A DNA stretch of 63,099 bases, filler included, from Sluysia triapertura (Eukaryota), in the NCBI GenBank assembly GCA_046118255.1. It is 5 parts of 5 records of this genome, joined end to end, with 100 filler letters (N's around TTAATTAATTAA, not from the genome) between each part and the next. Parts side by side here need not be neighbours in the genome. Positions count along the whole stretch, not along the records: positions 38,578 to 50,111 come from JBJNIA010183624.1; 4 more parts are not named here. One strand, written 5' to 3'. The position numbers and the translations under genes are program-made. How positions within the stretch are numbered: the first letter of the stretch is position 1; every line of letters starts with the position of its first letter. The notes under the pieces are model-generated. The model had not been told where the DNA came from. It was given only the letters and a program-made list of their open reading frames with translations, and made no database searches. Of the stretch, positions 1 through 63,099 are shown piece after piece.

Positions 1-3000
1 TTGATATATGAATTGATGAGATGTTATAAATGTCGAGTGTTGTTTATGATGATTGAGTTGGTGTAGTTCGATAGTATGAAGTGTGATTGCTTAAGAAATT
101 ATGTTTTAATGAAATTTAAATTATGGATATTGATTGTTATGTTTTGATAAATTTTAAGTTGTGAGAGTTGACCACTACAAACAAAGAAAGTTAGAAATTG
201 TTAAATGAAATTAATAAAGCATTATTAAAATTTTTAAATGACTATGAAGTGGACACCTTTTATTTGCAATGAATAAACTAATGTATGAAGTTCCTAACAG
301 CACATATTCAGTAACTCAACCAATTATTGATGCACTATCGAATGGTTTAGATTTTTCCCCAGAAGTATTTGCCGAATGTTACTTTTATTTGTTGCCATAT
401 ACTGATAAAATATGTGAAAGGTTATATGATGTGAGACTTCCAAAATTCTAATACCCATTACATCTCAACCGTTCATGTCAAGTCATGTATTTCTAAATTT
501 AATATTGATATAAAATGTAAACGTGATTCGGATATACTAAAATTGCCTCATGTAATAGGTATGATTTCCACCGAAAAAACATTTTTATCAAAAGGTAAAG
601 TAGGCTCGAAACAACAAAAAGAATTATTGATTAGTAGAAAAAGAAATAAGGTAATAATTGAGGACCGCATAACAGACGAAGACGAATCTGAATTTAAAAT
701 TAGGCATTCCAAAAATTGATTTGAAAGCAAGTAATCCATACTTATATTAGATGAAAATAAAAATAAAGGCGACTTTGAGGATAAAGAAGATCGAAACGAA
801 ATGAAATTTAAATTAAATTAAGAAAATTATGCATAAAAAATCTGTTAATTTCAAAGAAAGTAATCAAGATGACGGACAGAGGTGAATAATGTGAAAAATC
901 CGAAATTGTCGTTAAGTGAATTTAAACCGGAATTTGAAATACCAAACACTCCTCTCCTCCGCTTAGATACAGTTAAGAACTCTATGGTACGCGACAAAGA
1001 ACTTCAAACTGATGATAAGTTTACCATTTTTACGTTATTAAATAAAGTAATTTCATAGATAGCACACAACAGTATTATGCAATCAACGAATATGTTCTGT
1101 CCAAGAAATATACTACAAACCATTAAAATATGAGCAATGCTTTATTTCATTTTATCTTTCAGAAAATTTTTCTTCATTGTATTTGCCTGTACCTGTTTAT
1201 TATAATTATTTATTTAGGGTAGTTATCCCACAAAAAATTAATTTTATGTTTAGTCGTAATTCTGTGTTGAATAAAATCTTAAGGAATAAACAATTTTGAG
1301 TCTAATTCGTAATAATAATATGATTTTTCTTATGATAATTAAGACTTCAGTTAATGTGTTATCAAAATATAAATTGAACTTAATTTTGTTGATAAATTTA
1401 AGAAATAATAATAATTTATTAAACTACCACGATCATTTTCATAAACTCTTTATAATCTCCAACTGTCTTGAACCTAAATGTTTCACATGAAAGTATACGA
1501 ATTAATAAATCAATCTTTTCTTAGACTGATAATTCAAACTTCAACATAATATATTTGAAACCTTCATTAGTCTCTTAAAACAGCATTTAATTCCTATTCT
1601 TAATATACATAAATGGTATAAGACCATAATAATACCACACTATATAAAAAGGAGGATATAACATTAACTTACGATTATATATTTGTTTACATGCAAATGT
1701 TTTCATACAACATCTAAATATAAACGGCCTCCAACAACTACATCTAAAAATAAGTAGTTACAACACCACAGTAATCGCACTTAATTTCGCAATAACATCC
1801 AATCTGAATGTTCCAAAATTTTGAATCGAATATTGTCATAGCGAAGTGTTTCCAGATTTCCAAATTATCCCAAATATTGGTAGTGAAATATCCAAATTGG
1901 TGTGAATCGTCTTTTCCTAAAGTATCTAAAATTTCTCAACGCTATAATAAAAATTCAAGTCATTAGTTTTGATATTTTAAGCACTATTTATAGTGCTTTT
2001 CATTAATAAATATGATTATTCAATTTCCATGGTATAATACTTTTGATTAACTTATTTGCATATCATAATTCTATTACCTAACCAATTTAGTTCTATAATA
2101 ATTTACATGCATTCAACGGTTGTATAGCCAGTTTTTTCTATATAATAATCATAAATCATAATATTGTTTTGCCCATGCATTTTTTCATTTACTAGTTAAT
2201 TATAATTTGTACTAATTTTAGCCATGTGATTTTATTCAATTACATCCTATCCCGCCTGTGGTTGTTAGAATTTATTTTTCAGGTATTTTTAATATTTTAT
2301 TAACGCTTATGTTTAATTCGTTGATGCTTTTTATTTTGTTAAGTGCATCGGATTTCTGGTTTTTTTTGTTTGTTCAGATTTTCTTTGTTCGTTCTAAATC
2401 TTTGATTTTTATCTTGTTTAAAGTTTTTCGAAGTGTATTTGGTGCCTATGAAAATACTTTTTTGAAATTTTTAAAAGTTTTTTGAAGGTACTCTATAATT
2501 TTTCAATAATTTTTTATTTATTTTAATAAAATGCAATACATTTTATAATTCAAAATTATATATTTTTATACTTAAAAATCATTTATACTTCAACAATTTT
2601 GATACTTAAATTGTGATTTATAATGAGTCGTACAAGTAGATAAAGATAAATTTTAAAAACTATAGCTATTTGTGAATATTGTAAAATAATAAATCAGTTA
2701 CAATTTAATATTTTAAGAATTTTGAGTAATAAAGCATTAAGTTTTACAAAAACAAAAATTTTATAACAGATGTTATAAAAAACTATTCGTATAAAACAAT
2801 CTACTTCGTATAGTGTAGTAGATTATCTTTATTTTTATTTAAAACAAGTTTCTTTTTATATCATACATTTTATGACGAATAATTTAGCTAAGCGATATTA
2901 TAGTGCATATTAATCCTACATAAATCCTACATAATTGTTGAACTTACAACATAATTATGAAACAATAAAATGGTAAAGGAAATGACAATAAAAGTGTCGT

Positions 3001-6000
3001 GGGTTTTATATGTTTTATGTAATTATTATTTGAAAAAATTATATTGAACAAATCATTAATTTTATTTCTTTCTCTTTACATTTAATAATTAATTTAATTT
3101 TAACCAATTTAGTTTCGTCTTAAGGCCATGTATACAACAAAATATCAAAATCTCGAACCATTCAATTAATTGAACAAAATAAAACTGAAATTTTATATTA
3201 AACAATAAACAGAACGATGAGAACAATTGAATAATATAAAATTCTGTACTCACAATAAACAACACCTTTTGAACTGTCCAAACTGTATTGGAAATCATTA
3301 ATTCAGTATGGGTACCCGTTGGTGGTGATTGACGCGAATCATGTTTTACACTGTAATCTTAATGGCTGGAGTTATTTTCTTTAACTGAATATTCTATACT
3401 CTTGATTGCGGTCTGTGATCTGTGAAATACCACTAAATGATTAAACCTTTTCGAGCATTACAATTGTGATTGCAGTCAAGAAAACCACATAGATTATATG
3501 TAGTACGCAAACATAAAACACCTAAAGATTTAAGATTACTATATAAAATTATTATTAATACAAATACAACTCCATGGTCTTCGACATAAAAAATTCTAAT
3601 GAACGACTGTAAAGAGTATTATGCAAGTGAAACATAAAACTTAAAATTATAAAAAAAACCATCAAAAGGGCAAAACAAATATTCGTTGACTTTATAAGTC
3701 CATATGTTATATTGTATATACAATCACTCTACGCCAATCGAAGGTAAATCAGTTGTAAAAAATAGTAAAGCGATTCTTATTTACAATGATGTAAAAATAT
3801 ATAATAATGAATAAACAAATACGTAAATTTATAAATACACTAAATTTTCCAGTCGTATTTGGTTTAAATGAAATTGTAAAAAAATTATAAAAACTAATCG
3901 AGTAAATACAAGTATTAATAGCATGCTACTAGTTACGAAAGAATCATAGTAATATATCATATTGGAATCTCTAAATTTAAGCACATATTTTGACACCGTT
4001 CTATATCATGAATTATCTCTATTTGAATCCAATTTATAATCCCGATTCATTTTTAATATTTTCAATTGTCAAGCGATATATACCAACGCTAGGTATATAT
4101 TGATTTATTATTTTTAAAAAAATTCAATAATTATAATATTTAATAATTTAATATTTAATATACAAATCTCTCTGTTTCAGAAATATTATAATGCATGATT
4201 AGTGTTAAATACCTACTTAAATAGATAATGCGCTTTCTATTTCAAAAATATTATACCCATAAAACAATAATTTAATGAAATAAGTATAAGTGATAGAAGT
4301 GGAAAGCGCATATGTACATATGTACATAGAGACATTCATACATACATAAAGAAAACAATAATAATATACAAAATTTAAACAATTATGATATTATTAGGAC
4401 TGCGCTTTTGTTTTGTATGCATTGTGTAATGGTTTGATGTGTTGTAGTTAACTGAATAACTTGTTTAAGTAAGATGTGTTTATTTGTGTTGGTGTTTACT
4501 TGTAATTATTATAAGTTGATCTGGAGTTCACTACATGCAGAAACAACAGTATAACAACGACAATACTAACAAAAATTTTAGTGATGAAACATTAAGTGAA
4601 TGTAACAAATTGTGACTGAAATATACCATCTTGAAATATATGATCTTATAAAAATTGAGTTTGTGTTTTATGTATATTGTTTGGCGATTTGATGTTTTGT
4701 GTTGAAGAAATGCGTTAGTTTGTGTTGATGTTTACTTACAATTGTGTTTATGATTAGAGTGTTTTGATTTTGAATTCACTATATGGGTCAAATTGTCTAA
4801 GATCTGGGGGGTTATTAGGAAGACGAAATAGTGTACATTACCTCATCTTCAATATACAAAAGAAAGCAATAAAGCTCGATGGAAAAATTCAACAATCGGT
4901 CGAATATAAGTTGATATATTAGGTAGGCGCATTTGAATATTATAACTATGTTGCTACTCAAGCTGACGAGAAACATATTAAATCCATAAAAGTAGATGCT
5001 GGAAAGGATCATGAATATTTAATTTTTTTCAATGCGGAAATTACGGAATTTCTAAATTTCAATTGAAAATTTAGTTAAGAAGTCAATTGAAAAGTTAAAT
5101 AATTTTATTATTATATATTAAATATTATAAATTTAATTTATAGTTATTTAAATGATTAAATTTACAATAAGAAATTATTAAATTAATTTTCAAAATATTG
5201 AATAAGTTTTAAATATTAAATTTTTAATTTAAAACTGTAAATTCTAAAATATATCAGGTTTTCAATATAAACAGTTAGTTTTTAATGTTAAGTATGATTC
5301 TTTGTAATTATTACAAAGTTTATTTATCTCTATAAAATCCTTTTTTATAGATACGATTTTTTATTTTTTTCAGTACCTTTTTTATAGTAGATGTATCTGT
5401 AAGAATTTATATATTATTATTTACTAGTCTACCTATGTACGTATGCATTTATTTATTAGAAATTCATCACTTTTGAATAATTATTTGATTAGGAATCTTT
5501 TTATTAGATATTAGTTTTATATTTTTCTTATGTTTGTAGAGATTGCTTCAAATATGTGTTGAGAGTTGAACTTGAACTTAATTTTGAAAATCGAAATAAC
5601 TTTGATTAAATTAGTTTGCATATTTATTAGCTTGGATAGCTGTGATATAAAGATTCCATTCATTAAAAATAAGATATTTTCATACGATAAAAAGTTTACA
5701 TTTTTATGTGTATTATTTCCTTAACTGATTTAATCAATATTATTATTAGTAGTAGTAAAAAATAATTAAAATTTGTGTTATCTATCGTAATGTCAAGTGC
5801 AAGATCCCCTTTTGGGAATTCATTAATAAAGGCTTTAAATACTTAACTAATGGAGTTCAAATTTATCGAGAATGTAAAAATAAATGAGACTATTTGTGCT
5901 CATTAATTCAAAATCTATTAATTCACAGCTTACGTTAAAAGAAGATCATTCTGAAGAATCTTTCAAAAGCAGAAAATATTTATTTCAAACTTTTCATCAT

Positions 6001-6427
6001 TTAATGATTTGTGAAAGTAAATGAACTTCATCTATAAATTCTCAATACCAAAATAAAATTTTTTGAGCTTTTATTAGTAAGTTCTAGAAGCGAATATAAT
6101 GAAATACGAAATATATTTGGTAATGTTTTACTAACAAATTTAATTTTGTACACATCAGTGTCGGATATGCCATTGTGATTAAACACAGAATCTCAATTGG
6201 TGGAACAAAATTTGGCTTCATTTTTTGGTTTTGGTTAATATAATTGTGTCAAATATGTTAGACTCCTTAACTCTAATAATTCAAAAGTTTGTTTAATGTG
6301 CGTTTTCATTAATCTAAATCATTTGAGGTAACTACTCAGATTATCTCCTACCGGCATGTATTAGGATTATCACATTTTTCTTATACCGTATAACTGTTTT
6401 TGAACAATATTTAACTTTCAATTTCAG

Positions 6428-6781
6428 ACAACTTTTGATAGAATGGTTGATAAATATTATTCATCACATTCTAATACAGACAAAATAACACTAATGGGAA
6501 AAGAAATCCAAAAACACATCTTAGCATTATTAATTCATGGTTACAATTGCGAATGCCGCATTCGAGTGAAAATAATGCAACAAAAGAAATCAGTGTCTAG
6601 TCGAAATGGAAGCAAAAAGAAATCTAATTGGACAGAATTAGTCAGTAATTGGCTTAGAATGGTGATTGATGCTGTAGGTGGTGATTCAGAAAATTCCCTT
6701 GCTCAAGAAAAGAAAGTAGCTGAGTCATTGGAGAATTCATCGAATATTTTGGCTCGTCTGTTCAATGTTGAAAATGAACTG
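6428..6781 (+). CDS. SMPD4: SMPD4 (neutral sphingomyelinase 3)-like gene, internal exon
   Basis: Acceptor tttcag|6428, donor 6781|gtttga, phase 0/0. TLMGKEIQKHILALL...WTELVSNWL...KVAESLENSSNILARLFNVENEL aligns by eye with SMPD4 MFGPEARTLVLRL...SFLSWL...[24 protein letters not shown]. Confidence 0.7.
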
Positions 6782-6974
6782 GTTTGATTTTGTATTTGAT
6801 TGATCTGAAATTAAATGTTTTATTTTTTTATAATATTTATATTTATTTTTTATAATTTTTTATTTTATAATTATTTTTTTGTAAAATTAAATACCTCATT
6901 ATTATTTAAATTTTTGATTTCATTAATATATTTTTATCTGATATATAAATTTATTGCTGTTTACTATTTGATAG

Positions 6975-7700
6975 GAAAAAAGACTAATAGAAGAATCAAA
7001 TGAGGAACCGACTTTTGATTATAAAACTGGGAGAAAATTAACTTACAAGGCGGATCATATAATATCTAATTATGCAAATGAAGACGTTGATGATGATATA
7101 AGAAAAGAAGAAGAACATTGTTATAGTAGTTATATTTATAAAGAACCCAGTAATGTTAAGCCATCATCATCTCGCATATTATTGACAGATCTTGGTCGAT
7201 TTCAAATGATGATGGGATATGCTGTTAGTCCTATCTTATCACGAGGAAGTGTATTTGATAAAGATGATGTTTNNNNNNNNNNNNNNNNNNNNNNNNNNNN
7301 NNNNNNNNNNNNNNNNNNNNNNNNNNNNNNNNNNNNNNNNNNNNNNNNNNNNNNNNNNNNNNNNNNNNNNNNNNNNNNNNNNNNNNNNNNNNNNNNNNNN
7401 NNNNNNNNNNNNNNNNNNNNNNNNNNNNNNNNNNNNNNNNNNNNNNNNNNNNNNNNNNNNNNNNNNNNNNNNNNNNNNNNNNNNNNNNNNNNNNNNNNNN
7501 NNNNNNNNNNNNNNNNNNNNNNNNNNNNNNNNNNNNNTAATAGTAATAATAATGAATATGATGATGATGATGATGATGACAAACATAATGGTAATGAAGA
7601 TAATGATGATGATGATGATGTTATCGAAAGATTAAATAAAATTGGAAATTATGTTGAATCTTCTAAGTCAGGATTACAATTTTGCAGTAGTAAAAAGCAG
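6975..7700 (+). CDS. SMPD4: SMPD4-like gene, internal exon (contains assembly gap 7273-7537; could hide an intron)
   Basis: Acceptor tttgatag|6975, donor cag7700|gtacta, phase 0/0. ILLTDLGRFQMMMG resembles SMPD4 LILTPLGRYQIING. A D/N-rich tract follows the gap. Confidence 0.7.
7273..7537. other. Assembly gap (265 N)
   Basis: Run of N flanked by GAT/AAT-rich low-complexity coding sequence. Confidence 0.99.
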
Positions 7701-7837
7701 GTACTATAAATTTTTATTTTGTAATCACGTCTATATGTATATGTATATAGAATAGATTAATGTTAATTTTTTCTCAGTTTTTGTGCCTTGCGAAAATAAT
7801 AGTTTTTTAATATATTTTAATAGTTTTTTAATATAAA

Positions 7838-8156
7838 AGCCAAACTCGACCAGTTCCCAAAGAGAAATCAATTTGGAAAGATCATTAAATCCTTTTGGTG
7901 GAATTTCGAAGGAATCTTGCATTTTGAACTTGTGTGTAATGGTTGCACCATCAATGCCGAACGTTATTCTGAGAAATTTCATCTAGGCGATGATGCACTG
8001 ATTAGAAAGAACCCGTCTTGTTCGTCGAAACGTACTTTGTTTCAACAAGACATTAAAAGTCCACATGTTGCTAAAAAGACCAGCAACAAAATTCAAAACC
8101 TAGACGGTATTGAAGTTCTGCGGCATCCAACATATTCTCAGCAATTACTCTTTTGA
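7838..8156 (+). mobile_element. Degenerate mariner (Tc1/mariner) transposase fragment in an SMPD4 intron
   Basis: WWNFEGILHFEL...TINAERY...LFQQDIKSPHVAKKT...IEVLRHPTYS matches mariner WWxxxG.H.EL, TINA, LHDNARPH and EVLPHPPYSPDL motifs; catalytic motifs are degraded. Confidence 0.88.
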
Positions 8157-9495
8157 GTAATAGTCATTCTTCATTGAATTCAGTTCTGTATTTATAAATT
8201 ATGATTTTGTCTATATAAAAACACACAAAATTCAATATCATTTTGGATAAACATTTTCTTTTGTTATTATTTCGTATATTTCTTTATTGATTGATAACTT
8301 ATCACTTGTTTGTTGAATAAATTCCAAAATTATTATTATACAAAATATTAACCTAAATACGATTTAAATAATTTTATCATGTAGACACTGTTTTCTGTCG
8401 TGATACTTAGATTTCTTAATATTTATTAAAACCATATAGATATAAAAAACCAAATGGTATCTATTATATTCACACTTCTTTATGGAAATTATTTGAAATA
8501 TTGTCAATTTATTCAATAATTTTTTTGACAATTTTATTGAAGTTTTATTGATTAATTTTGTGCAGTGAAATTGCACATTAAAATAGTTTATGTAATTATT
8601 TATGTTGGTATATTTTTAAATTCTAATTAGTTTTTGTAATTGCAGAATACTGTGTAATGTGAAACAATACGAAAATTTGTTATATTTCTTAATTCATTTT
8701 ATATTTTAATGTCAATTAATACTATATTTTCAATAATAGAAAATTGTGTGCTATGCGTAAAGGGTATATTTTCTTTCCGTTACATATATTTAACTTTAAG
8801 TAGTTATTCTTATTTGCATTAATGAAAATTTTATGTTAGTTTAAATTAGCATTTACTTGTAAGTAATCCTTTGGTCACTTACGATTAATTTCTTTAATAT
8901 TCCGCTTACCAGTTTGATCCAATGAAGCCGAGTGTAAATTTCACTAGTTATTTTCTACATTAGTTGATATGCTACATGAAAAGTAAGGTAATATTGTATT
9001 GAAAAATAATACATATTAAATAAAGCTGGTTAATGAAAGAAATAGTTTTATACGCAATGCATACATACTTTTTTGGTAGACGGAAGGTTAATACTGCTTT
9101 TATTTGGAGTCAGTTATACGGGTCTCTGTTAGAAGAAATGAAAGTAATATTTTAGCCATTCAAATACTACTTAATCAGAAAGATTCTCATTAAGTGAATA
9201 ATGATACAATTATTAAAATTGTCAAAACTAATAGAATAGTAGAATATAAAAATGGCCACAAATAATTATCGTATTATGGATTACAAATGTTCTCATATGC
9301 ACTAGTACTTTTTAATTTACTGATTTGTGGTGTTAGTAAAATTTTAGATTTTTTATGATTTTCAGGTGCACTTATTGAGGATATTAAGATATCGTTTGAT
9401 TTTATTTTTATATTTGCATAAAACTATATTTTAATTTTGATAATCTTGAAGATGGATAACAAAAATGAATATATTAATAGTTTTTGTTATTTCAG

Positions 9496-9636
9496 AGTTT
9501 ACAGAAATGGATTTCCAGCAGTTTCAGTAGTAATCAGTCTACCAGATTAAGTTATTACGAAAGACCAATTCAAAAAAAAGAATTCGGATTTTTAGTTCGA
9601 TTGATGGAATATATTTCGGTACTTATTTGTACTAAA
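9496..9636 (+). CDS. SMPD4: SMPD4-like gene, internal exon
   Basis: tttcag|9496 ... aaa9636|gttagt, 141 bp, phase 0/0. ERPIQKKEFGFLVRLMEYISVLICTK resembles SMPD4 [26 protein letters not shown]; the motif order is collinear with the previous exons. Confidence 0.72.
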
Positions 9637-10399
9637 GTTAGTTACTAAGGTTTGATTTTATTTTATAAATTTAATAAGGGTTTTAAAATATTTATATAGC
9701 AAATATATTGAATTTGTCCTTTTTGAGAAAATAGACATTGATGATTAGATGGACTATTTTTATTTACAAAAGCTACTCTTTTGAATAAATAAAATGTTTA
9801 ATTTCTGTATTCGAATCAAAACATATTCATACATATTTGTTTTCGTGCTTTAGATGGCTGAATGATAGGTTAAGAGTATGGGTATGATTATGACTATGAG
9901 GATGTTTACGATATTACTTATAAAACTTCGAAACGGGAGTGGATAAGGTCGGGTTAAGGTTCTTATCGATGAAAAGCTTCGTTCCAGTCGGTTGGTTTCG
10001 AAGTCTTTATTACGTCTAATCGCTTTAAGTTTATACTTCATGTTTACGTATTTTGAATTTATACATATCATATTGACGTGCTTTGTATTTGTATATTTCA
10101 CATTCTCTCACACCTTATACTTGTATTTAAATTTCTATTTCTTTCAAATCTCGAGTTTAACTTAACTTTTATACTTACATTCATGTTTATTTTCTTATCG
10201 AGTGTTACGTTTTTCAATTTTATATTAAAGTTGAATCCTAAATTCAGGTGTGTATCCATTCTTACATATCTTATATTTATGTTGAATTTCAATTTTAAAT
10301 TCAGTTTCAATCTCGTATGTTTCCTTAATCATGCCTACGTTTATATATATTTTCTCATCTGTAAGTTATCGCAGGATTGAATTTATTTTATATCCAAAA

Positions 10400-11150
10400 C
10401 AGAACAAGGACAACACATTATTATGTGAGGTTTTATGACAAATATACTGAAAATTACCACATTGAATTCGCTAAATGTTTATCATAAAAATCAACACGAG
10501 CACATAGATTGTATCGCAACTAATGATAATTAATATTGCGTCGATCCATGCTGCTTGGCTGGTAAGACGAGTCCATTTTGTAGCGTATGTTCATCGACAA
10601 CCCAGTATCCATCTAGTATATGCGAACTTGAGCTCTGAATTTGAATTTTCTGCTGTAATATAATCAACAAATGTGGTATTGAAATCGTTGGAAACATTTG
10701 AGTCGTGGACCAAATCTTGAGTTAAATTGTCAGGAATTCTCATGGCTCGGAGGCATAATTTGTGTTCAACAATTGAGGACAGAACACATCCTGGAGATCG
10801 CATGTTGAAGGTTTCATGGAGAGTAGGACCAAGTAAAATTCGAGGTACCGATAATTATGAGGTCGCGTATGTACACTTTGTTTAACTTTCGATATTTAAT
10901 GTCTTTCCATAATTAACAGCTTTCATAAGAGATCGAATTCTCGTATCTTCACAACTGCAATTTAGTAGGGTTATAACAGCATTATAAATATTGTCGGAAA
11001 TTTTGAATTTCAACATCCGGAGTCGCCTTATTCGATCGAATTTTGTACTGAAACGAGATTTCTCGATCAACATTATTCTTATTTACGCTCTTCAACTCCT
11101 GTAGAATTCTTTCAAGATCATAGGCTTTTTGTTCATTCATTCATCGCTAA
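10400..11150 (-). mobile_element. Degraded coding relic, possibly LTR-retrotransposon gag-like
   Basis: Two adjacent in-frame minus-strand ORFs broken by stops (STKFDR...IYNAVITLLNCSCEDTRIRSLM), loosely like gypsy capsid N-termini; higher GC than the flanks; no splice signals. Confidence 0.25.
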
Positions 11151-12971
11151 TTTCATTAGGCAGTATTAAACAATTGTATTATGTGCTTGTATTTTATTCA
11201 AACGATTAATAATAATATTAAAGTTTAATAATAATAATGGGAGCAATGATACTGGTAATGATAATAGCGGCTATATAATAACAAAACTAACGCCAAAACT
11301 GCTAATTTATAAAATTTTGTTTGGGGGTTAAGGCTATGAGATGGTAGATCCATAGATGATTTTGTGAATGAGTAAAAGGGGTGTTGTATGTGCTTTAATA
11401 CGTCTTAATGTATGCTATAATACATGATTTTGATGTACTGAAATCATAGTTACTTATTATTTGTATAGTTTTTATCTTAATTTAATTTTTTGTGACAATT
11501 TGTTTTTATGGCATTCAGAATATTTAATTTGAAAATAACTTTTAAATAAAGGTCAATATTATTTTTTTCTAATTTTATTTTTCCGTATTTCATCCTTCTC
11601 AGATTACTTTATAGAATTTTTCAAAATCATTTTATTTTTTGCTGTTATCATTTGTGTTTTTTCTCGAGACATATTGTCCAATTCTTTTGAACCTATCTTA
11701 ATTTCTAGAAGTGCGCTCTGAAGTTTATTAATAATTGTTTAATAATTATGGACTTTTACTTTTGTTTAGGTTATAAGCATTTTAAATCCAAATTTTATTG
11801 TTGATGGTTTCCTTTTAAAATTAATATATGTTAATGCTTGCGGAATTAATATTCAAACTCAAATTATATTAAATAAACACACTTCTTATTCAAAGTAATT
11901 GTGTTTGTTCTTATAATTTCAATTTTTCAGTAACATTCAATAATAATATTATTATGATAATAATAATTATAATTATAATAAAATGCAAAATCAAGTGGTT
12001 AATATACTCGCTGACGAATTATGAATAATCATGAGACTCTTAATTCGTGGGTTATTTGCTTCATGAATAACTTGAAAATATTTATAACTAATGAGTGTGG
12101 AATAAAATTTAGTTATATCAAAGAACAACATATTGAAAAATTAATTTTTATTACTTTACATAAGTGTTTATCAACCTTGGGTTCTGCGAAGTTTCTAGCG
12201 AGGTTGTGAATTTATAATTTTATAAAGTTTTAAATAATAAGATTGCAGATTTACAAAAACTTTTGCCAAAATTTTATTAAAATAAAATACAATTATTGCT
12301 CATTAAATACGGTTAATTAATCTCTTTAAATTACAGTGATTAAGTGATTTTTAAGCTTAAAAATATGTAATTAGTTAACTGTTAAATTAGTTAAATAACA
12401 GAGTTTATTGATGTTTCAAATACACCATATACTTCAAGAATTTATTATTTTTTTATTATTGAATTTTCCAACAACAAAACTTTATAAAATCCACTCGGCT
12501 TAACATTTCATTCCCAACATCTACATTGACACACTATGCAATAGCATTTCAGGTATTTTGAATATTTACATACCTAATTCGCAAAATAATCATTTTCAAT
12601 GATAGAGTTCAACTATAATCAACGCTTTATATCCCTATGGAAGACGTTATAGAATTTTCGAATATAATTAATCGTAAGGTCAAATACTAATTTGTCTAAC
12701 TCTTGTCTTATTCTTTGTATATCTACATTCTTATTAAAGCCCACCCAAACGTTTAAGTAGTAATTCGGCAATTTAAAATTACCAACTAAATAATATCGAT
12801 TCTTGCGGAAGAATAGTTTATTATTCTTATTACACTTCTTATTATTTGCGTATTAACTTATGCATTATCCTTTTTTCTTAAGTCTGTTTTAAATAGTATT
12901 TCTATTAAACTTGCGTTGCTCTATTAATTAACAAGTTTTAATAATAAAACAAAAGAAAACTCATGCAAAAA

Positions 12972-13071
12972 NNNNNNNNNNNNNNNNNNNNNNNNNNNNN
13001 NNNNNNNNNNNNNNNTTAATTAATTAANNNNNNNNNNNNNNNNNNNNNNNNNNNNNNNNNNNNNNNNNNNN
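12972..13071. other. Artificial contig linker 44N-TTAATTAATTAA-44N
   Basis: Exactly 100 bp; the core gives stops in all six frames; identical at four positions. Confidence 0.98.
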
Positions 13072-13493
13072 ATCATTACATTTGATTTACTTATGAAAAT
13101 CGCTATATTAATTTTTGACATTATCAATTAGGAAATTCCAATATAGTGGATTTTATATAAACGAGATATTTAATATTATAATATTGTTATTATAATTGAG
13201 TTATAATAATAATAATTATTATTACTTTTAACAAATTATTTTTACTTTTTATAAAAATTTTACAACCAAAAATTAATGCTGTTAATGTTATTTTAAAATT
13301 TTTAAACTACAATTCATTTAAAAATTTATTACCAAATAATTTTTTTACAATTGTTAGGTTGTCATTACAATCCTTTAAAATCACTATATTTAATACACAA
13401 AGCAGTTATAATCATAAATTACAAAGAAAATTATTTTCTAAAAAAGAAAGTGGACGTTCTAGAACTTTCAGAAAATTACATTAACTCATGTTG

Positions 13494-13523
13494 ACTGATG
13501 CTAGTACATAAACTAGCATCAGT
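13494..13523. repeat. Perfect 12-bp inverted repeat (ACTGATGCTAGT-6 nt-ACTAGCATCAGT)
   Basis: Read directly from the sequence. Confidence 0.9.
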
Positions 13524-16500
13524 ATAATTACAATCCAAATTTAATTCAACAAAATAATTAGTCGCACAATTTTTATAAGTATTTTTCTCATTTCAATTGA
13601 CAAAGTGAGTGAATGCCATTTTATCTGATAAAGAAAAAAATTCATTTATTAATTTTTATTAACAAGAAACATGGACAATTAGTTTATTTTATCAAGGAGA
13701 TTTTTATAACGTAAATTAAATTAGTAAGTTTTATTCCTGTTAAAGACGAATCCTAAAATATACTAAAATTAAATGTAATTTTTAACATTTTTGAAACATA
13801 AAAATTAAAGATCCTGATGACTCTTTAATTATAAAATAATAATTTTATTTTTATTATTTGTCTTAATTCTCGTTATTGGTGTTTATTATCTAGTTTCTTT
13901 TTTCATGCAATTTCGATTAATCGGTTATTTATTATTTTTATTAAGATGTTCTAATTAACATAAGCAATTTCATTCACTAAGCAATAAAGTTAAAGTCGAA
14001 TTTTCATTTTAATTACATTAAGATTTGCTTGATTTTAGTTACGGCCTAAGACATTTATTGTATTCGAACCCTGTTCAATTTTATTTTTCCACGGATTAGA
14101 AAGTAATAAAACCGCAGATTAAAATTATATAATTTTCAATTGTAGCTTTTATTTTGGGAATAAATCCAAAATTTTGTAATTTAATATTATCAGAAGTTAG
14201 ATAATAGAAATTATTAATAACATTAATATAAATTTCAAAATTGAAGTATAATAAAATAAGAATTTAATTTTAAATTACTAAATTACTTTTTTCATTATAT
14301 TAATATTTTGCAGACAAAGTATTAATGATTTTCTTAACTTTTATAAATAATAAAATAATAATTAAATAATAACTTTAAATAAATAATACTATGAACAAAT
14401 TATATTTTGTATGCTTCTAAAATACATTATAAAAGCTATTAACTTTCCATTTTAAATTCAATTTATAAATTTAGCATATATAGATGCTTAGATTTTTAAA
14501 ACTTAATTTTCCAAGTGCATATGCAAAATAAGGTTTATATGACCTGCACATCAAATTAAATTATATATAATAATTTAATTTATGATATTATTTTGAATAA
14601 ATTTTGAATTATGTTAATAATTGATTAATTAAATATTTTAATATTAAATGCTTTAATATTTGATAGCTAATTTTATTAGAACAATAATATTTATTAAGAC
14701 TTAATCATTAAACAATTTAAATTTCAAATTAATTATTTTTGAATTTTGGAAATCCATATTCCTAAATTATTGTTGGACAAAATTAAATCAACTTCTATAT
14801 ATAATTATTATATTGAAATATTGTTAAAATATTTTTTGTTTTATTATTATAAAATTAATAACAAAATAATGTTGGATTTCTAATCAAAACAGTGAGCAAA
14901 GAAATGTGAAACATAATTACAAATAATTATTCTAAAGATATATTATAAAAATTGAATAATATAACTAAATTTCTGTATATATGTTAAACTTTATACTATT
15001 TTACATTATACATAATGTGTTATTTGTATTATTACATTATTGTAAAGTTTATCTCAATTTCAGTAAATTATGGAATTTTTCAGTACAAATATTTATAAAG
15101 CCATTTTTTGATACTTCTTTCAACAAACTGATCAAGGTGTTTGTAATTGAGTAGTACTGATTCTAGAAAGTAGGCTGAATGAAGCTGAACCTAATAGTGG
15201 TCATATGTTTTGATTAGAAATGAGTTTGGTTTATTTTACATGTAACTTGAAGCTGCTATATTAATTTTAAATTGTTACTATTTAAACAATATATTTTGAA
15301 CGTTTATCAAGACAAAGCAAAAGAAAAATAACTTAAAATAGGTATAATTTATACCTATCCAAAGTGGTCCATACTGAGGTGGTACCATTTATTAATTGAG
15401 ATAGTAATTATTGTTTGTTTTACCTTTTGTTTGACGATATTTGTACTTAATTGCTTTAATTTAAATATATTTTATTATGTTAATTGACTTTTCGTGTAAA
15501 CAGTGATCTTTCGCCTACATTGATTAAAAGAGTGCTATTAGTTATGAAGACGAAATTATTAAATAAAAAATTGTGTAGGTGATACGAAATAAATTGAACG
15601 AAAAGATAGAACAACAGGTGTTTAATGAAAAATTTTCATAACTTATGATAAAAATGAAATAAAAATTTTGCAAAGATTGTGTACTACAAGAAATCAAATT
15701 TAAGTACGATATTAAGCAGAGAATGTTTTCTATATTTACATTGAAAAAGTTGTTACTAAACTTGAGAATAATTATGTATAATGTAACACACAATAAACTT
15801 TAAAAGCACCAAATTATTAAGTATATTTTACAACAGTCATTGTGCATACTTAACTGTTTGAATGCGGGAGAATTTTTTTATGCATATGCTAAAAGTCCGG
15901 GATGAAATGCGTACTATTTTTGGGGGAAACAATGAAAATGGTTATAATTAACACTAATTGTTATGTAACAAGTAATTTTGATCAAAAAATATTTTTTAAT
16001 TTCACTTATTACAAAAATGTTTTGCTGCACAAATTCCATGAACTCCTTTTTTATCAACAGCAGCATCTTCGCATTATCGATACAAAACAAGAAAAGCGCT
16101 ATCGCGCTGCGCCAGACTCAAACGATCAATAGAAAAAATTCACTAATCAATTAACGGCTCCATTTGTCTTTGTTGTTCTCCTTCAAATTAATGAGTATAG
16201 GATCCAGGAAATATTTCCTATTAATAGCAACCAAATATCACATCATTTCTATTTAGGAAATTAGTATTGAATCGCATTACCTATTAATACTAATTTATTA
16301 TGGTAGTGCAAGTTTATTGGCCGCATTATTGTAAATTGTACTTCTTGTACTCACGAATCAATTGATTACTACATTACTTGATTTTATTAATCTTTAAGAG
16401 TAAATTATTTATCTGCGTAAATTCATTTCATTTTTCAGGCAGTTTACAAACGTTTTTAATGTATAATGAGGAAAGATTTTCTGTAATTATACATTGATAT

Positions 16501-16593
16501 GCATTATTTTTACAATTATTAAACCATGAAAACAATAGTATTCTGTATTTTCGTTTTATTTATCTTCAAATGATTTAATTTTTTATACTTCAG

Positions 16594-16753
16594 ATTATCA
16601 CAATATTTATGTGCTTTTATGAAAGTTATTACAAGATCTGTATCTAAAGTATTTTCAAACTATACTGTTATTGATGGCGTTTCTTTATCTAGTACACAGA
16701 ATGTTGAGGAAATTATGTCAAATCTTAATATGATTGATAGATATGATGCAGAT
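16594..16753 (+). CDS. Coiled-coil protein gene, internal exon
   Basis: cttcag|16594, gat16753|gttagt, phase 2/0; open frame LSQYLCAFMKVITRSVSKVFSNYTVIDGVSLSSTQNVEEIMSNLNMIDRYDAD. Confidence 0.7.
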
Positions 16754-18123
16754 GTTAGTGTAATCTGATTTTTATTTTATATTGTGTATATTAATATTGA
16801 CATTCATTCAAACTTTAGGCTCAATTTTTTTACATATTCACAAAATTGATTTAAATATTATTATATTTATGTTTTGTGACAATACTATTATTTATAATAA
16901 ATTTTACTTAAATTGATTTTAAATATCACGCGTTTACTTTTAAATTGTAAAAATTATTATTTTTCTTTGATTATAATTCTTATTAAATAACGTAATTCTA
17001 ATAATTGATTTGCTTTTTGATCTTATATCTTTATTCACTTAAAATCCTTATCGGGAGAGTTATGAGATAGAAGTTCTGAAACTCTAATTTTATTTAGAGT
17101 CAAAAGAACTTTATTTTGATTTTAATATATAAACTGCGTTCAGCTATTACTACGCACGGTGAGTTATAACGCTTTGTCGTGTTTTATAAAACTTCGTTTT
17201 GCTTTGGCTTAATACTTTACTTATGTAACTTCTTAATATAGTTCTACTTCGTTATTTTATCTTCTAGTAATTTTAACTCCAATTTCCTTACCTGACTCTT
17301 TTCTCAGATCCACTTCTTTTATTAATCAATAAATAACAATTAAAAAATTGAAAATTAAATTATACGCAAAGTTATTATTCTAAAAATTTAATTTTATACA
17401 TACAAATATATATATTTACTCAAAATTTAAATTAAAGATAGATGTAGAAATATTTTACAATTCACTTCTTACTTCAATAAAATAATTATCACGATAGTGG
17501 AGCATTAAAAAAATACCGCAATGATTCGATTAGTTTACTACAACAATCGGTTGTAAGTTTTTTAAAATTCATTTGATATTTAGTCTTTTGTATATTGTAA
17601 TTGAAATTATTATTATCAATTGTTAAATATAACAGAATCGCCATAAAATAATTATTGTTAATATAGTTATTATACATAAAATAATTATCGAATTATTGTT
17701 GTAATAGTAATCATGATATAGTCGTTATAAAATAGCAATCATAATTAACATAGTATAATGTATTAATGTATTAAATATTTAAAGCAGTAAAGCTGTATCA
17801 CATCTTATGTATGAAGAATTTTATCACATTTGTTTCATTGCCTTCAGACAACAACTTTGAAAGAAAAAAACTTGACCATTCGTTACACTTTTCCTATATA
17901 TTTAAAACCTTCCAGATTTGTTTTGTCCTTTGGTAGACAACTGTACTTTTGTAGCACAATTCCGATTGAATTTGGATAATTATCCTATCATATATTTAAA
18001 TTTAAATCAATTTATTAAATCCATTTCTATTTGAGGAACTGAATAACTTTTATGCACAAATTTATTTTTCACTTAATTTGTGAATATAATTTAAATTTTT
18101 TCATATGTTTTATTTATTTTTAG

Positions 18124-18180
18124 TCAATAGATAGTCAAAACATTATCAATATGCTGAAACTCAGAATCAATTTATTAATT
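18124..18180 (+). CDS. Coiled-coil protein gene, 57-bp exon
   Basis: ttttag|18124 SIDSQNIINMLKLRINLLI 18180|gtaagt, phase 0/0. Confidence 0.72.
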
Positions 18181-18429
18181 GTAAGTTACATTTTATATTT
18201 CAAATTTGATTATTTATTTAACTCTAGTAGAACTTATGTATAAAGTTAATAGAAACGTGGAGAATAGGCTAAACGTGCTTTTTAATTTTATTAGTTAAAC
18301 AAAAAAACATTTATTTAAATTCACTTAGAAACAACATCAGATCATTAATATAAAAAAATAAAGTCCATTACACACAAGAGATATTTTACAGATATGCACC
18401 TTACATAAACATATTTCTTGTATTTCAAG

Positions 18430-18870
18430 CAATTAGAACTTGTATTTTTGTTGCAAAATCCAATTAACTTCGAATTTTCTGAAGTCATTTATATGCCATT
18501 CGCTTATGTTTCATTAAATAAAAATCGTTAGTTATATTTTCGCCAGTAATACCTTTATAAACTTCACGTATTGATTCCTGCTAAGACTAAATTAGAAAAC
18601 TGACAAGGCCCCATCTACAAGCCACTTAGACAATATGGTCAAATCTGAACTTGTTTTATAAAATTCCATTTACTTATAAAAATTGCATATTTGTCGGCAA
18701 TATCCACATATATGCTTAGAAGTAATACTTTCTTGTAAAGATTTAGATCTATTTTATCTTATTTGCAGCAGTTTTTTTGTTTTGACAATTCTTTTATTAC
18801 TTTGTAAAGCTCCAACTAACGTTGTTAGCTAATACTTTTTTTGCCAAGGTAATACTGAATGAACTTACAT
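18430..18870 (-). mobile_element. Degenerate piggyBac transposase fragment
   Basis: Frameshifted pieces SITLAKKVLA / TTLVGALQSNKR / KVLLLS / LVLAGINT / YKGITGENIT resemble piggyBac SLAKKLL..TTLVGTIRxNKR, KVLLLST and ILDLAGINAWILYKETTGENIS. Confidence 0.7.
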
Positions 18871-19279
18871 TAAAATTTTCACAATTTTTTCTTTACAGTT
18901 TTTCTCATTTTATAAAGTCTAACGTTTTATTTTACAAATAAATATCGTGCACTTTAGAATATGAACCAAAAATTACATAAATAAATAAATAAATAAATTC
19001 GATTTATTGTAAATATGCGAAATTCCCGAAAAAATTAAAATACTTATGGTATGAATAAAATAATAAATGTGAATAAAAATAAATAAAATATAGGATTATT
19101 CTTTTTCACTGAAAAAATAGTAAATATTGTTTGAATAAATTAGAATTTGGTCATGAAATTATCAATTTTGACGTTCAGACACTTTGGTCATTTAGGTATG
19201 TAGGACTATCAATGAAATTCAAATGTTAAAAAATAAAATAAAATAATAATAAATATAATAATAAAAATTTCGTCAATAA

Positions 19280-19652
19280 ATGTACAACCAGTCATTTCGC
19301 CAGGTCAGTAGTTGTAACGTTAAATAATTCTTAATGTAAAACGCTAAACAATTGTTAAGCAATGCAAATTTTTTAAAACTTGGCGTCTGGGTATACTTCA
19401 CCGCGGACTTGCGTGTGCAGCGGGTTCTTTTGGTAAATCTCTCGGGAGTTTGGTTATTCAGTAAAAGACTAACTATACAGATACAGCCCATAGTATTTAT
19501 AAGATACTTGCTCTCTAGCACAAATCTACTAAATACGTATTTTTAAGTGACCTACGTTCCAATGACAGACTGCGAAAAACGTAAAAGTTCATTGTCCGCA
19601 TACAATGTGTTATTATATATTAATCAGCATTACAACGGGAATTATAAACTAG
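19280..19652 (+). mobile_element. Possible Helitron 3' relic (PIF1-helicase C-terminus plus CTAG end)
   Basis: HRGLACAAGSFGKSLGSLVI is loosely like GLAYVALSRVKSLEGL; ends ...ACAACGGGAATTATAAACTAG|T, resembling the Helitron hairpin-CTAG terminus before a T. Confidence 0.38.
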
Positions 19653-20682
19653 TGAGTAATTGTATTACTGGAATAAAAGTAAGTTAGGTTATTAATAATA
19701 TACTTTATTTATTATCAGTATTATTAAAAATTGGAGTTAATAAATTTTACGTGAAAAAAGTTTGAATTCAGAGTTTTAAAACAATTCGAAAAAATCCGAG
19801 GTTTATACAAAAAAGTGATTGATACTCAAGTGATTTAATATTTTGAAATATTAATTAAATTATATTAACCTTACAAATAACAAGTATCTTCTCTTTTTGT
19901 GTAATCATTGGATTATATTCGAAAAAGAAGTTATTGTTATTGATAATTAGCGTTCAAATTATCACATTTTTTTCAATTATTATTCATTTATTATTTTTTA
20001 TTAGCACTAAAATACGGTTTTTATTAAAGTATAAAGTAGTACTTAGTTTGAGTAGTAGCTTTTCATTTTCAGATAGTTGTAATTTATTCAAAATGTACCT
20101 TTTTTAAACTTTGTGTTATTTTTAATATGTATGTATTTTCTATATATACACTTTAATTGTGAACATATTTTGGCGAAATTTTTTTATCCAGAATGTATTG
20201 TGATGCTGATGCACAACCTGCCTACAAAACTACAAAATAATTTAATGAATTTCACCAATCTAAAATTTTTCATGATATATTGATTCTAGACCGAAAATTT
20301 AGTGAAACTTACCTGTATTATGGATATAAAATAGATAACGAGAAAAAATAATTGTTGCATAAAACTTAAATTATAATATATCCTAATTTACATTTCAATA
20401 CACGAAATGAAATTTTTTTGAAATTTTGTCAATTTAGTTCGAAAATGGCGACGAATTTTTTATTAGATGTATCAATAAATTTGGCATTATATTAAAGTAT
20501 AGAAATTATTTATCAATATAAATCACCAATAAAAGTTAATGTATTTATTTATAAAAACAAATATGTAATAAATTAAAAATGTTATTAACATCCGAGGAAC
20601 TTGTGTTATTTTTTATTTATTATTATTACTCATTGTTACGCAAGATTTATATTAAATAATTAAATTTCATTGTGGATTAAAG

Positions 20683-20893
20683 TGCCTTTAAGTGAAGCCC
20701 GTCGGATCTTTCAGTGAACATTAACGATCCATTAAAACAAGATTGCTCAGTGTTAGCTATTGTTTTTTGCTCATGTTACATTTTAAAAATTATATTGTGC
20801 TTCATAAGAAAACTAATGGAAAAACTGACAACTATGATCTCTTGATGGGATTTGTAAGATCGTTAAGCGGAAGGGCTCGTTCGTATTAAAGCA
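20683..20893. mobile_element. Possible degenerate MITE (imperfect terminal inverted repeats)
   Basis: Left TGCCTTTAA..GAAGCCC..TTAACGATC versus the reverse complement of the right end TGCTTTAA..GAACGAGCCC..TTAACGATC. Confidence 0.35.
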
Positions 20894-20927
20894 TAATTTT
20901 TAATATATTTATTTTTTAATATTTTAG

Positions 20928-21311
20928 GAAGAAAACGAAGCTCAAAAGAAATATTTGGCTGATAAAGATAGTCATAATCAATTTTTAGTACACAACAATA
21001 ATAAATTACGTTTTGATACGATTGCAGCTTATGAAATGAATAATAAATTGATTAATCGTAACATTATTCTATCTAATGAACTGCATCAAATAAAGAAGGC
21101 ATATACTACGTTGTTAGATCAAAATCAAGAACTAATTACACAGCATTCAGAAGATATCGATAAAATAAAAAAACTAAATGAAGAAATAGGAACTAAGAAA
21201 CGAGATTATGAAATGATTAAGATTGAAAATAAAGAACTTGCTTTGCGTGCAGAGAATTTGAAATTGGAAATAGGTCGATTAAAAATTGAGTTAACTCGTA
21301 GAGAAGAAAAG
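20928..21311 (+). CDS. Coiled-coil protein gene, internal exon
   Basis: ttttag|20928 ... aag21311|gtatgt; 128 codons rich in E/K/L/N with a heptad pattern (ENKELALRAENLKLEIGRLKIELTRREEK). Confidence 0.85.
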
Positions 21312-21619
21312 GTATGTATTACATTGTATTAAAATAATATTACCAAAATTATTATACAAACTTAATTTGAGTTAATAATTTTATAGAACTATAAATTTTT
21401 GTGCAACAAATTATTTATTTATATTAAAACATTCTAAAATATAGAATGTATTTTTATAAACCATGTAATTTAAGAGTAGAAATAATAAAAAATAAAATAA
21501 AAATTATTTTATTAATTAAAATGGTAAATTGATTATTTGATTATTGTTAAATGATAAATTTCGGAACTATTCGTAAAGTTTGTAAAAAATCTAATCTTTC
21601 GTCCAAAATATTAAATGGC

Positions 21620-21981
21620 TTTTAATTCTCCATTTAAATTATCGTCAGAGTTAGAGTTGGAAATAGAATAATTATGAAACTATAAATTATTTAAGCTCCG
21701 TATCCAAATCTTAAATAAAAAGTTAACGAAATATAACTTATAATGAAAATAACTTTTAACGCAGTGGAATGGAAAAATGAAATGAATTATGTTAAAACCA
21801 TGAACGAGTCATTTAATAAAGTAGAAAAGGATCATGTAATAGTCCATTTACTTTCATGCAATGGTTTACATCTGATATTTCTAATTCTATGATGCTATTA
21901 GGCAATATGATAAAAGGTGATTCATGGAATGATCTTTTACAATATTATTTGACTGTAGAAGATGATGATAATCAATTCTAG
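21620..21981 (+). pseudogene. SET: SET/TAF-I (NAP/TSPY family) processed pseudogene fragment in an intron
   Basis: VEWKNEMNYVKTMNESFNK/(frameshift)SRKGSCNSPFTFMQWFTSDISNSMMLLGNMIKGDSWNDLLQYYLTVEDDD versus SET [71 protein letters not shown]; frameshifted, no introns visible. Confidence 0.8.
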
Positions 21982-22639
21982 TTCCTGAAAGGCCACGATA
22001 AAACTCTAAAAGTAAAACTCTTTAACTATCTACTGTCTGTGATCTTTATTAATCTATCTTTTGATGAATTCTTTCTCCCAATTTGTCGTACATTTAATAT
22101 ACCAATTTTGGAGTTTTATTTTAATGTTATTTTCTTCTTAAAGGAAAATAATATTGAACTTTATTTAAGTAAAAATATTTTACAATAATTTTAATCCTAA
22201 AGATATTTTGTTAGCATTGACAATTATAATTATAATAATAATTATTAACCCATTGTACTTGACGGACTTTAACGGAACAAAAAATGGGCATGTAATCAAT
22301 TAAAAATCACAATAGTAAAAGCCAAATTTGTGATAACTTTCAATTTGTAATTTGCTAGTTGTATTTTATTTGATCCATACCTATTGATTTACTAGTAGTA
22401 CGATGACGAATTTCATTATAAATTATATCAAAATTAATATGATTAGTTTTGCTGACTAAAAATGATACATGGAAATTCAATATAGGGACTGAATTATTTG
22501 ATAAAGCAATGACTATACTTTAATTGTAGACATGATTAAGATGCTCTTACAGCTAATAGATAAATAAAAGAATAAGCTTTCTCGAGATTAAATAGCACTT
22601 GCAATTTATAATCAACTGCAAAATATTCTTACTTTATAT

Positions 22640-24040
22640 AAAATGAATGCCACGGTACCTCATTGCTAACAGGTTGAGGAATTGATGATGAACCTATTTG
22701 ATTTAGTCTGTTTTTCGCGCAACATAAACTGCAATAATAATAATAATAAACTTTATGTTTAAGAGATTTTGATGATATATAATTAGTTTCTATTACGACT
22801 TGCTTCGAAGCATCATAAACGAACCAATGTCCTTCAGAATGTATATAATTATCAACAGTTATAACTTCATGATCATCTAAATCGATTATAATATGATTTT
22901 CTTCTAAACGAATAAAATGTGAACTAAGTTGGTATTCAAAACTAAGTATTGTAAATGATTATGCCTATTCTGATTTAAGATTTTTTGTTGATAATATATC
23001 ATTACATTTCCTTGGAATTAAGGAATTAATGTTAGCATAATTTTGTATTGTATAAGGAATATACCCTCACCTTCTTAATTATTCACAATCGATATATCAG
23101 CGGTTTGATTAGCTTTATCGTTAACGCACAATTTTGCACCACAGCACACAGAAATTTCACAATAATTTTGTCCATTTTCAAATTAATAATTTCTGTTTCT
23201 TGACAAAAGTGTTAAATAAGGAATTTGAAAGAAGTTTAGAAAGGATTGAGAATGTTATTATAGAAATTTCATTGTTATGAAACTCTGTCTGATTTTAAGT
23301 TTTTATAGATTTTGATGGTTGGTGTGATAGGTCTACATGTTTGATATTTTGTAAGTTGGATGTGAAGTTTAGTTTATTTTTTAATTTTAAATTATAGGCT
23401 TGAACCACCACGACATGTACTTTTAAATCCTTTCTTTAATCATTTGTAACAGCAAACATTGTAGGTAATTTTTATTGACCAAAGTAATTGCTAATCTGTT
23501 TCTTGACAGTTCAGAGATGAAGTCTTTAATGAAGTACCTCTGTATTTATTAGGTATTGTTTTTCCTCAGCTTTTTTAAATGCATTTATAAAACGCCTGTA
23601 AACTTTGATAATAATAATAATAAAGTATGCATAAATAATATATAATATTAAAATAATTAGAAGTGAATATTCGGCATGAGACAATACAAGTAGTAAGTCT
23701 ATTGTAACATCGTTTCCATTTAGTGTATTGTAGCAGTCGAATTTATCGCGATTTAAGTGCTTTCAAATCATCTGTAAAAATGCAACACTTTGAATAGTTA
23801 AATTTGTATCATGATCTAATTCTAAGTTAAAAGTATTAAGGTAACTAAGTCTCCTTGTTTCTTCTTTGATAATTTTTAATATTCTTTAAATTTCATTTGC
23901 CAATAACCTTTTTTATACTTTACATATACTAATTTAATAAAAGTTTTGAAATTTTTGTTAATCTCCATTAAATATGAATTGGAAAATACGTGAACTTCTG
24001 AAATAATGATGAAGAGCACCTAGATGAGCTTTACGTTGTA
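22640..24040 (-). mobile_element. Possible degraded LTR-retrotransposon gag-protease region
   Basis: CCYK*LKKGFKSTCR (broken zinc-knuckle-like) followed by IVKFL/VCCGAKLCV (retropepsin FLxDTGA-like); many stops. Confidence 0.33.
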
Positions 24041-24060
24041 ACTATTATTAAAAAGCTGTA

Positions 24061-24112
24061 ATTATTATTATTATTATATTATTATTATTATTATATTATT
24101 ATTATTATTATT
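24061..24112. repeat. (ATT)n microsatellite, interrupted
   Basis: Direct. Confidence 0.95.
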
Positions 24113-25211
24113 GTGCTATGATTAAGTTAATAAATTAAGTTAGTAATTTTATAAACATATTTAAAAGGCAAAGTTCTTTCTAATGTGGGGTTCTGGTGAT
24201 GTTAATTTGTGTTAAACACATTCGAGTATTTAAAGTTAAATGTAATTTTTAAACTGAAGTAAACTAAAACAATGAAAATATTCATCTAATTATGTTGAAG
24301 ATATTTAATTGAAGTGTTGATTTACAAGGTGACTGTTAAGAATGCTGAAGCTGTTGTTGTTGATCATGCTGATGTTAATATTGAAAGTAAAGCTGAAGTT
24401 GTTAAATATATACATGATATTGAATGTATTACGAAAGAAGAAAGATGTAAAGTACAAAGATTGAAATAATTGCGGCCTGTTAAGATTGTAGATAATTTGT
24501 ATTTAACAGTTTAGCTGTTGTGTTTTTGAGAATAAACTTTGTGTTTTTGTCTGAAATAAAATTATAAATTGTCTAGTGAGCCACTGTGTGAATATTAAAA
24601 CTTTTGAGGTTTAAATAAAATTAATAAATAACTTAGAAATTTTTCATTCTGTTAATTAATATTTCTTGAATATTATCTTGTTGATAAAATAATTTATTTA
24701 ATTAATTTGCCCGGAAAATAATCCTTAAGCCTTAACTTTGATTTTATTCTAGATTCTAACCTGTTTTCATTACTTTTATACTGAAATATCGATTTATTTC
24801 CATAAATGGAATTTTCAAAATCCAATGAAAAGTGTGATTGTGTAATTCAGATAAAAATAATTTGATTCAAAAATATGTCATCATAATACAAGAACATGAT
24901 AAAGTTTTTGGTTTTGCTTAAGACAATAGCGAGTTGGGTAATAATTATTTTTACTTCAATTTATAAAAGTAAGAACTGGTATTGGAGAATTTTTACTTTA
25001 CAATCCATGAATGACTTATCTGCTTAAATTTGTAAAGATAATTTAGAATGCAATTAATTTGAAAATAAGTATGAACTGAAGTATTATTTCGGTTAATCAC
25101 AATACATTTTATCACATTATGTATAGAAAGTTTAGGTGTTATTGAAATCAGTGAGTTTATTTAGTTTGATAGATGTGTACTTCTAATCATAATTATATAT
25201 TCTATTTTCAG

Positions 25212-25301
25212 CTTCAAACAACTCTAAATACACACAATCTTCTATTTAAAGTTATTTCTGGCGAAGTTGCTCCTGATATATTGGCTTCACTTAATCGTTA
25301 A
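25212..25301 (+). CDS. Coiled-coil protein gene, terminal exon
   Basis: ttttcag|25212 LQTTLNTHNLLFKVISGEVAPDILASLNR* in phase 0; AATAAA at 25470-25475. Confidence 0.7.
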   Translation, partial: LQTTLNTHNLLFKVISGEVAPDILASLNR

Positions 25302-25759
25302 ATGTGTACCGTATCATGTGTTAAAAAATTATATTTTAGTGTGAATTTATAATATTAATATTATTGTTGGTTGTTTTCAGTTTATTGCAAAATATCGATA
25401 TTTCATTATGATTTTAATCAGAATGTTTTATAAAATTTCATTCCATTTAAAATTTCCAAACTTGTGCTTAATAAATTTAATGTGTACAACCTTTGCTTTA
25501 TGTCTGAATCATTTTATCACGTCATTTTTTTGAAATTTTACATTATTTTAGTACAAATTTTAATTTGAAATTATGGAAGGGATGAATTTTTGTAACAACT
25601 ACAATATTTTTAAAATTGCATTTTCGAATTACGAGTTTAGATCGAAAATAGATTGTACTATTTTCAAACTATAATTGTTTGATATTTAATTCACATTATT
25701 TATTAACTTAGTATTAAAATTAAAAAACATATCCAATTATTAAAATCGTGTGTTATATA

Positions 25760-26080
25760 CCACTCAGTCAAAATCTTGGATCAACCAAGGATTAATTATA
25801 AAGTGGATCGACTGTGTTTCCTTGGATGATCTAAGTAGTGATAAGTGCATTGTTTGGGATTCCTGTGGAGTACAAGATTTTGTAGTAGGCGAAAAGTGAA
25901 GCTGATCGTTGCCCTAAGTAGGTTAACACCATATCTTCAAGCAGAAAATATGGGAATCAAAGGATATCAGCATAATCTTTGGTTAATTCTTGGGTTGGCG
26001 AGTATTTGAAAACTCAATAATATCACCTGTATTTGGTTCAAACTATGAAGATTTGTATGTAGCTAAACATTGCGTTTTGA
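25760..26080 (+). mobile_element. Degenerate pogo/Tigger-type DDE transposase fragment
   Basis: QSKSWINQGLIIKWID...KCIVWDSC...LTPYLQAENMGIK resembles DDE_1 KAW..., LVWDSxxAH and GLTxxLQxxDxGI. Confidence 0.72.
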
Positions 26081-26364
26081 TAATGCATATCTTTTATTGA
26101 AGTTATTTGAAAAAACTTTAGTAAAAGCATATCTTAATAAAATTATAAATAAAATATTCGAATGAAATGTTGTAAATATTATGCAAGTGTTTTCTTAAAC
26201 TTATTCACTGCAAATTATCTGAGAAGTCGGTTCGCCCAATATATACGTTTATATATTATTAGGATTTAATATAATCGAGATTTTAGAACTTATACTTTGC
26301 TTAAAGCCCTTACCAACAGGTGATTAAATCAGATAATTAATTAAGTTAGTTTATATATTTAAGG

Positions 26365-26490
26365 AACCCTTTTTATGGTGTTGCTCAAAAACAGTCTTGT
26401 GATTTTAGAATTTACGCAACCCTTTTTATGGTTTGGCTTCGATGAATAATTTTATGAATTTAAAAATTGCACAACCTTTTTTATGGTTGC
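26365..26490. repeat. Three-copy degenerate tandem repeat (~52-55 bp period, core AACC(C/T)TTTTTATGGT)
   Basis: Core seen at about 26365, 26418 and 26473. Confidence 0.8.
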
Positions 26491-26881
26491 TTTTCAACGT
26501 CTACATTGGGTATCCTCATCCCAGCCAAAGACACCAGCGTAAAGTTGATATTGATTCACAAAGTTTGATAGAGCTTCTGGATTACCGTCAAAAGATTCCA
26601 TTGGAAGAACGAAAGATCGCATAGATTCAGTATTCATTTCCTTTTTCTTTCTAGTCTGTGGCATAAAATGGTAAATCTGAAATTATAAACTTATTTTTTG
26701 CTTAAAAACAAATCTGTATGATTATAATTAAACTTTACTGGAGCACCAAAATTTATGTTGTGTTTTTATCTCTTTAATAATCTTTAAATTATAAAAGACA
26801 ATTGAATAAGTTTTAATCTCAATATATTACAATTTATCACAATATATCACAATAAAGAAAATCAAATAATAATTAAGTCAA

Positions 26882-26981
26882 NNNNNNNNNNNNNNNNNNN
26901 NNNNNNNNNNNNNNNNNNNNNNNNNTTAATTAATTAANNNNNNNNNNNNNNNNNNNNNNNNNNNNNNNNNNNNNNNNNNNN
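26882..26981. other. Artificial contig linker 44N-TTAATTAATTAA-44N
   Basis: Identical to the other linkers. Confidence 0.98.
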
Positions 26982-27239
26982 TTGAGTAACACATTTAATT
27001 TCTATTTATTTGATAAATCCTAAGTTTTATACAGTTCTTTTCTTAAGGGTTACGACTTGAGCAACCTTACCATAATGCGTACTTTTACATTCCGTGTTTC
27101 AGTAAATTTTATTATTAAAATGTTAATCTTCGCTTTAAATAACGTTTATTTTTTATTGTTTTCGTGTAATAATACAAAATAACTGTTGTAATAACTAACA
27201 AACTTTTTAATGTAAATAATCCCTTCAATGCAAAGCATA

Positions 27240-27400
27240 AGTATTATGATATAAGACTATATGTTTAAATATTACAAAAATACAGCAGAAGTACGGTGGC
27301 TCCAGTCATCTTGAAGAAACTGGTTTGTCTTGATTTTAATAATGATAATTTAGTCTGCTTTGCAGATCAAATGGATAATTACATTGAGCAAAAACAATGT
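27240..27400 (+). mobile_element. Possible small hAT transposase relic
   Basis: AEVRWL motif (hAT EVRWLS) and downstream LVCFAD; otherwise degraded. Confidence 0.3.
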
Positions 27401-29982
27401 TAGTTGATTTTTCTTTGAAGTTTATTCTATTATATTGTTCATTTCTTTCTTTGTATTTCATCTATTTCTACTAAAACATTTGTTTGATTATATTATAATT
27501 TACTTTTATTTATTTATTATTTTTCATTTATTTTCTAGTTGTTTTTTGTATTCTGTTTGCCTTTGTTAATATTCATTTCTTCATTTCCATTTTAATAGCG
27601 TTGCAGGTCTTTTCGTTTTTCAGATCAGACACTTGTTTGATTCATAATCTTTTAATTTGCTAATTAAATGTCTCTACGTTTCATTTTTATTTTCTTTTGT
27701 TTGTTTTATTTATTTTAGAACATTACGGTGTTTATTTTGTAGTTGTTAAGATATTTTTTGATTTTACATTAATTTTATCTTGAGTTATTGAGATTTTTCA
27801 ATGTATTTAGAAATTAGTTTTTAATTTTATTGTGATTAGACAAACAATAATGTTATATTATGATTATTGGAATGTTTTAGATTTGTTTAAAAATCATACT
27901 CTGATTTTGCTGTTATTTATAATCTCACCCATAAAATATCGTGTTGTCCAGTTTATTTAATGTATATCATTTTCATTTTTAAATAATTATTTTCCTAATA
28001 ATGTTAACCCCTTGCGCAGCTAATAAAAAAGAAAAATAACTTACAAAAAGTGACTAATTTTTTTACATATTTTAATTTATTAACTTATAATTGGATAATA
28101 GAAACCTCCAAACGTGGGTGTGTCGTGATAATTATTGTAGATCAACACGGTAAGCCGGTGAACCTAAAGGAATAGTCATTGTAGTTGAACAGCGGCAGCA
28201 TGTGAATGTATCGGGATAATTTTTTCCTAGCTTAACGTTATTTCAATTGATAAACTTATTTATTTAATGTTTACAAAAATAACTCATTCAAAACTATTCA
28301 ATATAAAGACACTCGTAAACTTTCACTAGAAAACAATGACAAGCCTTGCAACTTTCCGCTTTATACCAGTAAATAGATTCTATTTCATGAATTCTTCTAT
28401 CAACCACAACTTTAGAAATCCGAGGTAAAATAATCATATTTAATTTTAAGTACTCCACAGTACAGTCGATTATTTACAACAGATTTTTGTCTAGGCAAAC
28501 AAAAACACATGCAATTGTTTAAATATGAAAATAAATAAATAATTAAGAAAACAATCGATGTGCGAATACAAAGAGAATGAAATTAGCTGTAATTGTTGCT
28601 ATTACAGTAAATTTTAAAAAAATAATAGTTGACAAAATTAAATGATTCATTATAGAAGTCAAATAGCAGCAATAAAATAATTACAATCATTAATTCGAAT
28701 AAAGAATTAAACAAATTTCGAAAATATTTTGATTCAAATAGTAGATAGTCTTTTGTATTTACATTAAATAATTGTTTTTATTCGGGATATTATATAATTT
28801 TCAATTTGTATTTTCATCATTATCAACATTATTATTGTTGTTGAAAAAGTGTGTGTTCTATAATTAACTAATTGTAACTAACATTATAATTAACATTATT
28901 TATTTTGATTTTGTATATATTTGATATTGATTTTTAATATGTGTATAATTATTGATTTTCAACATTATTAATTTGGCTAGTTATTACTAATTTGATAGAA
29001 TTTTTTTGCATTTTTAATATCTTTTTTTAAAATGTAAGTATTTTATTATTTTGAAATATTTGATATCGTAAATTAAAAGAAAAAATTTAAACAATAAATT
29101 AATGTAAAAAATTAAATAATATTGTTTAAATTAAATAACTTTCAGAAATTTTGTTTACAATCGTTCAAGAACGATTAAAATCATTATAAATTGAATAGAA
29201 TTTCTACACAAAACAGAAAAAAATTTTCGGTTTCAAATCGCAAAAATTTGGTTTTATCATTCAAATTACCGTCGAAGTCCTGGAACGTTAATTCGGATTA
29301 AACAATATTTCTATTCTTTTATAAACTGTTCCGTTAGTTTATTTTCCGTAAGTTATTGATACATTTAATGCATTGTAAAATCTAGAAAATATTGTTATAA
29401 ATATATAGAACATTTTCGTGGTTCTTTCGTAAAATCATATTTTAAAATTTTTATTATATTATATTATATTAACTGAGATTAAGTTTATAACGAAATATAT
29501 TATTTTTATTAAACCATTGTAGTATTAATATGCTTTAATAAACTATGTGTCTTTTTAAATTTGATACTTGTTGATGGATACATTTATTATATCCAACGTA
29601 AAGTAAATATTTATAAAATTTTTAAAATACGTTGCATATAAGACTTTTCCGAAATTTACTCAGACTCGTAAAATCAAATAAATTATAAATCCTTTAACAG
29701 GATCAATTGTAAATTCACAATTAACTTTGAAAACTATAGTCTGAGCAAGTTATATAAAGAAGTTAACATAAAGTTTTTTGAATAATTGAATTACATTGTT
29801 TACAGTCACCGACAATTAAAGGAAAATTTCTTAATTGATTTTTACAAGTAATTTTGTTAGATTGACCTCCAATAGTTGTTCTTTTATTAAAATCCAACGG
29901 CTAGCCCTAATCAGTAAGTTTAGTACGTTGGTGAACTCACTGTAGTTAATTTTTTATTCTGTAAGTTAAGAAAAAATACCAA

Positions 29983-29983
<1 letters not shown>

Positions 29984-30031
<48 letters not shown>

Positions 30032-30048
30032 GTTGTTGTTGTTGTTGT
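29984..30048. repeat. Compound (ATT)n(GTT)n microsatellite
   Basis: Direct. Confidence 0.95.
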
Positions 30049-30121
30049 CGTTATCAACAATATCATTATTGACATTATTTCAGAAAAATAAATTTACTAC
30101 ACAGTAACTCTTTGACCTACC

Positions 30122-30171
30122 CTCATGAAATATGAATTTGCTACAGTAGCTGCCAATTCATATTTCATGAG
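30122..30171. repeat. Palindrome with perfect 17-bp arms (CTCATGAAATATGAATT / AATTCATATTTCATGAG)
   Basis: Direct; the inner GCTAC-A-GTAGC is also self-complementary. Confidence 0.92.
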
Positions 30172-31679
30172 ATTAATATATTGATTATAAAACTTTAATA
30201 TTATATGAGTTTCTCAAATTGGTAAAATTTGCTTATTACATTACATGTATATTATGGCTTTTATTGTGAAAGGCCACATTTTTGAATACCTTAAATTTAA
30301 AAGTGACGTAAAAATTGGAGAAAAATGCATATAATAATAATAATAATTGAAATTTTGTTCTCGATTTAGAGTATCAGAGATTGTGTCTATCGGATGTACG
30401 TCAATTTTAATACAAGACGATTAAGTTTTAGATCAACAAAACATTTCAAATGTACCAGTTTTCATTCTAAATATCGATTATCTAGTCACATATTTGAGAT
30501 TGCATAGTTTATCATTTATTAATGAATATAGAAATTTACTTACTAATACTGCTTACAATTATCAGTATTAAAATTAGAAATACTTTTTACGATCGCCAAT
30601 TACATGAATTAAACAATGAGCTAGATATTAAATTTCAAGATGTTTTCACATTTTTATGTCGATTAGCAAGAACTCAGAAGTATATTGTCGCTTATGGTGG
30701 CTGCAAGACCGTATTTTTTATATTTAAATGTGCATTAATTTGATTCTCCCAGTTTTACAACATTTTAGGGAGTTTGAAATGTCATTTTTGTGTAAATTTA
30801 ACCATGTTTTCAATATGGATTTTATTTGTGATTATATTTATTTTTTCCTTGTAAGGGAATATCACTTCCTCTTCAAATCCACGTATGAAATATTAGGCCT
30901 ACAATAAATCCTAAAGTAATTTTAAGTTTATTCATGGATGAATTAAATTGGTCATAAGAATTGAAATAAACATTAACCATTCTATTAGACCATTCAATTT
31001 CATATCACGGAAAAAGGACCAATAGATTTCGTCACAAACATATTACTAAAATTAAATTATCTGGCAACTTTCAATTAATTATTATTAATAAGAATTAATG
31101 ATTATTTTATTTTATACCAAACGTATGCCAAGATATGTAAGTTCAAATCAAATAACGTAAATGTTTATAACATTATTTATAACAGTGATAGTCTTGTAAG
31201 TTTTTCAAGTCACATAAGTGAAATAGCTTTACGATCTTTTGAATACATTAGGTTTATCTTCGAATAACACGATTTAATAAAGCTGTTGTTTATTATCATG
31301 TCACATTTAATATTTTTCTAAGGGTACTACTTCTGATGGTATCGGTGTTATATGATCCAATATTCCGACACTAAAAAATTTCAATTGATAAACTTATTTG
31401 TTTAAGGTTACAAAAATGCCTCAATGTGTGTCTCTGATTTCAGAATATTCTATAATTTTTAAAACTGCGCAGAAATGATTATTTTGTATATATTTCATAT
31501 ACAATGTATATTAAAAAATAAGATTAATGTTTTTAGTTTTTATTAAAGATGAGGCGGTTAAACTGATGAAGCAATTAATTATCTTATTTGACGGATATTT
31601 TATTATACATTTATCAAATATTTAATTATTTATTTTTCCATTTAGTTGATATTTAATCAAGGTATTTCTAATAAATAAC

Positions 31680-32439
31680 CTTATCTAAAGGTCGGAACGG
31701 ATTTGGATTAGAGGAAAGCCCACCGGTGATACTGAATCCTAATCCATGTTCTCGGTAAATAGTAACTATTAATTGTGTGTAACTATTCATAAGTGGCATA
31801 GAAGTATGAGCTAGTAATGGTGACATTGAAGAATCATCAATAAAACTTGGACTGATAGAATTGAGTCCAGGATGGTTTGGATGGTCGATGATGACTGGAG
31901 GTGTTCTAGTAGGTGGGGGTGGGATTATCATATTAGGAGGATTGTTGTGACTAACGATATCTGTAGATATAGCAGGATTGTGATTGGATAAAGGAGCAGC
32001 AGGTAAGGGACGAGATGGAGGTGGTGGTGGATGTCTTGACGGAGGAGGTGGAAGAGTGACTACATCTGTATTGTTTGGCGCAACATTAGAAATTCCGCCA
32101 GCTACAGAAATGGATCCAGCGTTTGATATATTGATATTACTTATGGATGTATTAGATGCCGGTGGCACATATGTACGAATTCTTCTCGATGGTGGCAATT
32201 CTCTGGCACGCATAACACGTAACTGATCATAAGGATTGCGATAATGTGCTCCTGCGGTTGAATTGCCAGATCCAGGTCCAGCGTGGTGAGAAGCACTTTG
32301 TACAGAACGATGAACCCGATGTGGTCCTGCACCTCCAAGTTTCCGAGCAGTCATAGGACCAGTATCCGTACTATAACCACTCTGTCGTACTCCTCCAACT
32401 AACATTCCGGGTACAGGAGTGGGAGCAGCACTTCCAGTA
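31680..32439 (-). CDS. Erbin/Densin-like (LAP-type) PDZ protein, Pro-rich exon ending in the first half of the PDZ domain
   Basis: Acceptor ttacag|32439, donor aag31680|gttatt, phase 2/0. LIVTIYREHGLGFSITGGLSSNPNPFRPLDK resembles Erbin/LRRC7 [31 protein letters not shown]. Confidence 0.88.
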
Positions 32440-32975
32440 CTGTAACAATAAATCAAAACTTTATATTATCGCGATTTTTTAGATTATTAAAACAAGGAAA
32501 CAAACTTTTTCTTATTGACATAATTAATACTTTAAGTACTATGAGTACTTGCCCAGCTTCAGCAAAATAAGCTCATTTTGGCCAATTGGCGAATAAATCT
32601 AATCAGAGAAGTAAATTTATCATGATTTATTGACGCGTCTATAGACAGTTACTTCTAATTATGCTGCATTGAGGGTTAATGTTGTCCACATGTAGTTCAT
32701 CAGTGAACTAACAAATTCTATATTAATTTTGACTTAAGGCAATCAATTTTTATCCATAGTAACATGAACACTCAAGTTGTTTAATCGTATCTTTCATCAT
32801 TATTCCGAATGATGTTCAATTAGCTGTGTAGAACTAGAACGAGTACCATAATTAACCTCTGACGGGCCTTGTACAAGATATTAAATTCGAGTCCCACTTT
32901 AGCATCAAAAATATAATTATATGTGCAACGAACAGTACATATAAAGTATACAATGAAACGAAAAAGTATATAAAA

Positions 32976-33298
32976 CAAGGGTGACTAAACTGCGGCTCTT
33001 TGAAGGATCATTTGTGGTTCTCGATAAATGTAGCCGAGTTACCTTTTCATTTTTTTGTTATTACATTTAAAAAATTATTGTTGTTCCGTATGTGTTTCAA
33101 ATATGACAACAAATATGAAAGACTAAGTGCAACGCTGTAACAAATTTCGTTTCTGTACATATTAATAATGATGTGACTCATGGAAAAATTTTTTTAATAC
33201 CTTTTTGCATACTTTTTAATACGTATTTAATTGCGGCTCGCGGAAAATTTCAAAATTTGAAAAATGACTCGGACTATCAAGGAGCATGACCAACCCTG
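32976..33298. mobile_element. Non-autonomous hAT (Charlie/Buster-type) element
   Basis: Ends CAAGGGTGACTAAACTGCGGCTC ... CATGACCAACCCTG resemble CAGGGGTGGCCAA-type TIRs with subterminal TGCGGCTC motifs; 8-bp TSD not well conserved. Confidence 0.6.
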
Positions 33299-33875
33299 TT
33301 ACAGCAAATTCATAGATTAGAAAACATTTATATGAATTTCGGCAGGAACACATGTATTCATTCGTCGCCTCTCAAAGGACCCTCAGGCTTGGGCCATGAG
33401 CGGGTGCATCTACCTAGTTACGGCTCAGCCTTGAATAATCGTATTTTAAATGCTTTGATATTTCTGTTACTTATGATATATCACATATCTGACATTGGAA
33501 TTTATCATAGTTTATCATAAACGCTTTTCCTCTCCAACAAATATAAAATAGACACATTTTATCACACTTCAAAAAATAAATATTAAAATTTCCAATAACT
33601 GAAAAACATATCCGAATTAAAAAGTAGATGAGAAGCGAATAATAAATGAAATTTTGATTGTTTATGGAATGCTTACACAGAACTTTATTCACTGCTTTAT
33701 ACATTAGACTAAATTAATACTTTACATATATTTGATGGTTCTCTGCTTACATATAGTAGTTTACAAATAACAAGCAAATTATGAACACTTTCGGATGATT
33801 CATTCACAATTATGTCGAATATTTATTAAATGCATAATATATTAAACTGTATAATATGAAAACAATTTCTCTTAC

Positions 33876-34167
33876 ATGTAATTAGGTGTTTGTTGCTGTG
33901 ATCTTCCAGCTCCAACTTGATAAGGATACAATTGTTGTTGTTGTTGTTGTTGCGTTTGTTGTGGTATGGGTTCTTCTCGAATTTGGTCCATTGTAATTGG
34001 ATAATTATGCCTTCCTCTGGTTGATGGATATTGCTGTATCATTTGTCGTTGATTGTATCTCATTATAGCTGCAGAATCTGATTCATAACCACTATGACTA
34101 GGTAATGTTGCTGAATTATTATAGAATTGATGTTGAAATTGTTGTAAGAATTGACCACTATTTTGAG
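33876..34167 (-). CDS. Same PDZ gene, Q-rich internal exon
   Basis: attcag|34167 ... at33876|gtaaga, phase 1/2, compatible with both neighbours; QNSGQFLQQ...SGYESDSAAIMRYNQ...QQQTPNY. Confidence 0.85.
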
Positions 34168-34171
34168 CTGA

Positions 34172-34173
<2 letters not shown>

Positions 34174-34222
<49 letters not shown>
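34174..34222. repeat. (AAT)n microsatellite abutting a minus-strand splice acceptor
   Basis: Direct. Confidence 0.95.
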
Positions 34223-34224
<2 letters not shown>

Positions 34225-34499
34225 TATAATATTATTATTATACATTGTGTATAATTAATAAATTTATTAATACTATCTAATTTCCATATTAAGAATTAAA
34301 TATTCAAGTTTATAATTTATTTTTTGTTTTATTTATTTATAATTTATTTATTATTCCCTTGGACACCGATACAATTTAAATTATTTAATCTCTAAAACAT
34401 TAATGAAAGTCTGCAGCACATATGTATGCTTGTTTTCTATTAAAAGACTATTTTTATGGATGTTACTATATTAAGGTCATTATCTGATTATATCCATAC

Positions 34500-34900
34500 C
34501 TAAATATATTTATAAATATCCCATTGTGTTCTTCAATTGTATGTTTTTCATTTTCAATATTTATTGCGGTTTTTTCTTTATAATACATTTCGCTTCAATT
34601 ATGCAATTATCTTTAATATTTTTGGAATCGTATTTTTCACAGGGTTTGAATTCTTTCGAAATTATTAAAATAAATGCGATTTATTTCGAAGTTATTATAT
34701 ACATTGTTTTCTACCTTTTATGTAATGGTGTGAATTTTTGCTTCTTTACAAATGAAACATTTAGCGTGATTACTTTTGCTTGTTTTAGAAAAGCGTGACC
34801 ACTGTCGAAACACATTCCAAAATAGGTCTTGATATTGATTTAGTCTGCTTTTTCCATTGATTTTATTGAATTAATTTCTACTAGTATTATTTGGACATAC
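34500..34900 (-). mobile_element. Possible LINE (CR1/L2-like) ORF2 3' relic
   Basis: SISRPILECVSTV resembles SLVRPILEYASTVW; the rest is degraded. Confidence 0.33.
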
Positions 34901-36051
34901 GCTCATACTTTAATACATCATTTTATTTTTACATATTAAATATTATTAACACTTATTCCTTAATAATAATCAAATATAATTATCCTAAACAACACAAAAA
35001 TATAAACTATTTTAATAAAATCCCTCAAAAAATAATATTCTTTTTAATTATAAAATAAATACAAAAATTACTCACTAATTCCTTACTACTTACTTACATT
35101 ACTAATTATTGTTATTGTTGTGTTGTAAAATTTATTGGTATTTATTTTTATATTTTCTTATCATCCAATCATTCTCAAATTTGTGACTAAACATTCTCTC
35201 AAACAAATCGCTGCATCATTCTTTGAGATTAATCCGATAATAATAATTAAATATTTATCTTTTATTATCACGCACTTTACTAAATTGTCGATTATTTAAT
35301 GTGATTTGAATTCATGCATTATAGAGAAATTCATTTGATATTAACTGAGTATTATTCTCAACGACATCATTCGTATATAAATAGATGGTGTTATTCGCAT
35401 AAAAATTGAGTAATTCGATACTACGAGTAATTCGGATTTACGAGCACTTTAAAGACTGATTACTTATCTATTTTTCTGTTTGAACCGTAAGTTTATTGTT
35501 AATAAGTTTTCCTTGCTAGCCTTGAGCTACGTATAAAATAATTTTTATATCAAATATATTCAATATTAGTCGAGACTTATATTATAAATTATCAACCATT
35601 TGTTTATATTGTGTTTCGATTTATGTTTACTTCATGATTATTTATATATTATCAGTCCAATATCACAGACTTTTGTAAATTGTCTTATGAACTAATTGGT
35701 ATATTTTTATATTAAAGTCTTTTGCTTCATATATTTTATTTGGGTTAATTTATTTTTGTGATAAAGAAAAGAGAGAAAATGGAATTTAAATTTGTAATCG
35801 TTATAACCTAATAAAATTGAGAATTAAGACGTTAAGTTCCTAGAATCGAACTTTTTACTAAGCCCGTAAATGAGTCGAAGGCAATTACACAATAATTAAA
35901 TATATATTCCCGCATATACCCAAAAGGTTAGACTCTTCCAAGTGTCCTTCCAAGAGAACTTCAGCCACTCACTATATGCGAGCCTATACTTAGTTATTTT
36001 TGCATATTGTATCATATAATATAACATATCACATAATAGTGTGTAATAAAC

Positions 36052-36146
36052 CTGAGTTACGATATTGATTATTCATAAAGACTGGCGGACCTGGTTGTAC
36101 AAAAATACCACCATTAGTCCATATCATTTGCCTCTGAAACAAATCA

Positions 36147-36177
<31 letters not shown>

Positions 36178-36418
36178 TATGAACTTGCTGGGGGCTCGTT
36201 GGTAGATGAGATACACCATTAGGAATCGACATTGGGTGATGCTGTGTCCTTGCTGCAGAATATTGATGAGAGTAAGCACTGGAGACAGTTACTGGTACGC
36301 TTGTAGAAACTGAATTGCTGTTGCCACTGTGATGATAGTGTTTAGGAGTAAGAGTGTGCTTTGCATTTATTTGCTTAGCAGGTGCATCTTTAGGTAATTT
36401 ACTTTTACAATTGGATAA
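36052..36418 (-). CDS. Same PDZ gene, Q/H/S-rich internal exon
   Basis: ttacag|36418 LSNCKSK...QYRNS g36052|gtttat, phase 0/1. Confidence 0.82.
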
Positions 36419-36949
36419 CTGTAATATATAAAATAGTAATTTATTAAAATGTAGATTTCTTGAATATAAAAATTCAAAATACATAGAAAAATATGTTTCC
36501 AAAATAATCTTACATTAAACTGTCAAATAGCAAAATAAATGATATAACATAAATATTAATCCATTAGCGTATAATGGCTCATTAATGTACTAATTTTTTA
36601 ATTAGGGCATCTAGTTTCAAACTTTGTTTATAAAAATTATAAAGAAAATCAAAATAAACATTCGTTCAAATAGTAATACTGTAACTTCCGATTTAATAGA
36701 TCCATGAAAATTGGAATTAATGGAAAACAAACATTAATATTTATTTCGTTAATTAAATTCAATAAAGAATGACAGATAATTAGTATTACTTGCTCCAAAA
36801 ATATTTCGTACTTTTGAAATACAATTAAATAGGATTTGCACTGTTTATCTTCTTTCGAATTTTCAAAAGTAGAAATTATTTGATCTCTTCTTTTTGTATG
36901 TATATTAATTAGTGAGCACCTCAACTTATTGAAATAAAAAATTTTAAAA

Positions 36950-37400
36950 ATTATATAAGTCCAAATATTTAAAAAACCTTATAAGGTCCATCTACGCGAA
37001 CTTGCATTTACTTTATACTTATGAGCCATTTGATTGTCAATTCCTAACTTGGTTTTTCAATAAGACTTAACAATTTCTGCAATTCTCTCCGAAGGAATAC
37101 TTTCTATTTGGACTTGAATGCCACGAGAACAATATTATGAGATTTGCACAGTATTTTTTCGAAGCGAGCCAGTGTTATACTCTTTATGGTAATTCTTCTT
37201 TATTACTTTGTCCTAGCTAATGATTTATTAGCAAAAATAAAAAAGATCCACAAGTATCTTTTCTTGTAATGTTTCTATTCGACGTCTTACGACGATTACC
37301 AAAACTGTAATCCCAAAAACTGCTAATTTTCACTCAGCAAATAAAGTTACCAATCTTTTGCATTTTAGAAACTGAACTGAAAAAGACACCGAATAAACAA
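36950..37400 (-). mobile_element. Degenerate piggyBac transposase fragment
   Basis: IAEIVKSY*KTKLGIDNQMAHKYKVNASSRRWTL resembles PETVKFYNxTKxGVDxxDQMARKYxVKxxSRRWP; upstream NRNIT motif. Confidence 0.8.
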
Positions 37401-38477
37401 ATGGGCAACAAATGAATGTGATGTATTTCCAATATTACAAAATTGCATGAAAACTTTAAAATATGATTAATGAAAATAGAATTAATTTTTGTGTAAAATC
37501 AGTTGTCACCTTGATAACATGTTAGGTGTATCATTGAAATTCAAATCTACTTTGTTGTCAGTTAGTATATATATAATTATATTTTGAATAAAATCATATT
37601 GCACTTACTTTACAATATCTAAGAAACTTAAAATGCATACAGAACACTTAAATATAAGTAGAGAAGCCAGAAACTAATAAAAATGCGAGAGAAAACAGGA
37701 ATCCTTCACACTTAATTAGCTTCAAAAACGATCATTAATGAAACGCAGATACCAATGAAACATGAAAAATTCGCTAAAAAATGAATACTGGTAGATCCAA
37801 ACAAATATTAACTAGAAAAGCGGATACAAATGAATAAAGCACATTGTTAAAATTATAATGCACAGTGCAAATAATAGAAAAACGAACTGTACAACCATAA
37901 TATAAGATCAATACTGAAGTAAAATATTGATTAAAATATTAAAGTGAAGATCTTGTGTAATGAAAATTGAATAGTTAATGACCATAATTCATGAACGAGG
38001 ACAAGTAGTATATAAATGATAGAATTTGGTAATATTATTATGAAATTCTGAATTTATATTTTGGTTTCTAAGAATTTGAATTTGTTTTAATATAAATTCA
38101 TTCATTTAACATTCATTTTTAGATTTGTGCTAGATGATAATCTTGAGTAATATGATTTAATTTAGAGTATGTTATTATATTTGTAAGAAATGGATAAAGA
38201 TGTGAGCCCATACTACAAACATAGCATTTCCATCTCAAAACAAAGCGAGACAAGTAAAACATTTAGAACTTTGTTGTAAACTGAAATAAGGAAAATCATG
38301 ATAGTTAAAGATCATATTTCAATAAAACTACAAATCATAATGATACGTAAATTAAGTAGGGCTGGGACTTTGAATAATTAAACTCTCACTGAATGATTTA
38401 ATAATAATGTAATATCCAGTTAAATAATACAATAGAAACAAGAATGAAATTACAACGTAACGTTATCAATTTCGATG

Positions 38478-38577
38478 NNNNNNNNNNNNNNNNNNNNNNN
38501 NNNNNNNNNNNNNNNNNNNNNTTAATTAATTAANNNNNNNNNNNNNNNNNNNNNNNNNNNNNNNNNNNNNNNNNNNN
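38478..38577. other. Artificial contig linker 44N-TTAATTAATTAA-44N
   Basis: Identical to the other linkers. Confidence 0.98.
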
Positions 38578-39162
38578 TTATCTAAACATAAAAAGTATTT
38601 AGTTACCGATATTCATAAACAAGTCAAAATTCATTTGGATGCTTTAGAAGAAGCATATTTTAATCAATATTAATATCATTAAATGGTTGATTTTGCACAA
38701 GCAATTGAAAATGAAACGAACTCGAAATTCAGAATCGAAATAATTTTATGAATTAAGCCAAAACTATCAAATTTTTATGACTATCAATAAGTTATTCAAT
38801 TCGTTAGAAAATCTTCAAAATATTAGTCACATTTATGATATAAGAATTAAGAAATTGAAGAATTAGTTAAATAAAATCATTTGTTTTAAATTAATTTATT
38901 CAATAGTTTATTTTTATCTAATAAAAATTTATTTTTAGTACTATTTTAATATTATTGTTAGAATCTTGTTTTATTATTTTTATCAGATATTTATTATTAT
39001 GATTATTATTATTATTAATGATTATTATTATTATTATTGCAGTTATTATTGTTAGTACTATATAGTACTATTTTTAGAAAATTGAAGTTAGTTCACAAAA
39101 TATTCAGTTAAAAAAATTATTCAAAGTGTATTTTTAGTGACAAATTTTTCAAAAACTGTCCA

Positions 39163-39348
39163 GCCAAAGATTTAGTTAGAATTAGGAATTATGTCAAGAT
39201 GTCTATTTTGATGAAAGCAGATATTCAGGGTGTTTCTTTAGAAATACAGATGACAGATACAAACGACGACGTATTTGGAGAAGGAGGTGACGAAGAAGAA
39301 TCTGAAAAATTGATAAATCAGATTTTAGATGAATCGGGTGTTGAAATG
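39163..39348 (+). pseudogene. CHMP2A: CHMP2A/Vps2 (ESCRT-III) fragment with an internal ~50-aa deletion
   Basis: AKDLVRIRNYVKMSILMKADIQGVSLEIQ versus AKDLVRTRRYVRKFVLMRANIQAVSLKIQ, joined at CAG|ATG (39249/39250) to MTDTNDDVFGEGGDEEESEKLINQILDESG versus MNDAIDDAMGDEEDEEESDAVVSQVLDELG. Confidence 0.88.
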
Positions 39349-40539
39349 AATTCTGATTCAACAAAATCAGGATCAATGGAACCCACAGATGTAGAATGTG
39401 GTCTTACTTTAGATCACTGTTATGTTTTAAATTATGTATCAGATAAATGTGGATTTACTTTAGATCACTGTTATGCTTTGAATTATGTATCAGATAAAGA
39501 TGTTCTAGGTGATCTAAGAATTAAATTAGAACATTTGTACTTTGAATTTGAAAGCCAATATGAAAGTGGCCAAATTCATGGTACTGGTGATTGTTTACAT
39601 CACTTTAAAACGTCGTTTTTAGAATCATTATTATTATTAAATTCAAATGATCGTTCAGAATTGTTACATAATTTTATTAACGATAAACGAAATTTAAATC
39701 GGTTAAGCTTGCCCGATGTCGTAAGGATTCTACATTTAGAATTCCATGTTTTAAATTTTCATAGTTTACAAATGCTAGAATTATTGCCAATACAAATAAA
39801 CAGTGATTTGTTAATTAACTTAGTACAAGAAACTAGGATAGAATGTTTTATATTAACTAATGATGTCTTGACTTATTATTTCGATTTTAATAATGTATCG
39901 GTACATTTGTACCCTCATTCTGTTAAATTTTATAAAGTTTATTTTTATATTCATTTTTATTTTTACGAAAATAATAAACAATATTTTAAAATCGATTATG
40001 ATAGTTTTATTCAGTTAGAATTGTTTCACAATATTATGATACGCAGTGTTGAAATTTTAAAAGTTTTCGAAGGTTTAAATTTAAATTTAGTATTGTACGA
40101 GTTTTTGATACAAATTCAGAATTTTCTCCCAGATCATGATCGGGTTCTTGAAGCTTTACTAGAAATTCAGAAACCTATGGCTAGTTTAGAACGTCAGTCA
40201 TTAACCCCTCATTTGACAGCTGATTACATAAATACTTGCAATTCAATTTATCTATCGTTTAATATTGTTTCTTATAGTGAAATGTATGGGCTTTGGAACC
40301 CTAAATTTTTACAATTTTATAAATCTTTGTGTAATTCAAATCTTAATTTTAATTTTTCATATAAATATAATAACGTTATTGGTTATTTTCTTCGGATGTT
40401 TTTTAATAATACGAGATTAATAAATTTTAATGATTTGAAAGTAATAAATATTAATTATAGATTTTATTTTGAATTTACATTTAACTTTAATTATAATCAA
40501 TACCGGCCATTCTTACAGGCAGCACGCCTGAAATTCTAA
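39199..40539 (+). CDS. Intronless 446-aa chimeric ORF: CHMP2A-derived N-terminus plus unrecognised F/L/Y/N-rich body
   Basis: Longest ORF in the window; the frame is open from 39112, which is unlikely by chance at this AT content. AATAAA at 40682. Expression unknown. Confidence 0.6.
   Translation: MSILMKADIQGVSLEIQMTDTNDDVFGEGGDEEESEKLINQILDESGVEMNSDSTKSGSMEPTDVECGLTLDHCYVLNYVSDKCGFTLDHCYALNYVSDKDVLGDLRIKLEHLYFEFESQYESGQIHGTGDCLHHFKTSFLESLLLLNSNDRSELLHNFINDKRNLNRLSLPDVVRILHLEFHVLNFHSLQMLELLPIQINSDLLINLVQETRIECFILTNDVLTYYFDFNNVSVHLYPHSVKFYKVYFYIHFYFYENNKQYFKIDYDSFIQLELFHNIMIRSVEILKVFEGLNLNLVLYEFLIQIQNFLPDHDRVLEALLEIQKPMASLERQSLTPHLTADYINTCNSIYLSFNIVSYSEMYGLWNPKFLQFYKSLCNSNLNFNFSYKYNNVIGYFLRMFFNNTRLINFNDLKVININYRFYFEFTFNFNYNQYRPFLQAARLKF
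39397..39498 (+). repeat. In-frame 51-bp tandem duplication (CGxTLDHCYxLNYVSDK x2)
   Basis: Units 39397-39447 and 39448-39498 differ at only a few positions. Confidence 0.95.
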
Positions 40540-41754
40540 TTTATTATGTAGATGCTTATATTTTAAAATGTTTAAGTAGAATTCTTTGTAAAACTTTTTA
40601 ATTCTACAGTTTTGTGATAAATTTAGTCAAAGAATGTATATAAGTAAGAATGTATAATGTATGCATTGTGTTAAGATAAAGAATAAATTTTATGTATACA
40701 TTTTAATTATATTTTAAGTTTTTGTTTTAATATTGCACATTTTATGAATATTTCGAAAATTTTGAAAATAATGGAAAAATGCTGCCAGTCAATGAAATTA
40801 ACTTAGAAAATTCTGAAACAAAATCTGTGCAGTATGTTATAGTTTATCTTTATAAAGTTTTGATAGAATTACAGAAGAAGATAGTAAATTTTACTTGAAT
40901 ACGTCGAAATCAGCTGATTTTCTTCGAATCATGTCGCCGATTTATGGAATAGATTTCTATTTTGCAAACGTTCAATTTTCATCAATGTTATTCATTTTGT
41001 TGCATGATCTCCACAATTTTTATTTTCATGAAACTTTTACTAAGTGTATGTTTAATTTACGAATTATAATAGTTGCAAAATATTTTACTTTCACTTTTAT
41101 TTATCCATTTTATCATCAGAATTTTGCTCTTGTTATCTGATGGTTCAATATCAAGTTGTGCATTGTCTACTTAATTTAGTTGTGACATTAAAACTCAATT
41201 TTGAGTTACATTGATGTCAGTTTTTTTTGTTCTAAACTATTTAAATTTCCAAGTTATTTCAAAATGATCATAAATTTTAAAACGATTTTGAATATTACAG
41301 ATCAAACAATAGAGATAAAATGAATAAAGATTAAATTATGAAAATATGGAAAGTTTATGAATTTAACATTATTTTGTCGAAGTTTTTTTCGATATTTTAG
41401 GTTTTATATTTTTATTGCTGACAAAAGTGGATTAGTTTTGATTCAATCTTTGAGTAGTTTTAACTTTTATCTCTTTGTTTTATTATATATTACAAATATC
41501 CATGTCGGAATAACTATAGGACGATTCTTTTGTTTTTTTGGAAGTGCTGGTGTTTTTCTAGTATGGAGGTTTTATAGTTGTGGTGATTCAACCCTTCATC
41601 TATGATTGTATTATACCGTATACATAAATAAAACTTCATTAAAACATACTCTACTACTGCATCAATATCCATATCTATATTACCAAGCTTTAACTTACAA
41701 AATAGTAAATTTATAAAATTTTAAACTATGACTTTTGTAAAATTTTAAAAATTG

Positions 41755-41755
<1 letters not shown>

Positions 41756-41796
<41 letters not shown>
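41756..41796. repeat. (AT)n microsatellite
   Basis: Direct. Confidence 0.97.
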
Positions 41797-41800
<4 letters not shown>

Positions 41801-42639
41801 TAGGCTTTCAGTCTTATATTAGTCTAGTTAATGATTATGTTTCAATTAATCTCACACCGATTTTACTTTAGTCTTTATCTTTTTCTAAAATTTATGCTTG
41901 GTATGGTCACCCTTATGAACCTTATTCGATGTATCTTATTTCTTATATTTCAATGCATTATTTTCTCTTCTCAAAATGAAAATGAGTTCGGTACTTTACT
42001 TTTCAACTAAACAATTAAAAGGAAAAGAAAAGTCTAACTTTTTAAAGTCTTTTATCTAGCAATTATGTAATATATAAAATACCTTATTAAGTGAATAAAT
42101 AAACACACTATAAGTTAGTTCTCTGTGTGAGAAGACAACAACTTGATCAATTGGTTAGAGTCTCAAATTGATTAGGAGTTTCACGCAGTCGTTCAGTTAA
42201 TAATAATTAAATGTCCTCTTGTTTCCTGGTTGATCACTGTTTCACACAGATCTGTCGAATATTATCAACAATAGACAGAGTTTTCTTTTCTATTTCTGAA
42301 GATAAACTATTTATACTACCTAAAAATTTTCTGCGTATGATTATCTTCTCGCAGTCTAATAAACTATTAGAACATAGACAGTATATAACACAAATATATA
42401 TGCAATTGTTTTCTCGCATTATAAAACTATTGAAATCTATTATTAATTTGAAAATATTAAATTATTATTTATAATTTTACAATACTGTTATAAATTATAT
42501 AAACACATTTATTTCGAACTGTTACAAATTCAGTTGTATTATTATTAATTCACTTCAGAGTATTTTTTTAGTTATTTACATTCATTTATTTATTCATTTC
42601 AGTCACATTTAGTTATTATAACTATTTTCCTTTAGCATA

Positions 42640-43270
42640 AACAATTTAATCCAGACATTCAGACATATAAAATTTATGTAACTGCACATTCACTAATATA
42701 ATTTATAATTTATTATTATTATACGTTTTATTAGCATACAATCACTTGAAATTAATAGACATTCGTTTATTTTGTAGAATTTTTGAAACTGCACATTTAC
42801 TAGCATGATTTATTATTTATTATTAATCATGATCATCACTTGTATCTTTCAATGTATTGACAATAATTTTGCGGCTCAAAATTACATTTTATGTATTGTT
42901 CATGGCTTAATTTGGTTTTAGAGTTATCAAGCATTCGATTTATTTGGATGTTATAGCAAGAATTATATTTTATTAATTATAATATTTCAATATTAAAGAG
43001 TATTATATCATGTTGCTATTATTACGTATTTATTCAAGCATTCGGTTTATAGCAAGCATTACATTTTATTAATCATTCGATACTAACATAACTTACAAGA
43101 GTATTAAATTATCAAGAGTTTATTTTTAAATCATTCATTATTCGATTAGAATTTCAACTACTTTCAAACAACTATAAACAAAATAACAAAACATTGCATT
43201 TTTAATTTATTTTTAAAAATTAAAGAGTATTGTATATTAACAATGATTATTATGTTGCTTCAATACTTTC
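42640..43270. repeat. Degenerate tandem array, ~107-bp period
   Basis: CTGCACATT at 42682/42789 and CAAGCATTCG at 42928/43035 (both 107 bp apart); recurring AAGAGTATT. Confidence 0.7.
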
Positions 43271-43990
43271 ATTTATTACCACTATTAAATTTTAACTTTT
43301 GTAAAACATAATTCACGATTGTCGTCATTATTGTAATGACCAGTAGTATAAATAGTTGAATGAAATTTTTTATAAAATTTTTTTTATTAAATTTTTTTAC
43401 TGGAGAATCGGACAATATCACAATTTTTAGCAAATTCATTTATCAATTTTTATGTCAATAGTTTGGTGATGTTTTTGCCGAAATATAATTAATTCTTGTT
43501 TTTGCTAGTACTAAAAATTACGCTCATATAGAATCAATTTTGACTAGTGTTTTTAACATGACAAATTTAACAATTACTTTTAGTACATTTGAAAAACGTT
43601 AGGAATATTATACTATTACCTTAATTATGATAGTTTCCGTCATTGCTGCGGGTTTAATTATAAGAATTGTGATTGTCTGCAGTAAGATTCGGAAAAACGA
43701 TAGGAAAATATTCTCGGATGAATACTTTTCGCGGATATCCTTTTTCGAATTTAACTTTTGAAAAGACAGTCTTAAAAGCGTATAACATATGTCTTATTTT
43801 TTTATTTTATGAATTAATAATTAATGTAATATATTTAAAACTAATTATTTCGATATTTAGAGTTTAATTTTAATATAAAATCTGATTTTATTAAAGTTAT
43901 TTTTATGTAACGAGTTTTGTTTTAATATCAAAAGGTTTTTATTGTATGTTCAGAAGAAAGAATTGTTAAGCATAACCAATTGTAATTTAT

Positions 43991-44039
<49 letters not shown>
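43991..44039. repeat. Compound (AC)10(AT)n microsatellite
   Basis: Direct. Confidence 0.97.
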
Positions 44040-44042
<3 letters not shown>

Positions 44043-46199
44043 AAATTATATATAATTATGAATGAATGCATGTATTGGTAGTGATTCACCTCATAAGTCA
44101 AAGTTTTGTATTACGTTATCCATCCATATAAAAGAGAAATTAACCACTTAAACAATTTTTACACATTAGTTAAACAATCAATCAAAATACATTAAATGCA
44201 ACACTTTAAGTTCTATATATCATAACAATTTCTTGAATATCATACTTCCTACAAAAACAATAACATCTCTCACTTTCACTTTTTCAATTTTTCTTCACCT
44301 ACACACAAAATTCCCTCATTTCAAACATTAGGGAATTCTTTATTCTTTTATTCTTATTTTTTCCTTTCCATTTTGTGTATGTACATAAAAGAAATTCTTC
44401 TGATAACGATTTGATGTTTACTAAATTATATTCAAGATATAAACCAGTAGTGGCTGAGTTTGACAGTAGAGAATTAAAAGATCTCGAATACTAGAACTAG
44501 AAAAACAAATTCACAAATGTAAAACCGACATTTACAACTAATCTTATTTTATTCAAGGTAGAGTGTTTCTATTTCCCACAAGCAATATAAACAAAATTAT
44601 TAATAGAGTAATACCACGGCTGTTGAATATATCATTAAGTCTTGACATTCTAAAAGAATTTAGTCTTCAATGAGATCATTTAGAAAGAATTGTTAAAACA
44701 TGTTTAAACTATTTTAAGTTCAAGGCAGATCGTACCGTTAAAATCACAAGAATTTAAATTGTAAATGAAACAGCAGCACCATCAACAAATCCTCATAATG
44801 AACATTCAGAAATTTAAGAATAAGAAAAACAAATAACAAAAGCTTAAAAGAAATCCTAACATCAATGTTGCATTAAAAGTGATGAAATCACAATTAGTAA
44901 AGAAACCATGCTTAATTTTTGCAGTTATTTTCTCTAGGAAAGAAAGACTTAAATGAAAGAATTTGAACACATGGCAATGAAAGCACATATTCTTTTTAGG
45001 AAATATTTAATGCCTCGATCCGCTAGTATCTTCGTAAATGTAGGTGACGAGTCATGATACTAATAATTAATCTATAAAATTGTTTTATGAACTTTCTGGC
45101 AATTTAAGGAAAATAAATTTATCTTTTAAATTGTTTAACTCTGATATCCGGATTTATAATGGACTTTTCTTTTAATGCGTAACGTATTAATGATTAAGCG
45201 GAACTTTTAAATGAGCCTCAATACTTTTATAAATGAAGACAAAAATCTAGTGTTTAATAAATATATCCATATGGGATTATGTTTTTATTTATATATGTGC
45301 ATATATTTTTAATAAATTATCAAAAAATCATAACAATTTATAATAATTATAAAACTTATCAAAAAATAATTCTTTTAATCGATATTTTGTACAGTTTAAC
45401 AATTGCAAGATGGCTTTATTTTAACATCGCTTAATTGTTCAGATGACTTATGTTAACGACTGTATAATTATTAATGACGCTTACTGTGAACAAATAAATA
45501 TCATCAATAAAACAATTAAAAACGATTATGATTATATGAATAGATTTCGAGTTGATTTAAATCTTAATTTTGATGATAATGCAGAAACACATTATAGTCA
45601 TAATAAAGTAAATGACTTAAATCCACCTTATGAAATTATTCTCGTTAAGTGGTAATAATGAAGGTGATGATTTAATAATAAGTCCTGATTCACAAATGTT
45701 TCTGATGTTTCGATCAGTTTTTTGTCCTAGAAAATACTATATTCACCACTGTTTCAAACCTACTATTTTCAGTTTTATAGCGTTATACAATCTGAGAGAA
45801 TCTAACCGTACTTTTCAAGTAGCATGATTATCCTCTGTTAATCACTATTTCTATGTTTGTATCAAGTTACAAGATTACAAAAACTACTTAGTCATTCTAC
45901 ATAGATTCAACTTACTTCGTCTACACATTGTAAATCCTTTTCTCAATTTCTATGGAAACCTTGATTGTCACGTGAGTTTTATGTGTTTTTTTTCATTTAT
46001 ACAATTTTCATATTTAAGCATTTTTATGTATATAATAAATTAGAGAAATTTTATTTTATTTAGAAATTAACTTTAATTGATGTGTTAAGGTCCTTAAGAC
46101 CAATAGATACATTATTACACAATTTTTCACATATTTAACTTTAAAAAAGATAGTGTATTTCGTTTTTTACTTTATAAAAAAGTTCAACTTCCAATAAAG

Positions 46200-46700
46200 A
46201 TAATTTTACGATATTTCCCCTATACATTAAAAACATCTAAAACTTTGCGCCGATCGTTTGTTTCATTTTTTATGCAAAACCGCTTACATAAATCTTTTAA
46301 TCTGCTATTTATCCTATTTAAGTCATTTTCACTTATTATTTGTTCCAATATATAAATATTAACTTTTCAAATTTAAACTTACATCATAAATATTTTACTC
46401 AACTCATAAACTGCCTATAACATCTACATTGACGACTAACTGTAATTTATTTTTTCTCATTCCCTGACATCTTTTGTTGACAGATTTCTAATCACTTTCT
46501 GCACACAATCAACAAAAAGACCCAATTTCATCTCCCCAAAATTTTTGCTACCTTTCTACCATCCATATTAGGTAAAATTAATACTAATTCTCTTATCAAA
46601 AACTTAAAACTACAAATTTTATTATCATCATCAAACGTTTTTAATTTACAAAATTTATATTACATCCAATTCACAAAAGAAATTATGTAAAATTATTATG
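46200..46700 (+). mobile_element. Degraded LINE reverse-transcriptase relic
   Basis: YNIYIDD*...SFVD resembles LFNIYIDDL...LFADD; weak YRPIS-like and YLG-like remnants in the expected order. Confidence 0.4.
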
Positions 46701-47989
46701 GATGCAAATATTACATGAAAAATTTAATTTAAGAATTATAAACTGTAACAGAATGAAGTGTATATTATCAGTAATATATAGAATGAAGTGAAAGTCTTTA
46801 TTATTAATAGATATCAAAAATTTAATGTTATGACGTTATTTATTTGACTGTATATAAAGTAAAGATTAGCAAGAATAATAATCACATGATATTTGTGGAA
46901 CAAATTGATCAGATAGTTAAATTGTGGATGGATTCTTAATAAAACTCAAGACAAAATTTATTCGTGGGATTTAATTTGCGAATACAATCATAAGAAACAA
47001 AGATATTTGCGAAATTTGATTTAGAGGCACATTCATCAGATTAAATTCATTAAGTTTAGAGCAATTTTAACTTATTTATTTAGAGTGAGTGCTAAATGTT
47101 TTAATTATTTTTTATTTATTATTTTCTATTTATTTCGTCTGAATGATAAATCTCATCAATGTTAAATTAATTTGTTAATTAATAAGGAGTTAGAGAGCTA
47201 AGTATAGGTTGAAATCAAACTTTTACGATTTAGTCAATCTATGTTATAGTTTATGTTAATATTACTTGGCGATACGAGACGGTGCTTATTGAAAAGTATT
47301 TTGATTGGAAATCCATGTAATATTTTATTGATAATTGAGTATTTGCTTAGCGGTATTTGAGAACAAGTTTATATTACGTTCGTTTAGACTTGAGTGATGA
47401 AAATACAATCAATTAGCATAAGTTCTTACCTTTTTCTTCAGGTTCTGACGACTCAGACAAGAGTAATTTCTGGCCGAATAAAAAAGTGTGACAATGCATG
47501 AGTATTGCATGATTAGCGTCGCTCGTTTCAATGATGACATTGTGTCCAAAACTTGACAGAATATTCATTATGACGGAGTCTTTATTAGAAGCTGTAACGA
47601 TTGTGATATTGTCTTGTTTATTAATCGTCTTATATAAATTAGAACTCGAAGAAAAATGTAGTTTTGTTTATATGTGTTCTTGTATTCAGATGAACGTTTG
47701 GTTATGTGTCCATTATCAATTATCAGTACATCTTTAATTATATATTTGTATTCGCAAATCAACTTATCATTATCATAATTAAATACAATTTTATTCCTAA
47801 CTAAATTATCTAAATTGAACATATCTTTATTTATGTAATTGGCATCAGTAATGGATGCATCTTTATTTACTAAATTATTATTAATAATAAACTCGTCTTT
47901 AACTTCATAGTTATCAAAAACAATGTATCTTTATGTTCATAATCATTATCTAAGTAGAAGGTACTTATCTAACTAGATAAACTTCCTTT

Positions 47990-48320
47990 ATCTAAATTAG
48001 CTACAGACGATGCGAAAGCAATGATAAGAGGAAAAATGGATTTATAGCTAAATTATTAGCTAAACAACACGGTATTTCTCACGATAACCACTTTCACCCT
48101 GTTCATTGCATCATACATGAGGAGATACTGTGTTCCAAATTAAGAAAAATGGAAAACGTTCTTCAATTTGTCAAATAAACTGTAAATTTTATACGATCTC
48201 GAGGTTTGAATCAACGACAATTTTTATCATTAGTGTCAGAAATTGAAAATAAACATGATGGTTTAATTATGCAGAAGTGCATTGGCTTTCTTGTCACAAA
48301 TTTTTTGTTTCGGTTCTGGG
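47990..48320 (+). mobile_element. Degenerate hAT transposase (SPIN/Buster, GTF2IRD2-like) fragment
   Basis: ATDDAKAM.../HCIIHEEILCSK..MENV..*TVNFIRSRGLNQRQF.../AEVHWLS matches TTDGAPAM, HCIIHQEALC, VNFIRSRGLNHRQF and EVRWLS. Confidence 0.92.
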
Positions 48321-48731
48321 TGTAGGAAATTCATCACATAAAATTCATCACATTTCATCACATAAAAACACTTCACATGTACACAGACTATTAAACAAAC
48401 TACTAAACTCATTCAAAAACAAACATGACCATCACATCTAATTATCATGAACTATCGCTATTATTATTACAATTCAGATCGTATTAAAATATATATAATA
48501 ATTATAGTCATTATTGTCATATAATATGATCATATAGTAATAACTTTTATAATAAATTTCATAATAAATTTCAACATCAACAATTCTGTATTAATAAACA
48601 TAATATTCACATAATTGTGATCATTATTATTATTTCCTTATCCTTATTAATTTTTTCGTTTATTTTTATTATCAATCTCTCTTTCTATTTTTTTTGTCGT
48701 TTTTCTTCAATACTCTTTTTAATACAATATA

Positions 48732-49010
48732 TCTGATCCTGATATATCTTACTGCGATACTGGAACTAATATTAATCAAACTGTGGGACAGAAAAGAAAA
48801 CTGGATAAATCTATGTAGAGTAATGAATTTATTAAATCAAAAATTCGAAAATCGGATGCACCAGTCGCCGAACAAAAACCTAAAGAATCCTCAACGACAG
48901 TTCAATCAAAAGAAATTTTGCGATTGAAACATACGTATGGAATGAATGCTTGGAGACATTGGTCTAATGGTATAAAAGATCTATTGAAATTGTCACCTGA
49001 ATCAGTCTAG
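48732..49010 (+). pseudogene. ZMYM2/3/4 (Woc)-like fragment with an in-frame stop
   Basis: LRLKHTYGMNAWRHW..IKDLLKLSPE resembles ZMYM/Woc LKYTYGVNAWKHW...KEDLLSHTTAEL; TAG at 48816-48818 and at 49008-49010. Confidence 0.7.
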
Positions 49011-49011
49011 T

Positions 49012-49583
49012 CCTTGTTCAGATAGACATACGACAATCAATCCAGTGTCGACGGGCTTGCGTAACCAAGCCTACGTGTTTCATTCAAACACACCCAAGAG
49101 CGCAATATTTATGAATAATACATTAGCAGATCAACAAGATTACAATCAAAATCAATATCCTAGCAACAGTAATCTTTTTTATTACAATACAAATTCAAAA
49201 AAAGTCCAACAAAAAAAACAATTAGTATCATCACATATTAACTCAGAATTTCCAAATCATCATTATCAACAATCTGGTCAAACTTTAGATAGTTTCCATA
49301 TTAACACTAATAATAATCCTAATAATAACGTAGTCAATCAAGTATTACGAGGTAACAAAAATTACCAAGAAACGGACCAATCAAACAACAGACAATATAA
49401 ACAAAATCGTGACAATAACCAATGACAGTGGTTTACAAACAAATACTATAAATAGCAGCAATTTAAATAATCATGATGATTCTAATAAAAGTATTGGATT
49501 GGGTAGTAAAGGAGGCAGTTGTTTTAATAATGATTGTTGTGCCACCTTGTTTAGATGTAGCCAATTAAAAAGACTTGAGTAAT
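49012..49583 (+). pseudogene. N/Q-rich coding fragment with one frameshift, unidentified parent
   Basis: The 126-aa ORF continues in another frame (NDSGLQTNT...GGSCFNNDCCATLFRCSQLKRLE*); no clear splice acceptor. Confidence 0.45.
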
Positions 49584-50111
49584 AATAATAGTCCAAATTA
49601 AAAGAAAAATTAGTTCATACTTATTGATTTCTTTTCGAATAAAAAACACGAAACGAAAAATGAAACGTATAATATTATCAATCTACAACCAATTTTCTAA
49701 ATCCGATTATCTACTTAAAATAGTAAGTAAACAATAATCAGTAGTATTTAATTTTTATTTAAAAATTCTTGATCTGCATTAAGTTGCTTTGTTGCTACTG
49801 ACCCGATGTCTTTCATTATTTATACGTCAGTTTGCTTTTTGGGGGATTTCTTTAAATTAATTAATTAATAATAATAATTTTCATAGAATATTTGAATTAA
49901 AGACGATGTAAAATAAATTATGCTTAAAAATTTAATAAAAAAATTTTAAAAAATCAATATTTTTGTATTTTGTTTCGTTACATTTATGTTGACTCTACGC
50001 AATTAAATTTTTTGGTACTGTTGATTATAAATAGTGGCAACGATAGAAGAACGAATTGATACTGCATCAAATATAAGAAATGAACGTTTAGAATCACAAG
50101 CAAAAAGATCG

Positions 50112-50211
50112 NNNNNNNNNNNNNNNNNNNNNNNNNNNNNNNNNNNNNNNNNNNNTTAATTAATTAANNNNNNNNNNNNNNNNNNNNNNNNNNNNNNNNN
50201 NNNNNNNNNNN
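50112..50211. other. Artificial contig linker 44N-TTAATTAATTAA-44N
   Basis: Identical to the other linkers. Confidence 0.98.
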
Positions 50212-50264
50212 ATAATTTATAAATTTAAATACAGAACAATTAAATAATAACAAATATATTAACA

Positions 50265-50265
<1 letters not shown>

Positions 50266-50314
<49 letters not shown>
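50266..50314. repeat. (AAT)n microsatellite upstream of the K2P start
   Basis: Direct. Confidence 0.95.
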
Positions 50315-50315
<1 letters not shown>

Positions 50316-50487
50316 TAATTTATATTAAAAAATAAATACACCACTTTGTTAAACAATCTTCCAATAAAATTTGTCGAAATTATAAAATAATCTTTGCCAT
50401 TATGTTTTATTTTACTTTTTACTTCTTATTATTTTCATTCTTTTAATTGAAATATTTTGTCATATTTGATGAACTCAACAAACAACG

Positions 50488-51154
50488 ATGAACACCGCTG
50501 CAAATATATCTTTTATCAATTCACATTCGTTTCCGTTTTTTAATCGTCAACAATCATCGCGTCATATTAAAAGAATTAATCGTACTTTATCAAGATCGAA
50601 ATTTTTATTTTTAAATACTAGTAGTACAGTTTATGAAGATAATGACGAAGAAAAAAGCCGTAAAGAACGTCGTGCTAGACAAATTCAACAAACTAAACAG
50701 TGCTGTAAACGATTTTGTACATTTTTATTTTCACACATTGGATTATCGGCTGTTTTAGTTGGATATGTGATTTTAGGTGGATTAATGTTTCAAAGTTTAG
50801 AAATTAACAATGAAAAATTAGTCAAAGAAGATGTTCGTAAAAATTATTCGATTTATATAAATAGAATAATGGAACATTTTTATACAATTCATAATCTACA
50901 TTTAATGGCTATTCAACAATCAATAATGCTCAATAAGAAACAATCAATAGATTTTAATAAAACCTTTAAATTATTTAAATTAAACGTATCTAGCGATTTG
51001 GAATTATTTCTTAAAGTAACTATAAATAATTATACTAAAAATATGATATATTTTATGCAAGATTTGGGTTGGAATGGTTACCATGACGATGAAAACTTAA
51101 ATTGGTCATACGAAGGGGCATTGTTATTCGTTATTACTGTAATAACAACAATTG
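50488..51154 (+). CDS. Two-pore-domain potassium channel (invertebrate TWK/K2P type), first coding exon
   Basis: FLFSHIGL..VLVGYVILGGLMFQSLE (TM1), a cap region, then WSYEGALLFVITVITTIG (pore helix 1); donor ATT G|GTAAGT splits the TIGYG filter. Confidence 0.95.
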
Positions 51155-52819
51155 GTAAGTTGTGATTAATATTACTCATTGAGTTGGAACACAAAAAGTT
51201 AAATTGTTTTATTATTTATTCAAAAATAGATTAAAACTATTTACAATCTTTTATTATATTCTAGTATCAATTTTTGTAAATGTCAACTGTATAGACGAAA
51301 TTTTGGTACGTAAAACGTTTTGATAAAACAAATGTTAATAATTAAATATTATTTATTATTTAATTATTTAAAAATAGATAATTAGGATGATTAATCTGAA
51401 AGTACATTGAAGCATATTTCAGTTACATTTAGTTTGGATTTAGTTTAGAGGAATAAATGAAATAAAATTAATAAAATGATAATTAAAACTAATAAAAATT
51501 TGCAAAATATAATTTTAGTTTTAGATCAATGTTTGTGCTAGCTTTTTAATACATAATAATGATTTGTTTATGCATTAATTTCTGTTATAAATATTTACAA
51601 TTTTGAAATAAAAATCAAAATAAATTTACAAGAAATTCATTTGCATTTAAAATTGGAAATACATTCCATTATGTTCAATTAAATAAAATATATAATAAAA
51701 TCTATTTTATAAAAATATAGATATATGAACACTGAAATAGATAAATTACATGTAAAATATCACCGTAAATATCAAAATCAAATACGAATAATTTAATAAT
51801 TAAATGAAAAATTTAAGAAAAATTATTTCTTTATTATAAATCAAATATTTACAATGATATTACCGACATATTTAAAAAATATCCAATTTTGGAATTGTGA
51901 AAACATTTTGTTTATGAATTTGTTTATTTTGTCATTATCTAAAACTGTACACATTAAAAAATTAAACATTTTGATAAATTGATAAAATACTAAACAAAAC
52001 ATCAAATTTTGTTTTAATTTTAAGATACATTAATATGTTTTCAAATCAATACATTTTTGAGCACAAATAATTTATTAATATAAAAATATTCTAATATTTC
52101 TTTCCCTTTTTTGTGATATGACCGCTTGTTTCATTGAGAATTAAACTATTTCCTTTAAATTTGCAAATGAAACACTTTTATTTACTCAAATAAACTACTA
52201 AAATGTAATATTTTACATTCTAACACTTAATAATAATAATAATAATTATTATTATTATTATAAATTCAAAAAAGTAAAAAATTCTAAATAAAGTTATTTT
52301 ATTTTGATAATTTTAAAACTCTCAAGCAATAATGCTTCAAATAATAAACATATTAATATAGTAAGTAAAATTGTAATGCTGTTAATTTGATTTTTAGACG
52401 TTATTTTATTAGTTTTATGTTTCATAAAATTTTCTTTTTTTTCAGTTCTTAATAGGATACCTCTTTAATTATTTTCACAGTTTTAAAAATTAATTTTATA
52501 AAGTAAATCTTAAACAAAGTTTTTAGAACTTCAGATTTATCGGTTAGTGATAAACAATTATAATTTTTAGCATTTTATTAGTTATATTAAAGTTTTAGAA
52601 GTTTTACTTTGCCAAAAAAAGTAAAAAATCAAACAAAAAAGAAAAGTCATTTCTTTAGACAGTAAAATTAATTATTAAATATTCTATGTAATGGTAAAAG
52701 ATTAACAAATATTACTAAATTTTCTACCAAATGATCTGAATTTGAACGAGATATTAATAAATGCTTGTCTCAGTAAAATGATATTTATAAATATTTCACC
52801 AAAACACCAAAACAATTGT

Positions 52820-53300
52820 TAATTATGGATTTTATTATAAAGTTTTGTTTATATGTAATTGTTTCTAATCGATCTAACATGGAACTAGAAGGGTGTATCA
52901 AGTATTACTAAATGCTGAAAGGGACATCGTATCAAGAAGAAAAGATTAATTGTTTATGAAAATGATAACTGTAACTAAAATTTCGGTTAAATTATGAAGG
53001 ATTATTTTAAAGAATTCAATCGGAATATAAATATTTAACAGATAATTAGATATGTAAAAAGAATGGAAAACAGTGTTAGAATTTATGTCGAGTTTGCGGA
53101 TTGTTTAGGTGATTTGAAATGTTGAAAGGAGTGTGCACTTAGATGCAATGTTACCATAATTCAATTTATTGTATGAGAGATTAGAAAATATGTTATTGAG
53201 TACTATGTGATATTGATGAATGCTAATCCTAGAAAAGTACTTTGAATAATTAGATTTCAATATTGAAAATTTTGTAATTGGAAATTTCATTGTATTTTAT
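52820..53300 (-). mobile_element. Possible LINE ORF2 3' relic
   Basis: LNNIFSNLSYNKLNYGNIA resembles LxxIYxSLIYxxLNYGxIAWG of CR1/L2-type ORF2. Confidence 0.38.
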
Positions 53301-55381
53301 AATTTATTATATTTCTGTACTGCAGATAAAAAGGAAGATGTCGTCTATGTTTGTGAAAACATTTCATCAAGCATATGAAAAACGAAATTTCAGTATATTT
53401 GTTTAATAAAGAAAATGTTTACATCTTGAAGTATTCTAGTATTTTGTATAATAATTTAATAACAATATTTTTATATTTTATTTATATTTTTATATTTTTA
53501 TATTTTATTTATATTTTTATATTTTACTTATTAAACATTACTCATTTTAAAGTTGAATGTAAAATTTAAATAAATTTAAATTAAATTCACAGTTCTAAAA
53601 TACCCGATCTAAAGTGACCCTGAAGTGTACCTATATTAAATGTATTTAATTTAATAAGTAAAAAGAGACTAATTAGATGTTTGTCGAAATGAGTATATGA
53701 ATGATATACAAATACCAATGTTATATTCACATATAACAGTATTATAATAAGAATAATAATATTAATATTAATAATAATGATAATAATTTTTAAATAAAGA
53801 TAATAAAATAATAATAATGTAAAGTAGATAATAAAAAATTAAGATTTTAAAATTTATTTTATTACAAACAAATACTTATTAAGGTAGGAAATAAGTAAAT
53901 AATTTTTTAAGTTTACGAAAATTAATAACGTTAAAACACACCTAATCAAATACATTTGGATCAAGATTAGTATAAAAGCAAATGATTTTGACTTTTTTAT
54001 ATCCCTATTTAATGAGGAAAATAAAAATATTTCGAGATAAAAAATTAAAGGTCTAACAAGCTTTAATTTTAAAATATTTTATCATTCGTCAAGAAATTCT
54101 TGTATTAATAATTTCATTTGTGTTTATCATTGTATTCGTTGAATTTGAATCAGACATCAAATTTTCTGGTGATTTTTACGTATTGGTCGAATATATGTAT
54201 GTACTGTAATTAATATGTTCAGATCATAAAAATGACATAAAATACTGAAGAATTTTGATATAAGTTACTAACCACTTGACGGTTTTGCCCCAACTGTCGT
54301 GACATTTATGACTGAGATTTAGGATTGTGTATTGAATGTTTCAAAATATATCATATTAAAACTACTTCTTGATTAAATTTATTGTAATTAATTAAGTGTA
54401 TTAATAAATATAGTCAAATAAAAATAATTAAAAGTGTCAATTTTTTTTACTCATTTTCTCAAAAAAATCTGCATTTACCTAAATAACTTAAAACAGAATA
54501 TCTTCCTGTTAGAAATAAGACTCGCCCCTCGATTTAAGATCAAATAAATAGCGAAATAATCTACATAGGTTAAGAAAATGGTGTATACATTATGTTCCCT
54601 TGATTTGAAAATATGGAAAATAGTAGCACAATTAATCTGTAGTGATTTCTATGAAATTTTAAGAAGAAATGTGGAGAAATATGAAAAGACCTAACTTAAA
54701 TTTAACAAAGTTGTCTAACCTTTACTAGTGTTCTCTGACTTTGAAGGCATTTGCAGAACTGTTAGTACTTTTAAAATTCTATAAATACTGCTCTTTCTTA
54801 TTATTTTATTATTATTAGTAAAAGATATTTATGATTTTCTCTCATGAATAAAACTAATCATTTTGTTATTTTATTCACTTTAACATTGTATCTAAACGTT
54901 GTCTTTGTTTTATGTTAAAGTAAATATAATTCTTAAATGATTTTTAAAAAATGTGTATCAAAAATTTTAAAAGTAACTAATTCCAAATTAGAGAATTATA
55001 CATCTATGATAAAACACATTAAACAAATTAATGAATTATGTATACTGCAGTATACTTGATATCCATCAAATGATAATAATAATAATAATAACAGTAATAA
55101 TAATAATTTATAATAATAAATAAAATAATAATTATAATAAGGGTGTAACGTCCAAATTATATTTCTTTTTTAAAAGGGTTGGAGGATTTCCGTATTCTAC
55201 AAAATATTTTATACGATTTACGACTACTCCTGTGATTGTCTCTAATATTTTAATATATTGTCACAGAATTTTAATTTTAGACCCAGTTAAATTTCTTTGG
55301 TTAATAACATTTGAAGACGATATCAAAGAAGCAGTTTTGGAATATTTTTGAGTAGAATTGACACATTTTAAATTTTCTACC

Positions 55382-55441
<60 letters not shown>
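55382..55441. repeat. (AAT)20 microsatellite
   Basis: Direct. Confidence 0.97.
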
Positions 55442-55444
<3 letters not shown>

Positions 55445-58400
55445 ACCTTTGTAATTCACTTAAGAATGTGTATTGGTGGTTGGTATACCTTGTTTTGTAA
55501 AATCAAATTCGTCATTATAGCAACTATTTCAAATTATTTAAATTGTAACGACTGAATGCTGACAGTAATAATAAATAATTTTTCGGTGATGAAATATCTA
55601 TCAGTAAATATAGAAAGATAAGCTGTATTATTACTTGGTTGTTGTTGTTGTTGTTGTTGTTGTTATTTTTAGAATTACGTCTGCATACTTTAGATAATTT
55701 CGATTTTTAAACAAGTAATTATCGGCATTATATTCTGGAAATTGACGTTGCAATATTTCAACCAATATATTTATTACTTCTTTTGGTTGTTGTGAATTAC
55801 TTTGCATATCAATAAATTATATATAATATTTCTTTTTAGCGTTGAAACAATTTTATTTTCTACTTACTGCTTTATTAAACTCTGGTAAATTATTGTTTCT
55901 TACTATAATACATTTTATGATATCATTGACTTAGTTTAATGAATCTTGATTTTGTTCTTTAAATTTTGGGAAACTGAAAAATATTAAACCTAATAATCAA
56001 CATAATGCATAAAAGCGGCTATAAAAATTGGTGTAACAATAAATACATAACTACGAAAGTAATAATAATGGAAGACATCAAAAATAGTAAGACAAAGAAA
56101 ATAACGTTTTACAATGTAATAACAATATTAAATTTTAGATTGTACTTGTTTATAGGTAAGAGTAGATGTCAATGTAAGTATTATCATTATTATGAATGTT
56201 GTGAAAATTTATTGAATTTTTAGTTCTCCTTCATTATGAGTGTTTCCGATTTTTGTGTGCTCCTTGTTGAGTTGAATTTTGTTTATGAATTTGTTTATGA
56301 TAATTATGTTTTGGGGTGAGTTAATCACAAATACAATGAAAAAAATTATGCAAACTTATCGAAAGGATTGTTGAATGCGGAATAGAAATTTAATGGCTCG
56401 TAATAAAGACAATAAAATGAAAATAAAATAGAAGCTATTCCTTGTCTATTTATTTTCATGTCAATGCAGATCCACTATAGATTCCTGAGTTAGCTCCGAG
56501 TTATTTTTGGTTATTCAAACACTTAAGTTCACGAGAGAACAAATCTGAAACTTTTCTGAGGCAGTTCTTATTTCGAACAACCGAATGACATGTGTTTATT
56601 TTCTTTTTATAATTCTTCAGATTTTTACCGACAGACTATTAACATTTAGCATTTTTTGTTATGATATTTAATCTATTTTTAATTATTCCTACAAAACTAT
56701 TTATATTTTTCTAAACTGAAATCCAATAAAAAACATAAATTATTTACGTACTTATCAAAGTAAAAATTAAAACAATTTAATTCTTCTTGTCTGTTTTGCA
56801 TAGTAAAAGAGCCAATAAAGAAGATATTGCAGCTGGTAGTAATTTAAAATTCACTCATGTAATATTGAAATATTAATTAATTATTTATTGCCATTGAAAT
56901 GGTTATACTTTTTAAAATTAAAGTACACATTATTCAAGTAAATTTAGTTAGAATTTACTTGCTTATTTAATTATTTATTTATTCAGCTTCTTTTAGTAAA
57001 TATAATTTGTTTTAGTAATCCTGAATATTTATACTTTTATTTAATAAAATCAATAAAAGATATTTAAAAAGCATTGGATAATTAATAACAAATAGTATCA
57101 CTATTAACATATCAGTATTTTAATTAAAAATTAATATCGTATACCCAAACAAATCATATTAATACAAATATTTGCAATACTAATCCAGTATTTAAAAATT
57201 TATTTAAAAAATAATATATAAATGCGAATCATAAATTGACATCAAAATAAGTATATTTAATGTTTTCATCAATATTTTTTTCTTCATTTTTAAATAATCG
57301 ATTAATGAAAACACATACTTAATTTAAAAATTGGTAAACTGATTGGTAGAATTCATGCAAAAAGGAAAATCATATTGTGCTGCTAAAACAATATTTTGAA
57401 GCTAAAAACATATTCAATGGTTTTCAACCATAATATAAAATACAAAAAATAATCATTCCCTATGAAACGCGTAGCATGATCCAATTTCAATTAAATTAAT
57501 AAATTTTTAATTGATATTTAATTTTCTATTCGAAAAACTGAAATTACCAAATAATACAACAATTTTCTGTAACTTTTGGTGATACTATTCAAATAGTTTT
57601 AAATAAACATTCTTTATACTTGGTGTGTAAATTAGTACCAATAATATTGTCATTGTTATAACTTTCGGAAATCATAAAAATATTTTAATTATTATTTTTT
57701 AACATATACACCAAATAATCCGTTTTTGTTATATATATATAAATCTCAAAAATAATGAGACTCAAAATTGAAAAACTAAATTTTATATAAGTTATTATTA
57801 TAAAAATTTTAGTGTTATTAGTTAATAAATTTATGATTAAATTAAATTTCATAAAGTTACATCGGTTAATTCATTTTGAAAATATTGAAAAGTAGGTAAA
57901 ATTGTTCAATAACTGTTAAAATATATGAAAACTGATATGTAATTGAATACACAAAATGTTTATCCAGGATGGGTTTTATGCTTTTGATAAACCGCTTAAT
58001 GTTACCACTTAAATAAATGTTTTAAAATAACTATATATTATAAAAAAGTAAATAAAAAAGTGAAAATTAATTACTCATTAATAATTAGCATAAACTGTAT
58101 GTTCAGAAGTTAAATAAAGCTTAATAAAATATCCACAATTATTAAGTTTATGGCACTAAATTTATCCGAATTATTTATGAATAATATAAAAGTTAAAATG
58201 TAAACAAAACTAACAAATCTTAGGTCGATATATGTAAAACAATTGCTTTTAAGACATATGTTTTATCAATAATTAATTTGCAGAAAAATGTTAAACCAAT
58301 TATTTTAATTTTTGTTATTTTGTTTATCTCTATTTTTAAGCAGTATAACAAATGACAATAATTTTATATATTTTTGTTTTTTTTTATTCAAAATTATCTT

Positions 58401-61173
58401 TTCATTTAGTAAAGGAAACGAGAAATAATTCGAAATAATTAATTTAAATTAAAAAAAAGCAAATAAATTATTATTTCTGTATTGGCTTCCGTAACAAATT
58501 ATAAACATAATTTTTAAAAAAATATGATTTTAGAAAATTAATTTTTGTTAAAGTTAAACATGAAAAATATAAGTATCAATTTTTGTCATACGTTAAATTT
58601 TACTTAAATTAAATTAAACATAATTATAATTATAATTATTATAACAATTTATATCAATTTGTAAAATAAAATTTTAATAATTATAATTAAAAAATATTAT
58701 TATTATAAAATATTTTACAATAAGAATATTTTAAATTTAGAATATTGTAGTGCTTCTAATATATGTCGTAAATTTAAAATGCTTCTGCTAAATCTTTAAA
58801 ATTTATGCGTTATGTTTTGGCCTTTAAATTACTGTTCGAACTATTGTAAAATTTAAATATGTTTGAGTGCTGCTTAATATTTTATAAATTTAGTGTATTC
58901 TCGTAATGGACGTGTATCCTTTAGTTATGATCCAAATTCCTTTCTAATTAATAAGCTTAAAATCATTACTCTCTTATTATGTCAGCTATATTCAAAACTT
59001 ATGCAATACCTGTATCCTTTAATTTTTATTTTTAACTTTTATTATTAAATCAATTATCTGGATGTATGAATTAATATACTCGTCCTTGTTGTTTAGGTAG
59101 AAGTGTTTAATTTGTTTAATTAAATCCTTAATATTAGCATATAGTCTCAATCTAACATATCGAAAAAATTACTAGTTGAGCCAAACTCTATTCTACTTTA
59201 AGGACAAAATGCACAAAATAATAAATATTTATTAATCAAATTTTAAACAATTACTAATGATAATATAAAAAAGTATTTTTATTAACATATATTAACGAAA
59301 AGTTTTCTTTTGTATTCTTCGTAAATAATATTGATTATCGTCTTCAGATTGAATCGCGAAATATTTCTTCTCTTCTTCGTATGTAATGTAGATATTAAAT
59401 CCGAATATATATACCAATTCAATATTGTTATATTTATTACAATAATTATGAATAATAAATAGTAATTTTTACAATAATAATCCAGCGAAATAATTGTTCA
59501 AAATAATAATTCAATATAAATTTTTACAATAATAATTCAGTATAATGTGTTCAGAATTTATATATAATAATTATTTATGATAGTTCATAATTCAGTTTTT
59601 TAACCCATCCGAATCAATAATTTAATATTATCAATCTATAATTTTATTATTATTAATTTAGTGTGTTCTTTTAAATTTTTTTAGTATAATTTTGATCAGA
59701 TATAGTGTTAATAATTTTTAATTACACACTAGTTTTATTCAGTCTCAATAATATGCTTTTAAATTTTGATTACATATGATTTGTCTTATTTATTCTAAAT
59801 CATGTTTTAAGATAATTTTAATCGGATTTTATATTCTTAAAATTTGATTTTATATTAGTGTTATTGATTCTTAATTTAAGATGATTTATTGACCATAATA
59901 ATAAGGTTTGATGTTTATATATTTTAATTTCACATTGTCTTTATAGAATCTCACTTTAAAATGATTATTTATACATTTTGACTTTAAATTTAATTATTTG
60001 TTATCAAATTTTGAATTTATATTAACTATATGTAATCTCATTTTAAACTGATACTAAAGTATTGTAATTTTAATATTTTAAAATTTAAACAATACTTTAT
60101 TAAAATTGATTAAAATGAAGAAAGAGCATTATGTCTAGATTTTACAATATATTAAAAAATTACAATGAAACAAAATTTTATAACTAGATTTTTTAATATA
60201 AATTTATTTTATACTATTAATAAAAGTTTATTATTATTATTATTACTATAATATATAGTTAAAATAATTTATTTAATCATTAATATTTTACAACATTTAA
60301 GTTTGTTTAATTAACAATAAGAAATAAAATTAATAAAGTATAAGTAATTTTTTAATTGACTAAATGGAAATAAAATGTTGGATTGGGATAATCGAATTTT
60401 AAGTTTATGTCAGTTCATTTTATGAAGTGTAACAAATACACTTTTCTAAAATTTAAAAAAGTTTGTTATTCAAAATATTTGGATAAATATAAATATTAAA
60501 GAAAAATACAGCAAAAAAATATTTTCAGATTCTTTAGTATTAATTTATGATTTGATTTATTGTTTTGGTAAATATTTCATATTAATTATTATTATTTATA
60601 ATTAATATTTATAATTTTTTATAGGTATCATTTTAAAAATAAGTACAATTTTTGTATCGTTAAAGTTTTGTATATTTAAGTGAGGCTAACTTTTTAATTT
60701 AAATTTTTAATATTTAAATTTATTAAATAAAATTTATTCTTTCAAAACTGACGATAAAATTTGTTACATCAATATATTAATGATGATGATGATGATAATG
60801 TTTATTTTAAAAGCTTTTATTTAGAATATTATCGAAAATTCTCTCCTGTAAACATCAGAATAGACTATTCTTCATCAAAAGAACTTCGCATTTATCAATT
60901 TATCTTTATTACTTTTTATATTAGCGATCTTGCAATAAAAATAATAAAAGAATTTTATTAAGAATTTTAATCAAAGCGTTTTAATTTTTTTAATATTAAA
61001 ATAAGTTTTGGATTTTTATAATAAATTTTAATTTTGTTAAAATAAAAATGTAAATATTAATGAACAAAATTATTAATATTTAATATTTAATATTTAATTA
61101 CTATTTAATAACATAGGAATATTTTAACGAAATATTAAAATGTATTTTTCATTACCGAATAATTTTCACATAT

Positions 61174-61174
<1 letters not shown>

Positions 61175-61236
<62 letters not shown>
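61175..61236. repeat. (AAT)n microsatellite
   Basis: Direct. Confidence 0.97.
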
Positions 61237-63099
61237 TATCTAATTTGCATCTACATGTTTTTTGACCCAGATGCTATTTTCGACAAACGATTATGAGTTT
61301 AGTCAATTTAATCATAAAAGTTATTTAATTAATCTTTGAAATGTCTTTGTTGCTATTTTATCTTGAATTATTTTGGTATAAAACTATAATATAATTTCAA
61401 TTTGTAATAGTTGGAATCTTTTAATTTAGCAAACAATAATTCAGTAAATATTTTTATAATGTCCAAGTTTGTACCACTTAAGATAATTAGTACAATATTT
61501 GGTTATCACAACATATTAATAATTTATATCGACACTACATCTGTTGTCATTATTATATTTTTGTACTGCTTCTACCAGAAAAATAAATGTTATAAAGAAT
61601 ATGCTTAATATCTTAACGATTTATGGACACGTATAAAATTCAATAATGATATTTAGTATATTTAGAAGTTTTGTTTTAGTTTTAAGTCTACCAAACTCTA
61701 CAGACGCTAATTTCTCTTAAACGAAAATGTATAAATAAAATTTATAATACTGAAACAAAATTAGAAATGTTGATCATACTTTTACAAATATCACAAATAA
61801 ATGTTTTAAATTTGTCACAATTAACATCCATATCTGAAAAATAAAGTTACATAATCAATAATATAGAAAAGGTTTCTGAAAATAAACTTAGTATTCTAAA
61901 ATGTTTTAAAATATTTTAAGATATCAAGTAAATATTTTGATGTAATGAAAGTGTTGAAATGAATTCTGTTAAATTTATTTGCCAAAAACTAGAATTAAAT
62001 TTAAAAATAGTAGTATCCAGTAAAATGAATATTTACATTAAATTTTGAATGGCTAGGCTAATATTAAGTAACATTTATTAATTTAATTTAATTTAAATTT
62101 AATTGACTCTAAACAAGCCAAAAAAGAGATTTTTGTCAATCAGACTGTATTAAAATTATTTTATGTCATTTTTCTAGTTCATATTTCATCCTTAATTGTA
62201 AAACATACCCATCAATATTTAAACACACTAGATTCTAGTGACTAGAAGAACATAAAAAGTCATTAAAATTATTTTATTTTAAAGTGATAGAAATATTCAT
62301 GAAAAATATAAATAATTTTTTCTATAATCGAGTGAATTTCATTTTTATATAGATTAACTTCATACAAAATTTAAAATATTAAAAATAAATTGATTTAACA
62401 ATTTGCTTTAGGTTTTCAATAAAAGTTATGTTCAAATTAGTTTATAATCAACTTTCTTGTCAAACAACTGCTTTTAAATGAATCAGTAAAAATATCGATT
62501 TATTTTAAACACTTTACGAAGTGGCAAACGTAATTGGCAACATTTGTTAATTCTCTTTTTTAAATAGCACACTTATTTTAACACTGTAACTGTTTACTTA
62601 TAAAAATCTGTAGAATTTATCAATCGATTGATTAGTTTTTAGTATTAACAATTATAATTCAAATGATTCAAACGTATATTTGATAAACAGACCAATCAAT
62701 CAAACAATTCAATCAACGCTAGCATTATATACAATAGTTTTAGCTCTTATACACTCAAATACTTTTCTAAAAATTTCATATCGATACCGATTTTCCCTTA
62801 ATGATCTAAATAAAGAAAATCTTTATTTCTTCGATACAATTGTTACATAACATCGTAAGTCGTTAAGTTCTATTTTAAATAATTCGTCATTTTCCATCAC
62901 TAACTTGAATAACAAATAAAATTTAAATTGAATGAAAAATTTTATAATTTTGGTTAATATTTAAAAATTATACAAAAAATTAAAAAGTAGTTAAAAATTA
63001 AAATAATTATAATTATAAAAATTTAATTTATTTTATTTTAATTCATTCTTTCATAAAATGTAACAAAAAATTGCATTAATAAAAAGAATAATTAAATAA

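What the first reader, a model, noticed from the sequence alone, without database searches (positions are those of the whole stretch)
39112..40539. Intact chimeric ORF: internally deleted ESCRT-III (CHMP2A) piece fused to an orphan ~400-aa protein
Seen: a frame open for about 1.43 kb (39112-40539) among heavily decayed neighbours. It starts with two non-adjacent CHMP2A segments joined in frame at CAG|ATG, lacking about 50 aa of the core, then runs into an unrecognised sequence. Known: CHMP2A is an ESCRT-III membrane-scission subunit used in virus budding. Inference: this is an exon-skipped retrocopy captured by a mobile element or a young chimeric retrogene. It is the best candidate for something undescribed here, but no function is shown.
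Basis: partly seen in the sequence, partly recalled or inferred. Interest (0 to 1): 0.78.

Follow-up and report, generated by a model that had tools for sequence, protein, structure and literature searches.

The report
Multi-copy chimeric CHMP2–F-box-LRR reading frame
The long open reading frame is real and is a patchwork of two scraps of an ESCRT-III (CHMP2) gene and the leucine-rich-repeat part of an F-box protein that has lost its F-box. It is one copy of a repeat present tens to hundreds of times in this very AT-rich animal genome, so it looks like an amplified chimeric retrocopy or gene-capture family, with no function shown.

Summary
Frame +1 is open for 475 codons (39112-40536, stop 40537-40539; first ATG 39199, 446 aa) in roughly 24% GC DNA. 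The other five frames carry 34-63 stops, and shuffles never exceed 136 codons.

Residues encoded at 39160-39249 match human CHMP2A 55-85 (E 2.9e-6). From exactly 39250 the frame matches the acidic CHMP2 segment, so about 50 core residues are missing.

The body is not a complete orphan. ORF aa 103-227 (39505-39879) are 41% identical to an invertebrate F-box/LRR protein, P0001, whose model resembles FBXL3. The ORF has no F-box. Its last 219 aa match nothing.

The decisive new fact is copy number. In a DNA run with near-identical single-copy flanks (contig depth about 8-19), 1053 contigs at 80-100% identity pile onto the ORF. Summed depth is 450-1000 over the CHMP2 part and 2000-4300 over the 3' half.

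Twenty-four differences from the majority of copies split 7 synonymous to 17 non-synonymous, against 6.7 synonymous expected if neutral.

Best reading: a dispersed, 3'-biased repeat family, probably retroposed, carrying a chimeric host-derived ORF. This copy is one of the full-length, still-open members. I could not test expression, exon-skipping or function.

The parts
39112..40539 (+). Open frame of 475 codons plus a TAA stop. The first ATG is at 39199, giving the 446-aa ORF 39199-40539.
   Evidence: Frame +1 has only its terminal stop against 34-63 stops in the other frames, and shuffles never exceed 136 codons.
39160..39249 (+). CHMP2 segment 1 (AKDLVRIRNYVKMSILMKADIQGVSLEIQ). It is equivalent to human CHMP2A residues 55-85, the distal half of helix alpha2.
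   Evidence: 7zcg_B, E 2.9e-6.
39250..39378 (+). CHMP2 segment 2 (MTDTNDDVFGEGGDEEESEKLINQILDESGVEM...), the acidic region matching Snf7 profile positions 127-157. It begins directly after segment 1, so about 50 aa of the core are absent.
   Evidence: Snf7, E 0.0018, below the gathering score. (P0002, 56% identity, alignment starts at 39250).
39395..39498 (+). In-frame tandem duplication of a 51-bp (17-codon) unit: 2.0 copies, 92% alike. The two sites where the second unit differs (39453, 39454) are private to this copy or its subfamily.
   Evidence: variants at 39453/39454 in 23-25 contigs.
39505..39879 (+). Stretch homologous to the first leucine-rich repeats of an F-box/LRR protein family (ORF aa 103-227, matching P0001 aa 127-262).
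   Evidence: 41% identity, E 3e-23 pairwise. The global-alignment z-score is 18.5 against shuffles. The P0001 model resembles FBXL3.
39880..40536 (+). C-terminal 219 codons, F/N/L/Y-rich and at background GC (0.24), with no detectable homology. It is stop-free although about 18 stops are expected. This is the most highly repeated part of the family.
40540..40602 (+). Short 3' flank still shared by most copies. Summed depth falls from about 950 at 40555 to about 108 at 40603, so the common 3' end of the high-copy unit lies here.
   Evidence: table 3 (40555 C>T in 21 contigs, depth 917 of 952; at 40603 total depth is 108).
40756..41026 (.). A second, moderately repeated stretch (summed depth 250-700, copies about 90% alike, many joints). 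It may be a separate small repeat or the tail of longer family members. Single-copy depth resumes from about 41067.
   Evidence: tables 2, 5 and 8 (records 4-7).

Best explanation
Window 39112-40539 is a full-length, still-open member of a lineage-restricted dispersed repeat family. The family's unit carries a chimeric host-derived coding sequence with three parts.
(i) Two non-contiguous scraps of a CHMP2-type ESCRT-III gene: part of helix alpha2, and the acidic alpha4-alpha5 region.
(ii) A short linker with a 17-codon tandem duplication.
(iii) The leucine-rich-repeat body of an F-box/LRR (FBXL-like) protein, with the F-box and the roughly 70 residues after it replaced.

Most likely (inferred), an intronless chimeric transcript was copied back into the genome many times by a retrotransposon's machinery. 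That would leave mostly 5'-truncated and internally deleted copies with a common 3' end just past the stop codon.

The frame was kept open by selection somewhere in the lineage of the source copy. This particular copy differs from the family majority in a neutral pattern. Its intactness is best explained by youth plus an intact source, not by a demonstrated function.

If translated, the product could neither polymerise as an ESCRT-III subunit (core missing) nor dock onto Skp1 (no F-box). At most it would be an LRR binder or decoy.
For: Shown:
- ORF reality and statistics.
- CHMP2 segment 1.
- CHMP2 segment 2, with the junction at 39250.
- FBXL-type homology of aa 103-227. P0001 carries an F-box, has F-box relatives in Schistosoma and other invertebrates, and folds like FBXL3, SKP2 and TIR1.
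- No F-box in the ORF.
- No further CHMP2 or F-box exons anywhere in the 11.5-kb piece.

Multi-copy status:
- The flanking contigs are near-identical to the window: records 3, 7 and 8 have 0-1 mismatches and depths of 8-14.
- 1053 contigs lie on the stretch: 115 at 99% identity or more, 155 at 95-99%, 330 at 90-95% and 453 below 90%.
- Summed depth along the ORF is 453 (39102-39232), 1033, 2386, 762 and 268, then 2189-4310 (39757-40411), 1857, and 338 after the stop.
- That 3'-biased profile is what 5' truncation gives.
- Deletion variants 39520>39845 (with 3 letters between, net 321 nt, depth 385) and 39497>39765 (267 nt, depth 115) account for the dip.
- At least 6 contigs with a variant at 39362 reach 40 nt or more to each side, so the CHMP2-to-body join is shared among copies.

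Neutral pattern:
- 24 listed differences from the majority split 7 synonymous to 17 non-synonymous, against 6.7 synonymous expected for those mutation classes.
- Only 6.3% of single substitutions would create a stop, so a copy a few per cent diverged can stay open by chance.

The ORF is uninterrupted for 1.4 kb, as expected of a cDNA-derived copy.
Against: - No poly(A) tail, clear polyadenylation signal or convincing target-site duplication is visible at the inferred ends. The only candidate, CAAAATATT at 39096 and 41076, is one of about 10 such 9-mer matches expected by chance in this AT-rich DNA.
- The tool itself warns that summed depth is not a copy number, and low-complexity AT-rich stretches attract spurious contigs at 80% likeness.
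- The run used may be the very sample the window was assembled from, so it is not independent proof of the assembly.
- No contig was shown to bridge 39249|39250 by 31 nt or more.
- Both well-supported internal deletions are in frame. That could hint at selection for coding capacity in subfamilies, but the chance of both being in frame is about 1 in 9.
- The whole 475-codon frame, including a 219-codon tail of background composition, is stop-free. So a protein-level function in at least the source lineage is implied and remains unexplained.
- No individual copies could be retrieved, so there is no true dN/dS, phylogeny or insertion-site analysis.
Confidence: 0.55

Rival explanations
1. This is a functional, amplified host gene family (ampliconic or rapidly expanding). 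Its members encode an F-box-less LRR protein with an ESCRT-III-derived N-terminal tag. It could act as a decoy or adaptor, for example sequestering the substrates of the parental FBXL protein or binding ESCRT-III through the acidic alpha5-like helix. It might be involved in genetic conflict or defence.
For: - The frame is stop-free over 475 codons where about 40 stops are expected, including the 219-codon tail of background composition.
- The body has diverged far from its nearest F-box relative (41% identity at best) without losing the frame. That requires long-term selection for an open frame in some lineage.
- The two best-supported deletion variants are both in frame.
- Copies exist in a second organism, X2.
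- F-box and LRR families are known, from general knowledge, to expand explosively in some animals.
Against: - The synonymous to non-synonymous split of this copy against the family majority is neutral.
- The most abundant variants delete precisely the only conserved LRR stretch, and most copies appear to be 3' fragments.
- One-base indels occur in other copies (table 4).
- No RNA holder was found.
- No related protein longer than a fragment exists among 1.84 billion representatives except P0001.
- The AlphaFold model of the ORF is unstructured in confidence terms (pLDDT 37).
Confidence: 0.2
2. This is gene-fragment capture by a DNA transposon (Helitron-, Pack-MULE- or CACTA-like). Pieces of a CHMP2 gene and of an FBXL gene were picked up at the DNA level, stitched together and amplified with the element.
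For: - The stretch combines fragments of two unrelated host genes with abrupt joins, and is high-copy with internal-deletion derivatives.
- A small GC-rich hairpin-like motif lies about 10 nt before CTAA-T at the ORF end (40520-40541). I read this directly from the sequence, and it superficially resembles a Helitron 3' end.
Against: - No terminal inverted repeats or target-site duplications flank the unit.
- Most copies continue past 40541, to at least about 40555-40590, so the Helitron-like motif is not the family's end.
- Fragments captured at the DNA level usually carry introns and rarely give one clean 475-codon frame.
- The strong 3' bias of depth fits retroposition better.
Confidence: 0.15
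3. This is a single-copy young chimeric retrogene, or a CHMP2 retrocopy that merely landed beside an unrelated transposon ORF.
For: The joins are in frame and the ORF is intronless. The precedent is retroCHMP3.
Against: Depth over both CHMP2 segments is 30-70 times the flank depth, and the CHMP2-to-body join is shared by several diverged contigs. The body is host-gene-derived (FBXL LRR), not a known transposon protein.
Confidence: 0.04
4. This is an assembly artefact. The chimera would have been created by collapsing or mis-joining repeats.
For: The region is repetitive, and short-read contigs fragment there. Only 53% of sampled words are held by the best run, and no listed contig spans the whole stretch.
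Against: A mis-join would not be expected to give a perfect 475-codon frame across three joins. Contigs from other copies cover the 39322-39402 join. Unique contigs match both flanks with 0-1 mismatches (records 3, 7, 8).
Confidence: 0.04

Closest known systems
retroCHMP3 (truncated CHMP3 retrocopies of New World monkeys and mice; Rheinemann et al., bioRxiv 10.1101/2020.08.30.273656 and 10.1101/2021.04.27.441704)
   Same: It is a partial copy of an ESCRT-III subunit gene sitting outside the parental locus, intronless, with an open frame.
   Different: - According to its abstract, retroCHMP3 is a duplicated, truncated CHMP3 that blocks virus budding. From my own knowledge, it keeps the polymerising N-terminal core and loses the C-terminal autoinhibitory and MIM region.
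- The present ORF is the opposite. It lacks alpha1, half of alpha2, alpha3-alpha4 and the MIM, keeping only about 30 and about 40 residues.
- It is fused to an LRR body.
- It is present in many copies.
- No antiviral or any other activity has been shown for it.
F-box/LRR (FBXL) substrate receptors of SCF ubiquitin ligases (e.g. FBXL3, SKP2), represented here by P0001 and the Schistosoma 'F-box domain' proteins
   Same: ORF aa 103-227 are 41% identical to P0001 aa 127-262, the start of its LRR solenoid. The remaining length is similar: 219 aa in the ORF against 214 aa in P0001.
   Different: There is no F-box. The C-terminal half is not detectably homologous, although that part is also unalignable between true family members, so the test has little power. 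The sequence is multi-copy.
Processed-retrocopy families, chimeric retrogenes and gene-fragment-carrying repeats (LINE-mobilised cDNA copies, Pack-MULE or Helitron captures). This comparison rests on general knowledge.
   Same: Host coding fragments from unrelated genes are joined and multiplied. The copies are 3'-biased, with truncation and deletion derivatives, and they diverge neutrally.
   Different: The hallmarks that would assign the mechanism (poly(A) tail, target-site duplications, terminal repeats) were not found in this copy. A 475-codon frame kept open through very AT-rich sequence is unusual for dead copies.

Membership tests
ESCRT-III / Snf7 (CHMP2) | A complete Snf7 domain that reaches Pfam's gathering score. 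| tested here: not met
   PF03357 scores 18.4 bits on the N-terminal 87 aa and 10.2 bits on the whole ORF, against a cut-off of 27.3.
ESCRT-III / Snf7 (CHMP2) | The alpha1-alpha2 hairpin and alpha3-alpha4 core needed for polymerisation. | tested here: not met
   Only CHMP2A 55-85 and the acidic stretch from about residue 136 onward are present. About 50 residues between them and everything N-terminal of residue 55 are absent. No other CHMP2-like exon exists in the piece.
ESCRT-III / Snf7 (CHMP2) | A C-terminal MIM that binds the VPS4 MIT domain. | tested here: not met
   CHMP2 similarity ends near 39378 (ORF aa 60), and the frame continues into unrelated sequence. No separate motif scan was run.
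F-box / LRR proteins (FBXL-like) | An F-box motif (Skp1 docking). | tested here: not met
   There is no PF00646 or PF12937 hit on the ORF. hhalign of ORF aa 1-102 against the family alignment finds nothing. P0001 has the F-box at aa 8-52.
F-box / LRR proteins (FBXL-like) | Homology of the LRR substrate-binding body. | tested here: met
   This holds for aa 103-227 only: phmmer E 1.1e-13, BLASTP E 3e-23 at 41% identity, z = 18.5. Aa 228-446 are not detectable.
retroCHMP3-like dominant-negative ESCRT-III retrocopy | Retains the N-terminal ESCRT-III core and lacks the C-terminal autoinhibitory region. | tested here: not met
   The core is missing and the acidic C-proximal piece is retained.
LINE-mobilised processed retrocopy family | Intronless copies of a spliced mRNA. 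| tested here: inconclusive
   The frame is continuous for 1.4 kb, and the CHMP2 pieces abut at CAG|ATG. The parental gene structures could not be obtained.
LINE-mobilised processed retrocopy family | A common 3' end with variable 5' truncation. | tested here: met
   The depth profile rises from 453 to 2000-4300 toward the 3' end and drops between 40556 and 40602. Depth is a rough proxy only.
LINE-mobilised processed retrocopy family | A poly(A) or simple-repeat tail and target-site duplications. | tested here: inconclusive
   No A-rich tail follows the stop. There is one 9-bp candidate duplication, at chance level.
DNA-transposon gene capture (Pack-MULE / Helitron) | Terminal inverted repeats plus target-site duplications, or 5'-TC...hairpin-CTRR-3' termini at the ends of the family. 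| tested here: not met
   No inverted repeats flank the unit. The CTAA motif at 40538-40541 is not the end of most copies.

The most novel reading that the evidence does not exclude
The family is not junk. It would be a selfishly or adaptively amplified gene family whose product, an F-box-less LRR receptor carrying the acidic autoinhibitory helix of CHMP2, acts as a decoy. Possible targets are the SCF substrates of the parental FBXL protein or the ESCRT-III machinery, for example in genome conflict or virus and transposon restriction. That would make it analogous in logic to retroCHMP3 or to amplified chimeric drive and suppressor genes. The long-maintained 475-codon frame and the in-frame deletion variants would then reflect selection.
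Probability: 0.1. Interest if true: 0.65.

Novelty: new member of a known kind. Interest (0 to 1): 0.35.

Why it matters
If the best reading is right, this is a tidy example of how very AT-rich invertebrate genomes create and multiply chimeric coding sequences from host genes. It is useful for repeat annotation and as a warning: gene predictors will call this ORF, and probably many sister copies, as 'CHMP2-like' or orphan genes.

It would matter more if full-length copies prove to be expressed and constrained. An F-box-less LRR protein tagged with an ESCRT-III fragment would be a new kind of decoy. The retroCHMP3 precedent shows that partial ESCRT-III copies can acquire defence functions. Nothing here shows that.

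Tried and rejected
1. The word-indexed protein search with the whole ORF found nothing. With the CHMP2 part only (143-aa query, region 1-87) it also found nothing, so the parental CHMP2 gene and the species could not be identified.
2. The exact-sequence look-up of the ORF found no record.
3. Pfam found nothing on the body.
4. The ESM Atlas feature search on the body gave only sub-threshold leads (0.83-0.84; F-box clusters at 0.77). These turned out to point the right way but are not evidence.
5. The AlphaFold model of the ORF with an 8-sequence alignment had pLDDT 37. It is unusable, so I ran no fold search on it.
6. The hhalign run is invalid, because the target alignment contained the query. 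I redid it without the query.
7. Homology of the C-terminal half was tested by hhalign and by shuffled global and local alignment. Neither was significant. The control between two true family members is equally insignificant, so this test has no power.
8. The metagenome scans (protein patterns, then an exact 24-mer) found no related loci.
9. Rfam and tRNA scans of the piece found nothing.
10. Pfam on ten other ORFs of the piece found nothing above noise.
11. The search for target-site duplications and inverted repeats at the inferred ends gave chance-level matches only.
12. The contig carrying P0002 could not be read because its file is too large. Intron positions in that CHMP2 relative could therefore not be checked.
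Full report
**1. The observation**

The piece (38578-50111) is about 24% GC throughout. Frame +1 from 39112 is open for 475 codons and ends at the TAA at 40537-40539. The first ATG is at 39199, giving a 446-aa ORF.
- Over this stretch, frame +1 has only its terminal stop, while the other five frames have 34-63 stops.
- When each third of the ORF is shuffled, 11-18 stops are expected, and none of 5000 shuffles is stop-free.
- The longest open frame in 200 shuffles of the whole piece is 136 codons.
- The next longest real ORF in the piece is 126 aa.
- GC at codon positions 1/2/3 is 0.36/0.23/0.20.

The frame is real, and chance does not explain it.

**2. The CHMP2 pieces**

The first 87 residues of the open frame hit human CHMP2A in the PDB (7zcg_B, E 2.9e-6). 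Query residues 17-46 (39160-39249) align with CHMP2A 55-85, ending at SLEIQ/SLKIQ.

The next residues match Pfam Snf7 profile positions 127-157. That match is weak (E 0.0018, 18.4 bits, below the 27.3-bit cut-off).

The exhaustive search of 1.84 billion representatives returned P0002, a 94-aa Snf7-family fragment that is 56% identical to ORF aa 15-57. In tblastn, P0002 aligns from its residue 25 starting exactly at 39250.

The ORF lacks alpha1, half of alpha2, alpha3-alpha4 and the C-terminal MIM. By the family's defining features it is not an ESCRT-III protein.

**3. The body**

Pfam finds nothing on the body, and the word-indexed search was blank.

The exhaustive search found one relative, P0001 (476 aa, E 1.1e-13). 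It comes from a 1465-nt contig of a public run that carries little beyond this one complete ORF.
- BLASTP gives 41% identity between ORF aa 103-227 and P0001 aa 127-262 (E 3e-23). The global-alignment z-score is 18.5 against shuffles.
- P0001 has an F-box at aa 8-52.
- Its relatives are 'F-box domain' proteins of Schistosoma species and F-box clusters of arthropods and molluscs (feature score 0.98).
- Its AlphaFold model (pLDDT 60, pTM 0.60, alternating strand and helix) is most like FBXL3 (4i6j_B, Foldseek E 1.2e-11). Next come D3/MAX2, COI1, FBXL2, SKP2 and TIR1.

So ORF aa 103-227 derive from the first leucine-rich repeats of an FBXL-type substrate receptor.

The ORF has no F-box. There is no Pfam hit, and hhalign of aa 1-102 against the family alignment finds nothing.

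The last 219 aa are F/N/L/Y-rich, at background GC, and have no detectable homology. That part is equally unalignable between two true family members, and it has nearly the same length as P0001's tail (219 against 214 aa). A very diverged LRR tail is therefore possible but not shown. The model of the ORF itself is unusable (pLDDT 37).

No other CHMP2-like or F-box-like exon lies anywhere in the 11.5-kb piece.

**4. Copy number, the decisive new fact**

Two DNA runs hold the stretch. Their organism names are coded, and no RNA run holds it. I laid their contigs on 38578-42500.

Run X1 has contigs that match the unique flanks with 0-1 mismatches (records 3, 7 and 8; depth 8-14). X1 is therefore the same or a nearly identical genome, possibly the source sample itself.

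On the ORF, 1053 contigs lie at 80-100% identity:

| Identity | Contigs |
|---|---|
| 99% or more | 115 |
| 95-99% | 155 |
| 90-95% | 330 |
| Below 90% | 453 |

Summed depth along the stretch is as follows:

| Window region | Summed depth |
|---|---|
| 39102-39232 | 453 |
| 39233-39363 | 1033 |
| 39364-39494 (tandem-duplicated bin) | 2386 |
| 39495-39625 | 762 |
| 39626-39756 | 268 |
| 39757-40411 | 2189-4310 |
| 40412-40542 | 1857 |
| 40543-40673 (after the stop) | 338 |
| 41067-42376 (unique flank, excluding the repeated 41591-41721 bin at 524) | 12-35 |

The tool warns that summed depth is not a copy number. Even so, the contrast of one to two orders of magnitude, together with the spread of identities, shows a repeat family.

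The dip at 39626-39756 is explained by two deletion variants:
- 39520>39845, with 3 letters between (net 321 nt), depth 385.
- 39497>39765 (267 nt), depth 115.

Both are in frame, and both remove the only FBXL-conserved stretch.

Contigs carrying a variant at 39362 extend 40 nt or more on both sides, so the CHMP2-to-body join is shared by other copies. Bridging of 39249|39250 by 31 nt or more was not shown.

Depth falls from about 950 at 40555 to about 108 at 40603, which places the common 3' end there. A second, moderately repeated block lies at about 40756-41026.

Run X2, a different organism, holds low-depth copies at 80-95% identity. One of its contigs (record 9, 81% identity, single-copy-like depth) loses similarity exactly at 39249 and continues for 121 unlike bases. 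That fits either that organism's true CHMP2 gene or a copy lacking segment 1.

**5. Constraint**

The 24 best-supported sites inside the ORF where most other copies differ from this one split 7 synonymous to 17 non-synonymous. The neutral expectation for those mutation classes is 6.7 synonymous.

Only 6.3% of possible single substitutions create a stop. A copy a few per cent away from an intact source can therefore remain open by chance.

The frame as a whole, however, cannot have drifted neutrally from an FBXL ancestor to 41% identity without acquiring stops. Some source lineage was under selection for an open frame.

**6. Explanation**

The best-supported reading is a dispersed repeat family carrying a chimeric, host-derived coding sequence: CHMP2 scraps, then a linker with a 17-codon duplication, then an F-box-less FBXL LRR body. 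The window holds one of the minority of full-length, still-open copies.

I infer retroposition of an intronless chimeric transcript from three things: the 3'-biased depth, the common 3' end and the uninterrupted frame. The usual hallmarks (poly(A) tail, target-site duplications) are not visible. The one 9-bp candidate duplication is at chance level.

The rivals are:
- A functional amplified gene family.
- DNA-transposon capture. No terminal repeats were found, and a Helitron-like CTAA motif at the stop is not the family's end.
- A single-copy retrogene, which the depth disfavours.
- Misassembly, which the clean frame and the shared join disfavour.

If made, the protein could neither polymerise as ESCRT-III nor bind Skp1. 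At most it would be an LRR binder or decoy.

**7. Comparison and novelty**

The nearest named precedent for a partial ESCRT-III copy is retroCHMP3. It has the opposite architecture, is not fused and is not multi-copy.

The general kind, chimeric retrocopies and gene-fragment-bearing repeats, is well known. This particular CHMP2 + FBXL-LRR combination found no counterpart among 1.84 billion protein representatives. A search for papers holding CHMP2, retrogene and chimeric together returned only the two retroCHMP3 papers.

I rate it a new member of a known kind, of moderate to low interest unless expression and constraint are shown.

**8. Limits**
- The species is unknown. My guess of an AT-rich invertebrate, possibly a flatworm, rests only on the taxa of P0001's relatives.
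- No individual sister copies, parental genes, RNA data or long reads were available.
- All conclusions about copy number rest on one contig-based run that may be the source sample.

Noticed in passing
window 38578-38670 (+): An open frame runs off the left edge of the piece and ends at a TAA (…KKYLVTDIHKQVKIHLDALEEAYFNQY*). The bin 38578-38708 has a summed contig depth of 157 against about 27 next to it, so this may be the tail of another repeated coding element.
   Followed up: no
window 41591-41721: A short stretch just before a (TA)20 microsatellite is repeated in the genome. Summed depth is 524, and 41 contigs carry G>A at 41687. The surrounding sequence is single-copy.
   Followed up: no
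window 40756-41026: A moderately repeated block lies downstream of the ORF, with many joints, back-steps and small insertions among copies (tables 5 and 5c). It could be a separate small element or the tail of longer family members.
   Followed up: partly
window 49045-49425 (+): A 126-aa Q/N-rich ORF with no Pfam match. It is the second longest ORF in the piece.
   Followed up: partly
window 42668-42825 and 42927-43112: Local direct duplications spaced about 107 bp apart (51-90 bp matches, 70-84% identity) appeared in a self-BLAST.
   Followed up: no
window 39249-39333 versus run X2 record 9: A low-depth contig of a second organism matches CHMP2 segment 2 at 81% identity. It loses similarity exactly at the 39249|39250 junction and continues for 121 unlike bases. 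It may be that organism's genuine CHMP2 gene.
   Followed up: no
L001 (Logan contig SRR21676451_103248), 21-1451: P0001, the only detectable relative of the ORF body, is a complete 476-aa F-box/LRR protein. It sits on a 1465-nt, roughly 43% GC (estimated by eye) contig that carries little beyond this one ORF, from an unidentified organism. No paper cites that run.
   Followed up: partly
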